42,639 bases of DNA from Ilumatobacteraceae bacterium (lineage in GTDB: Bacteria; Actinomycetota; Acidimicrobiia; Acidimicrobiales; Ilumatobacteraceae), in contig DAINND010000001.1 of the NCBI GenBank assembly GCA_036736065.1, positions 16,676 to 59,314 on the forward strand. The letters are read 5' to 3'. Under the pieces are notes generated by a model. That model made no database searches and had not been told where the DNA came from. It was given only the letters and a program-made list of their open reading frames with translations. Shown piece after piece: positions 1 through 42,639 of the stretch; the stretch's first letter is position 1; the number at the start of each line of letters is the position of its first letter. Made by a program: the position numbers and the translations under genes.

Positions 1-400
1 TCGCCGGGGCGAGGCGCGGGTAGGCGACCAGACCGCACGCCGGGCAGCGCATCGAACGGTCCGACATCGACTGCTCCGTGGGAGTCGCGCAGCGACCACA
101 GAACCGATGGGTCCGCGCCCACTCGGCGATCTGCACGGCCCGCCCGGCGATCGCCCACTCCACCTCGGTCGAACGCCCGAAGTACGAGTAGAGGTCGAGC
201 GCCGCACCGTACGACGGGTCCTCGCCGTGCGGAACGTCGACGGCCCACACCGCCTCGACCCCGTGCGCACCGAGGAAGTGCACACCCGCACCCTCGATCT
301 CGATGCGGTCGCTGCCGAACACCGACGTGCCGATGACGTGGACGTAGCGGTGGCTGCTGAGCTCGCTGGACGGCTGGTGAGCAGGACTGAAGTTCGACAC
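1..400 (-). CDS. nudC: NADH pyrophosphatase NudC, N-terminal part (3' end lies beyond the window start)
   Basis: Hand translation of the minus strand; it is not in the ORF track because there is no stop in the window. It reads VSNFSPAHQ...AVQIAEWARTHRFCGRCATPTEQSMSDRSMRCPACGLVAYPRLAPA. The HRFCGxC...CxxC...YPR zinc-ribbon segment is the NudC signature preceding the Nudix fold. No stop codons occur in this frame. GTG at 400 is preceded by TATGGT plus 7 nt. An alternative ATG lies at 412. Confidence 0.7.
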   Translation of the reverse strand, partial: MSNFSPAHQPSSELSSHRYVHVIGTSVFGSDRIEIEGAGVHFLGAHGVEAVWAVDVPHGEDPSYGAALDLYSYFGRSTEVEWAIAGRAVQIAEWARTHRFCGRCATPTEQSMSDRSMRCPACGLVAYPRLAPA

Positions 401-407
401 AGGCCCC

Positions 408-417
408 ACCATAGGAT
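408..417. promoter_or_regulatory. Back-to-back -10 boxes of divergent leaderless genes (nudC and thiolase)
   Basis: The plus strand has TAGGAT (412-417), then 6 nt, then ATG 424. The minus strand has TATGGT (complement of 408-413), then 7 nt, then GTG 400. The two hexamers overlap by 2 nt. Confidence 0.4.
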
Positions 418-423
418 CAGCCC

Positions 424-1602
424 ATGACCAACATCGTGATCGTCGACGCAGTCCGCACGCCCATCGGCAAGCGTGGTGGCGGCCTGTCCACCCTCCATCC
501 CGCCGAGGTGCTCGGCACCGTGCAGAAGGCCATCATCGACCGCTCCGGCATCGACCCCGCAGCGGTCGGCCAGGTGGTCGGCGGATGTGTCAGCCAGGTC
601 GGCGAGCAGGCCTTCCACCTCACCCGCCCCGCGTGGCTGGCCGCAGGGCTGCCGCTCAGCGTCGCCGCCACCCCGGTCGCCCCCCAGTGCGGCAGCAGCC
701 AGCAGGCCACCAACCTGGCTACTGCGCTCGTCGGCAGCGGCGTGGTCGACGTGGCCATCGCCTGCGGCGTGGAAGTGATGAGCCGTATCCCGATCGGCAG
801 CAACGGCAACAAGAACCTCGGCCTCGGAGTGCCCATCCCCCGCACCTACTTCGAGCAGTACGAGATGACGAGCCAGTTCGAAGGCGCCGAGCGCATCGCC
901 GACCACTGGGGCATCACCCGCGACGACACCGACGCCTTCGGCCTGTCGAGCCAGCAGCGCGCCGCCCAGGCCTGGGCCGAGGGCCGCTTCGACGGCCAGT
1001 TCGTGACCGTGGAGTCCCCCGAGGTCGACGCCGAGGGCAAGCCCACCGGCAACACCCGCACGATCAGCCGCGACGAGGGCATCCGCGAGACGTCACTCGA
1101 GAAGCTCGCCACGCTCAAGCCGGTGGCACGCGAGAACGGCGTCCACACCGCGGGCAACTCGAGCCAGATCAGCGACGGCGCTGCAGCCGTGCTCCTCATG
1201 ACCGAGGAGCGGGCCGCCGAGCTCGGCCTGCGCCCCCGGGCGCGCATCGTCGACACCTGCCTCGTCGGCGTCGACCCGGTGCTCATGCTCACCGGCCCGA
1301 TCGACGCCACGCAGAAGATGCTCGCCCGCACCGGGATGTCGATCGACGACATCGACGTGTTCGAGATCAACGAGGCCTTCGCCTCGGTGGTGCTCGCCTG
1401 GCAGAAGGAAGTCGGCGCCGACCCCGCCAAGACCAACCCGAACGGTGGGGCGATCGCGCTCGGCCACCCGCTCGGCGGCACCGGGGCGTTCCTCATGACC
1501 AAGGCGCTCTACGAGCTCGAGCGCAGCGGCGGCCGCTACGGCCTCGTGTCGATGTGCTGCGGCGGAGGCCTCGGCACGGGCACGATCATCGAGCGGCTCT
1601 GA
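424..1602 (+). CDS. Thiolase (acetyl-CoA C-acetyl/acyltransferase family)
   Basis: 392 aa ORF. N-terminus is IVDAVRTPIGK. The active-site Cys context is QCGSSQQA. The C-terminus has NPNGGAIALGHPLGGTG and CCGGGLG, the His and Cys motifs of thiolases. Confidence 0.92.
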   Translation: MTNIVIVDAVRTPIGKRGGGLSTLHPAEVLGTVQKAIIDRSGIDPAAVGQVVGGCVSQVGEQAFHLTRPAWLAAGLPLSVAATPVAPQCGSSQQATNLATALVGSGVVDVAIACGVEVMSRIPIGSNGNKNLGLGVPIPRTYFEQYEMTSQFEGAERIADHWGITRDDTDAFGLSSQQRAAQAWAEGRFDGQFVTVESPEVDAEGKPTGNTRTISRDEGIRETSLEKLATLKPVARENGVHTAGNSSQISDGAAAVLLMTEERAAELGLRPRARIVDTCLVGVDPVLMLTGPIDATQKMLARTGMSIDDIDVFEINEAFASVVLAWQKEVGADPAKTNPNGGAIALGHPLGGTGAFLMTKALYELERSGGRYGLVSMCCGGGLGTGTIIERL

Positions 1603-1795
1603 GCCGCTGGCGAGCCCGTACGCGACGAATCGACACCTGCCGCCGCACCCCGGGGGTCTCCACTCCGGGGGGCGCCGCGTCCCGACCCTCCTCGCCCCGC
1701 TGCTCGCCATCGGCATCGGCATCGGCATCGCATCGTGCACGGATGAGCCACTGCAGCCGACGGGACCTGTCGAGGCCAACGCGTCGATCGTCTAC

Positions 1796-2185
1796 GTGAT
1801 CGACGGCGACACCGTCATCGCGGCCTTCGACGGACGCGAGGAGACCGTCCGACTCATCGGGATCGACACGCCGGAGACGAAGAAGCAGAACGTCCCGGTC
1901 GAGTGTTATGGCCCGGAGGCAACGGCCCGCACCACCTCACTGCTGCCCAAGGGCGCGCCCGTCCGGATCGAGCGCGACGTCGAGGCCCGCGACGACTTCG
2001 GTCGCCTCCTCGGCTACGTCTACCGGGCGAGCGACGGCTTGTTCGTCAACCTCGATCTGGTCGCCACCGGCCACGCGACCGTGCTGAGCATCCGGCCGAA
2101 CACGACCTTCCGCGACGACTTCGTGGACGCGGCGCGTGCCGCCGAGCGCGCCAACCTCGGCCTGTGGGGAGCCTGCCCGGGGTAA
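1796..2185 (+). CDS. Staphylococcal-nuclease-like thermonuclease; probably longer at the N-terminus (see findings)
   Basis: Contains IDGDTV...VRLIGIDTPE...ECYGPEA...GRLLGYVY...LVATGHA...AERANLGLWGAC, the SNase/thermonuclease fold motifs. The same frame upstream (1673-1738) encodes RRVPTLLAPLLAIGIGIGIASC, a lipoprotein signal, but has no ATG/GTG/TTG. Confidence 0.8.
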   Translation: MIDGDTVIAAFDGREETVRLIGIDTPETKKQNVPVECYGPEATARTTSLLPKGAPVRIERDVEARDDFGRLLGYVYRASDGLFVNLDLVATGHATVLSIRPNTTFRDDFVDAARAAERANLGLWGACPG

Positions 2186-2196
2186 CGTGGGCCGTG

Positions 2197-3030
2197 ATGA
2201 CGTCGCTCGTGGAACGACTCGGGCACCCCGCCGACACTCGCGTCCTGATCGTCTCCTGCGACGACCTCGGCTCGTGCCACGCCGCCAACCTCGGCGTGTA
2301 CGCAGCGCTCCACGACGGCCTGGCCACCTGCACGTCCCTGATGGTGCCCGCACCCTGGGCTCGGCACGCGGTGGCCGGCGCACGACCGGGCGACGACATC
2401 GGGGTGCACCTCACGCTCAACTGTGAGCACGACGAGTACCGGTACGGCCCCATCACCCATGCGCCGTCGCTGCTCTCCGGTGAGGGTGGCTTCCCCCGGG
2501 ACCTCGACGACCTCTGGGAGCACGCCGACCCGGCCGAGGTCCTGCGCGAGTGCCGCGCCCAGGTGGAGCGGGCGATGGCCTGGGGCCTCGACGTCACCCA
2601 CCTGGCACCGCATCTGAGCGCCATCACGCTGCGACCCGAGTTCTTCGACGTCTACCTCGAGCTCGCCGTCGACTTCCGTCTGCCGATCCGCTTGCCGTCG
2701 ACGATCAGCACCGAGCAGGCCGGGTTCCCGTTCCGCCAGCTCGCCCGCGACGAAGGGGTGCTGTTCCCCGACCACTTCGACCACGACTGGAGGCCCGGCA
2801 GCCGGGACCGGGTGCTCCACGCGCTGGCCGACCTCCGACCAGGCGTCACCGAGGTCCACGTGCAGCCCGCGGCCGACACCCCCGAGCTGCGTGCGCTCAC
2901 CCCGCACGCGCAGGACTGGATCGACGACCTCGCACTGATGACCTCCGACGAGCTGCGCACGGCGATCGACGGCAGCGGCGCCGTGCTGATCGGCTACCGC
3001 GAGCTCAGGGACGCGATGCGAGCCGGCTGA
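2197..3030 (+). CDS. YdjC/ChbG-family carbohydrate deacetylase-like protein
   Basis: Reads MTSLVERLGHPADTRVLIVSCDDLGSCHAANLG...VHLTL...THL..H. The N-terminal D-D-x-G...H pattern and the length are typical of the YdjC family. ATG 2197 (or GTG 2194) lies just after the nuclease stop at 2183-2185. The longer track ORF starting at 1903 overlaps the nuclease gene. Confidence 0.75.
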   Translation: MTSLVERLGHPADTRVLIVSCDDLGSCHAANLGVYAALHDGLATCTSLMVPAPWARHAVAGARPGDDIGVHLTLNCEHDEYRYGPITHAPSLLSGEGGFPRDLDDLWEHADPAEVLRECRAQVERAMAWGLDVTHLAPHLSAITLRPEFFDVYLELAVDFRLPIRLPSTISTEQAGFPFRQLARDEGVLFPDHFDHDWRPGSRDRVLHALADLRPGVTEVHVQPAADTPELRALTPHAQDWIDDLALMTSDELRTAIDGSGAVLIGYRELRDAMRAG

Positions 3031-3247
3031 TCGCGGCCGCAGCGACCCCGCTGCGCAGGACGTCGAACAGCGCCCCCGTCGAGCCGGACGCCTTGAGCTT
3101 GCCCTGCATGAACGCCACCGACGGATCGAGCAAGGCGTCGCTGGCGGCGACGGTGATGACGACGTCGGCGTCATCGGGGCCCTCGACGGCTTCGTCCTGC
3201 TTGCCGAACACGACGCGGTACTGGACGGAGGCGGACGCCGTCATCAC
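3005..3247 (-). CDS. Small SCP2 (sterol-carrier-like) domain protein
   Basis: 80 aa. VVITVAASDALLDPSVAFMQGKLKASGSTGALFDVL resembles the C-terminal SCP2 motif (FMxGKLKxxG). The GTG/ATG start at 3247/3244 overlaps the mca stop (GTGATGA), which implies translational coupling. Confidence 0.55.
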   Translation of the reverse strand: MMTASASVQYRVVFGKQDEAVEGPDDADVVITVAASDALLDPSVAFMQGKLKASGSTGALFDVLRSGVAAAAISRLASRP

Positions 3248-4176
3248 TGCACCGCACCCTGCCGGGCCAGGTCCCAGGTGGTGCCGGGCACGCCGGTGAA
3301 GAGGTCGATCTCGACCTCACCGTCGAGCGGCATGCCGACCAGCGAGCGGGCGAGGATCCAATCCTCGTAGGGGTAGACCTCGGCGAGCTCGTGGTCGTCG
3401 AGCCCGAACCACCACGCCTCGGTCGGATCGACCTGGGTGGCGTGCGCCTTCAGCGCCCCACTGCGCGCCCAGAGGTAGGCGCCGATGTCGACCTTGGTGG
3501 TGATGCGGTGGTCGGCACCGGGCCGATCGAGCCAGGCCTGGTCGAACGGTGACTCGCCGCGCAGGCGGAGCATCCCCTCGTGGACGGCCATCAGCCGGGC
3601 CTTCGACCACGACGAGTAGTAGAGCTTGAGCGGCTGCCAGGCTGGGCCGAGCTCGGGGCGCCACGACGGGTCGGCAGCACGGTCCCACGCCGCCACCGTG
3701 ACCTCGTGCACCTTGAGGTGGTCCGGATGCGGGTAGCCCTTCTGGTCGTCGCCATAGGTGATGATCACCTGCGGACGCTCGCGCCGGATGACCGCCACCA
3801 GCCGCGCCGCAGCTTCCTCGATGGGCGCCATGTGGAAGCAGCCCGGATGCTCGTTGGCCGGCGAGTCCGGCATGCCCGAGTCGCGGTAGCCGAGCATCTC
3901 GACATGGTCGAACCCGATGATCTCCGCCGAACGGGCGAGCTCGAGCGGACGCAGCCGGGCGAGCAACTCCCGGTCCTGCTCGGGGGTCAACCCGTGGAAG
4001 GGCTGGCCGGGCTCGCGCAGGTGCGGGTTCTGGAGGTCTCCCTCCTCGCCGCCGGTGCAGCACACCAAGACGGTCCGCACGCCGAGCGCGCCGTACATGG
4101 CCAGCGTGGGCGCACCCTTCGAGGCCTCGTCGTCGGGGTGCGCGTGCACGGTGAGCAGGCACAGCGGTGACGTCAC
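3244..4176 (-). CDS. mca: Mycothiol S-conjugate amidase (LmbE/PIG-L family)
   Basis: Contains LLTVHAHPDDEASKGAPTLA...CCTGGEEG...GYRDSGM...ITYGDDQKGYPHPDHLKVH...LKAHATQVDP...LFTGV. It is collinear with mycobacterial Mca, including the C-terminal region that MshB lacks. Start GTG 4176 is preceded by TAGCGT plus 7 nt. The track ORF extends to 4227. Confidence 0.8.
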   Translation of the reverse strand: MTSPLCLLTVHAHPDDEASKGAPTLAMYGALGVRTVLVCCTGGEEGDLQNPHLREPGQPFHGLTPEQDRELLARLRPLELARSAEIIGFDHVEMLGYRDSGMPDSPANEHPGCFHMAPIEEAAARLVAVIRRERPQVIITYGDDQKGYPHPDHLKVHEVTVAAWDRAADPSWRPELGPAWQPLKLYYSSWSKARLMAVHEGMLRLRGESPFDQAWLDRPGADHRITTKVDIGAYLWARSGALKAHATQVDPTEAWWFGLDDHELAEVYPYEDWILARSLVGMPLDGEVEIDLFTGVPGTTWDLARQGAVQ

Positions 4177-4183
4177 GGCGAGC

Positions 4184-4189
4184 ACGCTA
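4184..4189 (-). promoter_or_regulatory. -10 box (TAGCGT) for leaderless mca
   Basis: The minus strand reads TAGCGT-gctcgcc-GTG(4176). Confidence 0.35.
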
Positions 4190-4234
4190 CCGAGTCGCAG
4201 CGCCGAGCGCCGCACCCCGAGGCCCACTCAGCCG

Positions 4235-4240
4235 TAGTAT
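4235..4240 (+). promoter_or_regulatory. -10 box (TAGTAT) for the leaderless PEBP lipoprotein gene
   Basis: Reads TAGTAT-cggcgc-GTG(4247). Confidence 0.4.
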
Positions 4241-4246
4241 CGGCGC

Positions 4247-4909
4247 GTGCTCGCGCGCCGCCATCGCCTCCCGCTCGCCATCGCCGCCACCGCGGTGCTC
4301 CTCGCCGCCTGCAACGACGACGGCCGCACGCTGCGACCGGCCGGCCCCGACCAGAACGACAGCGTGTCGACATCGGTGGCCACCACACTTGCCATCGAGG
4401 ACGGTGGGATCCCGCTCACCCTCCCACCGACGCTGCCGCCGACCCTGCCGATCACCACCGGGGTCGGACCCATCGAGCTGCAGATGACCGCTCCGTGGGT
4501 GGAGGGTGGGACCATCGACAGGTACTACACCTGCGACGGCGCCGGAGTGTCGCCCGCGCTGGCCTGGACGCCGGCGCCGGCCGGCACCCAGGAGATGGCC
4601 GTCAGCCTCGTCGACGAGACGACCGGGGCGCTGCACTGGGTGATGACCGGCATCGACCCGCTGGCGACGAGCCTGCTCGAGTCCGAAGTGCCCGAATTCG
4701 CCTCCGTCGGGGTCAACAGCATGGGCCAGACGGCCTATTCGGGACCCTGCCCACCCGCTGGCCAGACCCACGTCTACCGGGTCACTGTGTACGCGTTAGC
4801 CCAGCGTACGGAGCTCGGAGACGGTGCCGACGGGGCTGTCCTGCTGGCCGCGATCGAGGGATCGGCGTTCCTGTCGACGAGCGTCTCCGGGTCGTATAGT
4901 CGTCCCTGA
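4247..4909 (+). CDS. YbhB/YbcL-type PEBP (Raf-kinase-inhibitor-like) lipoprotein
   Basis: The N-terminus has signal plus lipobox AVLLAAC. The C-terminal half reads YTCDGAGVSPALAW...QEMAVSLVDE...HWVM..I...GPCPPAGQTHVYRVTVYAL, the bacterial PEBP signature. Confidence 0.8.
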   Translation: MLARRHRLPLAIAATAVLLAACNDDGRTLRPAGPDQNDSVSTSVATTLAIEDGGIPLTLPPTLPPTLPITTGVGPIELQMTAPWVEGGTIDRYYTCDGAGVSPALAWTPAPAGTQEMAVSLVDETTGALHWVMTGIDPLATSLLESEVPEFASVGVNSMGQTAYSGPCPPAGQTHVYRVTVYALAQRTELGDGADGAVLLAAIEGSAFLSTSVSGSYSRP

Positions 4910-4913
4910 GGGC

Positions 4914-7028
4914 GTGGCGGCGCACTCGCCGCATGCAGATTCCGATCAGACGGGAGTCATCATCGACCAGTCGCTCGCCTCGGTGCCGGTCTCAGTGTTC
5001 CAGACCGATCTCGATGGCCACCTCACGGCGGCCAACGCAGCGTTCCGCGCCCTGGCACTCGGTGGTGAAGCCCCCGGGCCGCGCACGGCGCCGTGGTCGA
5101 ACGCCCACCCGTCCGACCGGGCGAGCGCAGAGCTCACCTGGCGGACCGCTGTCGAGCAGCAGGGCGTGGTCGCCCTGTCGTTCCGGGTGTGGCATCGCGA
5201 CGGCCGACTGCGCTGGGTCCGCCTCTCGGCGAGCCCGCACCGCGACTCGGCGAACCGGGTGATCGGCTACGCCGGCGTCGCGCTCGACGACACCGACGCG
5301 ATCGCCGACCAGGCGCTGCTGTCGAGGTTGCGCGGGGTGATCGATCCGTCCTCCGACGCCGTGCTGGTGCTCGACCGCAACGGTGCACCCGTCTACACCA
5401 ACGCCGCCGCTCGCGAGCTGTTCGGGGTGGAGGACCCGGTCGACCTCGTGCGCGACCCATCGGTGCGCGCCCTGCTACAGACGATCCGCGACCAGATCCC
5501 GCGCGACCTGCTCACCGCCTCGACCTCGGTCCAGTGGTCGGCAGAGACGACCTTTCGGGGGCCGGACTCGCTCGAGCGGCTGCTCGATGTCGACATCGTG
5601 ATCCACCGCGACGACCACGGCGTGATCGAGTACTGGGGTGCGGTCATCCGCGACGTCACCGATCGCAACCGCATCCAGGCCGAGCTGCTCCACCAGGCCA
5701 CCCACGACGGCCTGACGGGCTTGCCCAACCGGGTGATGCTCCTGCGCAACACCGCCGACGAGCTCGAACGGATCCGTGGGTCGCGGAACCAGGTCGCACT
5801 GCTGTTCCTCGACGTCGACAAGCTGAAAGACGTCAACGACAACGCCGGCCACGACGTGGGTGACGCTCTGCTCGCCCAGGTCGCCCAACGGATCGTCCAC
5901 GCCACCCGGCCGTCGGACGTCGTCGCCAGGATCGGCGGGGACGAGTTCGTCGTGCTCTGTCGCGGCACGATCGAGGAGAACGACGCCCTCGATCTGGCCG
6001 AGCGGATCCGGCTCGCCCTCACGGGCCGGTTGATGGTGCGCGGCTTCGAAGTCGACCTGACGGTGAGCGTCGGCCTCGCCCTCGCGTCGGCAGCGATGCT
6101 CGAGGGCACCTCGGCCAGCGATGCCGCGCTCAACCTGCTCAATCACGCCGACGCAGCGATGTACACCGCCAAGCGCCGCGGCCGTTCGCGGGTCGAGATG
6201 TACACCGAGGCGATGCGGACCCAGACCAGCGAGCAGCGCCAGCTCGCCGGCGAGCTCGAACGGGCCCTGGCCAACAACGAGCTGGTCCTCGCCTACCAGC
6301 CGATCATCTCCACCCATACTGGCCGTGCCGTCGGAGCCGAGGCGTTGCTGCGCTGGAACCACCCGACCCGCGGCCGGTTGATGCCGGCGCAGTTCCTCGA
6401 CCTCGCCGTCGAATCGGGCGCGATCGTGCCGATCGGCGAGTGGGTGCTCAGCCAGGCGTGCCGCGACACGACGGCATGGATGGCAGCTGGCCTGGTCGAT
6501 CGCACGTTCAGCGTGCACATCAACGTCGCCGGACGCCAGTTGCAGGAGGACACCTTCGTCGAGCGGGTGCTGTCGCTCCTGCGCTCGATGGACCTCGCTC
6601 CGTCGCAACTCACCCTCGACCTCGACGAGGCCACCATCTATGACACGCAAGGTGGTGCGATCCGCGCCGTCCAGGCCCTTCGCCGATTCGGCGTGCAGTT
6701 GGCCCTCGACGACTTCGGCGTCGGCGTGTCGTCGCTCACCGCGCTGCGCCAGTGCGGCGCCAATGTCTTGAAGCTCGACGGCACCGTGGCCCGCAACCTC
6801 GGCGCGACCGGCGACGACGACCCCATCGTGCGGGCGATCATCCAGCTCGCCCACGCCCTCGAGATGCAGGTCGTCGCCGAATGGGTGACCTCTGCCGATC
6901 AGCTCCACCGCCTGCGTGTGCTCGGGTGCGACATGGTGCAGGGCTACCTGCTCGGCGAGCCCACGGGGGCCGAGCAGTTCGCACCGCGAGGTTCGACGAG
7001 CCGGACGGCCTCCGACCTCACTCGCTGA
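4914..7028 (+). CDS. PAS-PAS-GGDEF-EAL c-di-GMP turnover protein
   Basis: Two PAS-like segments are followed by DGLTGLPNR...LDVDKLKDVND..GH..GD...RIGGDEFVVL (intact GGDEF). Then come ELVLAYQPI...GAEALLRWNHP...DDFGVG.SSL...QGYLLGEP (intact EAL). GTG 4914 lies directly after the upstream stop. The track ORF starts at 4824, inside the previous gene. Confidence 0.88.
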   Translation: MAAHSPHADSDQTGVIIDQSLASVPVSVFQTDLDGHLTAANAAFRALALGGEAPGPRTAPWSNAHPSDRASAELTWRTAVEQQGVVALSFRVWHRDGRLRWVRLSASPHRDSANRVIGYAGVALDDTDAIADQALLSRLRGVIDPSSDAVLVLDRNGAPVYTNAAARELFGVEDPVDLVRDPSVRALLQTIRDQIPRDLLTASTSVQWSAETTFRGPDSLERLLDVDIVIHRDDHGVIEYWGAVIRDVTDRNRIQAELLHQATHDGLTGLPNRVMLLRNTADELERIRGSRNQVALLFLDVDKLKDVNDNAGHDVGDALLAQVAQRIVHATRPSDVVARIGGDEFVVLCRGTIEENDALDLAERIRLALTGRLMVRGFEVDLTVSVGLALASAAMLEGTSASDAALNLLNHADAAMYTAKRRGRSRVEMYTEAMRTQTSEQRQLAGELERALANNELVLAYQPIISTHTGRAVGAEALLRWNHPTRGRLMPAQFLDLAVESGAIVPIGEWVLSQACRDTTAWMAAGLVDRTFSVHINVAGRQLQEDTFVERVLSLLRSMDLAPSQLTLDLDEATIYDTQGGAIRAVQALRRFGVQLALDDFGVGVSSLTALRQCGANVLKLDGTVARNLGATGDDDPIVRAIIQLAHALEMQVVAEWVTSADQLHRLRVLGCDMVQGYLLGEPTGAEQFAPRGSTSRTASDLTR

Positions 7029-8346
7029 GCGCGAGCCCCTCGAGCAGGTCACCGAACTTGTCGATCGCCGCGGCGCGCCGCGTGGGCAGGTGCTCGAGCG
7101 GCGGATCACTCGCCCGGTAGCGCTTCAGCACCTGGCGAGCCACGGTGACCTTGTGGACCTCGTCGGGACCGTCGTAGATGCGCGCGGCGCGTGCCGCCCG
7201 GTACATCGACTCGAGCGGCAGATCGGTGGTGTACCCGAGCGAACCATGGATCTGGATCGCCCGGTCGATCACGTTGTAGAGCACCTTCGCGCCCCAGAAC
7301 TTGATGCCCCCGATCTCGATGCGCGCATCGCTGTAGTGGCGTCCGGCTGCGTGCAGCTGGTCCATCTTCCACGCCGCTTGGAGCGTGAGCAGACGAGCGG
7401 CCTGCATCTCGGCGTAGCTCTCCGCGATCCAGTCCTGCACCATCTGCTTCTCGGCGAGCAGCGAGCCGTGCGTGTAGCGGGTGAGCGCCCGCTCACAGAG
7501 CATGTCGAAGGCTCGCTGGCTCTGCCCCAGCCAGCGCATGGCGTGGTGGATGCGGCCCGGGCCGAGGCGCTTCTGGGCGAGGGCGAACCCCTGTCCGATG
7601 CCGGCCTCACCGCCGACGATGTTGTCGAACGGCACGCGCACGTTGTCGTAGCGGATCTCGGCGTGGCCGCCCGGCTCACCGGTGCGATGGTCGGGCTCCC
7701 CCATCGTCGGGACGTCGCGCAGGATGTTCACACCCGGCGTCGAGGTGGGCACGATGACCATCGAGTAGTTGCGGTACGGGGTCTCGTGGTCGCCGGTCTT
7801 CACCATCACGATCAGGAAGTCGGCGATCGACGCGTTCGACGAGAACCACTTGTGGCCGTTGATCACCCACTCGTCGCCGTCGCGCTCTGCCACCGTCGAC
7901 AGCAACGTCGGGTCCGCTCCGGCGCCGGGCTCGGTCATCGAGAAGCAGCTGCGCAGCTTGCCGTCGAGCAGCGGCTGCATCCACTGCTCGCGCTGGGCGG
8001 GCGTGCCGCCGACGGCGAGCAGCTCGGCGTTGCCGCTGTCGGGTGCGTTGTTGCCGAAGATCGACGGGGCGTAGCCGCACTGCCCGAGGATCTCGTGCAT
8101 CAGGCCGAGCTTCACCTGGCCGAACCCGAGCCCGCCCATGTCGGGCGGCAGGTGGGCGGCCCACAGGCCCTGGCGCCTCACCTCCTCTTTCAGCGGGGCC
8201 GTGATCTCCATGAAGCGACGCCGGCCCTCCGGCGTGCGCCACACATGGGCGAGCGTCTCGAGCGGGATGATCTCCTCGCGCACGAACGTGCGCATCCAGT
8301 CGAGCTTCTCCTGGAACTCGGGCTCGGTCGCGAAATCCCATGCCAT
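7018..8346 (-). CDS. Acyl-CoA dehydrogenase family protein
   Basis: The ACAD fold is present throughout (FSMTEPGAGADP, WFSSNA, GGHAEIRYDNVRVP, IHGSLGYT). ATG 8346 is preceded by GGGGAG. The track start at 8355 is a TTG. Confidence 0.88.
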   Translation of the reverse strand: MAWDFATEPEFQEKLDWMRTFVREEIIPLETLAHVWRTPEGRRRFMEITAPLKEEVRRQGLWAAHLPPDMGGLGFGQVKLGLMHEILGQCGYAPSIFGNNAPDSGNAELLAVGGTPAQREQWMQPLLDGKLRSCFSMTEPGAGADPTLLSTVAERDGDEWVINGHKWFSSNASIADFLIVMVKTGDHETPYRNYSMVIVPTSTPGVNILRDVPTMGEPDHRTGEPGGHAEIRYDNVRVPFDNIVGGEAGIGQGFALAQKRLGPGRIHHAMRWLGQSQRAFDMLCERALTRYTHGSLLAEKQMVQDWIAESYAEMQAARLLTLQAAWKMDQLHAAGRHYSDARIEIGGIKFWGAKVLYNVIDRAIQIHGSLGYTTDLPLESMYRAARAARIYDGPDEVHKVTVARQVLKRYRASDPPLEHLPTRRAAAIDKFGDLLEGLALSE

Positions 8347-8537
8347 GTCGTCCAACTCCCCTGGTCGGTCGTGCGGTGAGCGGTGTGGTCGGCCCTCTGC
8401 ATCACCCCCACTGGTCTCGCTCCGGACTGTAGCGGTGGCAGGAGGTGCGTGTGGATGTCGGCGACGACTGCACGCCCGGCGCAGGGACGTGACATCATCG
8501 GCTCCGTTGACCCTCGCTTGCGGGTGACGCCGAGCCG

Positions 8538-8921
8538 ATGGACCCGACCACCACCCCCCTCGACATCCAGATCGACCGCGACGAGGCTGTCCGCGGCTGG
8601 TTCGAGCACGGCTCCTAGTGCGCCTTCACCGGCGACGGGCTGCGTGCCGCGTGCCCCTGCGCCGGGTGCCGCGGGATGCGCGAGCGCGGGCAGCAGGCCT
8701 GGCCACGGAGCGGCTCCGAGGCCCGGATCGCCGTGCGCCACGCCGAGTTGAACGGCGCGTGGGGGCTGTCGATCGACTGGAGCGACGGCCACAGCACCGG
8801 CATCTACGCCTGGGAGGCGCTGCGCCGTTGGTGGGACCGTGGGCTGAGCGGTGGGCTCACACTGGAGCCGGTGCCCGAGCCTGGCGCGGGCGCCGGGCCG
8901 GCCGGGCACGAGCATCGGTAG
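8538..8921 (+). pseudogene. DUF971-family gene interrupted by an in-frame TAG (8616-8618)
   Basis: ATG 8538 gives ...VRGWFEHGS-TAG-CAFTGDGLRAACPCAGCRGMRERGQQAWP...AWGLSIDWSDGHSTGIYAWEALRRWW. Both halves of the DUF971 pattern (LRxxCPCAxC and W.DGH.TGIY) are in one frame, split only by the amber codon. Confidence 0.6.
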
Positions 8922-8924
8922 CCT
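8919..8924 (+). promoter_or_regulatory. -10 box (TAGCCT) for the leaderless rhomboid gene
   Basis: Reads TAGCCT-gcacac-ATG(8931). The TAG is also the DUF971 stop codon. Confidence 0.35.
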
Positions 8925-8930
8925 GCACAC

Positions 8931-9836
8931 ATGTCGCTGCCGCCGCCGCCGCCGCCGCCGCTGCCCCCGCAGACGCCGCCGTCGCCAGCTGCGCCGACGC
9001 TGCCGACGTGCTATCGCCACCCTGGGCGCGAAGCCGGCCGGAGCTGCACCCGGTGCGGCCGCGCGGCATGCAGTGAGTGCCTGGTGCAAGCCGCCGTGGG
9101 CTCGCACTGCCTCGACTGCGCACGAGCCTCCCGACCGGACACGAGCTTCAAGGCGAAGTCGTGGAACGCACGGCAGCACACCCTGGTCACCAACGTGCTC
9201 ATCGGCGCCAACCTGGCCGTGTTCATCCTGATCAGCCTGGCCGACCCCGGCTCGCTCTCCGGGCGCGGGGGCATCAGCCGCCTGCAGTTCGAGCTCGGCC
9301 TCAACAAGCTGCTGCTGGCCGAGACCAACGAGTGGTACCGGCTCGTCACGAGCGGCTTCATCCACTTCGGCGTGCTGCACATCGCGTTCAACATGCTGCT
9401 GCTGTTCCAACTCGGCCAACTGCTCGAGCGCTCGCTCGGCCGGACGCGCTTCGCCCTGCTCTACGGCGCGAGCCTGCTCGCCGGCGCGTTCGGCGTGCTG
9501 CTGCTGACCGGCAACCGTCTGGCGATCACCGGCGGTGCATCGGGCGCGGTGTTCGGGCTCATGGCCGCCGCGGCGATCGGCCTGCATCGCCAAGGCATCA
9601 ACATCTTCAGCACCGGCCTCGGCACGACGCTGGTGCTCAACCTGGTGCTCACCTTCGCCATCCCCGGCATCTCGATCGGCGGCCATCTCGGTGGGGCGGT
9701 CGGCGGTGCGATCTGCGGGTGGTTCATGCTCACGCCGCGCTGGAAGCCGACCCCACCGAAGGTGGCCGTGGTCGCCCCGGCCCTGGTCGCGCTCGTGTCG
9801 GTCATCGGTTCGGTGATCGTCGTCGCGCTGGTCTGA
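8931..9836 (+). CDS. Rhomboid-family intramembrane serine protease with an N-terminal Pro-rich tail and Cys-rich zinc ribbon
   Basis: The Cys-rich segment is CYRHPGREAGRSCTRCGRAACSECLV...SHCLDC. The rhomboid core has WYRLVTSGFIHFGVLHIAFNM, the catalytic GASGAVFGLM, and HLGGAVGG. Confidence 0.88.
   Translation: MSLPPPPPPPLPPQTPPSPAAPTLPTCYRHPGREAGRSCTRCGRAACSECLVQAAVGSHCLDCARASRPDTSFKAKSWNARQHTLVTNVLIGANLAVFILISLADPGSLSGRGGISRLQFELGLNKLLLAETNEWYRLVTSGFIHFGVLHIAFNMLLLFQLGQLLERSLGRTRFALLYGASLLAGAFGVLLLTGNRLAITGGASGAVFGLMAAAAIGLHRQGINIFSTGLGTTLVLNLVLTFAIPGISIGGHLGGAVGGAICGWFMLTPRWKPTPPKVAVVAPALVALVSVIGSVIVVALV
8940..8960 (+). repeat. (CCG)7 trinucleotide repeat encoding poly-Pro
   Basis: Seven consecutive in-frame CCG codons were counted directly in the rhomboid N-terminus. 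Confidence 0.9.
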
Positions 9837-9869
9837 CCGCGTGCCGCCTCGGCGGGGGCGGTCAGACCG
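9829..9869. terminator. GC-rich hairpin between convergent genes (candidate bidirectional terminator)
   Basis: GGTCTGACCGC (9830-9840) pairs perfectly with GCGGTCAGACC (9858-9868). An inner GC-rich stem CCGCC/GGCGG is also present. Both stop codons (TGA 9834-9836 and the complement of 9862-9864) lie in the stem. There is no T-tract. Confidence 0.5.
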
Positions 9870-11802
9870 AGGAGATCTCGACTCGGGTGTCGTTGAAGCA
9901 GGCGCCACCCGCGAGCGTGTCCGACGCAGCGCTGGTGAGCGCGTTGACGCTCCAGGGCGTGGCGTGGTCGCGCAGCCACGTTCCCTTGGGCATCACGACG
10001 ACCCCGGGCCGCACATCGCTCGACACCGCCAGGCGGGCACGCACCTCACCGCGCTCGTTGTGCACCCGGACCGTCGTCCCGTCGGCGAGACCCCGCGCGG
10101 TGGTGTCGGCAGGGTGAGCCACCACGGTGGGCTCCGGGCCCTGGAACTCGCCGAACATCGAGTTGATCGTCTTCGAGGTGGCCGGGCTGATGAGTGCGAG
10201 CGGGAAGGACGACTCGATCGGCCGGTAGGTGGGCGGTCCGGCGACGGGGTCGGCCAGGCGGGCCCGGCCACCGGACGGCACGACGTCGACGAACTGCAGC
10301 GCGGAGTTGTCGACGAGACGGGGCCCGGCACCTCCGGGGGCAGCCACCTCGAGCCCGGCCGCGCCGGACGGCATCTCCGCGACAGCACCGATGCCGAGCC
10401 GCGCCGCCAGCGCCCGGCCGAGCTCGTCGTTCGAACGGCTCTCGCCGACGCGCTCGATGACCGGCCGCACCGGCACCACGACGGTCGCGCCATAGCTCGT
10501 GACGACGTCGTCGACCTCGAACGACGTGGTGGCGGGTAGGACCAGGTCGGCGTAGCGCGCCGTGTCGGTGACGACCTGCTCGTGGACCACGGTGAACACA
10601 TCGTCTCGCGAGAAGGCCGCGATCACCGCGCGCTGATCCGGGCACATGAGCACCGGGTTGGCTCCCTGCACGAGAAGCACCCGGCACGGGTCGTCGGCCC
10701 CCGGTGCCAGCCACGAGCCCACCTCGTGCAGGCGCACCCGGCGTCGCGCCGCGCCGTCGACGACCGGCCAGCGCCGCTCCGGGTCGACATCGTCGACCCG
10801 GGTGGAGCCGATGATGCCGTCGCCACGCCGGCCGAACCGACCGAGCAGCACCGGCAGGGCCAGGATCGCCCGACAGGCGGCGCCACCGTTCGAGTTGCGT
10901 TCCTGGCCCCAGCCGATGCGCAGCATCGCCGGCGCGGACGTGGCCCACCAGTCCGCCAGGGCGACGATGTCGCCGGCCTCGAGGCCGCACGTGTCGGCGG
11001 CTCGTTCGGGCGTCCACGGCCGAGCCGCTTCGAGCAGCTCATCGGCTCCGTCGGCCCAGCGCGCCACGAAGTCGCGATCGATCCGCCCGGTCTGCTCCCA
11101 CTGCGCCGCGAGGGCCAGGGCCAGCACGACATCGGTGCCGGGCCGCACCGCGAGGTGGAGGTCGCTGCGCACCGCCATCGCCGTGCGCCGCGGATCCACC
11201 ACCACGAGCCGCGCCCCTCGCTCGGTCGCCTGGCGGACCAGTGGCGGGAAGTGCGTGTTCGACACCGTCGGGTTGGCGCCCCACACCACCACGAGGTCAC
11301 TGTGCACCACATCGGCCGGATCGGCCGACGGGAGGTCGCCGAGCACGCTCGTCCACGCCGCATCTGCCGTCGCCGCGCAGATGCTCGGCTCCACGTACGT
11401 GGCACCGAGCGCCGCCAACAGCGCGTCGGTCGCGCTGGCCCGCTCGATGGCCGGCGCGGACGAGTTGTAGGTGAAGCCGACGACAGCATCTGGGCCGCCG
11501 GCCGAGATCGCATCACGGATGCGTTCGGCGAGCAGATCGAGCGCTGCGTCCCACGAGATCGGCTCGAACCGGCCTTCCCCCTTGGGGCCGGTGCGGCGCA
11601 GTGGCGTGAGCACCCGGTCCGGCGAGTAGACACGTTCGGCGTGGCGCTTCACCTTGGCGCAGATCCAGCCCTGCGTGAGGGGGTTGCCGACTCCTGCGTC
11701 GATGTCGATGATCCGGCCGTCGGCGCCGGTGACGGCCAAGGTGCAGGCATCGGGGCAGTCGAGTGAGCAGGCCGTCGTGAGCACCTCGGTCGTCATGGCC
11801 AT
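9862..11802 (-). CDS. Molybdopterin (bis-MGD) oxidoreductase family protein, cytoplasmic type
   Basis: The N-terminal Fe-S motif is ACSLDCPDACTL...GWICAKV. MopB-type core and C-terminal barrel segments follow (VVWGANP, TSFE, ISPATSKTINS, VHNERGEV). No Tat signal is present. Confidence 0.85.
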   Translation of the reverse strand: MAMTTEVLTTACSLDCPDACTLAVTGADGRIIDIDAGVGNPLTQGWICAKVKRHAERVYSPDRVLTPLRRTGPKGEGRFEPISWDAALDLLAERIRDAISAGGPDAVVGFTYNSSAPAIERASATDALLAALGATYVEPSICAATADAAWTSVLGDLPSADPADVVHSDLVVVWGANPTVSNTHFPPLVRQATERGARLVVVDPRRTAMAVRSDLHLAVRPGTDVVLALALAAQWEQTGRIDRDFVARWADGADELLEAARPWTPERAADTCGLEAGDIVALADWWATSAPAMLRIGWGQERNSNGGAACRAILALPVLLGRFGRRGDGIIGSTRVDDVDPERRWPVVDGAARRRVRLHEVGSWLAPGADDPCRVLLVQGANPVLMCPDQRAVIAAFSRDDVFTVVHEQVVTDTARYADLVLPATTSFEVDDVVTSYGATVVVPVRPVIERVGESRSNDELGRALAARLGIGAVAEMPSGAAGLEVAAPGGAGPRLVDNSALQFVDVVPSGGRARLADPVAGPPTYRPIESSFPLALISPATSKTINSMFGEFQGPEPTVVAHPADTTARGLADGTTVRVHNERGEVRARLAVSSDVRPGVVVMPKGTWLRDHATPWSVNALTSAASDTLAGGACFNDTRVEISSV

Positions 11803-11811
11803 GCGCGGTGT

Positions 11812-13599
11812 CTAGCCGACCGGCGCCGACGGGGCAACCATCGCTCCCCACAGCATGTGGCCGAGCCCGCTCGCGCGCAGCGTGCGCCGAGCCACCACCT
11901 CGTCGAGCGACTCGGCGGCGCCGACCAGGCTCACACGATGGCGGGCGCGTGTGACAGCGGTGTAGAGCAGCTCACGCGACGCGAGCCGCGACCCCACCGG
12001 GGGAAGGACCACCACCACCTCGTCGAACTCCGAGCCCTGGCTCTTGTGGATCGTCATGGCGTGCACGGTCTCGATGGCCTCGAGCCGGGCGGGAGCCACC
12101 AGCCGCGCCCCGTCGACGGACGGGAAGGCCACCATCGTTCGCCCGTCGACCCGGACGACCACGCCGATGTCGCCGTTGAACAGCCCGAGGCGGTAGTCGT
12201 TGGCGGTCACCATGACCGGTCGCCCCGGGTACCACCCCCTGGCCGGATGGCCGGCGCGGACCAGCCACGACTCGATCCGCTCGTTCCAGCCGGACACGCC
12301 CATCGACCCGACCCGATGGGCGCACAGCACCCGCACCCGGTCGCTGCTCGCCAGCGCCTCGTCGACGGCACCGGCTGCCGCGAGCGAGGCGACCTCGACG
12401 ACCACCGGTTCGACCCGAGCGCGCACGGCGGCGATCGCCTCCTCGGTGTCGGGATGCCAGTCGAGGGTCGTCGACGGACCGGACGGATCGGCGAGGGAGG
12501 CCTCGCCGAGCACGGCGCGAGCGCCCATGGCATCGCCACTGCCGATCGCCCGGGCGAAGCGGTCGATGGTCGACCCCGGCGGGAACCGCCTGCTGTGGGT
12601 GAGCACCGAGATGCAGTCGGCCAACGCGCGTCGCCGGGGCGCGGCCACCGGATCGAACGTGCCGCCCACCACAGGACCGACGATGTCGGCGAGCACCGAC
12701 CCGGCATCGACACTGGCCAACTGCCCCGGGTCACCGACCACGACCAACCGGGCGTCCGGCGCGAGCGCACCGACGAGCTTGGTCATCAACGGCAGCGAGA
12801 CCATCGATGCCTCGTCGACGATGACCACGTCGTAGGGCAACGGGCGGTCCGGCCCGTGTCGGAAGCGGCTCGCCGAGTCACCGACGACGCCGAGCAGGCG
12901 GTGGATCGTCGATGGCGGGGGCGACCCGAGGCGCTCGGCGAGCTCGGCCGGAAGCCGGGACGCGGCGGCGCGGAAGGCCTCACCGAGGCGTGCCGCGGCC
13001 TTTCCGGTGGGTGCGGCCAGGGCGATGCGCAACGGGCCGAACGACTGCGCCAGGGTCGCCACCAGCGCGGCAACCGTGGTGGTCTTGCCGGTGCCCGGCC
13101 CTCCGGCGAGCACGGTGAGGCCATGGCCGAGAGCCCGCTGCACCGCGGCCCGCTGCTGCTCCGACCCGGCACCGTCGAGCAGCGTGTCGAGCAGGCCGAG
13201 GTCGGCCTCGATCGTCGCCGCCGGCGCCTCGGCCAGCGCGCCGAGGCGCTCGGCAAGGTCGACCTCGTAGCTGTGGTAGCGCTCGAGGGCGAGCTGTGTG
13301 CCGCGCAGCACCAGGGGCGCTGCAGGGCCGGTCACGAGCGGGCTTCCGGCCAGCAGGTCCAACCAGCCCTCGGCCGGAGGCAGGTCGAGTGCGGCGTCGG
13401 GTGGCAGATCCGGGCTGATGGCGAGATCGATGCACGAGTCGCCGAGGCGCGGGGCGCGTGCGGCCAGCGCAGCGGCCAGCACCACCTCGGGCCGCTCATC
13501 GCCGCACAACCTGGCCAGGGTGGTCGCGATCTGGACGTCGGAGGCCTCGAGCACGCCTGCGGCGCGCCAGGCCGCGACCAGGGAGGGCACTGCGGTCAC
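11812..13599 (-). CDS. recD: Exodeoxyribonuclease V alpha subunit RecD
   Basis: Motifs present are GGPGTGKTT, VIVDEASMV, VVGDPGQL, AMTIHKSQGSEF and YTAVTRAR. GTG 13599 overlaps the recB stop (GTGA). The 816 aa track ORF is an upstream extension into recB. Confidence 0.9.
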   Translation of the reverse strand: MTAVPSLVAAWRAAGVLEASDVQIATTLARLCGDERPEVVLAAALAARAPRLGDSCIDLAISPDLPPDAALDLPPAEGWLDLLAGSPLVTGPAAPLVLRGTQLALERYHSYEVDLAERLGALAEAPAATIEADLGLLDTLLDGAGSEQQRAAVQRALGHGLTVLAGGPGTGKTTTVAALVATLAQSFGPLRIALAAPTGKAAARLGEAFRAAASRLPAELAERLGSPPPSTIHRLLGVVGDSASRFRHGPDRPLPYDVVIVDEASMVSLPLMTKLVGALAPDARLVVVGDPGQLASVDAGSVLADIVGPVVGGTFDPVAAPRRRALADCISVLTHSRRFPPGSTIDRFARAIGSGDAMGARAVLGEASLADPSGPSTTLDWHPDTEEAIAAVRARVEPVVVEVASLAAAGAVDEALASSDRVRVLCAHRVGSMGVSGWNERIESWLVRAGHPARGWYPGRPVMVTANDYRLGLFNGDIGVVVRVDGRTMVAFPSVDGARLVAPARLEAIETVHAMTIHKSQGSEFDEVVVVLPPVGSRLASRELLYTAVTRARHRVSLVGAAESLDEVVARRTLRASGLGHMLWGAMVAPSAPVG

Positions 13600-16500
13600 C
13601 GCGCCACCCCCGACGCGAACAACCGGTCGAGGGCGACGACGGCGCTCGCCGGTGGCCGCCACCAGAACACCCCTGGCGCCTGCACGGAGGAGGCCGACGG
13701 CGGCGACGGCACCATGCCGCGCACGAAGAGGTAGGCGGCACCGAGCAGATGCCGATCCGGCTCGTAGGCAGGCAGCCGCCACCGCAGGAAGCGGTGCAGC
13801 GCCACCAGGTAGAGCGCAGCCTGCAGCGGGTAGTCGTGGTGCTCCATGGCGACGACCAGATCGGCAGGGCCGTAGGCGCTGTCGCGGCCGAGCTGGTTCG
13901 TCTTGTAGTCGGCCACCCAGAACCCACGGCCGTCGGCAGTGCGCGCCACCAGGTCGATGGAGCCGGTGAGCATCCCTTCGAGGTCGACCTGCGCCTGTCC
14001 GCCAGCGAGCGCACGAGCCCACCCGAGGAGGGGGTCGTCGGCGGGCAGGTGGTCGACGAGCACAGCGCCGATGTCCGACGAGGTGAGCCTGCCGAGGGGC
14101 AGGTCGAAGACCAGTTCGTTGAGTCGCTGCGCCGGCGCCAGGTCGGCCAGGCGCGTCGCCCCGAGCGGACCGCCGAGCGGCGCAGCGACCGCAGCAGCGA
14201 GCCCAGCCGCGAGCTCGTCGGCACCGATGCGCAGGGAACGGTGCCGCAGCGCGAGCGCGCACCGCTCGGCGAGGGCGTCGACCAGCGTCGCGCTGGTGAA
14301 GTCGACCTCCTCGAGCACCTGGTGGACGAGGGTTCCGAACTCGGTGCCGCCCGGCGCCGTGGCGAGCGGACCCGGCACCGTGGTGATGGGCGCCTCGTCG
14401 ACCTCTGCCGCATCGCCGAACGCCACGGGCTCATCGGCTCCACCCACGACCGGTCGGTCGTGCTCGAGGCCCTCCGACGCCGCCTTGATCGCGCTGAACG
14501 ACCAGATCCGCCAGGCCGGATCGAGCACACGATCCGTCGATGCCACCTCGAGCGGGGCGGCACTCACCCCACCGGTGCGGCGGACACGCATCGCAGGAGC
14601 GACCTCGCTCACTGCGACGGCACCCGACGCCCGATCGGCGATCGGCCGCAGGTCGGCGAGCTCCGTCGGCCGATGCCCGATGCCGGCAGCGGCGCCGAGG
14701 ATGTCACCCAGCACCGACGTGTGCCGATCGAGCAGCGGAGCCCACCACACGATGCAGCTGTGCCGGGCGCGTGTGAGCGCGACGTAGGTGACGCGTCGCT
14801 GCTCGCCCTGCTTCTCGGCGGTGATGGCCGCCTGGAGCCCGGCGGCGCTCTTCGGCGACGCATCGGCCACCCACGCCGACGCGATCGTCCGTCGACCGTC
14901 GAGGTCGGCGTGCTCCACCTGCTTGGGCGGAGCGCCGGCCGACCAGAGGAACGGGCACAGCACGATGGGGAACTCGAGGCCCTTGGCGCGATGGACGGTG
15001 AGCACCTGCACGGCGTCGTCGTCACGATCGATCCGGCGGCTGGTCAGCGAGTCGGAGTCGTCGGAGTCACCGAAGGCGTGCGGCTCGTCGAGGACCCGGC
15101 GCAGCGCACCCGCCGGCGTCGGCCGCCCGCCTGTGGAGCCCTGCAGCAGCTCGGCGATGTGCTCGATATCGGTGAGGTCGCGCGCACCTCCGTGGCGGGC
15201 GAGCAGGCGGCGCTGGAGCCCGGCGGCCCTGGCCGCAGCGAGCAGGGCGGGGATGCCGCGGCTCGCGACGAGCGCGGCCCACGAACGGAAGCGCTCGTGC
15301 AGGTCGGCGACACCTGCGTCGTCGAGGGCGTCGAGATCGGCGAGGGTGAGGCCCCCGAACCACCCGACGGCGGCGCTGCGCACGGCCGACGACGACCCGG
15401 GGCGCTCGAGCGCCACGAGCAGACGGCGCCACTCGTCCCACGCCGGCGTCTCGGTGACGCTCGTGGCGCCCGACGACGCGGCCGCGATGCCGGCGGCCGC
15501 AAGTGCGGCGACCGACGCGCTCGCCTCGGCGTTGCTGCGCGTGAGCACGGCGATGTCACGCGGCCGCACCTCCGTCGAGGCGCCGTCGGAGCCCGTGATC
15601 CGCGCTCCACCGTCGAGCAGCCCGGCGATCGTGCGCACCACGTCGGCGATGATCGCCCGACGCGCCGTCGGGGCGGTGAGCGTGTCACCATGACGCGGCA
15701 CGATCCGCACCTCGACCGGCGCCGCCACGATCGAGCCCGCCGTCTCGAGGCGCCACTCCTCTCTGCCCGGAGCGGCCTCGACCGGCTGGAACTCGACGTC
15801 GTCGGACCCGAAGGTGACGCCGGCGAGGAGGGACTCGAGCCCGTGGAGCACCGGTGCGTCCGACCGCCAGTTGCGCTGCAGCGTCTGCACGGAGTCGGCA
15901 TGGGCGACAGCGTCCAGGTAGGCCTCGAGCTCGGCGCCGCGGAACCGGTAGATCGACTGCTTGGGATCGCCGACGAGCACCACCGCCGGCGCGTCCGGGC
16001 CACCGACGAAGACGTGCCGGAACAGGTCCCACTGCACGCGGTCGGTGTCCTGGAACTCGTCGATCAGCACGACCCGGTAACGCTGTCGCAACGCCGCGAC
16101 CAGACCGCTCGAGCCCGGTCGGAGGACGAGGTCGCGGGCGTCGACCACGATGCGGTCGATGCTGCGCCGCTTGGCGCGTGTGCGTCGGTCGGCGACCATT
16201 CCATGCGCACGTTCGACGAGGTCGGCCGCGGCCCTCGAGATGCGCACCTTGGCGCGCTCGGCGTCGACCGCTGTCCGAGCCGCGGCTCCTGCCGTCTCGG
16301 GCACGGGTGCAGGGTCGTCCGGGCGCCACATCACGGCGTCCGGCAGGCGAAGCCTCGCCCGGACCCCGCTCGCGAGCCGAGTCGGTGCCACGGCGTCGGT
16401 CAGCTCCAGACCGGGCGTACCGGGCACGACCTCGTCGCCACCGGGGCCGGCGCACGTCAACAGCAGGTCGTTCACGACCTCGTCGACATCGCTCGACGAG

Positions 16501-16946
16501 CGAGTGATCGGGCCGTCGGCCGCTGCATCACCACCCATCACGAGCACCCGACCGCAGAAGCCGTGGATCGTCGCGATCGTCGCCGCATCGAAGTCGTTGA
16601 TCGCCGCCCGGAGCCGCTCGACGCGCACCCGGCGCTCGGCAGGGTCGGCCCCTGCTGCCACTGCCCCGACGACGTCGTCGGCATCGTCGTCACCAGCCTC
16701 GAGCGCCGCCGCGACCTCGACGAGGCGCTGACGGACCCTGCCGCGCAGTTCGGCCGTCGCCGCCTCGGTGAAGCTGACGATGCACAGGGATGACACCGGG
16801 ACTCCGAGCTCGGCCACGTAGCGCACCGCCAGAGCGCTGAGCGCGTAGGTCTTGCCGGTGCCGGCGCTCGCCTCGAGCACGGTCAGGCCCTCCGGCAAGG
16901 CGCCGGTCAGATCGAAGGCTGCCCGCTCAATCATGTCGATCGACAT
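13596..16946 (-). CDS. recB: Exodeoxyribonuclease V beta subunit RecB (UvrD-type helicase plus PD-(D/E)xK nuclease)
   Basis: Motifs present are EASAGTGKTY, LIDEFQDTD, VHRAKGLEFP and YVALTRAR. The C-terminal nuclease motif is GSIDLV...WVADYKTN. The ORF is 1116 aa. Confidence 0.92.
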   Translation of the reverse strand: MSIDMIERAAFDLTGALPEGLTVLEASAGTGKTYALSALAVRYVAELGVPVSSLCIVSFTEAATAELRGRVRQRLVEVAAALEAGDDDADDVVGAVAAGADPAERRVRVERLRAAINDFDAATIATIHGFCGRVLVMGGDAAADGPITRSSSDVDEVVNDLLLTCAGPGGDEVVPGTPGLELTDAVAPTRLASGVRARLRLPDAVMWRPDDPAPVPETAGAAARTAVDAERAKVRISRAAADLVERAHGMVADRRTRAKRRSIDRIVVDARDLVLRPGSSGLVAALRQRYRVVLIDEFQDTDRVQWDLFRHVFVGGPDAPAVVLVGDPKQSIYRFRGAELEAYLDAVAHADSVQTLQRNWRSDAPVLHGLESLLAGVTFGSDDVEFQPVEAAPGREEWRLETAGSIVAAPVEVRIVPRHGDTLTAPTARRAIIADVVRTIAGLLDGGARITGSDGASTEVRPRDIAVLTRSNAEASASVAALAAAGIAAASSGATSVTETPAWDEWRRLLVALERPGSSSAVRSAAVGWFGGLTLADLDALDDAGVADLHERFRSWAALVASRGIPALLAAARAAGLQRRLLARHGGARDLTDIEHIAELLQGSTGGRPTPAGALRRVLDEPHAFGDSDDSDSLTSRRIDRDDDAVQVLTVHRAKGLEFPIVLCPFLWSAGAPPKQVEHADLDGRRTIASAWVADASPKSAAGLQAAITAEKQGEQRRVTYVALTRARHSCIVWWAPLLDRHTSVLGDILGAAAGIGHRPTELADLRPIADRASGAVAVSEVAPAMRVRRTGGVSAAPLEVASTDRVLDPAWRIWSFSAIKAASEGLEHDRPVVGGADEPVAFGDAAEVDEAPITTVPGPLATAPGGTEFGTLVHQVLEEVDFTSATLVDALAERCALALRHRSLRIGADELAAGLAAAVAAPLGGPLGATRLADLAPAQRLNELVFDLPLGRLTSSDIGAVLVDHLPADDPLLGWARALAGGQAQVDLEGMLTGSIDLVARTADGRGFWVADYKTNQLGRDSAYGPADLVVAMEHHDYPLQAALYLVALHRFLRWRLPAYEPDRHLLGAAYLFVRGMVPSPPSASSVQAPGVFWWRPPASAVVALDRLFASGVAR

Positions 16947-19900
16947 CCTTCGGAGCGGGGCCGATCAGACGCATCGTCCGCACGAAGGTCCCGCCGATGC
17001 GCTCTGCCCATCGTTCGAAGCGTCCACCGCTCCCCCACGCCGGGCCGCCTTCATCGTCTCGCGGTTCGAGCGCCAGCAACTCGTCGAAGCGGAGCGTGCC
17101 GAATGCGGCGATCACGGCAGCATCGTCGCCGTCACCCTTGCTGAACTCGCCGCCGTCGCCCCATTCCTTGGCAGCGGCCTTCGCTGAGCCCGCGACGAAC
17201 GCCAACGAGGTCTTCGGGAAGAACGGGATCGCGTCGCGCAACGACCGTCGGTGCAGGTCGACGATCAGCTCGAGCACCCCGGCTGCGGCAGCCGGGTCGC
17301 CGAGCTCGTACTGCTCGACCGCCACGCCGGCCTTGGTCGTGGTGGTGCCGATGAGGACGTACTGCCAGAGTTGGTCGGGACGCACAGCCGAGACTGCGAG
17401 GAGGTCGAGCCACGCCGAGAGGCGGCGCTTGTCGGAGATCTGCGACACCGATGCATCGACGAGCAGATGGCCGTGGGCACGGTCGACCCGACCGTGCACG
17501 AGCGTGGGGCCAGCGCAGAGCACCTCGATCTCGACCGAGGAGGCCACCGCAGGAACACCCGCCATCGACAACGTCGCCTCGACGAGGCGGTGGACCGCCG
17601 CCGCTTGCTCGGCGAGGGCACGGGCGACGTCGTCGCCGTAGCGGAACGGTGGCAGGGCGCCCGACGCGCGGAACACGTCGAGACGATCGTCAGCCGCCCT
17701 GTCGGCGGCATCGGGCGACGTCGCCAGCCGCGCCGCGAGCACCTGGTCGGCGAGCTTCCACCGGTCGAGGCCCGCAACGGCCAGGGGCACCAGTTCCTCC
17801 CGGGCCCCAGCAGCTCGCTCGGTGCTGAGGCCGAGCCGGTCGCTCAGTAGGGCCTCGAGAGGAGTGCGCAGGCTCCGACGCAGGTCGGCCAGTGACACCG
17901 TGTCGGTCTCGGCCGCACGGAGTGGGGCCCCGAGCGGCGGTGGGGGCGGGTGCTGCAGACGGCGCTGCTCGGCTGCAGCACGCGCGCCTGCATCGAAGCT
18001 CCACGGCCCCTCGACGCCGAGCCGGCCCGGGACGAAGTTCGGCTCGGACCACGCCTGGCGCGGATGGTCGACCGAGATGGCCTCGCGCAGGCTCCCGGCA
18101 GCGGCTCGAAGGCCGTCGACGGGCGGCGTCGCCGTCGCATCGATGAGGTCGGCGAGCTCGGCGAGCACGACCGATGGGGCGACCTCGGCGTTGGTGGCGA
18201 GATCCCGACCGGTGCTGCACAGCACCAGGTGCTCACCTGCGGCCAGCACGGCGTCGAGCAACTGGGCGCGCACCTCCGATCGGGCGTCACGGTCACCGAC
18301 GCACGGCGCCTGGGCCGTCAGGTCGTCGGCCGACGATGCCCCTGCAGCCCCGAGCTCACCGTCGAGGCCGAGCAGGCACACGACCGGGTACGGGATGCCT
18401 CGCTGGGCCGTGAGCGACGAGACGGTGACGGCCCCGGTGCCGAACCGAGGCCGACCGGGGCGACCGGAGAGCTGCCCGGACAACAGCGCTGCCAACTCGT
18501 GCGGGTCGATCGGGTGCAGGTGCGCCGATCCGCTCGCGAGCGCCTCGTCGCGCACCGCGCCGAGCTCGGCTTCGAGCAGCTGCCACTGCCAGCTGTCGGC
18601 GTCGTCGAGTGAGCAGAGCGACTCGGCGGTGGCCAACAGCGCCTCACACCACTCGACCGGGTCGGAGGTGCCGAGGAGCCGATCGACCGCTGCGGCGACG
18701 AGGTCGACGAGCTCGGCGCGCGCGCCGAGCAGGATCACATCGTCGCCCTCGAGGTCGCCGTAGGGCACCACACCTCCCGCGCCGAGGCGGTCGCCGCGGT
18801 CGGCGACCGCCGCGCCGAGCAACAGTTGGTCGAGCCCGGCACGCCAGGTGTTGGCGGTGTAGGTGGACGGGAGCCCGAACCCACCACGATGCTCGGCGTC
18901 GAGGCCCCAGCGGACGTGGGTGGCCTGGGCCCACGCAGAGAGCCGTCCGACCGCATCGAGGGTGAGCCCGAAGCGACGGCCCACCGGCGGGTGCAGCGCC
19001 AGGCCGAGCACGTCGCCCGCACGGAAGCGGCCGTCGAGCAGGTCGAGCACGGCGAGCACGGCATCGAACAGCGGCACGTCACGGCGCAGCGAACGGTCGG
19101 CGACGCGCACAGGGATCGCTGCCAGTGACCCACCGGGCCCGTCACCGGCGAAGACCGCCTCGACGAGCGGGGCGGCGGCGGCGACGTCGGGGCAGAGCAC
19201 GACGATGTCGCGAGGATGCAGGCGGGGCTGACCTGCCGCGTCGCGCTCGGCCAGCAGCCGCACCACGACGTCGCGCAGCACCTCGACCTGTCGGCCGAGG
19301 CCGTGGCAGCGGTGCCACTGGACCGACCGGTCCGACTGCCCGCTCGGCGCCGGAGCCGGCGCGTCGGGCGACGCGGGGTCGACGTCGAGGCGGATCGCTC
19401 GCTGGAGACGCTCGAGGAGGGTGCCGTCGGCAGCCGGCGGTGGCCCCTCGACCTCGACGATGGTCGCCCCGGCCCCCATCGCCGCGGACAGCAGGCCCAG
19501 GTGAGCCTCACGAGGTGAACGCGCCCAGGTGCGGCTGAGCGGATGGGTGATGACCGCCGCGGTGACGTCGTGGGCGCGCAGCACGGCGAGGGCGGACGCG
19601 TCGCGCGCTGCCGGGTGGAGCCGGCGCCACCACATGAGGCTCGGCACCGGCGCGAGCACGTGCACCTGACGGTGGGACGCGAGCGCCTGGAGGACGTCGA
19701 GGTGCGGCGAGGGCAGGCCCGCCACGCCGAACACGACGAGGCGCTCGGGGAGATCGGCCGGAACCATGCCTGCGCGCACCTGCTCGACGAGCGCCGCGGT
19801 GCGCGACGCAGGGCTCTGGCTCCCGATGCGCTCGCCGAGCAACCGCCAGAGCCGGGGCTGCCAGCGCGCCGAGGCCGGCAGCGCCTGGCCGTCGACCCCG

Positions 19901-20340
19901 AGGTCGTGCCCCCGCTCCCACGCGTGGACCATCTCGACACGATGCAGGCCGTAGCGGTCGAACAGGTCCGCGATCGCACGCGCCCTGGCCAGCTCCGGGA
20001 CGAGGCCCAGCTCGTGGCGTTCGGTGTGCAACAGGTCGTGGACGACCCACGTGAGCGGGCCGATCGCCCATGGGTCGCTCTCGTCGGTGAGGCCGAGCGC
20101 CCTGCGCACGAGCGAGCCGGGGTAGACCAGCTCGACGTTGGCGACGATGCCGTCGCCCACCTCGTCCGCCGATGCGCCGAGCGACCTGGCGAGCCGGTGG
20201 ACCAGCCACGTGCGCACGCCGTCGCCGGGCACGGCCACGAGGTCGCGTGCGAACGGGTCCGACGGGACGGCGCTCAGCACCTCAGCCGCCTCGGCGGCGA
20301 GGAGCTCGAGACGCTCGGCGACGACGAGCCGCATGCTCAT
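16927..20340 (-). CDS. recC: Exodeoxyribonuclease V gamma subunit RecC
   Basis: 1137 aa ORF immediately upstream of recB, overlapping it by 20 nt. The N-terminus (LVVAERLELLA...DPFARDLVAVPGDGVRTWL) and overall length fit RecC. The gene order recC-recB-recD is the canonical one. Confidence 0.85.
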   Translation of the reverse strand: MSMRLVVAERLELLAAEAAEVLSAVPSDPFARDLVAVPGDGVRTWLVHRLARSLGASADEVGDGIVANVELVYPGSLVRRALGLTDESDPWAIGPLTWVVHDLLHTERHELGLVPELARARAIADLFDRYGLHRVEMVHAWERGHDLGVDGQALPASARWQPRLWRLLGERIGSQSPASRTAALVEQVRAGMVPADLPERLVVFGVAGLPSPHLDVLQALASHRQVHVLAPVPSLMWWRRLHPAARDASALAVLRAHDVTAAVITHPLSRTWARSPREAHLGLLSAAMGAGATIVEVEGPPPAADGTLLERLQRAIRLDVDPASPDAPAPAPSGQSDRSVQWHRCHGLGRQVEVLRDVVVRLLAERDAAGQPRLHPRDIVVLCPDVAAAAPLVEAVFAGDGPGGSLAAIPVRVADRSLRRDVPLFDAVLAVLDLLDGRFRAGDVLGLALHPPVGRRFGLTLDAVGRLSAWAQATHVRWGLDAEHRGGFGLPSTYTANTWRAGLDQLLLGAAVADRGDRLGAGGVVPYGDLEGDDVILLGARAELVDLVAAAVDRLLGTSDPVEWCEALLATAESLCSLDDADSWQWQLLEAELGAVRDEALASGSAHLHPIDPHELAALLSGQLSGRPGRPRFGTGAVTVSSLTAQRGIPYPVVCLLGLDGELGAAGASSADDLTAQAPCVGDRDARSEVRAQLLDAVLAAGEHLVLCSTGRDLATNAEVAPSVVLAELADLIDATATPPVDGLRAAAGSLREAISVDHPRQAWSEPNFVPGRLGVEGPWSFDAGARAAAEQRRLQHPPPPPLGAPLRAAETDTVSLADLRRSLRTPLEALLSDRLGLSTERAAGAREELVPLAVAGLDRWKLADQVLAARLATSPDAADRAADDRLDVFRASGALPPFRYGDDVARALAEQAAAVHRLVEATLSMAGVPAVASSVEIEVLCAGPTLVHGRVDRAHGHLLVDASVSQISDKRRLSAWLDLLAVSAVRPDQLWQYVLIGTTTTKAGVAVEQYELGDPAAAAGVLELIVDLHRRSLRDAIPFFPKTSLAFVAGSAKAAAKEWGDGGEFSKGDGDDAAVIAAFGTLRFDELLALEPRDDEGGPAWGSGGRFERWAERIGGTFVRTMRLIGPAPKDVDRHD

Positions 20341-20450
20341 GGTCGATGACCTCGGAGCGACACTGCACGTGTGATGACCACCTCCCCAGCCTAGAGAGGG
20401 GGTGTGGCACCGATTGGCGGAGTCGACGCCCGAGCGGCCAAGGTAGCCAC

Positions 20451-20936
20451 ATGGCGTACCGACGGTCCGGTGACGGGTTCATCCGCTGCTCGGACGGCCA
20501 CGTCCGCTGGGGCGTGTTCGGCGCAGCGGGTGTGGTGTTCGTGCTGCGCGACGACGACGGTGCCCGCGTCATGCTGCAGCAGCGCTCGGCCTTCTCCCAC
20601 GAGGGTGGCACCTGGTCGTGCGCGGGCGGCGCCATCGACGAGGGCGAGTCCCCGCTCGATGCGGCCCTGAGGGAGGCCTCCGAGGAGGTGGGCGAGATCC
20701 CGCCGACGCACCGCGTGGTCGGCGAGTACGTCTTCCGGCCGGCCGACGACTGGTCGTACACGACCGTGGTCGTCGACGTCGACGAACCGTTCGGGGCGTC
20801 GATCAACTTCGAGACCGACGCGGTCGAATGGGTCCCGCTCGACGTCGTCCATCACCGCCCGCTCCATCCTGGCTTCGCCGCAGCGTGGCCACACCTGAGG
20901 GCGATCATCGATCGAGCGCCGTCCCCGCCGACGTGA
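20451..20936 (+). CDS. Nudix hydrolase
   Basis: Complete Nudix box GGAIDEGESPLDAALREASEEVGE. ATG 20451 is chosen; the track ORF start at 20172 lies inside recC. Confidence 0.85.
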   Translation: MAYRRSGDGFIRCSDGHVRWGVFGAAGVVFVLRDDDGARVMLQQRSAFSHEGGTWSCAGGAIDEGESPLDAALREASEEVGEIPPTHRVVGEYVFRPADDWSYTTVVVDVDEPFGASINFETDAVEWVPLDVVHHRPLHPGFAAAWPHLRAIIDRAPSPPT

Positions 20937-21889
20937 GCGGTCGGACGACCCGGTTCGACGTCGTCGTCATCGTCGACTGGAGCGCCTCGTCGGTCCCGAA
21001 GGTCGGTCGCGACTCGATCTGGGTCGCCGTGCGCACCCACGATGCCGTCACCGTGCGCAACCCGCCGACGCGCGCCGCAGCGCGCGACCTGCTCGCCGAC
21101 GTCCTCGAACGCCACGACGGGCAGCGGGTGCTCCTCGGTGTCGACGTGGCCCTCGGCTACCCGGCGGGCACGGCGCAGGCAGCGCTCGGCCCGGTCGACC
21201 GTGACCGGCCGTCCTGGCGGCGCTGGTGGGAGACCGTCGACGCCCGTCTGGTCGACGGTCCTGCGAACACCAACAATCGGTTCACCGTCGCGGCCGACCT
21301 GAACGCGGCGATCGGCCCGGGCCCCGGGCCGTTCTGGGGAACCACCACGGACAGGGCGACGAGCCCGAACCTGGCGCGCGGAAAGGTCGCCGGCTTCCCC
21401 CACCTCGCCGACGCTGGCGCCGTGCGCGACGAGTTCCGGCTCGTCGAGCGCGTGCGGCGCCACGAGCACCACCGACCTGCGTCGGTGTGGCAGCTCGCCG
21501 GCGCCGGCGCCGTGGGTAGCCAGACCCTCACCTGCATCCCGGTCATCGAGTCGCTGCGCCGAGACGGGCGCCACGGACGGCGGCTGCAGGTGTGGCCGTT
21601 CGAGACGGGCTTCGTGGCCGAACCGGCGGCCGGGTCACCCGACGCCGTGATCGTCGCGGAAGTGTGGCCCACCCTGTGCCCACTGCCCGCCCCTTGGCCC
21701 CATCCGGTGAAGGACGCCTCACAAGTGCTGGTCCTGAGCGAGCACCTCGCCGCCCTCGATCGCTCGGGTGCGCTCGGCGCCTGGTTCGATCCCGGTCTCC
21801 CCGACGACGCTCGCCCGTCGGTGCTCGACGAGGAGGGTTGGGTCCTGGGGGTGCGGTGGCCCACAGAGGGGGCCGACGCGCTCAGGTGA
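20933..21889 (+). CDS. Conserved hypothetical protein, translationally coupled to the Nudix gene (RNase-H-like/DUF429-like architecture suspected, not established)
   Basis: GTG 20933 overlaps the Nudix TGA (GTGA). High GC3. Motifs read from the sequence are VVIVDWSAS, LLGVDVALGYPAG, NNRFTVAADLN, SVWQLAGAGAVGSQT, VWPFETGF, AEVWP and EEGWVLGV. Confidence 0.65.
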   Translation: MSGRTTRFDVVVIVDWSASSVPKVGRDSIWVAVRTHDAVTVRNPPTRAAARDLLADVLERHDGQRVLLGVDVALGYPAGTAQAALGPVDRDRPSWRRWWETVDARLVDGPANTNNRFTVAADLNAAIGPGPGPFWGTTTDRATSPNLARGKVAGFPHLADAGAVRDEFRLVERVRRHEHHRPASVWQLAGAGAVGSQTLTCIPVIESLRRDGRHGRRLQVWPFETGFVAEPAAGSPDAVIVAEVWPTLCPLPAPWPHPVKDASQVLVLSEHLAALDRSGALGAWFDPGLPDDARPSVLDEEGWVLGVRWPTEGADALR

Positions 21890-22766
21890 CCTGGATGATG
21901 TGGCCGCGACCGGCCCGCTTCGCGATCGAGGCTGCGCCGATGCCCGTCAGGAGCAGCCCGTCCGGTGTGAGGTCGCCGTTGCTGACGGTGAGGCCGACGC
22001 AGGCCCCCATGGCGAGGAACTGCTCGCCGACCATGAACGGGAAGGCCATGGCCATGATGACCCGCTCCGCCACGGGGCGAGCGGTCGACATCGAGGCGTT
22101 GCGTTCGAGGAGGATGACGAATCCGTCGATGCCGTGCCGCACGGCGATGTCGCCGGGGCGCAGGCAGGCCATCAACCGCTGCGCTGCAGCCGCGAACACC
22201 TCACGACCGACCTCACGGCCGTGCTCGTCGACGATCGTGTTGAAGTCGTCGAACACGACGAACATCACCACCCGACCGGGGTACGACCACGACTCCTCGC
22301 GCACGGCCACCGCCAGCGCACGCTCGAGCGCAGCCCGGCTCCACAGCCCTGTCGCGGGGTCGTGCTCGGGCCCGATCGGGCCCTCGGGCAGGACCGCGAC
22401 CTCGTCGGACGCGCGTGCGCCCTCGGTCGCCGCAGCACGAGCCTGCTCGTGGCTCACCGACTCCGCCGGAGACTGATCGGAGACGGCCACGCCTGGGCCC
22501 TCGGGCTCGATCGCACCGACGACGGCGAGCGGCGATGCCGGCGCGACAGCCGATGCCGGGAGGGTCGGCACCAGGGTGCGCAGGCCGAGCACGGTCGCGG
22601 CGACGAGCAACGAGCCGACGAGCACCGCCGGCAGACCGGCGAGCACGCCGAGGCCCACGAGGGCGATGACCACCACTGCTGCCGCAACACCCGCGACCAC
22701 CGACCCACTCCGTTGCGTCACACCGCACCCCTTCGCCCCGTCGCTCCCTGTCGACGGTCTCTGCAT
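21882..22766 (-). CDS. Membrane-anchored GGDEF-domain protein with a degenerate active site (GIDGF) and an intact RxxD I-site
   Basis: Two N-terminal hydrophobic segments are followed by DPATGLWSRAAL...VVFDDFNTIVDEHGREVGREVF...LRPGDIAVRHGIDGFVILL...IAKRAGRGH. An alternative start is GTG 22721, preceded by AAGGGG. Confidence 0.8.
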   Translation of the reverse strand: MQRPSTGSDGAKGCGVTQRSGSVVAGVAAAVVVIALVGLGVLAGLPAVLVGSLLVAATVLGLRTLVPTLPASAVAPASPLAVVGAIEPEGPGVAVSDQSPAESVSHEQARAAATEGARASDEVAVLPEGPIGPEHDPATGLWSRAALERALAVAVREESWSYPGRVVMFVVFDDFNTIVDEHGREVGREVFAAAAQRLMACLRPGDIAVRHGIDGFVILLERNASMSTARPVAERVIMAMAFPFMVGEQFLAMGACVGLTVSNGDLTPDGLLLTGIGAASIAKRAGRGHIIQVT

Positions 22767-22869
22767 GACTGTCCGGAGCCCAGCGGCTGGCGCCGGATGG
22801 GTTGGGCTGGGAGATCACGCCGCCCGATCGGCTCCGAACCGTGTCACACCCCTGGCGCACCATGGCCGC

Positions 22870-23109
22870 ATGACCCCTCAGCCCGACCTGACACCGCAGC
22901 CCACGGCACGGCCGGAGGCTCCCCAGCAGCTCAGCCTGCTCCCCTCGTCCTCGGCACCGGTGCGCTTCCGCCTCGACCGCCGCACACGTGAGCTCGGCCT
23001 GGCCCACATCGCTCGCATCCGCCGCCAGCTCGCCGAGCGCACCGACAGCACGGCCGCCGTCGGCACCGACACTGCTCGTGAGGTCGGCCAGCCCCAGCGC
23101 GCCGCCTGA
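22870..23109 (+). CDS. Small hypothetical protein (79 aa)
   Basis: An ATG-initiated ORF with strong GC3 bias. It reads QLSLLPSSSAPVRFRLDRRTRELGLAHIARIRRQLAE. No family was recognised. Confidence 0.45.
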   Translation: MTPQPDLTPQPTARPEAPQQLSLLPSSSAPVRFRLDRRTRELGLAHIARIRRQLAERTDSTAAVGTDTAREVGQPQRAA

Positions 23110-23116
23110 GCGCCAG

Positions 23117-24106
23117 CTAGGCGGCGCTGGGTGAGAGGGCGCGCACGGCCTCCCAGTACTTCAGCTCGGGATCGAGCGGCAAGATCGCGATCGAGCTCGT
23201 CGTCACCCCGTTGTCGAAGTAGGCCTGGATGGTGGCGCGGCACTGCTCGGGCGATCCGTGCACCACGAGGTCGTCGACCACCTGGTCGGGGATCGCCGCC
23301 AGCGCCGCCTTGCGGTCGCCCGCCTGCCAGGCGTCCCACATCGGCTGCAGCTGCTCACCACGGCCGAGCCAGCGGTGGAACTCCGCGTACACAGGGACGT
23401 TCAGATAGGCGGCCACGGCGAACTTCGCCGCAGCCCGCACGGCCTCGGTGTTCTCGCTCGGGCAGCAGAAGATCCGGGCGACGATCTCTTTGTCGACACC
23501 GCCTGCTGCGTCGCGCACGACGCCCGCGACACGCGCCACGTCGGTCGGCGACAGCCAGTTGATGATCGCGCCATCACCCTCGCGGGCAGCGAGGCGCAAC
23601 ATGCCCTCGCGCAGTGCCGCCACCAGGATCGGCGGCGTCTGCTCCGGTCGCACACCGAGCTTGAAGCCCTGGATCGTGAAGGTGTCGTAGCTCTTCGCGA
23701 TCTTCTCTCCGGAGAGCGCGTCGCGCAGGAAGCGCACCACGTCACGGACCTTCTTGTAGGGCTCCACGAAGGGGACGCCGTTCCAGCGCTCGACGATCAC
23801 GTTGCTGCTCGACCCGATGCCGATCGCGAACCGACCGGGGGCCGCATCAGCGAGCGAGGCCACGCTCTGGGCGAAGCATGCCGGCGAACGGGTGTAGGCC
23901 GGGATGATCGCCGTGCCGAGGCGGAGCCTCGGCTCCCACGCCGCTGCGAGGGCGAGGGGTGTGAACCCGTCGGCGCCGTCGGATTCGGCCGACCAGATGT
24001 CGGTGTAGCCGAGGTCGGCAAGCTCGCCCAGCTTCTCGCGGTGCGAGTGCAGCGGGCCGGGCAGCGGCACGGTCATGCCGGGGCGGACGGGGAGTGCCAT
24101 GGTCAT
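23117..24106 (-). CDS. LLM-class (luciferase-like) flavin/F420-dependent oxidoreductase
   Basis: Reads LGYTDIWSAESDGADGFTPLA...LGTAIIPAYTRSP...FAIGIGSSS...ILVAALREGMLRLA, a luciferase-like TIM barrel. AAGGAG lies 5 nt upstream of ATG 24106. The start overlaps the upstream stop (ATGA). Confidence 0.85.
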   Translation of the reverse strand: MTMALPVRPGMTVPLPGPLHSHREKLGELADLGYTDIWSAESDGADGFTPLALAAAWEPRLRLGTAIIPAYTRSPACFAQSVASLADAAPGRFAIGIGSSSNVIVERWNGVPFVEPYKKVRDVVRFLRDALSGEKIAKSYDTFTIQGFKLGVRPEQTPPILVAALREGMLRLAAREGDGAIINWLSPTDVARVAGVVRDAAGGVDKEIVARIFCCPSENTEAVRAAAKFAVAAYLNVPVYAEFHRWLGRGEQLQPMWDAWQAGDRKAALAAIPDQVVDDLVVHGSPEQCRATIQAYFDNGVTTSSIAILPLDPELKYWEAVRALSPSAA

Positions 24107-24942
24107 CGGCTCCTTGGTTCGTCGTGGTGTCGAGCGGTTCGTCCAGTGTCCCAGAAGCGCACGATGCAGCTCTGGCTCGCCGTGGCGAGCAGCGTGCCGT
24201 CCTCGGCGTACATGTGCACCAACCCGTGGGCGAAGCCTCGCTCCACGGCATGGACGCGGATGTCGAGCAGCACCCACTCGGTGGGCACGAGGTGCACGAC
24301 GCGCAGCGTGTTGTCGAGGCTGTTGCCGCCGCCGAGCACACCGAGCGCCTGGCCGACCCCCATCGGCACGAAGTCGCCGAGGATGGCCAGCGCCGTCGCA
24401 TCGACACCCTCGATCACGTCCGGCAGACGCGCCCACAGCAGGGTCTGGCCGTCACCCGGGGTGCCGTCGAGCTCGTCGAGCGGCCGACCCTTGGCGAGGC
24501 GCTGCTCGAGGCGGTCGTTGATCGTGCCGTCGGTGGGCAGACGGTGCGCGCGCCGCTCGCACTCGTCGGGTGGCGGTGCTGCAGGCATCGTCTCGAACTG
24601 CCCGGAGGCATCGATCGGACGATGGCCCAGCGCCGCGTTCACGGTGAGGATCTCGCGGTTGCCCACGTGGCACACGGCGCGGGCCTGGGTCATCTGGTGA
24701 CCCACCACGGCCAGCGTCACATCGACGTCCATCACCTCGCCCGGCTTGGCGAAGGACAGGTACTGGGCCGTCGCCCACACGACGTCGCGGCCGCTGGTCC
24801 CTTCGAGCGCGGAGATGGCCGCACCCAGGCCGCATCCACCGAAGAGGAAGTTGCCGGTGGTGCTGATGCCGCGGGTCACCTCGAGGTGCCAGCGGAACGG
24901 GTTGTGGCTCTGCTGCAATCCGAGGAACGACCGACTGTCCAT
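24103..24942 (-). CDS. Acyl-CoA thioesterase II-like (double hot-dog) protein
   Basis: About 280 aa with two hot-dog-like halves (GNFLFGGCGLGAAISA...; ...LDIRVHAVERGFAHGLVHMYAEDGTLLATASQ). ATG 24942 is chosen within the track ORF. Confidence 0.7.
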   Translation of the reverse strand: MDSRSFLGLQQSHNPFRWHLEVTRGISTTGNFLFGGCGLGAAISALEGTSGRDVVWATAQYLSFAKPGEVMDVDVTLAVVGHQMTQARAVCHVGNREILTVNAALGHRPIDASGQFETMPAAPPPDECERRAHRLPTDGTINDRLEQRLAKGRPLDELDGTPGDGQTLLWARLPDVIEGVDATALAILGDFVPMGVGQALGVLGGGNSLDNTLRVVHLVPTEWVLLDIRVHAVERGFAHGLVHMYAEDGTLLATASQSCIVRFWDTGRTARHHDEPRSR

Positions 24943-25006
24943 GACCCGCTCGACTCTATGCGCCGACCCGGAGAGCGGACGGCACGGTGGCCGCACCCAG
25001 CGGCAG

Positions 25007-25012
25007 TAGCGT
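25007..25012 (+). promoter_or_regulatory. -10 box (TAGCGT) for the leaderless amidase gene
   Basis: Reads TAGCGT-ggcgacc-ATG(25020). Confidence 0.3.
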
Positions 25013-25019
25013 GGCGACC

Positions 25020-26429
25020 ATGTCAGACACCCCGTGGCAGGGCGACGCCTGTTCCCTCGTCGACGAGTTCCGCGCCGGACGGCGAAGCCCGATCGAGGAG
25101 CTGCGCGCCACCTACGCGGCGATCGAGGCCAGCGACCTCAACGCGTTCTCGTTCCTGGCACGCGAGCAGGCGGAGGCTGCGGCGCTCGCCGCCGACGTGT
25201 CCCAGCCCTTCGGTGGTGTGCCGATCGGCGTGAAGGAGCTCGACCAGGTCGAGGGCTGGCCCGACACCGAAGCCTGTGTGGTGTTCGCCGACCGTACCGC
25301 CACCCAGACCTCGTTCCAGGTCCGGCGCATCCGCGACCGGGGCGGCGCGGTGCTGGCCGGGCTCACCACCGCGAGCGAGTTCGGGGGCGTGAACGTCACC
25401 CGCACCGTGCTGAACGGCGCCACCCACAACCCCTGGCAGCAGGGCCGCACCCCGGGAGGCTCCTCGGGCGGCAGCGCCGCAGCGGTGGCCGGGGGCCTGG
25501 TCACGATCGCCACCGGTGGCGACGGGGGCGGCTCGATCCGCATCCCGGCCGGGTTCACCGGCCTGGTGGGGCTGAAGTCCACCTTCGGGCGCATCCCGCG
25601 CGGCCCACGCGCCGAGAACGGCAACTACACGGTGACGGTGGGGTGCATGGCGCGCAGCGTGCGCGACACCGCCCGCTGGTTCGACGTCTGCAACGGCCAC
25701 GACCCGCGCGACCAGTTCAGCCTGCCCCGCGTCGAGGGCTGGGAAGCCGGCCTGGGCACGCACGCCACTGCCCTGCGCGGCATGCGTGTGGCCGTCGTGG
25801 CCGACTGGGGTGGCGCCGTGGTCTCACCGGCGATGTGGTCGATGCTCGAGGAGGCCGCCACGCACCTCATCGCGACGGTCGGCCTGCGACGCGTCGACGG
25901 CGTCGACACCTCGTTGCCGTCGATGGGCGCGGCGTGGAGCATCAGCGGGATGATCTCGATCGCGACCGAGCTCGGTGATGCCTGGCCCGGATGCGCCGAC
26001 GTGCTCACCCCCGAGATGCGCTTCGGCCTCGAGACCGCACCGCAGCGGTACGGCATCGAGGCGCGCGCCAAGATCGAACGGCGACGCATGGAGCTCAACG
26101 AGCGCATGGCCGCGATCTTCGACCCGGTCGACGGTGTCGACCTCGTGATCACCGCCAGCAACCCCGACGTCGCCTTCGCCGCCGAAGGTCCGTTGCCGGC
26201 GGAGTTCGGCGGTGTCCACGCCGGAGCCGGCAACAACGGTCGGCTCACCTTCCCGTGCAACCTGCACGGGAACCCGGGCGTCTCGGTGCCGGCCGGCCCG
26301 CTCGACGGCCTGCCCGTCGGCCTGCAGATCATCGGCCGGCACTTCGCCGCGCCCCTGTTGCTCGACCTCGCCCTCGCCATGGAGCGCACCCGCCCCTGGC
26401 CGTTGGTCGCCCCCGGTTCACCGGTCTGA
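25020..26429 (+). CDS. Amidase-signature family amidase
   Basis: The amidase-signature sequence is present: GVPIGVKE...TTASEFGG...GGSSGGSAAAVAGG...GGDGGGSIRIPA. Confidence 0.88.
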   Translation: MSDTPWQGDACSLVDEFRAGRRSPIEELRATYAAIEASDLNAFSFLAREQAEAAALAADVSQPFGGVPIGVKELDQVEGWPDTEACVVFADRTATQTSFQVRRIRDRGGAVLAGLTTASEFGGVNVTRTVLNGATHNPWQQGRTPGGSSGGSAAAVAGGLVTIATGGDGGGSIRIPAGFTGLVGLKSTFGRIPRGPRAENGNYTVTVGCMARSVRDTARWFDVCNGHDPRDQFSLPRVEGWEAGLGTHATALRGMRVAVVADWGGAVVSPAMWSMLEEAATHLIATVGLRRVDGVDTSLPSMGAAWSISGMISIATELGDAWPGCADVLTPEMRFGLETAPQRYGIEARAKIERRRMELNERMAAIFDPVDGVDLVITASNPDVAFAAEGPLPAEFGGVHAGAGNNGRLTFPCNLHGNPGVSVPAGPLDGLPVGLQIIGRHFAAPLLLDLALAMERTRPWPLVAPGSPV

Positions 26430-26448
26430 TCGAGCGCCGACCGCCACC

Positions 26449-27843
26449 ATGACCTCGCCCCCGGAGCACGGCACCACCTCGTCCGACGTCGCGTCCGCGC
26501 GCCCTCCCAAGCTCGACACGACGCAGTTCGTGCTGGCGATCGGCCTGGTCCTCGGCGTCACCCTCGTGGCGTTCGAGGTGACGGCGATCATCACGGCGCT
26601 CCCGACGATCACCGATGAGCTCGGCGGGGACTCGCTCTACGGCGTGGCCCTCGCCATCTACACCCTCGCCAACATGGTGTCGCTGATCGTCGCCGGTCGG
26701 CTCGCCGACAAGCACGGCCCGACGGGCGTCTACCTGATCTCGGTTGCGGTGTTCGTCGTCGGGCTCGTGGTGGCCGGAGCAGCTCCCAACATGTGGATCG
26801 TCGTCCTCGGTCGACTGCTCCAGGGCCTCGGGTCGGGCGGCTTCTCCCCTGTCGCGTTCATCCTCGTCAAACGAGCTTTCCCCGAGCAGCGCCAGCCGAT
26901 GATGTACGCCTGGCTGTCGGCCGGCTGGGTGCTGCCGAGCCTCGTGGGCCCGTTGTTCGGTGGGCTCATCACGGACGCCTTCGGTTGGCGGTGGGTGTTC
27001 TACGGCATCGTTCCTGTCGCCGTGCTCGTCGGGCTGCTCGGCGCCATCCCGATGCGCGCCTACGGCCCATCGCCCCACGCCGGGGATGGCGAGGACCGGC
27101 GCATGGGTAGCCTCGCCCTGATCGCTGCGATCGGCATCGGCGCGCTGGTGCTGGCCCTGCCCGCATCGAACTTCATCGTCGTCGTGCTCGGGTCGCTCGT
27201 CGGGCTGGCGGTGGCCACCCCGGCGCTGCGCCGGTTGCTGCCCGCCGGATCGTTCACGGCTCGTCCCGGCTTCCCCGCCGTGCTCACCGTGCGGTTGCTG
27301 GCTGCCGCGGCGTTCATCGGCGTCGACAGCCTCGCTCCGCTCGCCGCCGACCGCATCCACGGCGCATCGCCCCTCGTGCAGGGGTTCGTCATCGTCGGCG
27401 CCTCCATCTCGTGGACGGGCGGCCAGATGCTGTCGACCCGCCTGACCGGCCTCACCGTCGCGCGGGCGTCGACGATCGGGTTCGCCGTGATGGGCGCGGC
27501 GACGCTCGCCGTGGTGCCGATCGTGTGGGCGGGCTGGCCCCTGTGGGCGGTGTTCGTCGCGTGGACCGTCGGCGGCGTCGGGATGGGCCTGCTCTACAAC
27601 CCGACCACGGTGGCGTCGATGAGCTACGCCGAGCCTGGGCGCGAGGGCGCGGTGAGCGGCCAGGTGCGCCTCATCGACTCGCTCGGCTTCTCGTTGGGCT
27701 ACGGCGTCGGCGGCGCGTTCATCGCCGCAGCCGACCGCGGGCAGATCGCACTCGTCACGGCGCTCGTGCTCGGTTTCGCCACGGCGGTGACTGCGGCCGT
27801 GGTGGGGCTGGCCGCGAGCAGGGGTGTGCGCGACGCCCGTTGA
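26449..27843 (+). CDS. MFS transporter
   Basis: A multi-span hydrophobic protein. It has the MFS loop motif GRLADKHGP between TM2 and TM3, and LLQGLGSGG. ATG 26449 lies 20 nt after the amidase stop. Confidence 0.85.
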   Translation: MTSPPEHGTTSSDVASARPPKLDTTQFVLAIGLVLGVTLVAFEVTAIITALPTITDELGGDSLYGVALAIYTLANMVSLIVAGRLADKHGPTGVYLISVAVFVVGLVVAGAAPNMWIVVLGRLLQGLGSGGFSPVAFILVKRAFPEQRQPMMYAWLSAGWVLPSLVGPLFGGLITDAFGWRWVFYGIVPVAVLVGLLGAIPMRAYGPSPHAGDGEDRRMGSLALIAAIGIGALVLALPASNFIVVVLGSLVGLAVATPALRRLLPAGSFTARPGFPAVLTVRLLAAAAFIGVDSLAPLAADRIHGASPLVQGFVIVGASISWTGGQMLSTRLTGLTVARASTIGFAVMGAATLAVVPIVWAGWPLWAVFVAWTVGGVGMGLLYNPTTVASMSYAEPGREGAVSGQVRLIDSLGFSLGYGVGGAFIAAADRGQIALVTALVLGFATAVTAAVVGLAASRGVRDAR

Positions 27844-27860
27844 CATGCAACCATGCGCCC

Positions 27861-29036
27861 ATGGGGCCATTGGATGGAGTCAAGGTTGTCGATCTGTCGG
27901 TCATGATCTCGGGGCCGTTGGCGGGCATGATGCTCGCCGACCAGGGCGCCGACGTGGTGAAGGTGGAGTCACCGGGCCTCGGTGACGTGATGCGCTTCCT
28001 CGGCTCGAACAAGGGCGGGATGACCGGCATCTTCCTGAACAACAACCGCGGCAAGCGCAGCCTGGTCGTCGACCTGAAGAAGGCCGAGGGCCTCGAGGTG
28101 GTCACCAAGCTGGTCGCCGACGCGGACGTGCTCATCCAGAACTTCCGCCCCGGCGCCATGGAGCGCCTCGGGCTGGGCTACGAGCAGCTGTCGGCGGTGA
28201 ACCCGGACCTCATCTACGTCAGCATCAGCGGCTACGGGCCCGACGGCCCCAACAGCCACCGTCGGGTGTACGACAACGTCATCCAGGCGGCGTCGGGCCT
28301 CGCCTCGGTGCAGACCGACCCGGCGACCGGCCAGCCCTCGCTGTTCCGCACCCTGCTGTGCGACAAGGTCACGTCCTACACGGCCACCCAGGCGATCACT
28401 GCGGCGCTGTACGCCAGGGCCACCGGCAAGGCACGCGGCCAGCACATCGTGCTCGCCATGCTCGACGCCGCCATCGCCTTCATGTGGCCCGACTCGGCGA
28501 TGGACGCCGTGCTGCTCGACGACGACGCCACCCGCACCCCCACCATCGGCTCGAACTACGCCGTCACCGCCCTCGCCGACGGCTTCGTCAGCGCGGGTGC
28601 GGTCACGGACGCCGAGTTCAAGGGCCTGTGCGCCGCCCTCGGACGTCCCGAGATGGGCGACGACCCCCGCTTCGCCAACGCGCTGGTGCGCACGCAGAAC
28701 GCCGGCGAGCTCGTGCGGATGATGCGCGAGGCAGCGATGGCGACCACCGTCGAGGAGTTCCTCGCCGGCGCCGAGACCCACGACGTGCCGGCATCGCGCA
28801 TCAACCACCTCCACGAGCTGGCCGATGACGGCCAGGTGCTGCACAACGAGGTGTTCGTCGAGCGCGACCACCCGGTGGCAGGCACGCTGCGCGAGCCGCG
28901 GCCCGCCCCGCGGTTCTCCGCCACCCCGGCCAGGGTCGCCGACCATGCCCCGCGGTTCGGCGAGCACAGCGACGAGATCGTCACCCAACTCGGTCTCGAC
29001 GCAGCCGCATTGCGCGCCGCCGGCATCATCTTCTGA
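27861..29036 (+). CDS. Class III CoA-transferase (CaiB/BaiF family)
   Basis: Reads LDGVKVVDLSVMISGPLAGMMLADQGADVVKVE...NRGKRS...DLKK..G...DVLIQNFRPG...GL....NP.LIYVSISGYG. Confidence 0.88.
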   Translation: MGPLDGVKVVDLSVMISGPLAGMMLADQGADVVKVESPGLGDVMRFLGSNKGGMTGIFLNNNRGKRSLVVDLKKAEGLEVVTKLVADADVLIQNFRPGAMERLGLGYEQLSAVNPDLIYVSISGYGPDGPNSHRRVYDNVIQAASGLASVQTDPATGQPSLFRTLLCDKVTSYTATQAITAALYARATGKARGQHIVLAMLDAAIAFMWPDSAMDAVLLDDDATRTPTIGSNYAVTALADGFVSAGAVTDAEFKGLCAALGRPEMGDDPRFANALVRTQNAGELVRMMREAAMATTVEEFLAGAETHDVPASRINHLHELADDGQVLHNEVFVERDHPVAGTLREPRPAPRFSATPARVADHAPRFGEHSDEIVTQLGLDAAALRAAGIIF

Positions 29037-29068
29037 TCACCGGCGTGTCGACGCCGCCACCTCGCCAG

Positions 29069-29096
29069 GGAACCGAACACCGCCCTCGGGCGTGTA
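29069..29096 (+). promoter_or_regulatory. ECF-type promoter (GGAAC-N17-CGTGTA) in front of the ECF sigma gene
   Basis: GGAAC at 29069-29073, a 17 nt spacer, and CGTGTA at 29091-29096. The GTG start at 29103 lies 6 nt downstream. This is the autoregulatory ECF pattern with a leaderless start. Confidence 0.45.
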
Positions 29097-29102
29097 TGAG
29101 AC

Positions 29103-29663
29103 GTGGATGACGTGACGATGGACCCGGTGCCGGCGGGACCAGTCGAACCGATCGTCATCGACCCGAGCCATGACACGTCGACCTTCGACGACTTCTATCG
29201 CGAACACCGCACGGGGCTCATCCGGGCGATGGCCGTCACACTGCGCGACCTCGATGCGGCGACCGATGCGGTCGACGAGGCCTTGGCCCGTGCCTGCCAG
29301 CACTGGGGCCGGGTGTGCACGCTGCAGAGCCCTGCAGGCTGGGTCTACCGGGTGGCACTCAACCTCAGCCGCTCACGCCTGCGCCGCCTCGGCCGGCGGC
29401 TGCCCGGTTGGGCGCTGCCCACGACCACCGCGCCCGAGACGACCCCCCTCGACCCGTCGATCGAGCAGGCCCTCGCTGGCCTCACCGTCGACCAGCGCTC
29501 GGGCGTGGTGTGCCGGCTGCTGCTCGGCTGGAGCGAGGCTCGCACGGCCGAGGTGCTCGATGTCCGCCCGGGAACGGTGAAGAGCCGTCTCAGCCGCGCG
29601 GTCGGTCAACTCCAGCCAGCCCTCTCCCACCTCCGCCCCGAGCACCAGGAGACCCAACCGTGA
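29103..29663 (+). CDS. ECF-family RNA polymerase sigma factor
   Basis: Region 2 reads FDDFYREHRTGLIRAM...AVDEAL...GWVYRVALNLSRSRLRR. Region 4 reads LTVDQRSGVVCRLLLGWSEARTAEVLDVRPGTVKSRLSRA. Confidence 0.88.
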   Translation: MDDVTMDPVPAGPVEPIVIDPSHDTSTFDDFYREHRTGLIRAMAVTLRDLDAATDAVDEALARACQHWGRVCTLQSPAGWVYRVALNLSRSRLRRLGRRLPGWALPTTTAPETTPLDPSIEQALAGLTVDQRSGVVCRLLLGWSEARTAEVLDVRPGTVKSRLSRAVGQLQPALSHLRPEHQETQP

Positions 29664-31129
29664 CCGCATCCACCGAGGCCGATCACGTCGTCGTCGACGC
29701 CGTGCAGCGCAGTGCCGCTCAGTTCGCCGTGGCCGACCGGCCCGTCGCGCTGGTGCGGGCACGCGCCGAGCAGCGCCGGCGGCGTCAGCGCACGACGTCG
29801 GCGCTCGCCGCGGTCGCCCAGCTCGTCGGCGGCGGTCTGGTGACCGCGCGCGTCGCGGGCCGCGACGAGCCGACGGGCGCCCCCGTGGCCGGCTTCACCT
29901 GGACACGCATCGAGCTGCCGCTCGGCAACGACGGTGCCGCAGGGATGCTCGCTGTCGACGGGACGGGCCCGTTCTTCGGCGTCGAGTACGTCGATCCGCG
30001 CAGCGAGCTCGTCGGCGTTGCCGTCTCACCCGACGGGGTCGCCTGGCAGCCGCTGCGCAGCGCACCGCCACTCGTCAGCAGCGCGGCCACCCCACCTGCC
30101 CTGACCGCCATCGGCGATCGTGTCGCGCTGGTCGGCCGGCTCGCTGCCGATCACGACGGTCTTCCCGCCGACACACTCGTGCTGACGACCTCCGACGATC
30201 GGGGCGCGACCTGGCGCACCACCGTGCTCGTGACCGAGCTGACCGACATCTGGTCGGCGGCCGCCGCCCTCGAGCCCGACGGAGTCCTCGTCGCGTTCGC
30301 CGGGGACGCCGCTCCGCTGCCCCCGGATTCGAGCCAGTCGAGCGAGGTGATCCCCCTGATGCAGTTGCTGCGGGTCGATGAGCGCGGCGTGGTCTCGCCG
30401 GTGAGCACCGAGACGATGCCCGAGGTCGAGTCGTGGACCTCGGTGATGCTCGACGAGTCGGCCGATGGGCTAGTGCTCGGCGGTGGTGACGCCCCCGTCG
30501 ACAACGAGTGGGCCGGCAACGTGTTCGTCCACCGGTTCATCGACGCCGCCGACAGCTGGACCGAGCTCGGACCCGCGACACCTTCACCGCTGTGGGCGCT
30601 GTCGCTCGATGGTGACACCACCTTGGCGGTCGGAGTCGACTCGTTCGAGCTGCCCGACGGCACCGGCTGGACGAGCCTGCACGCCCAGACACGCGCCGCG
30701 TGGGTGCGTGGCGCGTGGCAGAGCACGGCACTCGACGAGCTCATCCCCGAACGGCTCCGCCAGCGAGTGACGTACACGATCAGCATCAACCGGTGGACGG
30801 TCGAGAACGGTCCCGCAGGCCTCGCCATCGCCGCACAACTGCGGGAGCGCGACGAGACGGGGTCCGCCGACGGTGGGCGCGCCTGGATGCGCGCACAGGG
30901 CGCGTCACCGCATCAGTTGCTCTGGAGCGCCGACGGTGCGAACTGGACTGCGTTCCCGCTCGACGAGCTCACGGGGGCCAAGGTCTTCTTCGCCAGGCCG
31001 TTGATGGGCGACGACGGCACCCTGATCGTCGCCACCTACGTCGAACCTGAGTCGCCCGACACCGCGGACGATCAGGAGAGTGCCCCGAAGCCGCGCGCGA
31101 TCGTGCTGGTCGGCGAGCCGACCGGCTGA
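29660..31129 (+). CDS. Single-pass membrane protein with an extracytoplasmic Asp-box (BNR) beta-propeller-like domain; candidate partner or anti-sigma of the ECF sigma
   Basis: GTG 29660 overlaps the sigma stop (GTGA). After about 45 aa comes an RRRRQR motif plus a hydrophobic segment (TSALAAVAQLVGGGLV). Asp-box-like motifs follow: SPDGVAWQP, TSDDRGATWRT and SADGANWTAF. Confidence 0.7.
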   Translation: MTASTEADHVVVDAVQRSAAQFAVADRPVALVRARAEQRRRRQRTTSALAAVAQLVGGGLVTARVAGRDEPTGAPVAGFTWTRIELPLGNDGAAGMLAVDGTGPFFGVEYVDPRSELVGVAVSPDGVAWQPLRSAPPLVSSAATPPALTAIGDRVALVGRLAADHDGLPADTLVLTTSDDRGATWRTTVLVTELTDIWSAAAALEPDGVLVAFAGDAAPLPPDSSQSSEVIPLMQLLRVDERGVVSPVSTETMPEVESWTSVMLDESADGLVLGGGDAPVDNEWAGNVFVHRFIDAADSWTELGPATPSPLWALSLDGDTTLAVGVDSFELPDGTGWTSLHAQTRAAWVRGAWQSTALDELIPERLRQRVTYTISINRWTVENGPAGLAIAAQLRERDETGSADGGRAWMRAQGASPHQLLWSADGANWTAFPLDELTGAKVFFARPLMGDDGTLIVATYVEPESPDTADDQESAPKPRAIVLVGEPTG

Positions 31130-31170
31130 GCAGCCCGACCTGGACCCCACGGGCTCGGCCGGAGCCGACG

Positions 31171-32190
31171 TCAACCGAGACGGGTGCCGGTGGTCTGCTG
31201 GGCGTCGGACTGCTGCAGCAGCCGCGGACCCATCAACTTGGCCATGAGGTGCTCGCCGGCGCGCACCGGGGCGTAGCGCGGCGGGTTGTCCGGCCCCGTG
31301 CAGGTGGGCAGGCACTCGATCAGCGCATCGTGGTTGCCGTCGTGGAAGAAGGCCACCGAGCGGCGGTGGTTCGCCCGGTCGGCGAGCCGGGCGGGGGGCA
31401 GCACCCGGTGCAACGTGCTGCGCCAGCGATCGTTGGTCCACTCGGCCGTGAGGTCGCCGAGGTTGACGAGCAGCGCGCCGGGCGAGGGCACGACGTCGAC
31501 CCACTCCCCCGCCGGCGACAGCACCTGCAGGCCGGGCACCTGGTCGGCGTACAGCACGGTGCACACCCCGTAGTCGGTGTGCTCGCCCATGCCGATCTGG
31601 CCGGCGAGCGGGTCCGGGTCGCCCGGCTGGGTCTCGTAGTGGATCACCCGCAGGGTGTCGGTGCTGTGTGTGAAGGAGGGAGCGAAGAAGCCGTCGGGCA
31701 GGCCGAGGGCCACGGCGAACAGGTCGGTCAGCCGGTCGGCGACCCGGCGCGCCTCGGCCATGTAGGCCACCAGCGCTGGTCGCAGCGCCGGCACCTCGGC
31801 CGGCCACACGTTCGGCGCGAAGAGGCGAGCCCGCTCGACGACCACAGCCGGGTCGTCGAGGGCGGGCTCGTCCGGGCCGATGTTGAACGCCTCGAACAGA
31901 TCGGGGGGCCGGGCCACACCGACGCTGTAGCCGAGGCCTTCGGAGGCGCGCGCCGAGTAGCCGCGGTTCACCTCGAGGTCGGTCGGCTTGGCGGTGCGCT
32001 TGACGGCCTCCGGCAGGGCGAAGAACGCCGCCGTCGCCGCCTGCATCGCCGCGATCACCGCGTCGGGCACACCGTGGCCGACCACCTCGAAGAACCCGAC
32101 CTCGCGGCAGGCCGTGTCGAGCTCGGCACCCACCTCGGCCCGAGGTCGACCCGCGCTGATGTCGATCGTGGGGACCAGTTGCTGGCTCAC
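31171..32190 (-). CDS. 2-oxoglutarate/Fe(II)-dependent oxygenase (isopenicillin-N-synthase-like)
   Basis: Reads VPTIDIS...ACREVGFFEVVGHGVP...GEHTDYG.CTVLY...GLQV...W..V.P.PGALLVNLGD....TND.WRST.HRV. The HxD...H facial triad and RxS are present. GTG 32190 is chosen; GTG 32205 is an alternative. Confidence 0.85.
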   Translation of the reverse strand: MSQQLVPTIDISAGRPRAEVGAELDTACREVGFFEVVGHGVPDAVIAAMQAATAAFFALPEAVKRTAKPTDLEVNRGYSARASEGLGYSVGVARPPDLFEAFNIGPDEPALDDPAVVVERARLFAPNVWPAEVPALRPALVAYMAEARRVADRLTDLFAVALGLPDGFFAPSFTHSTDTLRVIHYETQPGDPDPLAGQIGMGEHTDYGVCTVLYADQVPGLQVLSPAGEWVDVVPSPGALLVNLGDLTAEWTNDRWRSTLHRVLPPARLADRANHRRSVAFFHDGNHDALIECLPTCTGPDNPPRYAPVRAGEHLMAKLMGPRLLQQSDAQQTTGTRLG

Positions 32191-32225
32191 CGTCGCCTCA
32201 CCCACCTTCCCGGGCGCTGTCGAGG

Positions 32226-33386
<1,161 letters not shown>

Positions 33387-33433
33387 GGCGGAAGGCTAGG
33401 CGAGCCCCGCCGCCGTCCTCCAACGAGAGCGGC

Positions 33434-34306
33434 TCAACCGGCGAGCACGGCGCGAGCGACGAGGTCGGTCCCGAACGCCGTCAGGATGGCCAGGTAGAGC
33501 AGGCCGGTCGCAGCCATCACCGCCGAGTAGTAGCGCTCGCGCAGAGCAGCCCGAGTGACGAACACGAGGACGATGGTGCTGATCGCACAGGCCGCCCAGA
33601 ACCAGCCGAGGGTGCCACCCCACCCGTCGTCGATCGTGCCGGTCCACACCGCCACCATGCCGGTGGGCAGCAGCATCGCCAGCACCTCGGCCGGCCACAC
33701 CCACCCGAGTGCGGTGACCAACTCGTTCAGCAGGCGCCGCGGCAGGCCGGGCTGCGTGAGGTACCAGTGCCCGAGCAGCATCGCGTCGGTGACGCAGCCG
33801 AGGAAGGCCGCACCCACCACCGTGCGCAGGATCGACACCGAGGTGTCCCACGCACCGCCGTCGGTGGCTGCCACGCCGGCTGCCACGAGGCCGATCAGCC
33901 CGATGGCAGGCGCGATCAGGTCGAGGGTGGGCTCGAACTCGCGTCCGGTGCGCACCGGAGCCTCGTCGCTCACGGCCCGTTCGATGCCCGTCATCGCCGC
34001 CACTCGGGCGCTGCGCCGGTCGTGCTCGACCTCGGCGCCGGACACACCGGCCTTGCGCCGGGCGATCGACACCGTGAGCACCGCGGCGGTGGCGATGATC
34101 ACCCCGATCGCCGCGAGGTCGCGTCCGGGCACCCAGCCGAACGACAGAGCGCAGACGACACCGATCGCGGCGATGACGAGGTAGACGCCACGCAGCAACC
34201 AGCCGTAGCCGAGGCCGGCGAGGCGTCGACGGGTCGTGAACCAGCAGAAGAACAGCCCGCCGACCGCCCATTGCAGCAGGAAGGTCGCTGCGTCGAGACG
34301 AATCAC
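33434..34306 (-). CDS. Conserved polytopic integral membrane protein, function unknown
   Basis: Several hydrophobic spans and high GC3. GTG 34306 is preceded by TAGCCT plus 7 nt. The track start at 34336 would overlap the divergent lipoprotein ORF. Confidence 0.7.
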   Translation of the reverse strand: MIRLDAATFLLQWAVGGLFFCWFTTRRRLAGLGYGWLLRGVYLVIAAIGVVCALSFGWVPGRDLAAIGVIIATAAVLTVSIARRKAGVSGAEVEHDRRSARVAAMTGIERAVSDEAPVRTGREFEPTLDLIAPAIGLIGLVAAGVAATDGGAWDTSVSILRTVVGAAFLGCVTDAMLLGHWYLTQPGLPRRLLNELVTALGWVWPAEVLAMLLPTGMVAVWTGTIDDGWGGTLGWFWAACAISTIVLVFVTRAALRERYYSAVMAATGLLYLAILTAFGTDLVARAVLAG

Positions 34307-34313
34307 CCGCCCG

Positions 34314-34319
34314 AGGCTA
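34314..34319 (-). promoter_or_regulatory. -10 box (TAGCCT) for the leaderless membrane-protein gene
   Basis: The minus strand reads TAGCCT-cgggcgg-GTG(34306). Confidence 0.35.
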
Positions 34320-34352
34320 ACGACCCGAGGTGGCACTGCACCCGGTGTGGCC

Positions 34353-34358
34353 TACGCT
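34353..34358 (+). promoter_or_regulatory. -10 box (TACGCT) for the leaderless lipoprotein gene
   Basis: Reads TACGCT-cctcgcc-GTG(34366). Confidence 0.35.
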
Positions 34359-34365
34359 CCTCGCC

Positions 34366-35007
34366 GTGATCTCCCGATCTCGGCTCCGGACCTGCCTGGT
34401 CGCCGCTGCTGCACTGGCTCTCGCCGGGGGCTGCGCCGTCGGCGAGCGGCCGTACTTCGCCGAGACACCGACGGCTGCGGGCACGATGAGCGGGGACCCT
34501 GCGATCGATGCCGTGCTCGGCCGGCTCGACCAGGTGTCGAGTGCCGTCTTCACGGCCGGCTACCGCACCGTGCTCGTCTACAACGGCACCATGTCCGACA
34601 TGGTCGCCGGTCAGGCCGACCCCACCCGACGGAGCACCACCGTCAACGACATCCGCTACGTCAGCGAGCCCACTGGCAGCCGGACCTGCACGGTCAGCAC
34701 AGGGCAGTGCTCACCGAGCATCGATGCGGCACGGATCAGCGACACCGGGGTCACCCCCGATTTCGTCTTCGGTGACGTGGCGAGGCGGCTCCGGCGCGAC
34801 GCGCTCTCCCGGATCGGGCCCACCGTGGCCTCCACCGTCGCGATCGCCGGCCAGCAGGCCACCTGTGTCGACGTGCCCGTCTCCGGGGGCGTCAAGGTCT
34901 ACTGCGCGCTCGACGACGGCGTGCTCGCCCGGCTGGTGAGCGGCGATGTCACTGCGGAGCTGACCGCCTACCAGCCGAGCGCCGACCCCGCGCTGTTCAC
35001 GCCCTGA
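34366..35007 (+). CDS. Lipoprotein of unknown function
   Basis: Signal plus lipobox VISRSRLRTCLVAAAALALAGGC. The mature part has four further Cys residues. No family was recognised. Confidence 0.7.
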   Translation: MISRSRLRTCLVAAAALALAGGCAVGERPYFAETPTAAGTMSGDPAIDAVLGRLDQVSSAVFTAGYRTVLVYNGTMSDMVAGQADPTRRSTTVNDIRYVSEPTGSRTCTVSTGQCSPSIDAARISDTGVTPDFVFGDVARRLRRDALSRIGPTVASTVAIAGQQATCVDVPVSGGVKVYCALDDGVLARLVSGDVTAELTAYQPSADPALFTP

Positions 35008-35026
35008 CCACCGACAAGGCGGTCAG
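35004..35026. terminator. Short hairpin between convergent genes
   Basis: CTGACC (35004-35009) pairs with GGTCAG (35021-35026), with an inner CC/GG pair. It spans both stop codons. This is a modest stem. Confidence 0.3.
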
Positions 35027-36150
35027 CCGAGCACAGCGAGGCCGTGGTCGACGTTGTTCATCCTCCGAGGGCCGTCGACGGTCGCGACGACGATGTCCTC
35101 GAGCCGCATGCCCCACTTGCCGGCCACGTAGATGCCCGGCTCCACGCTGAAGGCGTGACCGGCCGCGAGCGGCAGGTGGTTCCCCTCGACCATGTAGGGG
35201 TCCTCGTGGGCCTCCATGCCGATCCCGTGGCCGGTGCGGTGGATGAAGTACTCGCCGAAGCCGGCCTCGGCGATCACCCTGCGGGCAGCTCGGTCGACCT
35301 CCTCACATGGCGCGCCGACCACACCTGCGGCCACCCCGGCAGCCTGGGCCTCGTGCAGCACGGCGTAGGCCTCGGCCACCTCCGCAGGCGGTTCACCGAG
35401 GTGGACGCAGCGGGTGATGTCACTGCAGTAGCCGGCCATCGTGCCGCCGAAGTCGCACAGCACGATCTCGCCCTCGCGGATCACCCGGTCGCCCGGATGA
35501 TGGTGCGGCGATGCTGCGTTCTCACCGGCGGCGACGATCGCGAAGTTCACCAGCTCGTGGCCCTCGGCGAGGATGCGCGCGCCGAGATCGGCCGACACCT
35601 CTGCCTCGGTCCGCCCGACGAGCGGGATCCGCCCGGCCTGCAGCTCTGCCGCGATGCGGTCGACCGCGGCGCCAGCAGCGGCGAGGGCTGCGATCTCGGC
35701 GGCGTCCTTGGCCATGCGCAACTCGTTCATCACCGTGGTGGAACGCACGTAGCGGGTGCGGTCACTACCCCAGTGGCCGAGCAGCTCGACGACGAAGCGG
35801 GCCCACATCGTGTCCCCGACTGCCGCCACGCTCGGACGGGGGACGAGCCCGGCCACCAGCGCCACGGGGTCGTCGGTCTCGTTCCAGGGCAACAACGTGA
35901 ACACGCCGGGCTGCTCCGCGACCCTCGGCGCCTCGAGCCGCGGGATGACCAACGTGGCATCGCCGTCGCGCGGCACGACGAGCATCGTCAGGCGCTCGAG
36001 CGGCATCGCCGTGTAGCCCGTGAGGTACGGCAGATCGCTCCCGACGCTCAGCAACAGCACGTCGACCCCGGTCGCGTCCATGGCGCGCCGGGCGCGGGCG
36101 ATGCGGTCGAGGAACGGGCCGGACGTGGCGGTGGAGCTCATGCCCACCAT
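35023..36150 (-). CDS. M24-family Xaa-Pro peptidase (aminopeptidase P / prolidase-like)
   Basis: A creatinase-like N-domain is followed by the pita-bread fold: LCDFGG...GYCSDITR...HRTGHGIGMEAHEDPY...GHAFSVEPGIY...G.RLED. The metal ligands D, D, H, E, E are present. Confidence 0.88.
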   Translation of the reverse strand: MVGMSSTATSGPFLDRIARARRAMDATGVDVLLLSVGSDLPYLTGYTAMPLERLTMLVVPRDGDATLVIPRLEAPRVAEQPGVFTLLPWNETDDPVALVAGLVPRPSVAAVGDTMWARFVVELLGHWGSDRTRYVRSTTVMNELRMAKDAAEIAALAAAGAAVDRIAAELQAGRIPLVGRTEAEVSADLGARILAEGHELVNFAIVAAGENAASPHHHPGDRVIREGEIVLCDFGGTMAGYCSDITRCVHLGEPPAEVAEAYAVLHEAQAAGVAAGVVGAPCEEVDRAARRVIAEAGFGEYFIHRTGHGIGMEAHEDPYMVEGNHLPLAAGHAFSVEPGIYVAGKWGMRLEDIVVATVDGPRRMNNVDHGLAVLG

Positions 36151-36158
36151 TGTGCCGG

Positions 36159-37883
36159 TCAGCGCCGGGCCAGGGCCACCGGCACCGCCGCACCGACCTG
36201 TTCGGCCGCCTGCTTCGCGTGGTAGCTCGAGCGAGTGAGCGGGCTCGCTTCGACGTGCCCGATGCCGAGCGCTGTGCCCGCCGCGGCCCAGTGCGCGAAC
36301 TCGTCCGGCTCGACCCAGCGAGCCACGGGCAGGTGGTGCGAGGTGGGCCGCAGGTACTGGCCGATGGTGACGATGTCGACCCCGACGGCGGCGAGGTCGG
36401 CCAGGCAGCCCACCACCTCGTCCGCGGACTCGCCCATGCCGACGATGCGGCCCGACTTGGTGGTGAGGCCGGCCGCCTTCGCGCGTGCGAGCACGCCGAG
36501 CGACCGCGCATAGCCGGCCGAGGGGCGCACGGCACGCTGCAACCGCGCGACGGTCTCGATGTTGTGGTTGAGCACGTCGGGGCGGGCCGCGAACAGCAGT
36601 TCGAGCGACGTCGGATCGCCCTTCGCGTCGCTGATCAGCGTCTCGATGCGGGTGCGCGGCATCCGCTCACGGATCGCCGCGACGCACGCAGCGACATGGG
36701 CCATGCCGCCGTCGGCGAGGTCGTCGCGGGCCACCATGGTGAGCACGGCATGGTCGAGACCCATCCTGGCCACCGCCTCGGCGACCCGAGTCGGCTCGTC
36801 GGCTGCGGGGGCCTCGGGGCGCTGCGTGTCGACCAGGCAGAACCCACAGGCCCTGGTGCAGCGCTCGCCGAGCACCATGAACGTCGCAGTGCCGTCGGCC
36901 CAGCAGTCGCTCAGGTTCGGGCAGCCGGCCTCCTCGCAGACGGTCACCAGGCCGAGGTCGCGCACCGTCTGCTTCAGCTGCAGCACGCCAGCGCCGTGCA
37001 CCACCTTCGGCCGCAGCCAGTCGGGCTTGCGGGCCGCGATGGCCAGCCCGCCGGTGACGCCGGCCTGGTCGAGCCTGCCGAGCAGCCGCGCCGGCACGGT
37101 GCCGTGATCGGCTGCCGAGCGGACGGGGGCACCGGCACCGAGGCCCCGCGAGAAGGCGGACAGGTCGTCGGGACGGTGCTTCCACGCCACGTCCTGACGT
37201 TCGACGGCGCCGTCGGCCCAGATCGTCGCGGCGTGACGGACGAGCACGTCGACCACTGTCTGCATCGGCACGTCGACGCCCTCTTCGGCGAGCGAGGTGA
37301 CCGGCTTGTCGGCGATGCCGCACGGCACGATGTGCTCGCGCATGTAGGTGAGGTCGGGGTGCACGTTCAGTGCGAACCCGTGCATCGTCCGCCCGTGCGC
37401 CAGCCGCACCCCGATCGCGCAGATCTTGCGCGGCGTCGGCCCACCCACACCCACCCACACCCCGGGGTACTCGCTCAGCACGCCGACGTCGTCGAGGCCG
37501 AGCTCGCCCAGCGTGCGGACCACGACCTCCTGCACCGCGGCGACGTGCTGGGCCGCGCCCAGGCTGTTCGGCACGCTGAGCACCGGGTAGCCCACCAGCT
37601 GGCCCGGGCCGTGGTAGGTGACGTCCCCGCCGCGCTTGACCGCCACGAGCTCGGCGCCGACGGCGTCGGGGTCGCAGCGCAGGTTGCGTTCGAGCTCGGT
37701 GCGCGGACCGTAGGTGAACACGTGCGGATGCTCGAGCAGCAGCAGGTGCTGCTCGGACCCGTTGTCGAACAGGCCCTGCTGGAGAGCCAGCGCCTCGCGG
37801 TAGGGCACGGAGCCGAGCCAGCGGGCCCGCAGGGGCCCGATCACGGCGTCGCGCTCGGCGTCAGAGCTCGGCGTCCCACTCAC
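36159..37883 (-). CDS. lipB/lipA: Fused octanoyltransferase LipB / lipoyl synthase LipA (single 574 aa ORF)
   Basis: Residues 1 to about 235 are LipB (LLLLEHPHVFTYG, RGGDVTYHGPGQLVGYP, RKICAIGVRL, HGFALNV, IVPCGI). Residues from about 263 to 574 are LipA (CEEAGCPNLSDCW, CTRACGFC, RDDL.DGG, HNIETV, GMGE, TIGQYL, RSSYHA). The frame is the same throughout with no intervening stop. Confidence 0.85.
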   Translation of the reverse strand: MSGTPSSDAERDAVIGPLRARWLGSVPYREALALQQGLFDNGSEQHLLLLEHPHVFTYGPRTELERNLRCDPDAVGAELVAVKRGGDVTYHGPGQLVGYPVLSVPNSLGAAQHVAAVQEVVVRTLGELGLDDVGVLSEYPGVWVGVGGPTPRKICAIGVRLAHGRTMHGFALNVHPDLTYMREHIVPCGIADKPVTSLAEEGVDVPMQTVVDVLVRHAATIWADGAVERQDVAWKHRPDDLSAFSRGLGAGAPVRSAADHGTVPARLLGRLDQAGVTGGLAIAARKPDWLRPKVVHGAGVLQLKQTVRDLGLVTVCEEAGCPNLSDCWADGTATFMVLGERCTRACGFCLVDTQRPEAPAADEPTRVAEAVARMGLDHAVLTMVARDDLADGGMAHVAACVAAIRERMPRTRIETLISDAKGDPTSLELLFAARPDVLNHNIETVARLQRAVRPSAGYARSLGVLARAKAAGLTTKSGRIVGMGESADEVVGCLADLAAVGVDIVTIGQYLRPTSHHLPVARWVEPDEFAHWAAAGTALGIGHVEASPLTRSSYHAKQAAEQVGAAVPVALARR

Positions 37884-39471
37884 GGGTCTCGAGGATCTCC
37901 TTGACCTTCACGAGGAACCCGGCCGCATAGGCGCCGTCGAAGGCCCGATGGTCCCAGCTCATCGCCAGGTTGCCGACGGGATGGATGACGATCGCCTCAC
38001 CACCGTCGGGCAGCTTGGCCACCACGGGCTTGCGCACGATCGCGTCGGTCGAGATGATCGCCACCTGCGGCTGGTTGATGATCGCCATCGTCAGCACACT
38101 GCCGGCCGATCCGTTGTTCGAGATCGTGAAGGTGCCGCCCTGGATCTCGTCCGGGCTCAGCTTGCGGCTCCGGGCGCGTCCGGCGAGGTCGTTGATCTCG
38201 CGAGCGATGGCCCGCAGGCGCTTGGTCTCGGCGGCGCGCACGACCGGCACGAGCAGGCCCTGGAAGTCGAGGTCGACGGCTACGCCGATGTCGATGAAGT
38301 GGTGCACCACCAGGTCGTCCCCCTGCACGCTCGCGTTGAGGTGTGGGAACTCGACGAGCGCATCGACGATGGCCCGGGTGATGAAGGGGAGGTAGGTGAG
38401 GCTGAAGCCCTCGGCCTGCTTCCACGACTGCTTCACCCGGCTGCGTGTGGCGTCGACATTCGCGTAGTCGACCTCGACCACGCTGAAGGCGTGCGGGCTC
38501 ACCGACTTGCTCATCACCATGTGGCTGCCGGTGAGGCGGCGGATCTTGCTGAGCGGCACGACCGTGTCGCGTGCTCCCGAAGCATCGGCGGTCGCCGGTG
38601 CAGGTGCTGGTGCCGGGGCTGGCGCAGGAGTCGGAGCGGGTGCAGGAGCTGGTGCCGGGGCGGGTGCAGGAGCAGGCGCAGGAGCCGGAGCAGGCGCAGG
38701 AGCCGTCGAGCCACCCAGGCGATCGATGTGGTCGAGCACGTTGTCGCGAGTGATCCGGCCCCCCGGTCCGGTGCCGACGATGTCGTCCGGATCGAGCCCG
38801 TGATCGGCGACCAGACGGCGCACCACCGGCGACAGGAGCCGGGCATCCCCGCCGGCGGTCTCGCTTCCGGCCGGCTCGCCGCCGCCTGCAGCAGGCTCCG
38901 GGCTCGGCGTCGCGGCATCGCCGTTGCGGGTGCGCGACGAGCGGGTGAAGCCCGCAGCCTCGGCGGCGGCGTCCGATGCGAAGTACACCTCGGCGACGGT
39001 GACCTCGTAGTGCTGGCTCTCCGTGGTGTGGTAGAGCATCGAGTTGACGTTGCCCTTCACGGGGAAGCCGGCCGGGGCCGAGCCGTCGGCGAGTGGGAGC
39101 GCCGATCCCGGCCACTGGCCGGTGCCCGCTGCCTGCGCAGGAACGGGCTCGGGAGCCGGAGCAGGTGCAGGCTCGGGGGCCGGGGCCGGCTCGGGAGCCG
39201 GAGCGGGAGCAGGTGCAGGAGCCGGAGCAGGTGCGTCGGCGCTGCCCACGACGGCGATCACGGCGCCGACGGGAACGGTGTCGCCCTCCTGGGCGAGGAT
39301 CTGCAGCACCGTGCCGGCGATCGGCGAAGGCACCTCGGTGTCGACCTTGTCGGTGCTCACCTCGAACAGCGGCTCGTCGGCCGCCACGGCGTCACCCACC
39401 TTCTTGAACCAGCGGGTGATCGTTCCCTCGGTGACGGTCTCGCCCAACTGGGGCAGGGTGACGTCGGCCAT
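37861..39471 (-). CDS. sucB: Dihydrolipoamide acyltransferase E2 (lipoyl domain - linker - extra module - E3-binding domain - linker - catalytic domain)
   Basis: The lipoyl domain has EVSTDKVDTEVPSP. The PSBD is LLSPVVRRLVADHGLDPDDIVGTGPGGRITRDNV. The catalytic core has SWDHRAFDG. GGAGAA lies upstream of ATG 39471. Confidence 0.92.
   Translation of the reverse strand: MADVTLPQLGETVTEGTITRWFKKVGDAVAADEPLFEVSTDKVDTEVPSPIAGTVLQILAQEGDTVPVGAVIAVVGSADAPAPAPAPAPAPAPEPAPAPEPAPAPAPEPVPAQAAGTGQWPGSALPLADGSAPAGFPVKGNVNSMLYHTTESQHYEVTVAEVYFASDAAAEAAGFTRSSRTRNGDAATPSPEPAAGGGEPAGSETAGGDARLLSPVVRRLVADHGLDPDDIVGTGPGGRITRDNVLDHIDRLGGSTAPAPAPAPAPAPAPAPAPAPAPAPTPAPAPAPAPAPATADASGARDTVVPLSKIRRLTGSHMVMSKSVSPHAFSVVEVDYANVDATRSRVKQSWKQAEGFSLTYLPFITRAIVDALVEFPHLNASVQGDDLVVHHFIDIGVAVDLDFQGLLVPVVRAAETKRLRAIAREINDLAGRARSRKLSPDEIQGGTFTISNNGSAGSVLTMAIINQPQVAIISTDAIVRKPVVAKLPDGGEAIVIHPVGNLAMSWDHRAFDGAYAAGFLVKVKEILETREWDAEL
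38590..38706 (-). repeat. (Ala-Pro)n linker-coding low-complexity repeat (E2 linker 2)
   Basis: Encodes APAPAPAPAPAPAPAPAPAPAPTPAPAPAPAPAPA. The DNA shows imperfect GCN-CCN hexamer periodicity. Confidence 0.85.
39136..39234 (-). repeat. (Ala-Pro)/(Glu-Pro) linker-coding low-complexity repeat (E2 linker 1)
   Basis: Encodes APAPAPAPAPAPEPAPAPEPAPAPAPEPVPA, directly after the lipoyl domain. Confidence 0.85.
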
Positions 39472-39496
39472 GGTGTTCTCCGTTCGATGCGAAAGG

Positions 39497-40906
39497 TCAG
39501 GCGTTCAGGGACCGGCCGGTGAGCGACAGCACGGTCTCTCCGAACAACTCGGTCAGGCTCGGGTGGGGTTGGATGAACTCGGCGACCTCGGCGACGGTGG
39601 CCTCCCAGTTGACCGCGAGGTAGCCGCCGCTCAACTGCTCGGTCACCCACGGGCCCACCATGTGGACGCCGAGGATCTGGCCAGCGGTGCCGTCGGGGTT
39701 CTTCTTCGCGATCACCTTCACCAGACCGTCCGTGTCGCCCAGGATCTGAGCGCGGCTGTTCGCGCGGAACTGGTGCTTGGCGACCACCACGTCGTGGCCG
39801 GCGGCCTTGGCCGCTTCCTCACCGGGGCCGGCCCAGGCGACCTCCGGATGGCAGTAGATGGCCCACGGCACGCGGTCGTAGTCGACCGGCGCGGGCCGCT
39901 CGCCGAGGAGGTGCTTGGTGACGAGGATCGCCTCCGCATAGCCGACGTGGGCGAGTTGCGGGGTGTTGATGAGGTCGCCGATGGCGTAGACGCCGGGCTC
40001 ACCGGTGCGGCAGTACTCGTCGACTTCGACGTAGCCGCGCTGGTCGACCTTCACCCCGGTGCCCTGCAGGCCGAGCTCGTCGGCGTAGGGGCGCCGGCCG
40101 ACGCTCACCACGACGGCGTCGACCTCGCGCGACTCGCCGTCGCCGAAGTGCACCACGGTGCCGCCCGCAGGGGTGGGCGTGTGCCCGGTGACCTTGACGC
40201 CGGTGCGGATGTCGATCTTCTTCTTCTTGAAGCTGCGCACCACCACGTTGGCCACGTCGGCATCGCGGCCGGGCAGGCTCTTGGGCATCCCCTCGAGGAT
40301 GGTGACCGCTGCGCCGAGGTCGGCGAAGGTGCTGGCGAACTCGCATCCGATCGCCCCGCCGCCGATGACGGCGATGCGCGGTGGCACGCGATCGAGCATG
40401 AGCACCTCGTCGCTCGTCATGATCGGCCCGCCGACCTCGAACCCAGGGATGGTGCGCGGCACCGAGCCGGAGGCGAGCAGCACATGGCGGCCGCGCAGCG
40501 AGGTGCTGCCACCTTCGTTGAGCCGCACGTTCACCGTGCGCTCCGCACCCAGCGAACCGGTTCCAGCCAGGATCGTGATCTTCTTCGACACCATGAACCC
40601 GGTGAGGCTCTTCACGATGCCGTCGACGATCTTCTGCTTGCGCGACTGCGACACGGCGAAATCGACCGTGGGGGCGCTCGAGGTGATGCCGAACTCGGAC
40701 GCGTGGGCGACGTGGCGGTGCACAGCAGCCGTCTCGAGATAGGCCTTCGCCGGGATGCAGCCGCGGTTGAGGCAGGTGCCACCCATGCTGCCCTTCTCGA
40801 CGATGGCGACCTTCAAGCCGGCGGAGGTGGCGTAGAGCGCAGCGCCATAGCCACCTGGGCCACCACCGATGACGACCAGGTCGAACTCGGTGTCGGCAGT
40901 GTCCAT
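39497..40906 (-). CDS. lpdA: Dihydrolipoyl dehydrogenase (E3)
   Basis: Reads DLVVIGGGPGGYGAA, the redox disulfide GGTCLNRGCIPAK, a second GxGxxG in VIGGGAIGCEF, and the C-terminal HPSLTE interface motif. GAGGAG lies upstream of ATG 40906. Confidence 0.93.
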   Translation of the reverse strand: MDTADTEFDLVVIGGGPGGYGAALYATSAGLKVAIVEKGSMGGTCLNRGCIPAKAYLETAAVHRHVAHASEFGITSSAPTVDFAVSQSRKQKIVDGIVKSLTGFMVSKKITILAGTGSLGAERTVNVRLNEGGSTSLRGRHVLLASGSVPRTIPGFEVGGPIMTSDEVLMLDRVPPRIAVIGGGAIGCEFASTFADLGAAVTILEGMPKSLPGRDADVANVVVRSFKKKKIDIRTGVKVTGHTPTPAGGTVVHFGDGESREVDAVVVSVGRRPYADELGLQGTGVKVDQRGYVEVDEYCRTGEPGVYAIGDLINTPQLAHVGYAEAILVTKHLLGERPAPVDYDRVPWAIYCHPEVAWAGPGEEAAKAAGHDVVVAKHQFRANSRAQILGDTDGLVKVIAKKNPDGTAGQILGVHMVGPWVTEQLSGGYLAVNWEATVAEVAEFIQPHPSLTELFGETVLSLTGRSLNA

Positions 40907-41001
40907 CGGTCAACTCCTCGCAAGTGCTCGGTCCGGCGCGACACGGTACCGCCTCGCACCGACACCCGTCGCCTTACTCGCTGGTAGTGCCACCACCTCG
41001 A

Positions 41002-41442
41002 TCACCCGGGCCGCACGAGCGACCAGCGTCGCACGTCTTCGCCACGTCGCACCACGAGCACGCGCACACCATCGGTCGGCGCAGCCGAGGTGTCGTAGCG
41101 CAGGGTGCACGTCTGCTCGGCCACGGTGGTGGCCCGGCAGCCTGCCGGATCGTCGCCAGGGTCCACCGGCGACAGCAGGTCGGAGGTGAGCAGGGTGAAG
41201 GCATCGAACCCCCGGGGGTCCTCGACGCCCGAGGTGCGGACCTCCACCTCCATCAGCCCGTCACCTTCGGCGGCCGACAGCACGGTGATCCGCAGGTCTC
41301 CGGCCTGCGCGGTGTCACCGATCGCGAAGGTGACCGAACCGGTCTCGTTCGCCCCGTCGAGGCGCAACAGCCAGAAGCCCCCGGCGACGAGGATCACGAG
41401 CCCGCAGGAGACGGCGAGCAGCAGCAGTGTTCGGGTCCGCAT
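41002..41442 (-). CDS. Small membrane-anchored/exported hypothetical protein
   Basis: The N-terminal signal-anchor is MRTRTLLLLAVSCGLVILVAGGFWLL. A domain of about 120 aa follows, with two Cys residues. No family was recognised. Confidence 0.6.
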   Translation of the reverse strand: MRTRTLLLLAVSCGLVILVAGGFWLLRLDGANETGSVTFAIGDTAQAGDLRITVLSAAEGDGLMEVEVRTSGVEDPRGFDAFTLLTSDLLSPVDPGDDPAGCRATTVAEQTCTLRYDTSAAPTDGVRVLVVRRGEDVRRWSLVRPG

Positions 41443-41465
41443 GGCATTTCCAGGCTACGGGCGCA

Positions 41466-41471
41466 TAGGGT
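41466..41471 (+). promoter_or_regulatory. -10 box (TAGGGT) for the leaderless redoxin gene
   Basis: Reads TAGGGT-ggagac-GTG(41478). Confidence 0.35.
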
Positions 41472-41477
41472 GGAGAC

Positions 41478-42101
41478 GTGCGTCGGTCCCGTGCCCTCAC
41501 TGCGAGCCTGGTCGCCGTGCTCGGCCTCGCTGCTGCAGCGTGCGGCGACGAGACGGCGGTCGAGTCCGCCGGGCTCGCCACCACGGCGCCGCCGACGATG
41601 GCCACCGCCACCACTGCGGCGACGGGGTCGACCGATCCGGCCACAACGGATCCGGCCAGCACCCCGCCGGCCACCGAGACGCCTGCCGTCGCGGCGCCGG
41701 AGGCGTTGCGCTTCACCGCTCCACTCGTCGGTGGCGGCACCTTCGACGGGACGACCGTGGCCGGCAAGCCCGTCGCGTTCTGGTTCTGGGCGCCTGGTTG
41801 AGGCACCTGCAACCGGGAAGCCCCCTCGGTCGAGGAGGCAGCGAAACGGTGGGCCGGCCAGGTCACCTTCATCGGCGTGGCCTGGATCGGCGACGACGAC
41901 TCCTTCCAGGGGTTCATCGACCGTCACGGGCTCACCTTCCCCGTGATCAGCGACGACCCGGGTGACGTGTTCGCCCGCTTCGACATCGCCGGTCAGCCGG
42001 CCTTCGCCGTCGTGGGCACCGATGGCGAGGTGCAGCAGCTGCTCGGCGCCGTCGACGACGAGATCATCGACGACGTCCTCACCGGCGTCGTCGGGAGCTG
42101 A
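41478..42101 (+). CDS. TlpA/ResA-like thioredoxin-fold lipoprotein with an in-frame TGA (41799-41801) at the first Cys of the CxxC motif: candidate selenoprotein (alternatively a nonsense pseudogene)
   Basis: Track ORFs 41478..41801 and 41877..42101 share one frame. The read-through product has lipobox LGLAAAAC and a Thr/Pro-rich linker. It continues KPVAFWFWAPG-TGA-GTC-NREAPSVEE...VTFIGVAW...GLTFPVISDD...FDIAGQPAFAVVGTDGEV. Confidence 0.55.
41806..41835 (+). other. SECIS-like stem-loop immediately downstream of the in-frame TGA
   Basis: The upper stem ACCGGG (41812-41817) pairs with CTCGGT (41825-41830), with one G-U pair. The loop is 7 nt, AAGCCCC. The lower stem is CCT.C (41806-41810) with G.AGG (41832-41835). 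The loop G lies about 20 nt from the TGA. Confidence 0.35.
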
Positions 42102-42150
42102 CGACACCGGCCGGGCCTCCGCCACGGCCGTCGTCGTGCCCTGAGGCGCC

Positions 42151-42639
42151 TCAGAGGCCCTGGCGGACCGCCTCGGCGCAGGCGAAGGACGCTTCGTTGG
42201 CCGTGATGTCATCGTCGTTGTACCAGTTCTTGCCGAGCAGGCACTCAGGTGCGATCAGCTCGTAGGGCACCTCGAACGAGTCGACCGCCCCGGCAGCGAC
42301 AAGACCGATGATGCAGGGCTGCGCCGCGGTCACCGCAGCGACGAACGACGCATCGTCCATCATGTAGACCGCGCCGAGCACGTAGAGCTCAGCCACCCCG
42401 CACTCGGGGTGGCGCACCGGAACCGGCACCAAGCTCGGGTCGACGCTGCCGTCGGCCATGCCTGCCTGGAGACAGCCGATCGCCGCCGCCGGATCGCCGA
42501 GAGCCGTGCACGCGTTGTACGCCCCGAAGTCGACATCTGTGTCGAAGCCTTCGGCGCCCTCCTCGATGATCAATGGCTCGTCGATCGATCCCCCGAGGCC
42601 GAGTGGCAGCAGACCGAAGCTGCCCTCGAAGGAGTCGAT
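42151..42639 (-). CDS. Cys-rich hypothetical protein, C-terminal part (5' end beyond the window)
   Basis: The minus-strand frame is open from the window edge (IDSFEGSFGLLPLGLGGSIDEPLIIEEG...). The track M at 42573 is an internal TTG. Six Cys residues occur in about 140 aa. No family was recognised. Confidence 0.5.
   Translation of the reverse strand: MDSFEGSFGLLPLGLGGSIDEPLIIEEGAEGFDTDVDFGAYNACTALGDPAAAIGCLQAGMADGSVDPSLVPVPVRHPECGVAELYVLGAVYMMDDASFVAAVTAAQPCIIGLVAAGAVDSFEVPYELIAPECLLGKNWYNDDDITANEASFACAEAVRQGL

Follow-up and report, generated by a model that had tools for sequence, protein, structure and literature searches.

The window analysed here is a stretch of 42,639 nucleotides from an Ilumatobacteraceae bacterium (assembly GCA_036736065.1, contig DAINND010000001.1). 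Near its end, two segments of the forward strand (41478..41801 and 41802..42101) form one reading frame, in which the TGA at 41799-41801 is the sole interruption. Direct reading thus confirmed a preliminary description of this DNA, according to which two open reading frames share a frame with only this TGA between them. The sequence 3' of the TGA, described there as sound and of normal third-position GC content, proved to be so: GC at codon positions 1, 2 and 3 is 0.72, 0.43 and 0.93, and the QPAF cis-Pro motif is conserved. This coding signature is present on both sides of the in-frame TGA. The features of the locus are collected in Table 1. Conserved neighbours of the gene are lpdA, E2 and lipB-lipA, which are divergently transcribed. 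A gene for a CX9C membrane protein (41002-41442) adjoins it at a fixed position.

Table 1. Features of the candidate selenoprotein gene (positions are those of the window)
Feature	Position	Strand	Details
Complete CDS of the putative selenoprotein	41478..42101	+	207 codons plus stop, Sec at codon 108; start codon GTG, true stop TGA at 42099-42101; basis: single frame with one internal TGA, Pfam matches, orthologues at 80 genome loci
Signal peptide and lipobox	41478..41543	+	MRRSRALTASLVAVLGLAAAA-C; read directly from sequence
Cys22, predicted lipidated residue	41541-41543	+	Lipidation presumed
Low-complexity Thr/Pro/Ala/Asp-rich tether	41544..41696	+	From lipid anchor to catalytic domain; read from sequence
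Thioredoxin-fold DsbE/DsbF (TlpA/ResA-like) catalytic domain	41697..42098	+	Residues 74-207; Pfam match over residues 75-187
UGA, probably read as selenocysteine (residue 108)	41799..41801	+	Putative attacking residue in the redox motif U-G-T-C
Cys111, resolving residue of UxxC	41808..41810	+	TGC; Cys in 81/81 sequences
G-Q-P-A-F loop with conserved cis-proline Pro174	41991..42005	+	Aligns with QPAF/QPAY of MPT53 and DsbF
Putative SECIS hairpin	41820..41839	+	GCCCCCUC-GGUC-GAGGAGGC; predicted unaided by RNAalifold
Hairpin stem	41820-41827 with 41832-41839		8 stem positions, one internal C.A mismatch
Apical loop of the hairpin	41828-41831	+	GGUC

The N-terminus of the product reads MRRSRALTASLVAVLGLAAAAC and continues into a Thr/Pro/Ala-rich stretch, in agreement with the lipobox and Thr/Pro-rich tether noted earlier. 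Homologues have equivalent N-termini (...LL(S/A)A(T/S)AC or ...LIAAC), and the tether differs among them in length and sequence. A signal peptide and a lipobox together predict a protein that is exported and then anchored by a lipid to the membrane's outer face via its flexible Thr/Pro-rich tether. When Cys was put in place of Sec, the read-through product matched Pfam AhpC-TSA best (PF00578, 52.1 bits, cut-off 26) and also Redoxin (PF08534, 48.4 bits, cut-off 26.6), as expected for the intact TlpA/ResA-type redoxin that had been claimed on read-through. Residues 108-111 form the dithiol-type motif U-G-T-C, and Q, P and A of the QPAF loop (residues 173-176) are invariant in the homologue alignment.

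The in-frame UGA had been placed at the nucleophilic first Cys of the redox motif. Indeed, in alignments it falls on the first Cys of the CPFC/CPTC motif of Mycobacterium tuberculosis MPT53 and DsbF (PDB 1LU4 and 3IOS) and on the first Cys of the W-C-x-x-C motif carried by eleven Cys homologues (P0004-P0014). TGA was found at the Sec codon in 81/81 sequences, that is, the window and the best 80 related genome loci, which are independent assemblies, almost all of them Ilumatobacteraceae/Acidimicrobiia MAGs, with 55-77% amino-acid identity. One of these loci (L007) is on the complete Ilumatobacteraceae chromosome OZ257157.1. So uniform a TGA is far beyond chance and agrees with the earlier judgement that a random nonsense hit is unlikely. 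Beyond these loci, at least 565 relatives were confirmed by tblastn in GTDB species genomes. The codon of Cys111, three codons after the UGA, is invariant at its first and second positions across the 81 sequences and reads TGC or TGT. At the 70 loci with a match to the motif, U is preceded by T in 56, W in nine, G in two, Y in two and F in one; Pro follows U in none of them, and the window itself has G-U-G-T-C.

Mean diversity at codon positions 1/2/3 amounted to 0.21/0.22/0.40 after the TGA versus 0.28/0.23/0.44 before it. As the pattern is the same on both sides, translation appears to run on through the TGA, and the alignments show that purifying selection continues past it. The preliminary description had named decay downstream of the stop in close relatives as the mark of a true pseudogene; we found no decay there. 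It had also suggested looking for a Cys/Sec pair at this column. In addition to the Cys homologues mentioned above, we detected a syntenic orthologue with TGC at the site (L087/L088) and a second Cys form that is more distantly related (L089). A single short contig from a metagenome (L085, 760 bp) has TTA instead of TGA at the Sec codon, and the L at the Sec position of database protein P0003 is this genuine TTA. Since the hairpin of this contig is intact, we take the TTA to have arisen by error or else by very recent mutation.

We then considered the RNA structure downstream of the UGA. The hairpin at 41820-41839 has its GGUC loop 26 nt after the UGA, falls within the codons for A-P-S-V-E-E-A and has a predicted energy of -10.1 kcal/mol. 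The published model of bacterial SECIS elements describes a loop of 3-9 nt with G in its first two positions, an upper stem of 4-16 bp, a distance of 16-37 nt from the UGA and a minimum free energy of at most -7.5 kcal/mol (PMC13188914). The hairpin conforms to this model throughout, with a 4-nt loop starting with G-G and 4 bp in its upper stem, followed by 3 bp beyond the mismatch. In the syntenic TGC orthologue the hairpin is decayed (-2.9 kcal/mol), and the more distant Cys form has none.

The alignment of the hairpin supports its pairing. Paired cells make up 89.4% versus 34-61% in slid controls, and the 35 double-change cells were reached by 0/500 shuffles. Pair 39-48 is CG in 62 sequences, UA in 16, UG in three and broken in none, while pair 36-51 is CG in 67, UA in eight, UG in three and GC in two (Fisher tests, 3e-14 and 7e-9, respectively). 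On a tree inferred after masking of the hairpin, where several independent events were required, the two wobble-wobble pairs underwent at least five and at least eight independent paired changes, and C.A never occurs there. The codons for Ser and Val in the loop have no wobble diversity. The hairpin, with its invariant apical UCGGUCGA, overlaps the conserved peptide motif EAPSVE, so part of its sequence conservation is at the protein level; the signals that are independent of the protein are the wobble and compensatory changes only. The 81 nt from 41790 to 41870 fold with an energy no better than that of their shuffles (z = -0.11). Such a z-score is uninformative in coding sequence of 70% GC, and the case for the hairpin is therefore built on comparison rather than on folding energy. 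An Rfam search of the window gave no family match.

A SECIS-like hairpin just after the UGA had already been proposed, and this part of the proposal stands: a hairpin is conserved there and shows compensatory changes. Its placement does not. The stem-loop given at 41806-41835 with a 7-nt apical loop, in which, on our reading, 41812-41817 pair with 41825-41830 to enclose the loop AAGCCCC, has no two-sided pair change, equals its shuffles, and leaves one pair unpaired in 56/80 sequences; the conserved structure is the one with the GGUC loop. A scan of the window and the related DNA for other genes in which a UGA has a GGUN-loop hairpin of this kind downstream recovered 79/81 known sites. None of the 21 other matches had a coding signal on both sides.

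Selenoproteins were said in the preliminary description to be little discussed in actinobacteria. For this lineage they are not unusual: Ilumatobacter coccineus and I. nonamiensis are SelD+/SelA+/SelB+ and have 15 and 10 known selenoproteins, respectively (Peng et al. 2016, PMC5029168 Tables S1, S2). Actinomarina, a member of the same class, has selA, selB, selC and selD (preprint 10.64898/2026.04.03.716425). No tRNA-Sec was detected by ARAGORN in the window and the 80 loci or by Rfam in the window, and tblastn with E. coli queries found no SelA, SelB or SelD in the window and loci (1.19 Mb), as is expected if these genes are unlinked. Odd 'tRNAs' of 86-92 nt in three loci (L030, L041, L074) looked spurious, and those of L030 and L041 lie within coding sequence. 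Elsewhere in the window, TGA-separated segments that share a frame on the plus strand (17896-20349) were considered as a second recoded gene and rejected, being antisense to recC and not genes. The molybdopterin oxidoreductase gene at 9862-11802 contains no in-frame TGA.

Could the locus be explained without selenocysteine? A lone in-frame stop is compatible with a nonsense mutation, and the TTA of the 760-bp contig might be cited for a pseudogene or for a sequencing or assembly error in which TGA stands for TGC or TGT. The probability of this is negligible, and the comparative data already refute it: the same TGA recurs in all of the independent assemblies at their considerable divergence, the downstream sequence has not decayed, and the adjoining RNA hairpin is conserved with compensatory changes. 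Likewise refuted, in this case by the use of stop codons in the window, is a genome-wide reassignment of TGA (code 4 or 25-like) that would make the codon Trp or Gly, which we give hardly any weight at all. The JGI gene calls P0001 and P0002 do have W at the site. However, the W of P0002 is an artefact of code 4, since the underlying DNA (L086) has TGA there; under table 11 this call does not yield the query when translated, and it also overruns the true TGA stop. For P0001 the same artefact is probable, the DNA proof coming from P0002 only. Moreover, nearly all likely genes of the window end in TGA, and because TGA is the usual stop codon here, recoding at 41799-41801 would be local.

Translation might also stop at the TGA, yielding a short lipoprotein and a separately started C-terminal fragment (for example from the GTG at 41877), or the truncated product only. 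Public gene callers do report two ORFs here, an N-terminal one of about 115-130 aa and another of 72-74 aa. Yet the 25 codons from the TGA to the next start rank with the best-conserved ones in terms of protein sequence (xxCNREAPSVE), vary with a third-position bias that includes CGN/AGA changes of Arg, and hold the resolving Cys. A fragment from 41877 would be devoid of active site and signal peptide, and the N-terminal piece alone matches no Pfam domain. We therefore regard a split gene as very unlikely. Finally, near-cognate or suppressor decoding could place Trp, Cys or Gly at the UGA, with the hairpin as a stimulator of read-through and not a SECIS. Structures 3' of a stop codon can promote read-through generally, and the missing sel genes and tRNA-Sec in the window and related loci would fit such decoding. 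Against it, the UGA coincides exactly with the nucleophilic Cys of CxxC, the classic position of Sec/Cys exchange, and the hairpin agrees with the bacterial SECIS model down to the G-G that opens its loop. With Trp or Gly as residue 108 the redox motif would be inactive, and yet the remaining active site is under strong purifying selection. The lineage is, in addition, documented as Sec-using (PMC5029168). Insertion of a standard amino acid thus appears improbable.

Taken together, 41478-42101 very probably encodes one 207-residue selenocysteine-containing lipoprotein of the DsbE/DsbF type whose UGA is decoded via a SECIS. The original core reading, that of a selenoprotein with a thioredoxin fold, a UxxC motif, a lipoprotein signal and a SECIS, is supported, as each of the comparative tests suggested with it that we ran came out in its favour. 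Recruitment of SelB by a hairpin after the UGA is the standard bacterial SECIS mechanism. On the mRNA of this gene, the ribosome would meet the UGA at 41799-41801, the hairpin would recruit SelB together with Sec-tRNA(Sec), and selenocysteine would be inserted in place of termination. We infer both the incorporation of selenium at the UGA and the binding of SelB to the hairpin. Sec108 would then attack a substrate disulfide or thiol, and a Sec108-Cys111 selenenylsulfide would form and be resolved, following U-x-x-C chemistry. The enzyme might act as an oxidase, as reported for M. tuberculosis DsbE and DsbF, or as a reductase, like ResA/TlpA, on substrates that are likewise putative. The neighbouring CX9C membrane protein could be a substrate or partner.

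Judged by sequence, the domain has a TlpA/ResA-like thioredoxin fold and falls within its actinobacterial branch, that of DsbE (MPT53)/DsbF. The closest solved relatives are M. tuberculosis DsbE (MPT53, Rv2878c; 1LU4, 7.7e-25) and DsbF (Rv1677; 3IOS, 6.2e-23), matched over about 110-122 residues and far ahead of ResA (5e-9). Both are reportedly oxidases, and DsbF is annotated as a lipoprotein. In common with the window protein they have the context WFW-x-P-x-[C/U]-x-x-C-N/Q-x-E-A-P and the QPA(F/Y) cis-Pro loop, and they are extracytoplasmic actinobacterial thioredoxin-fold proteins, as is predicted for the window protein. They differ in having Cys as the nucleophile where the window protein would have Sec, and W-C-P-x-C where the window has Gly before U, the orthologues mostly Thr, and neither has Pro after it. 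The long Thr/Pro-rich tether also sets the window protein apart.

UxxC thioredoxin-fold selenoproteins are a known kind, of which this gene is a new, unannotated member. The catalogues of Kryukov, Zhang and Gladyshev hold two families of predicted bacterial selenoproteins that combine a PF00578/thioredoxin-like domain with UxxC, the 'Prx-like thiol:disulfide oxidoreductase' and the 'Thiol:disulfide interchange protein' (PMC1794560, PMC5029168 Table S3, PMC13188914). With its PF00578 domain and UGTC motif, the window protein matches the features tabulated for the former (UxxC or UxxU, PMC13188914). However, the prototypes of both families, among them WP_010940744.1 for the former, come from Deltaproteobacteria (Geobacter, Syntrophus), whereas the window clade is confined to Acidimicrobiia and clusters with DsbE/DsbF of actinobacteria. 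The Rcas_1661 family ('DsbG-like', NCBIfam NF041057) likewise consists of lipoproteins with a thioredoxin-like domain and UxxC, so that this overall architecture, an exported selenolipoprotein, has a precedent. Its model scored the window protein at 18.3 bits (cut-off 190) over residues 13-100 only, that is, signal and linker, and the two are not the same family. The cytochrome c maturation reductases ResA of Bacillus subtilis, TlpA of Bradyrhizobium and CcmG (DsbE) share the fold and the membrane-tethered extracytoplasmic topology, which is predicted here. Nevertheless, the ResA model NF002854 (1.5e-13) reached 51 bits, below its cut-off of 170, and ccdA, resB and resC are not adjacent to the window gene.

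Every public gene call we inspected splits or mistranslates the gene. Among 118 database proteins, 99 are calls that end exactly at FWFWAP[T/Y/F] and two further ones are the code-4 mistranslation P0002 and its probable counterpart P0001; none is the full-length Sec form. In NCBIfam release 20, no model reaches its own cut-off. It is conceivable, if rather doubtful, that the family as a whole is in no catalogue or annotation resource: an Acidimicrobiia-wide group of exported, lipid-anchored Sec-containing DsbE/DsbF-type oxidoreductases with a lineage-specific SECIS, fixed beside a CX9C membrane protein. With a family model that takes the SECIS into account, the gene would be annotated correctly in hundreds of Ilumatobacteraceae genomes. 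The locus is also a clean example of a SECIS that would be evolving under joint protein-coding and RNA-structure constraint, and the syntenic Sec and Cys orthologues are a ready-made pair in which to study what advantage Sec brings in an oxidising compartment. Relatives within the lineage come from lake, groundwater, soil and marine samples. A widespread lineage of Actinomycetota appears to put selenocysteine into an extracytoplasmic thiol-disulfide exchange enzyme related to DsbE and DsbF of M. tuberculosis.

The reading frame at window positions 41478-42101 (+) comprises 207 sense codons and is interrupted only once, by the TGA at 41799-41801 (codon 108), within the motif FWFWAPG-[TGA]-GTC-NREAPSVEE. 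Past the TGA, GC1/2/3 is 0.72/0.43/0.93, the same coding signature as in the rest of the window. With Cys put in place of the TGA codon, the product matched Pfam AhpC-TSA at 52.1 bits (cut-off 26) and Redoxin at 48.4 bits (cut-off 26.6). The closest solved relatives by sequence were MPT53 (DsbE) of M. tuberculosis (PDB 1LU4, E = 7.7e-25) and, second, DsbF of the same species (PDB 3IOS, E = 6.2e-23), while the match to ResA was far weaker (5e-9). In both the MPT53 and the DsbF alignment the TGA codon stands opposite the first Cys of CPFC/CPTC, where a CxxC redox motif has its nucleophile; the QPAF cis-Pro loop 3' of it is conserved. Read directly from the sequence, the N-terminus is MRRSRALTASLVAVLGLAAAA-C, and next comes a stretch rich in Thr, Pro and Ala; together these form a predicted lipoprotein signal and tether. 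The preliminary description had proposed one frame broken only by this TGA, a TGA at the nucleophilic Cys with an intact cis-Pro loop, and a lipobox with a Thr/Pro-rich tether; all were recovered here.

Scanning one genome per GTDB species yielded 565 or more relatives confirmed by tblastn. The 80 top loci (55-77% identity) belong almost entirely to Ilumatobacteraceae, Ilumatobacter or Acidimicrobiia MAGs. The orthologue comparison suggested in the preliminary description showed the TGA at the identical codon in 81/81 sequences (the best 80 loci plus the window), with conservation continuing past it. All Sec-gene loci are from Actinomycetota except L066 (CAVYIO010000007.1), whose MAG carries the label Rhodothermales (Bacteroidota relatives); wrong binning of this contig or horizontal transfer could account for it. 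Two separate contigs of one MAG (MFD09779.bin.2.222; L033 and L062) each carry a Sec gene, both W-U-S-T-C; either genuine paralogues or a mixture of strains in the bin could explain this.

The TGA might instead be a genuine stop, in a pseudogene or between two separate genes. Mean diversity at codon positions 1/2/3 across the 81 sequences was 0.28/0.23/0.44 in the 30 codons preceding the TGA and 0.21/0.22/0.40 in the 65 codons following it, and the first six codons past it (xxCNRE) vary synonymously, including CGN/AGA for Arg. Given this pattern, a pseudogene is excluded, and a split gene, in which translation ends at the TGA and resumes at a separate downstream start, is implausible. Moreover, the codons from the TGA to the first potential downstream start include that of the resolving Cys and encode the most strongly conserved segment of the protein. 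Genome-wide reassignment of TGA was ruled out, as almost every likely gene of the window uses it as its normal stop; recoding is local to the Sec gene. Elsewhere in the window, four consecutive same-frame segments split only by TGA (17896-20349, +) are a frame artefact rather than recoded genes, with GC1 of 0.86-0.94 and a position antisense to a recC-like gene (16927-20340, -). The window also encodes a 646-aa molybdopterin oxidoreductase with an N-terminal Fe4S4 domain (9862-11802, -) and no in-frame TGA; this class includes Sec-containing formate dehydrogenases.

A whole-database protein search gave 111 matches, which together with seven cluster members formed a set of 118 proteins. No full-length Sec-annotated entry was present in the collection searched. 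Instead, 99 of the 118 were short gene calls stopping exactly at ...FWFWAP[T/Y/F], the residue preceding the TGA. Eleven matches were full-length Cys forms with W-C-x-x-C, and three full-length matches (P0001, P0002 and P0003) showed an apparent W or L at the TGA site. For P0002 (related locus L086, 246-905) a real Trp variant was ruled out: its DNA has TGA, which was translated as Trp in the JGI call; this call also ran past the true TGA stop and so gained a false C-terminal tail. P0001, likewise a JGI metagenome call with W at the Sec position, is probably a mistranslation of the same kind. Such calls resemble active-site 'W' variants and apparently arise when code 4 is applied to a short contig. 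In P0003 (L085, 197-709), TTA (Leu) replaces the TGA on a 760-bp metagenome contig with an intact SECIS hairpin (-9.9 kcal/mol); the codon is either misread or the product of an inactivating mutation that occurred very recently. Among 70 motif-matching loci, the residue before U is T in 56, W in 9, G in 2 (Gly being the window's residue), Y in 2 and F in 1. In Cys forms Trp precedes the nucleophile (W-C-x-x-C; the codon before the TGA, columns 10-12 of alignment A3), so that this residue seems to change along with the Cys-to-Sec switch.

RNAalifold analysis of the ungapped 81-sequence alignment returned one helix, 41820-41827 with 41832-41839, closed by a GGUC loop (41828-41831). Across the 8-position stem, 89.4% of cells were paired, versus 34-61% with the 3' arm slid by 1-3 columns; both sides had changed in 35 cells, and 0/500 shuffles attained the observed pairing values. 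Two pairs with third codon positions on either side are informative. Columns 39-48 contained CG 62, UA 16, UG 3 and none broken, and columns 36-51 CG 67, UA 8, UG 3, GC 2 and one broken, with C.A absent from both (Fisher 3e-14 and 7e-9). In a neighbour-joining tree with the hairpin masked, at least 5 and at least 8 coincident per-column branch changes are needed to explain the states of the two wobble pairs; thus, the covariation arose more than once. The loop and its closing pairs are formed by Ser and Val codons, which are UCG GUC in 81/81, with zero wobble diversity. The bacterial SECIS model specifies a loop of 3-9 nt with G in its first two positions, an upper stem of 4-16 bp, a distance of 16-37 nt from the UGA and an MFE of at most -7.5 kcal/mol (PMC13188914). 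The hairpin agrees with every constraint: its 4-nt loop begins GG, 26 nt from the UGA, and it folds at -10.1 kcal/mol. As controls, the hairpin is decayed (-2.9 kcal/mol) in P0004, a syntenic TGC (Cys) orthologue, and absent from a more distant Cys form. The preliminary description was right to place a hairpin close after the UGA, but not in drawing it with a 7-nt loop (read here as 41812-41817 with 41825-41830): that structure shows no double changes, equals shuffles, has one pair unpaired in 56/80 sequences and competes with the conserved helix.

Neighbour order is conserved across related loci, with a divergent set upstream of the Sec gene. On this evidence, the window's organism belongs to the Ilumatobacteraceae or lies close to them.

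Genes flanking the Sec gene (window positions) and their occurrence in related loci
Feature	Position	Strand	Orientation to Sec gene	Related loci
lipB-lipA fusion	36159-37883	-	upstream, divergent	detectable in 42
E2 acyltransferase	37861-39471		upstream, divergent	57
lpdA (E3)	39497-40906		upstream, divergent	61
146-aa membrane-anchored protein	41002-41442	-	divergent	64, same position and orientation
Cys-rich protein, continuing past window end	42151-42639	-	convergent	22 of 80, downstream

The 146-aa protein starts 35 nt from the Sec gene and matches no Pfam family. A membrane anchor lies at its N-terminus, and its CX9C cysteine pair is conserved (Cys102 in 55/65, Cys112 in 64/65); it is a possible partner or substrate of the Sec protein. 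The Cys-rich protein is also without a Pfam match; five of its cysteines are shared by almost all of the 22-23 homologous loci, and one more is found in 14. Speculatively, both are conceivable as candidate substrates. No ccdA, resB or resC was found near the Sec gene. The lipB-lipA fusion, adjoining the E2 and E3 genes, is a single 574-aa ORF joining a lipoyl(octanoyl) transferase domain (LplA-B_cat) to a lipoyl synthase (LIAS_N + Radical_SAM), and recurs in locus L083 (561 aa).

Neither tRNA-Sec nor selA, selB or selD was found in the window and 80 loci (1.19 Mb in total), an absence that is uninformative if sel genes are unlinked to the Sec gene. ARAGORN reported overlong (86-92 nt) tRNA-Met, tRNA-Trp and tRNA-Ala at L030 2914-3005, L041 6387-6478 and L074 11121-11206; the first two fall within coding regions and look like spurious calls in GC-rich sequence. 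In published tables, both Ilumatobacter coccineus and I. nonamiensis are scored SelD+, SelA+ and SelB+ (Peng et al. 2016, PMC5029168 Table S1), and 84/84 complete Actinomarina genomes of the same class are reported to carry selA, selB, selC and selD (2026 preprint, 10.64898/2026.04.03.716425). Thus, the lineage decodes Sec, and we infer the same for the window's own genome. The remark that selenoproteins are not commonly discussed in actinobacteria needs softening: 15 are known in I. coccineus and 10 in I. nonamiensis, far above the 1-2 of neighbouring Actinobacteria entries (PMC5029168 Table S2).

We conclude that 41478-42101 is a real selenoprotein gene, its UGA at codon 108 very probably being recoded as Sec. 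The original selenoprotein reading is therefore supported, with the hairpin moved to 41820-41839 and the actinobacterial claim toned down. In the proposed mechanism, this hairpin would recruit SelB carrying Sec-tRNA(Sec), and Sec would go in at codon 108. The product would be exported and lipid-anchored at Cys22, the tether keeping the domain off the membrane, and in thiol-disulfide exchange Sec108 would attack and Cys111 resolve via a selenenylsulfide. It could act as an oxidase, the activity reported for DsbE/DsbF of M. tuberculosis, or as a reductase like ResA/TlpA.

Mycobacterial DsbE/DsbF are the nearest characterised relatives, from which the window protein differs by its Sec and the lack of a W-C-P context. 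No NCBIfam model reached its cut-off with the product, and membership was rejected for the DsbG-like selenolipoprotein NF041057 (18.3 bits versus 190) and for ResA NF002854 (51 versus 170). Catalogues of bacterial selenoproteins have long included thioredoxin-fold members with UxxC (PMC1794560, PMC5029168, PMC13188914); examples are 'Prx-like thiol:disulfide oxidoreductase' (PF00578, UxxC), 'Thiol:disulfide interchange protein', DsbA-like proteins and NF041057. By catalogue criteria (PF00578 + UxxC) our protein would be filed under the first of these, whose prototypes are from Geobacter. It may already count among the 15 selenoproteins of I. coccineus, whose names are absent from the tables. 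The window protein is thus an unannotated addition to an already known group. Its recognition repairs a systematic mis-annotation, reveals clear SECIS covariation within a coding motif and provides a natural Sec/Cys orthologue pair of an extracytoplasmic Dsb-type enzyme.
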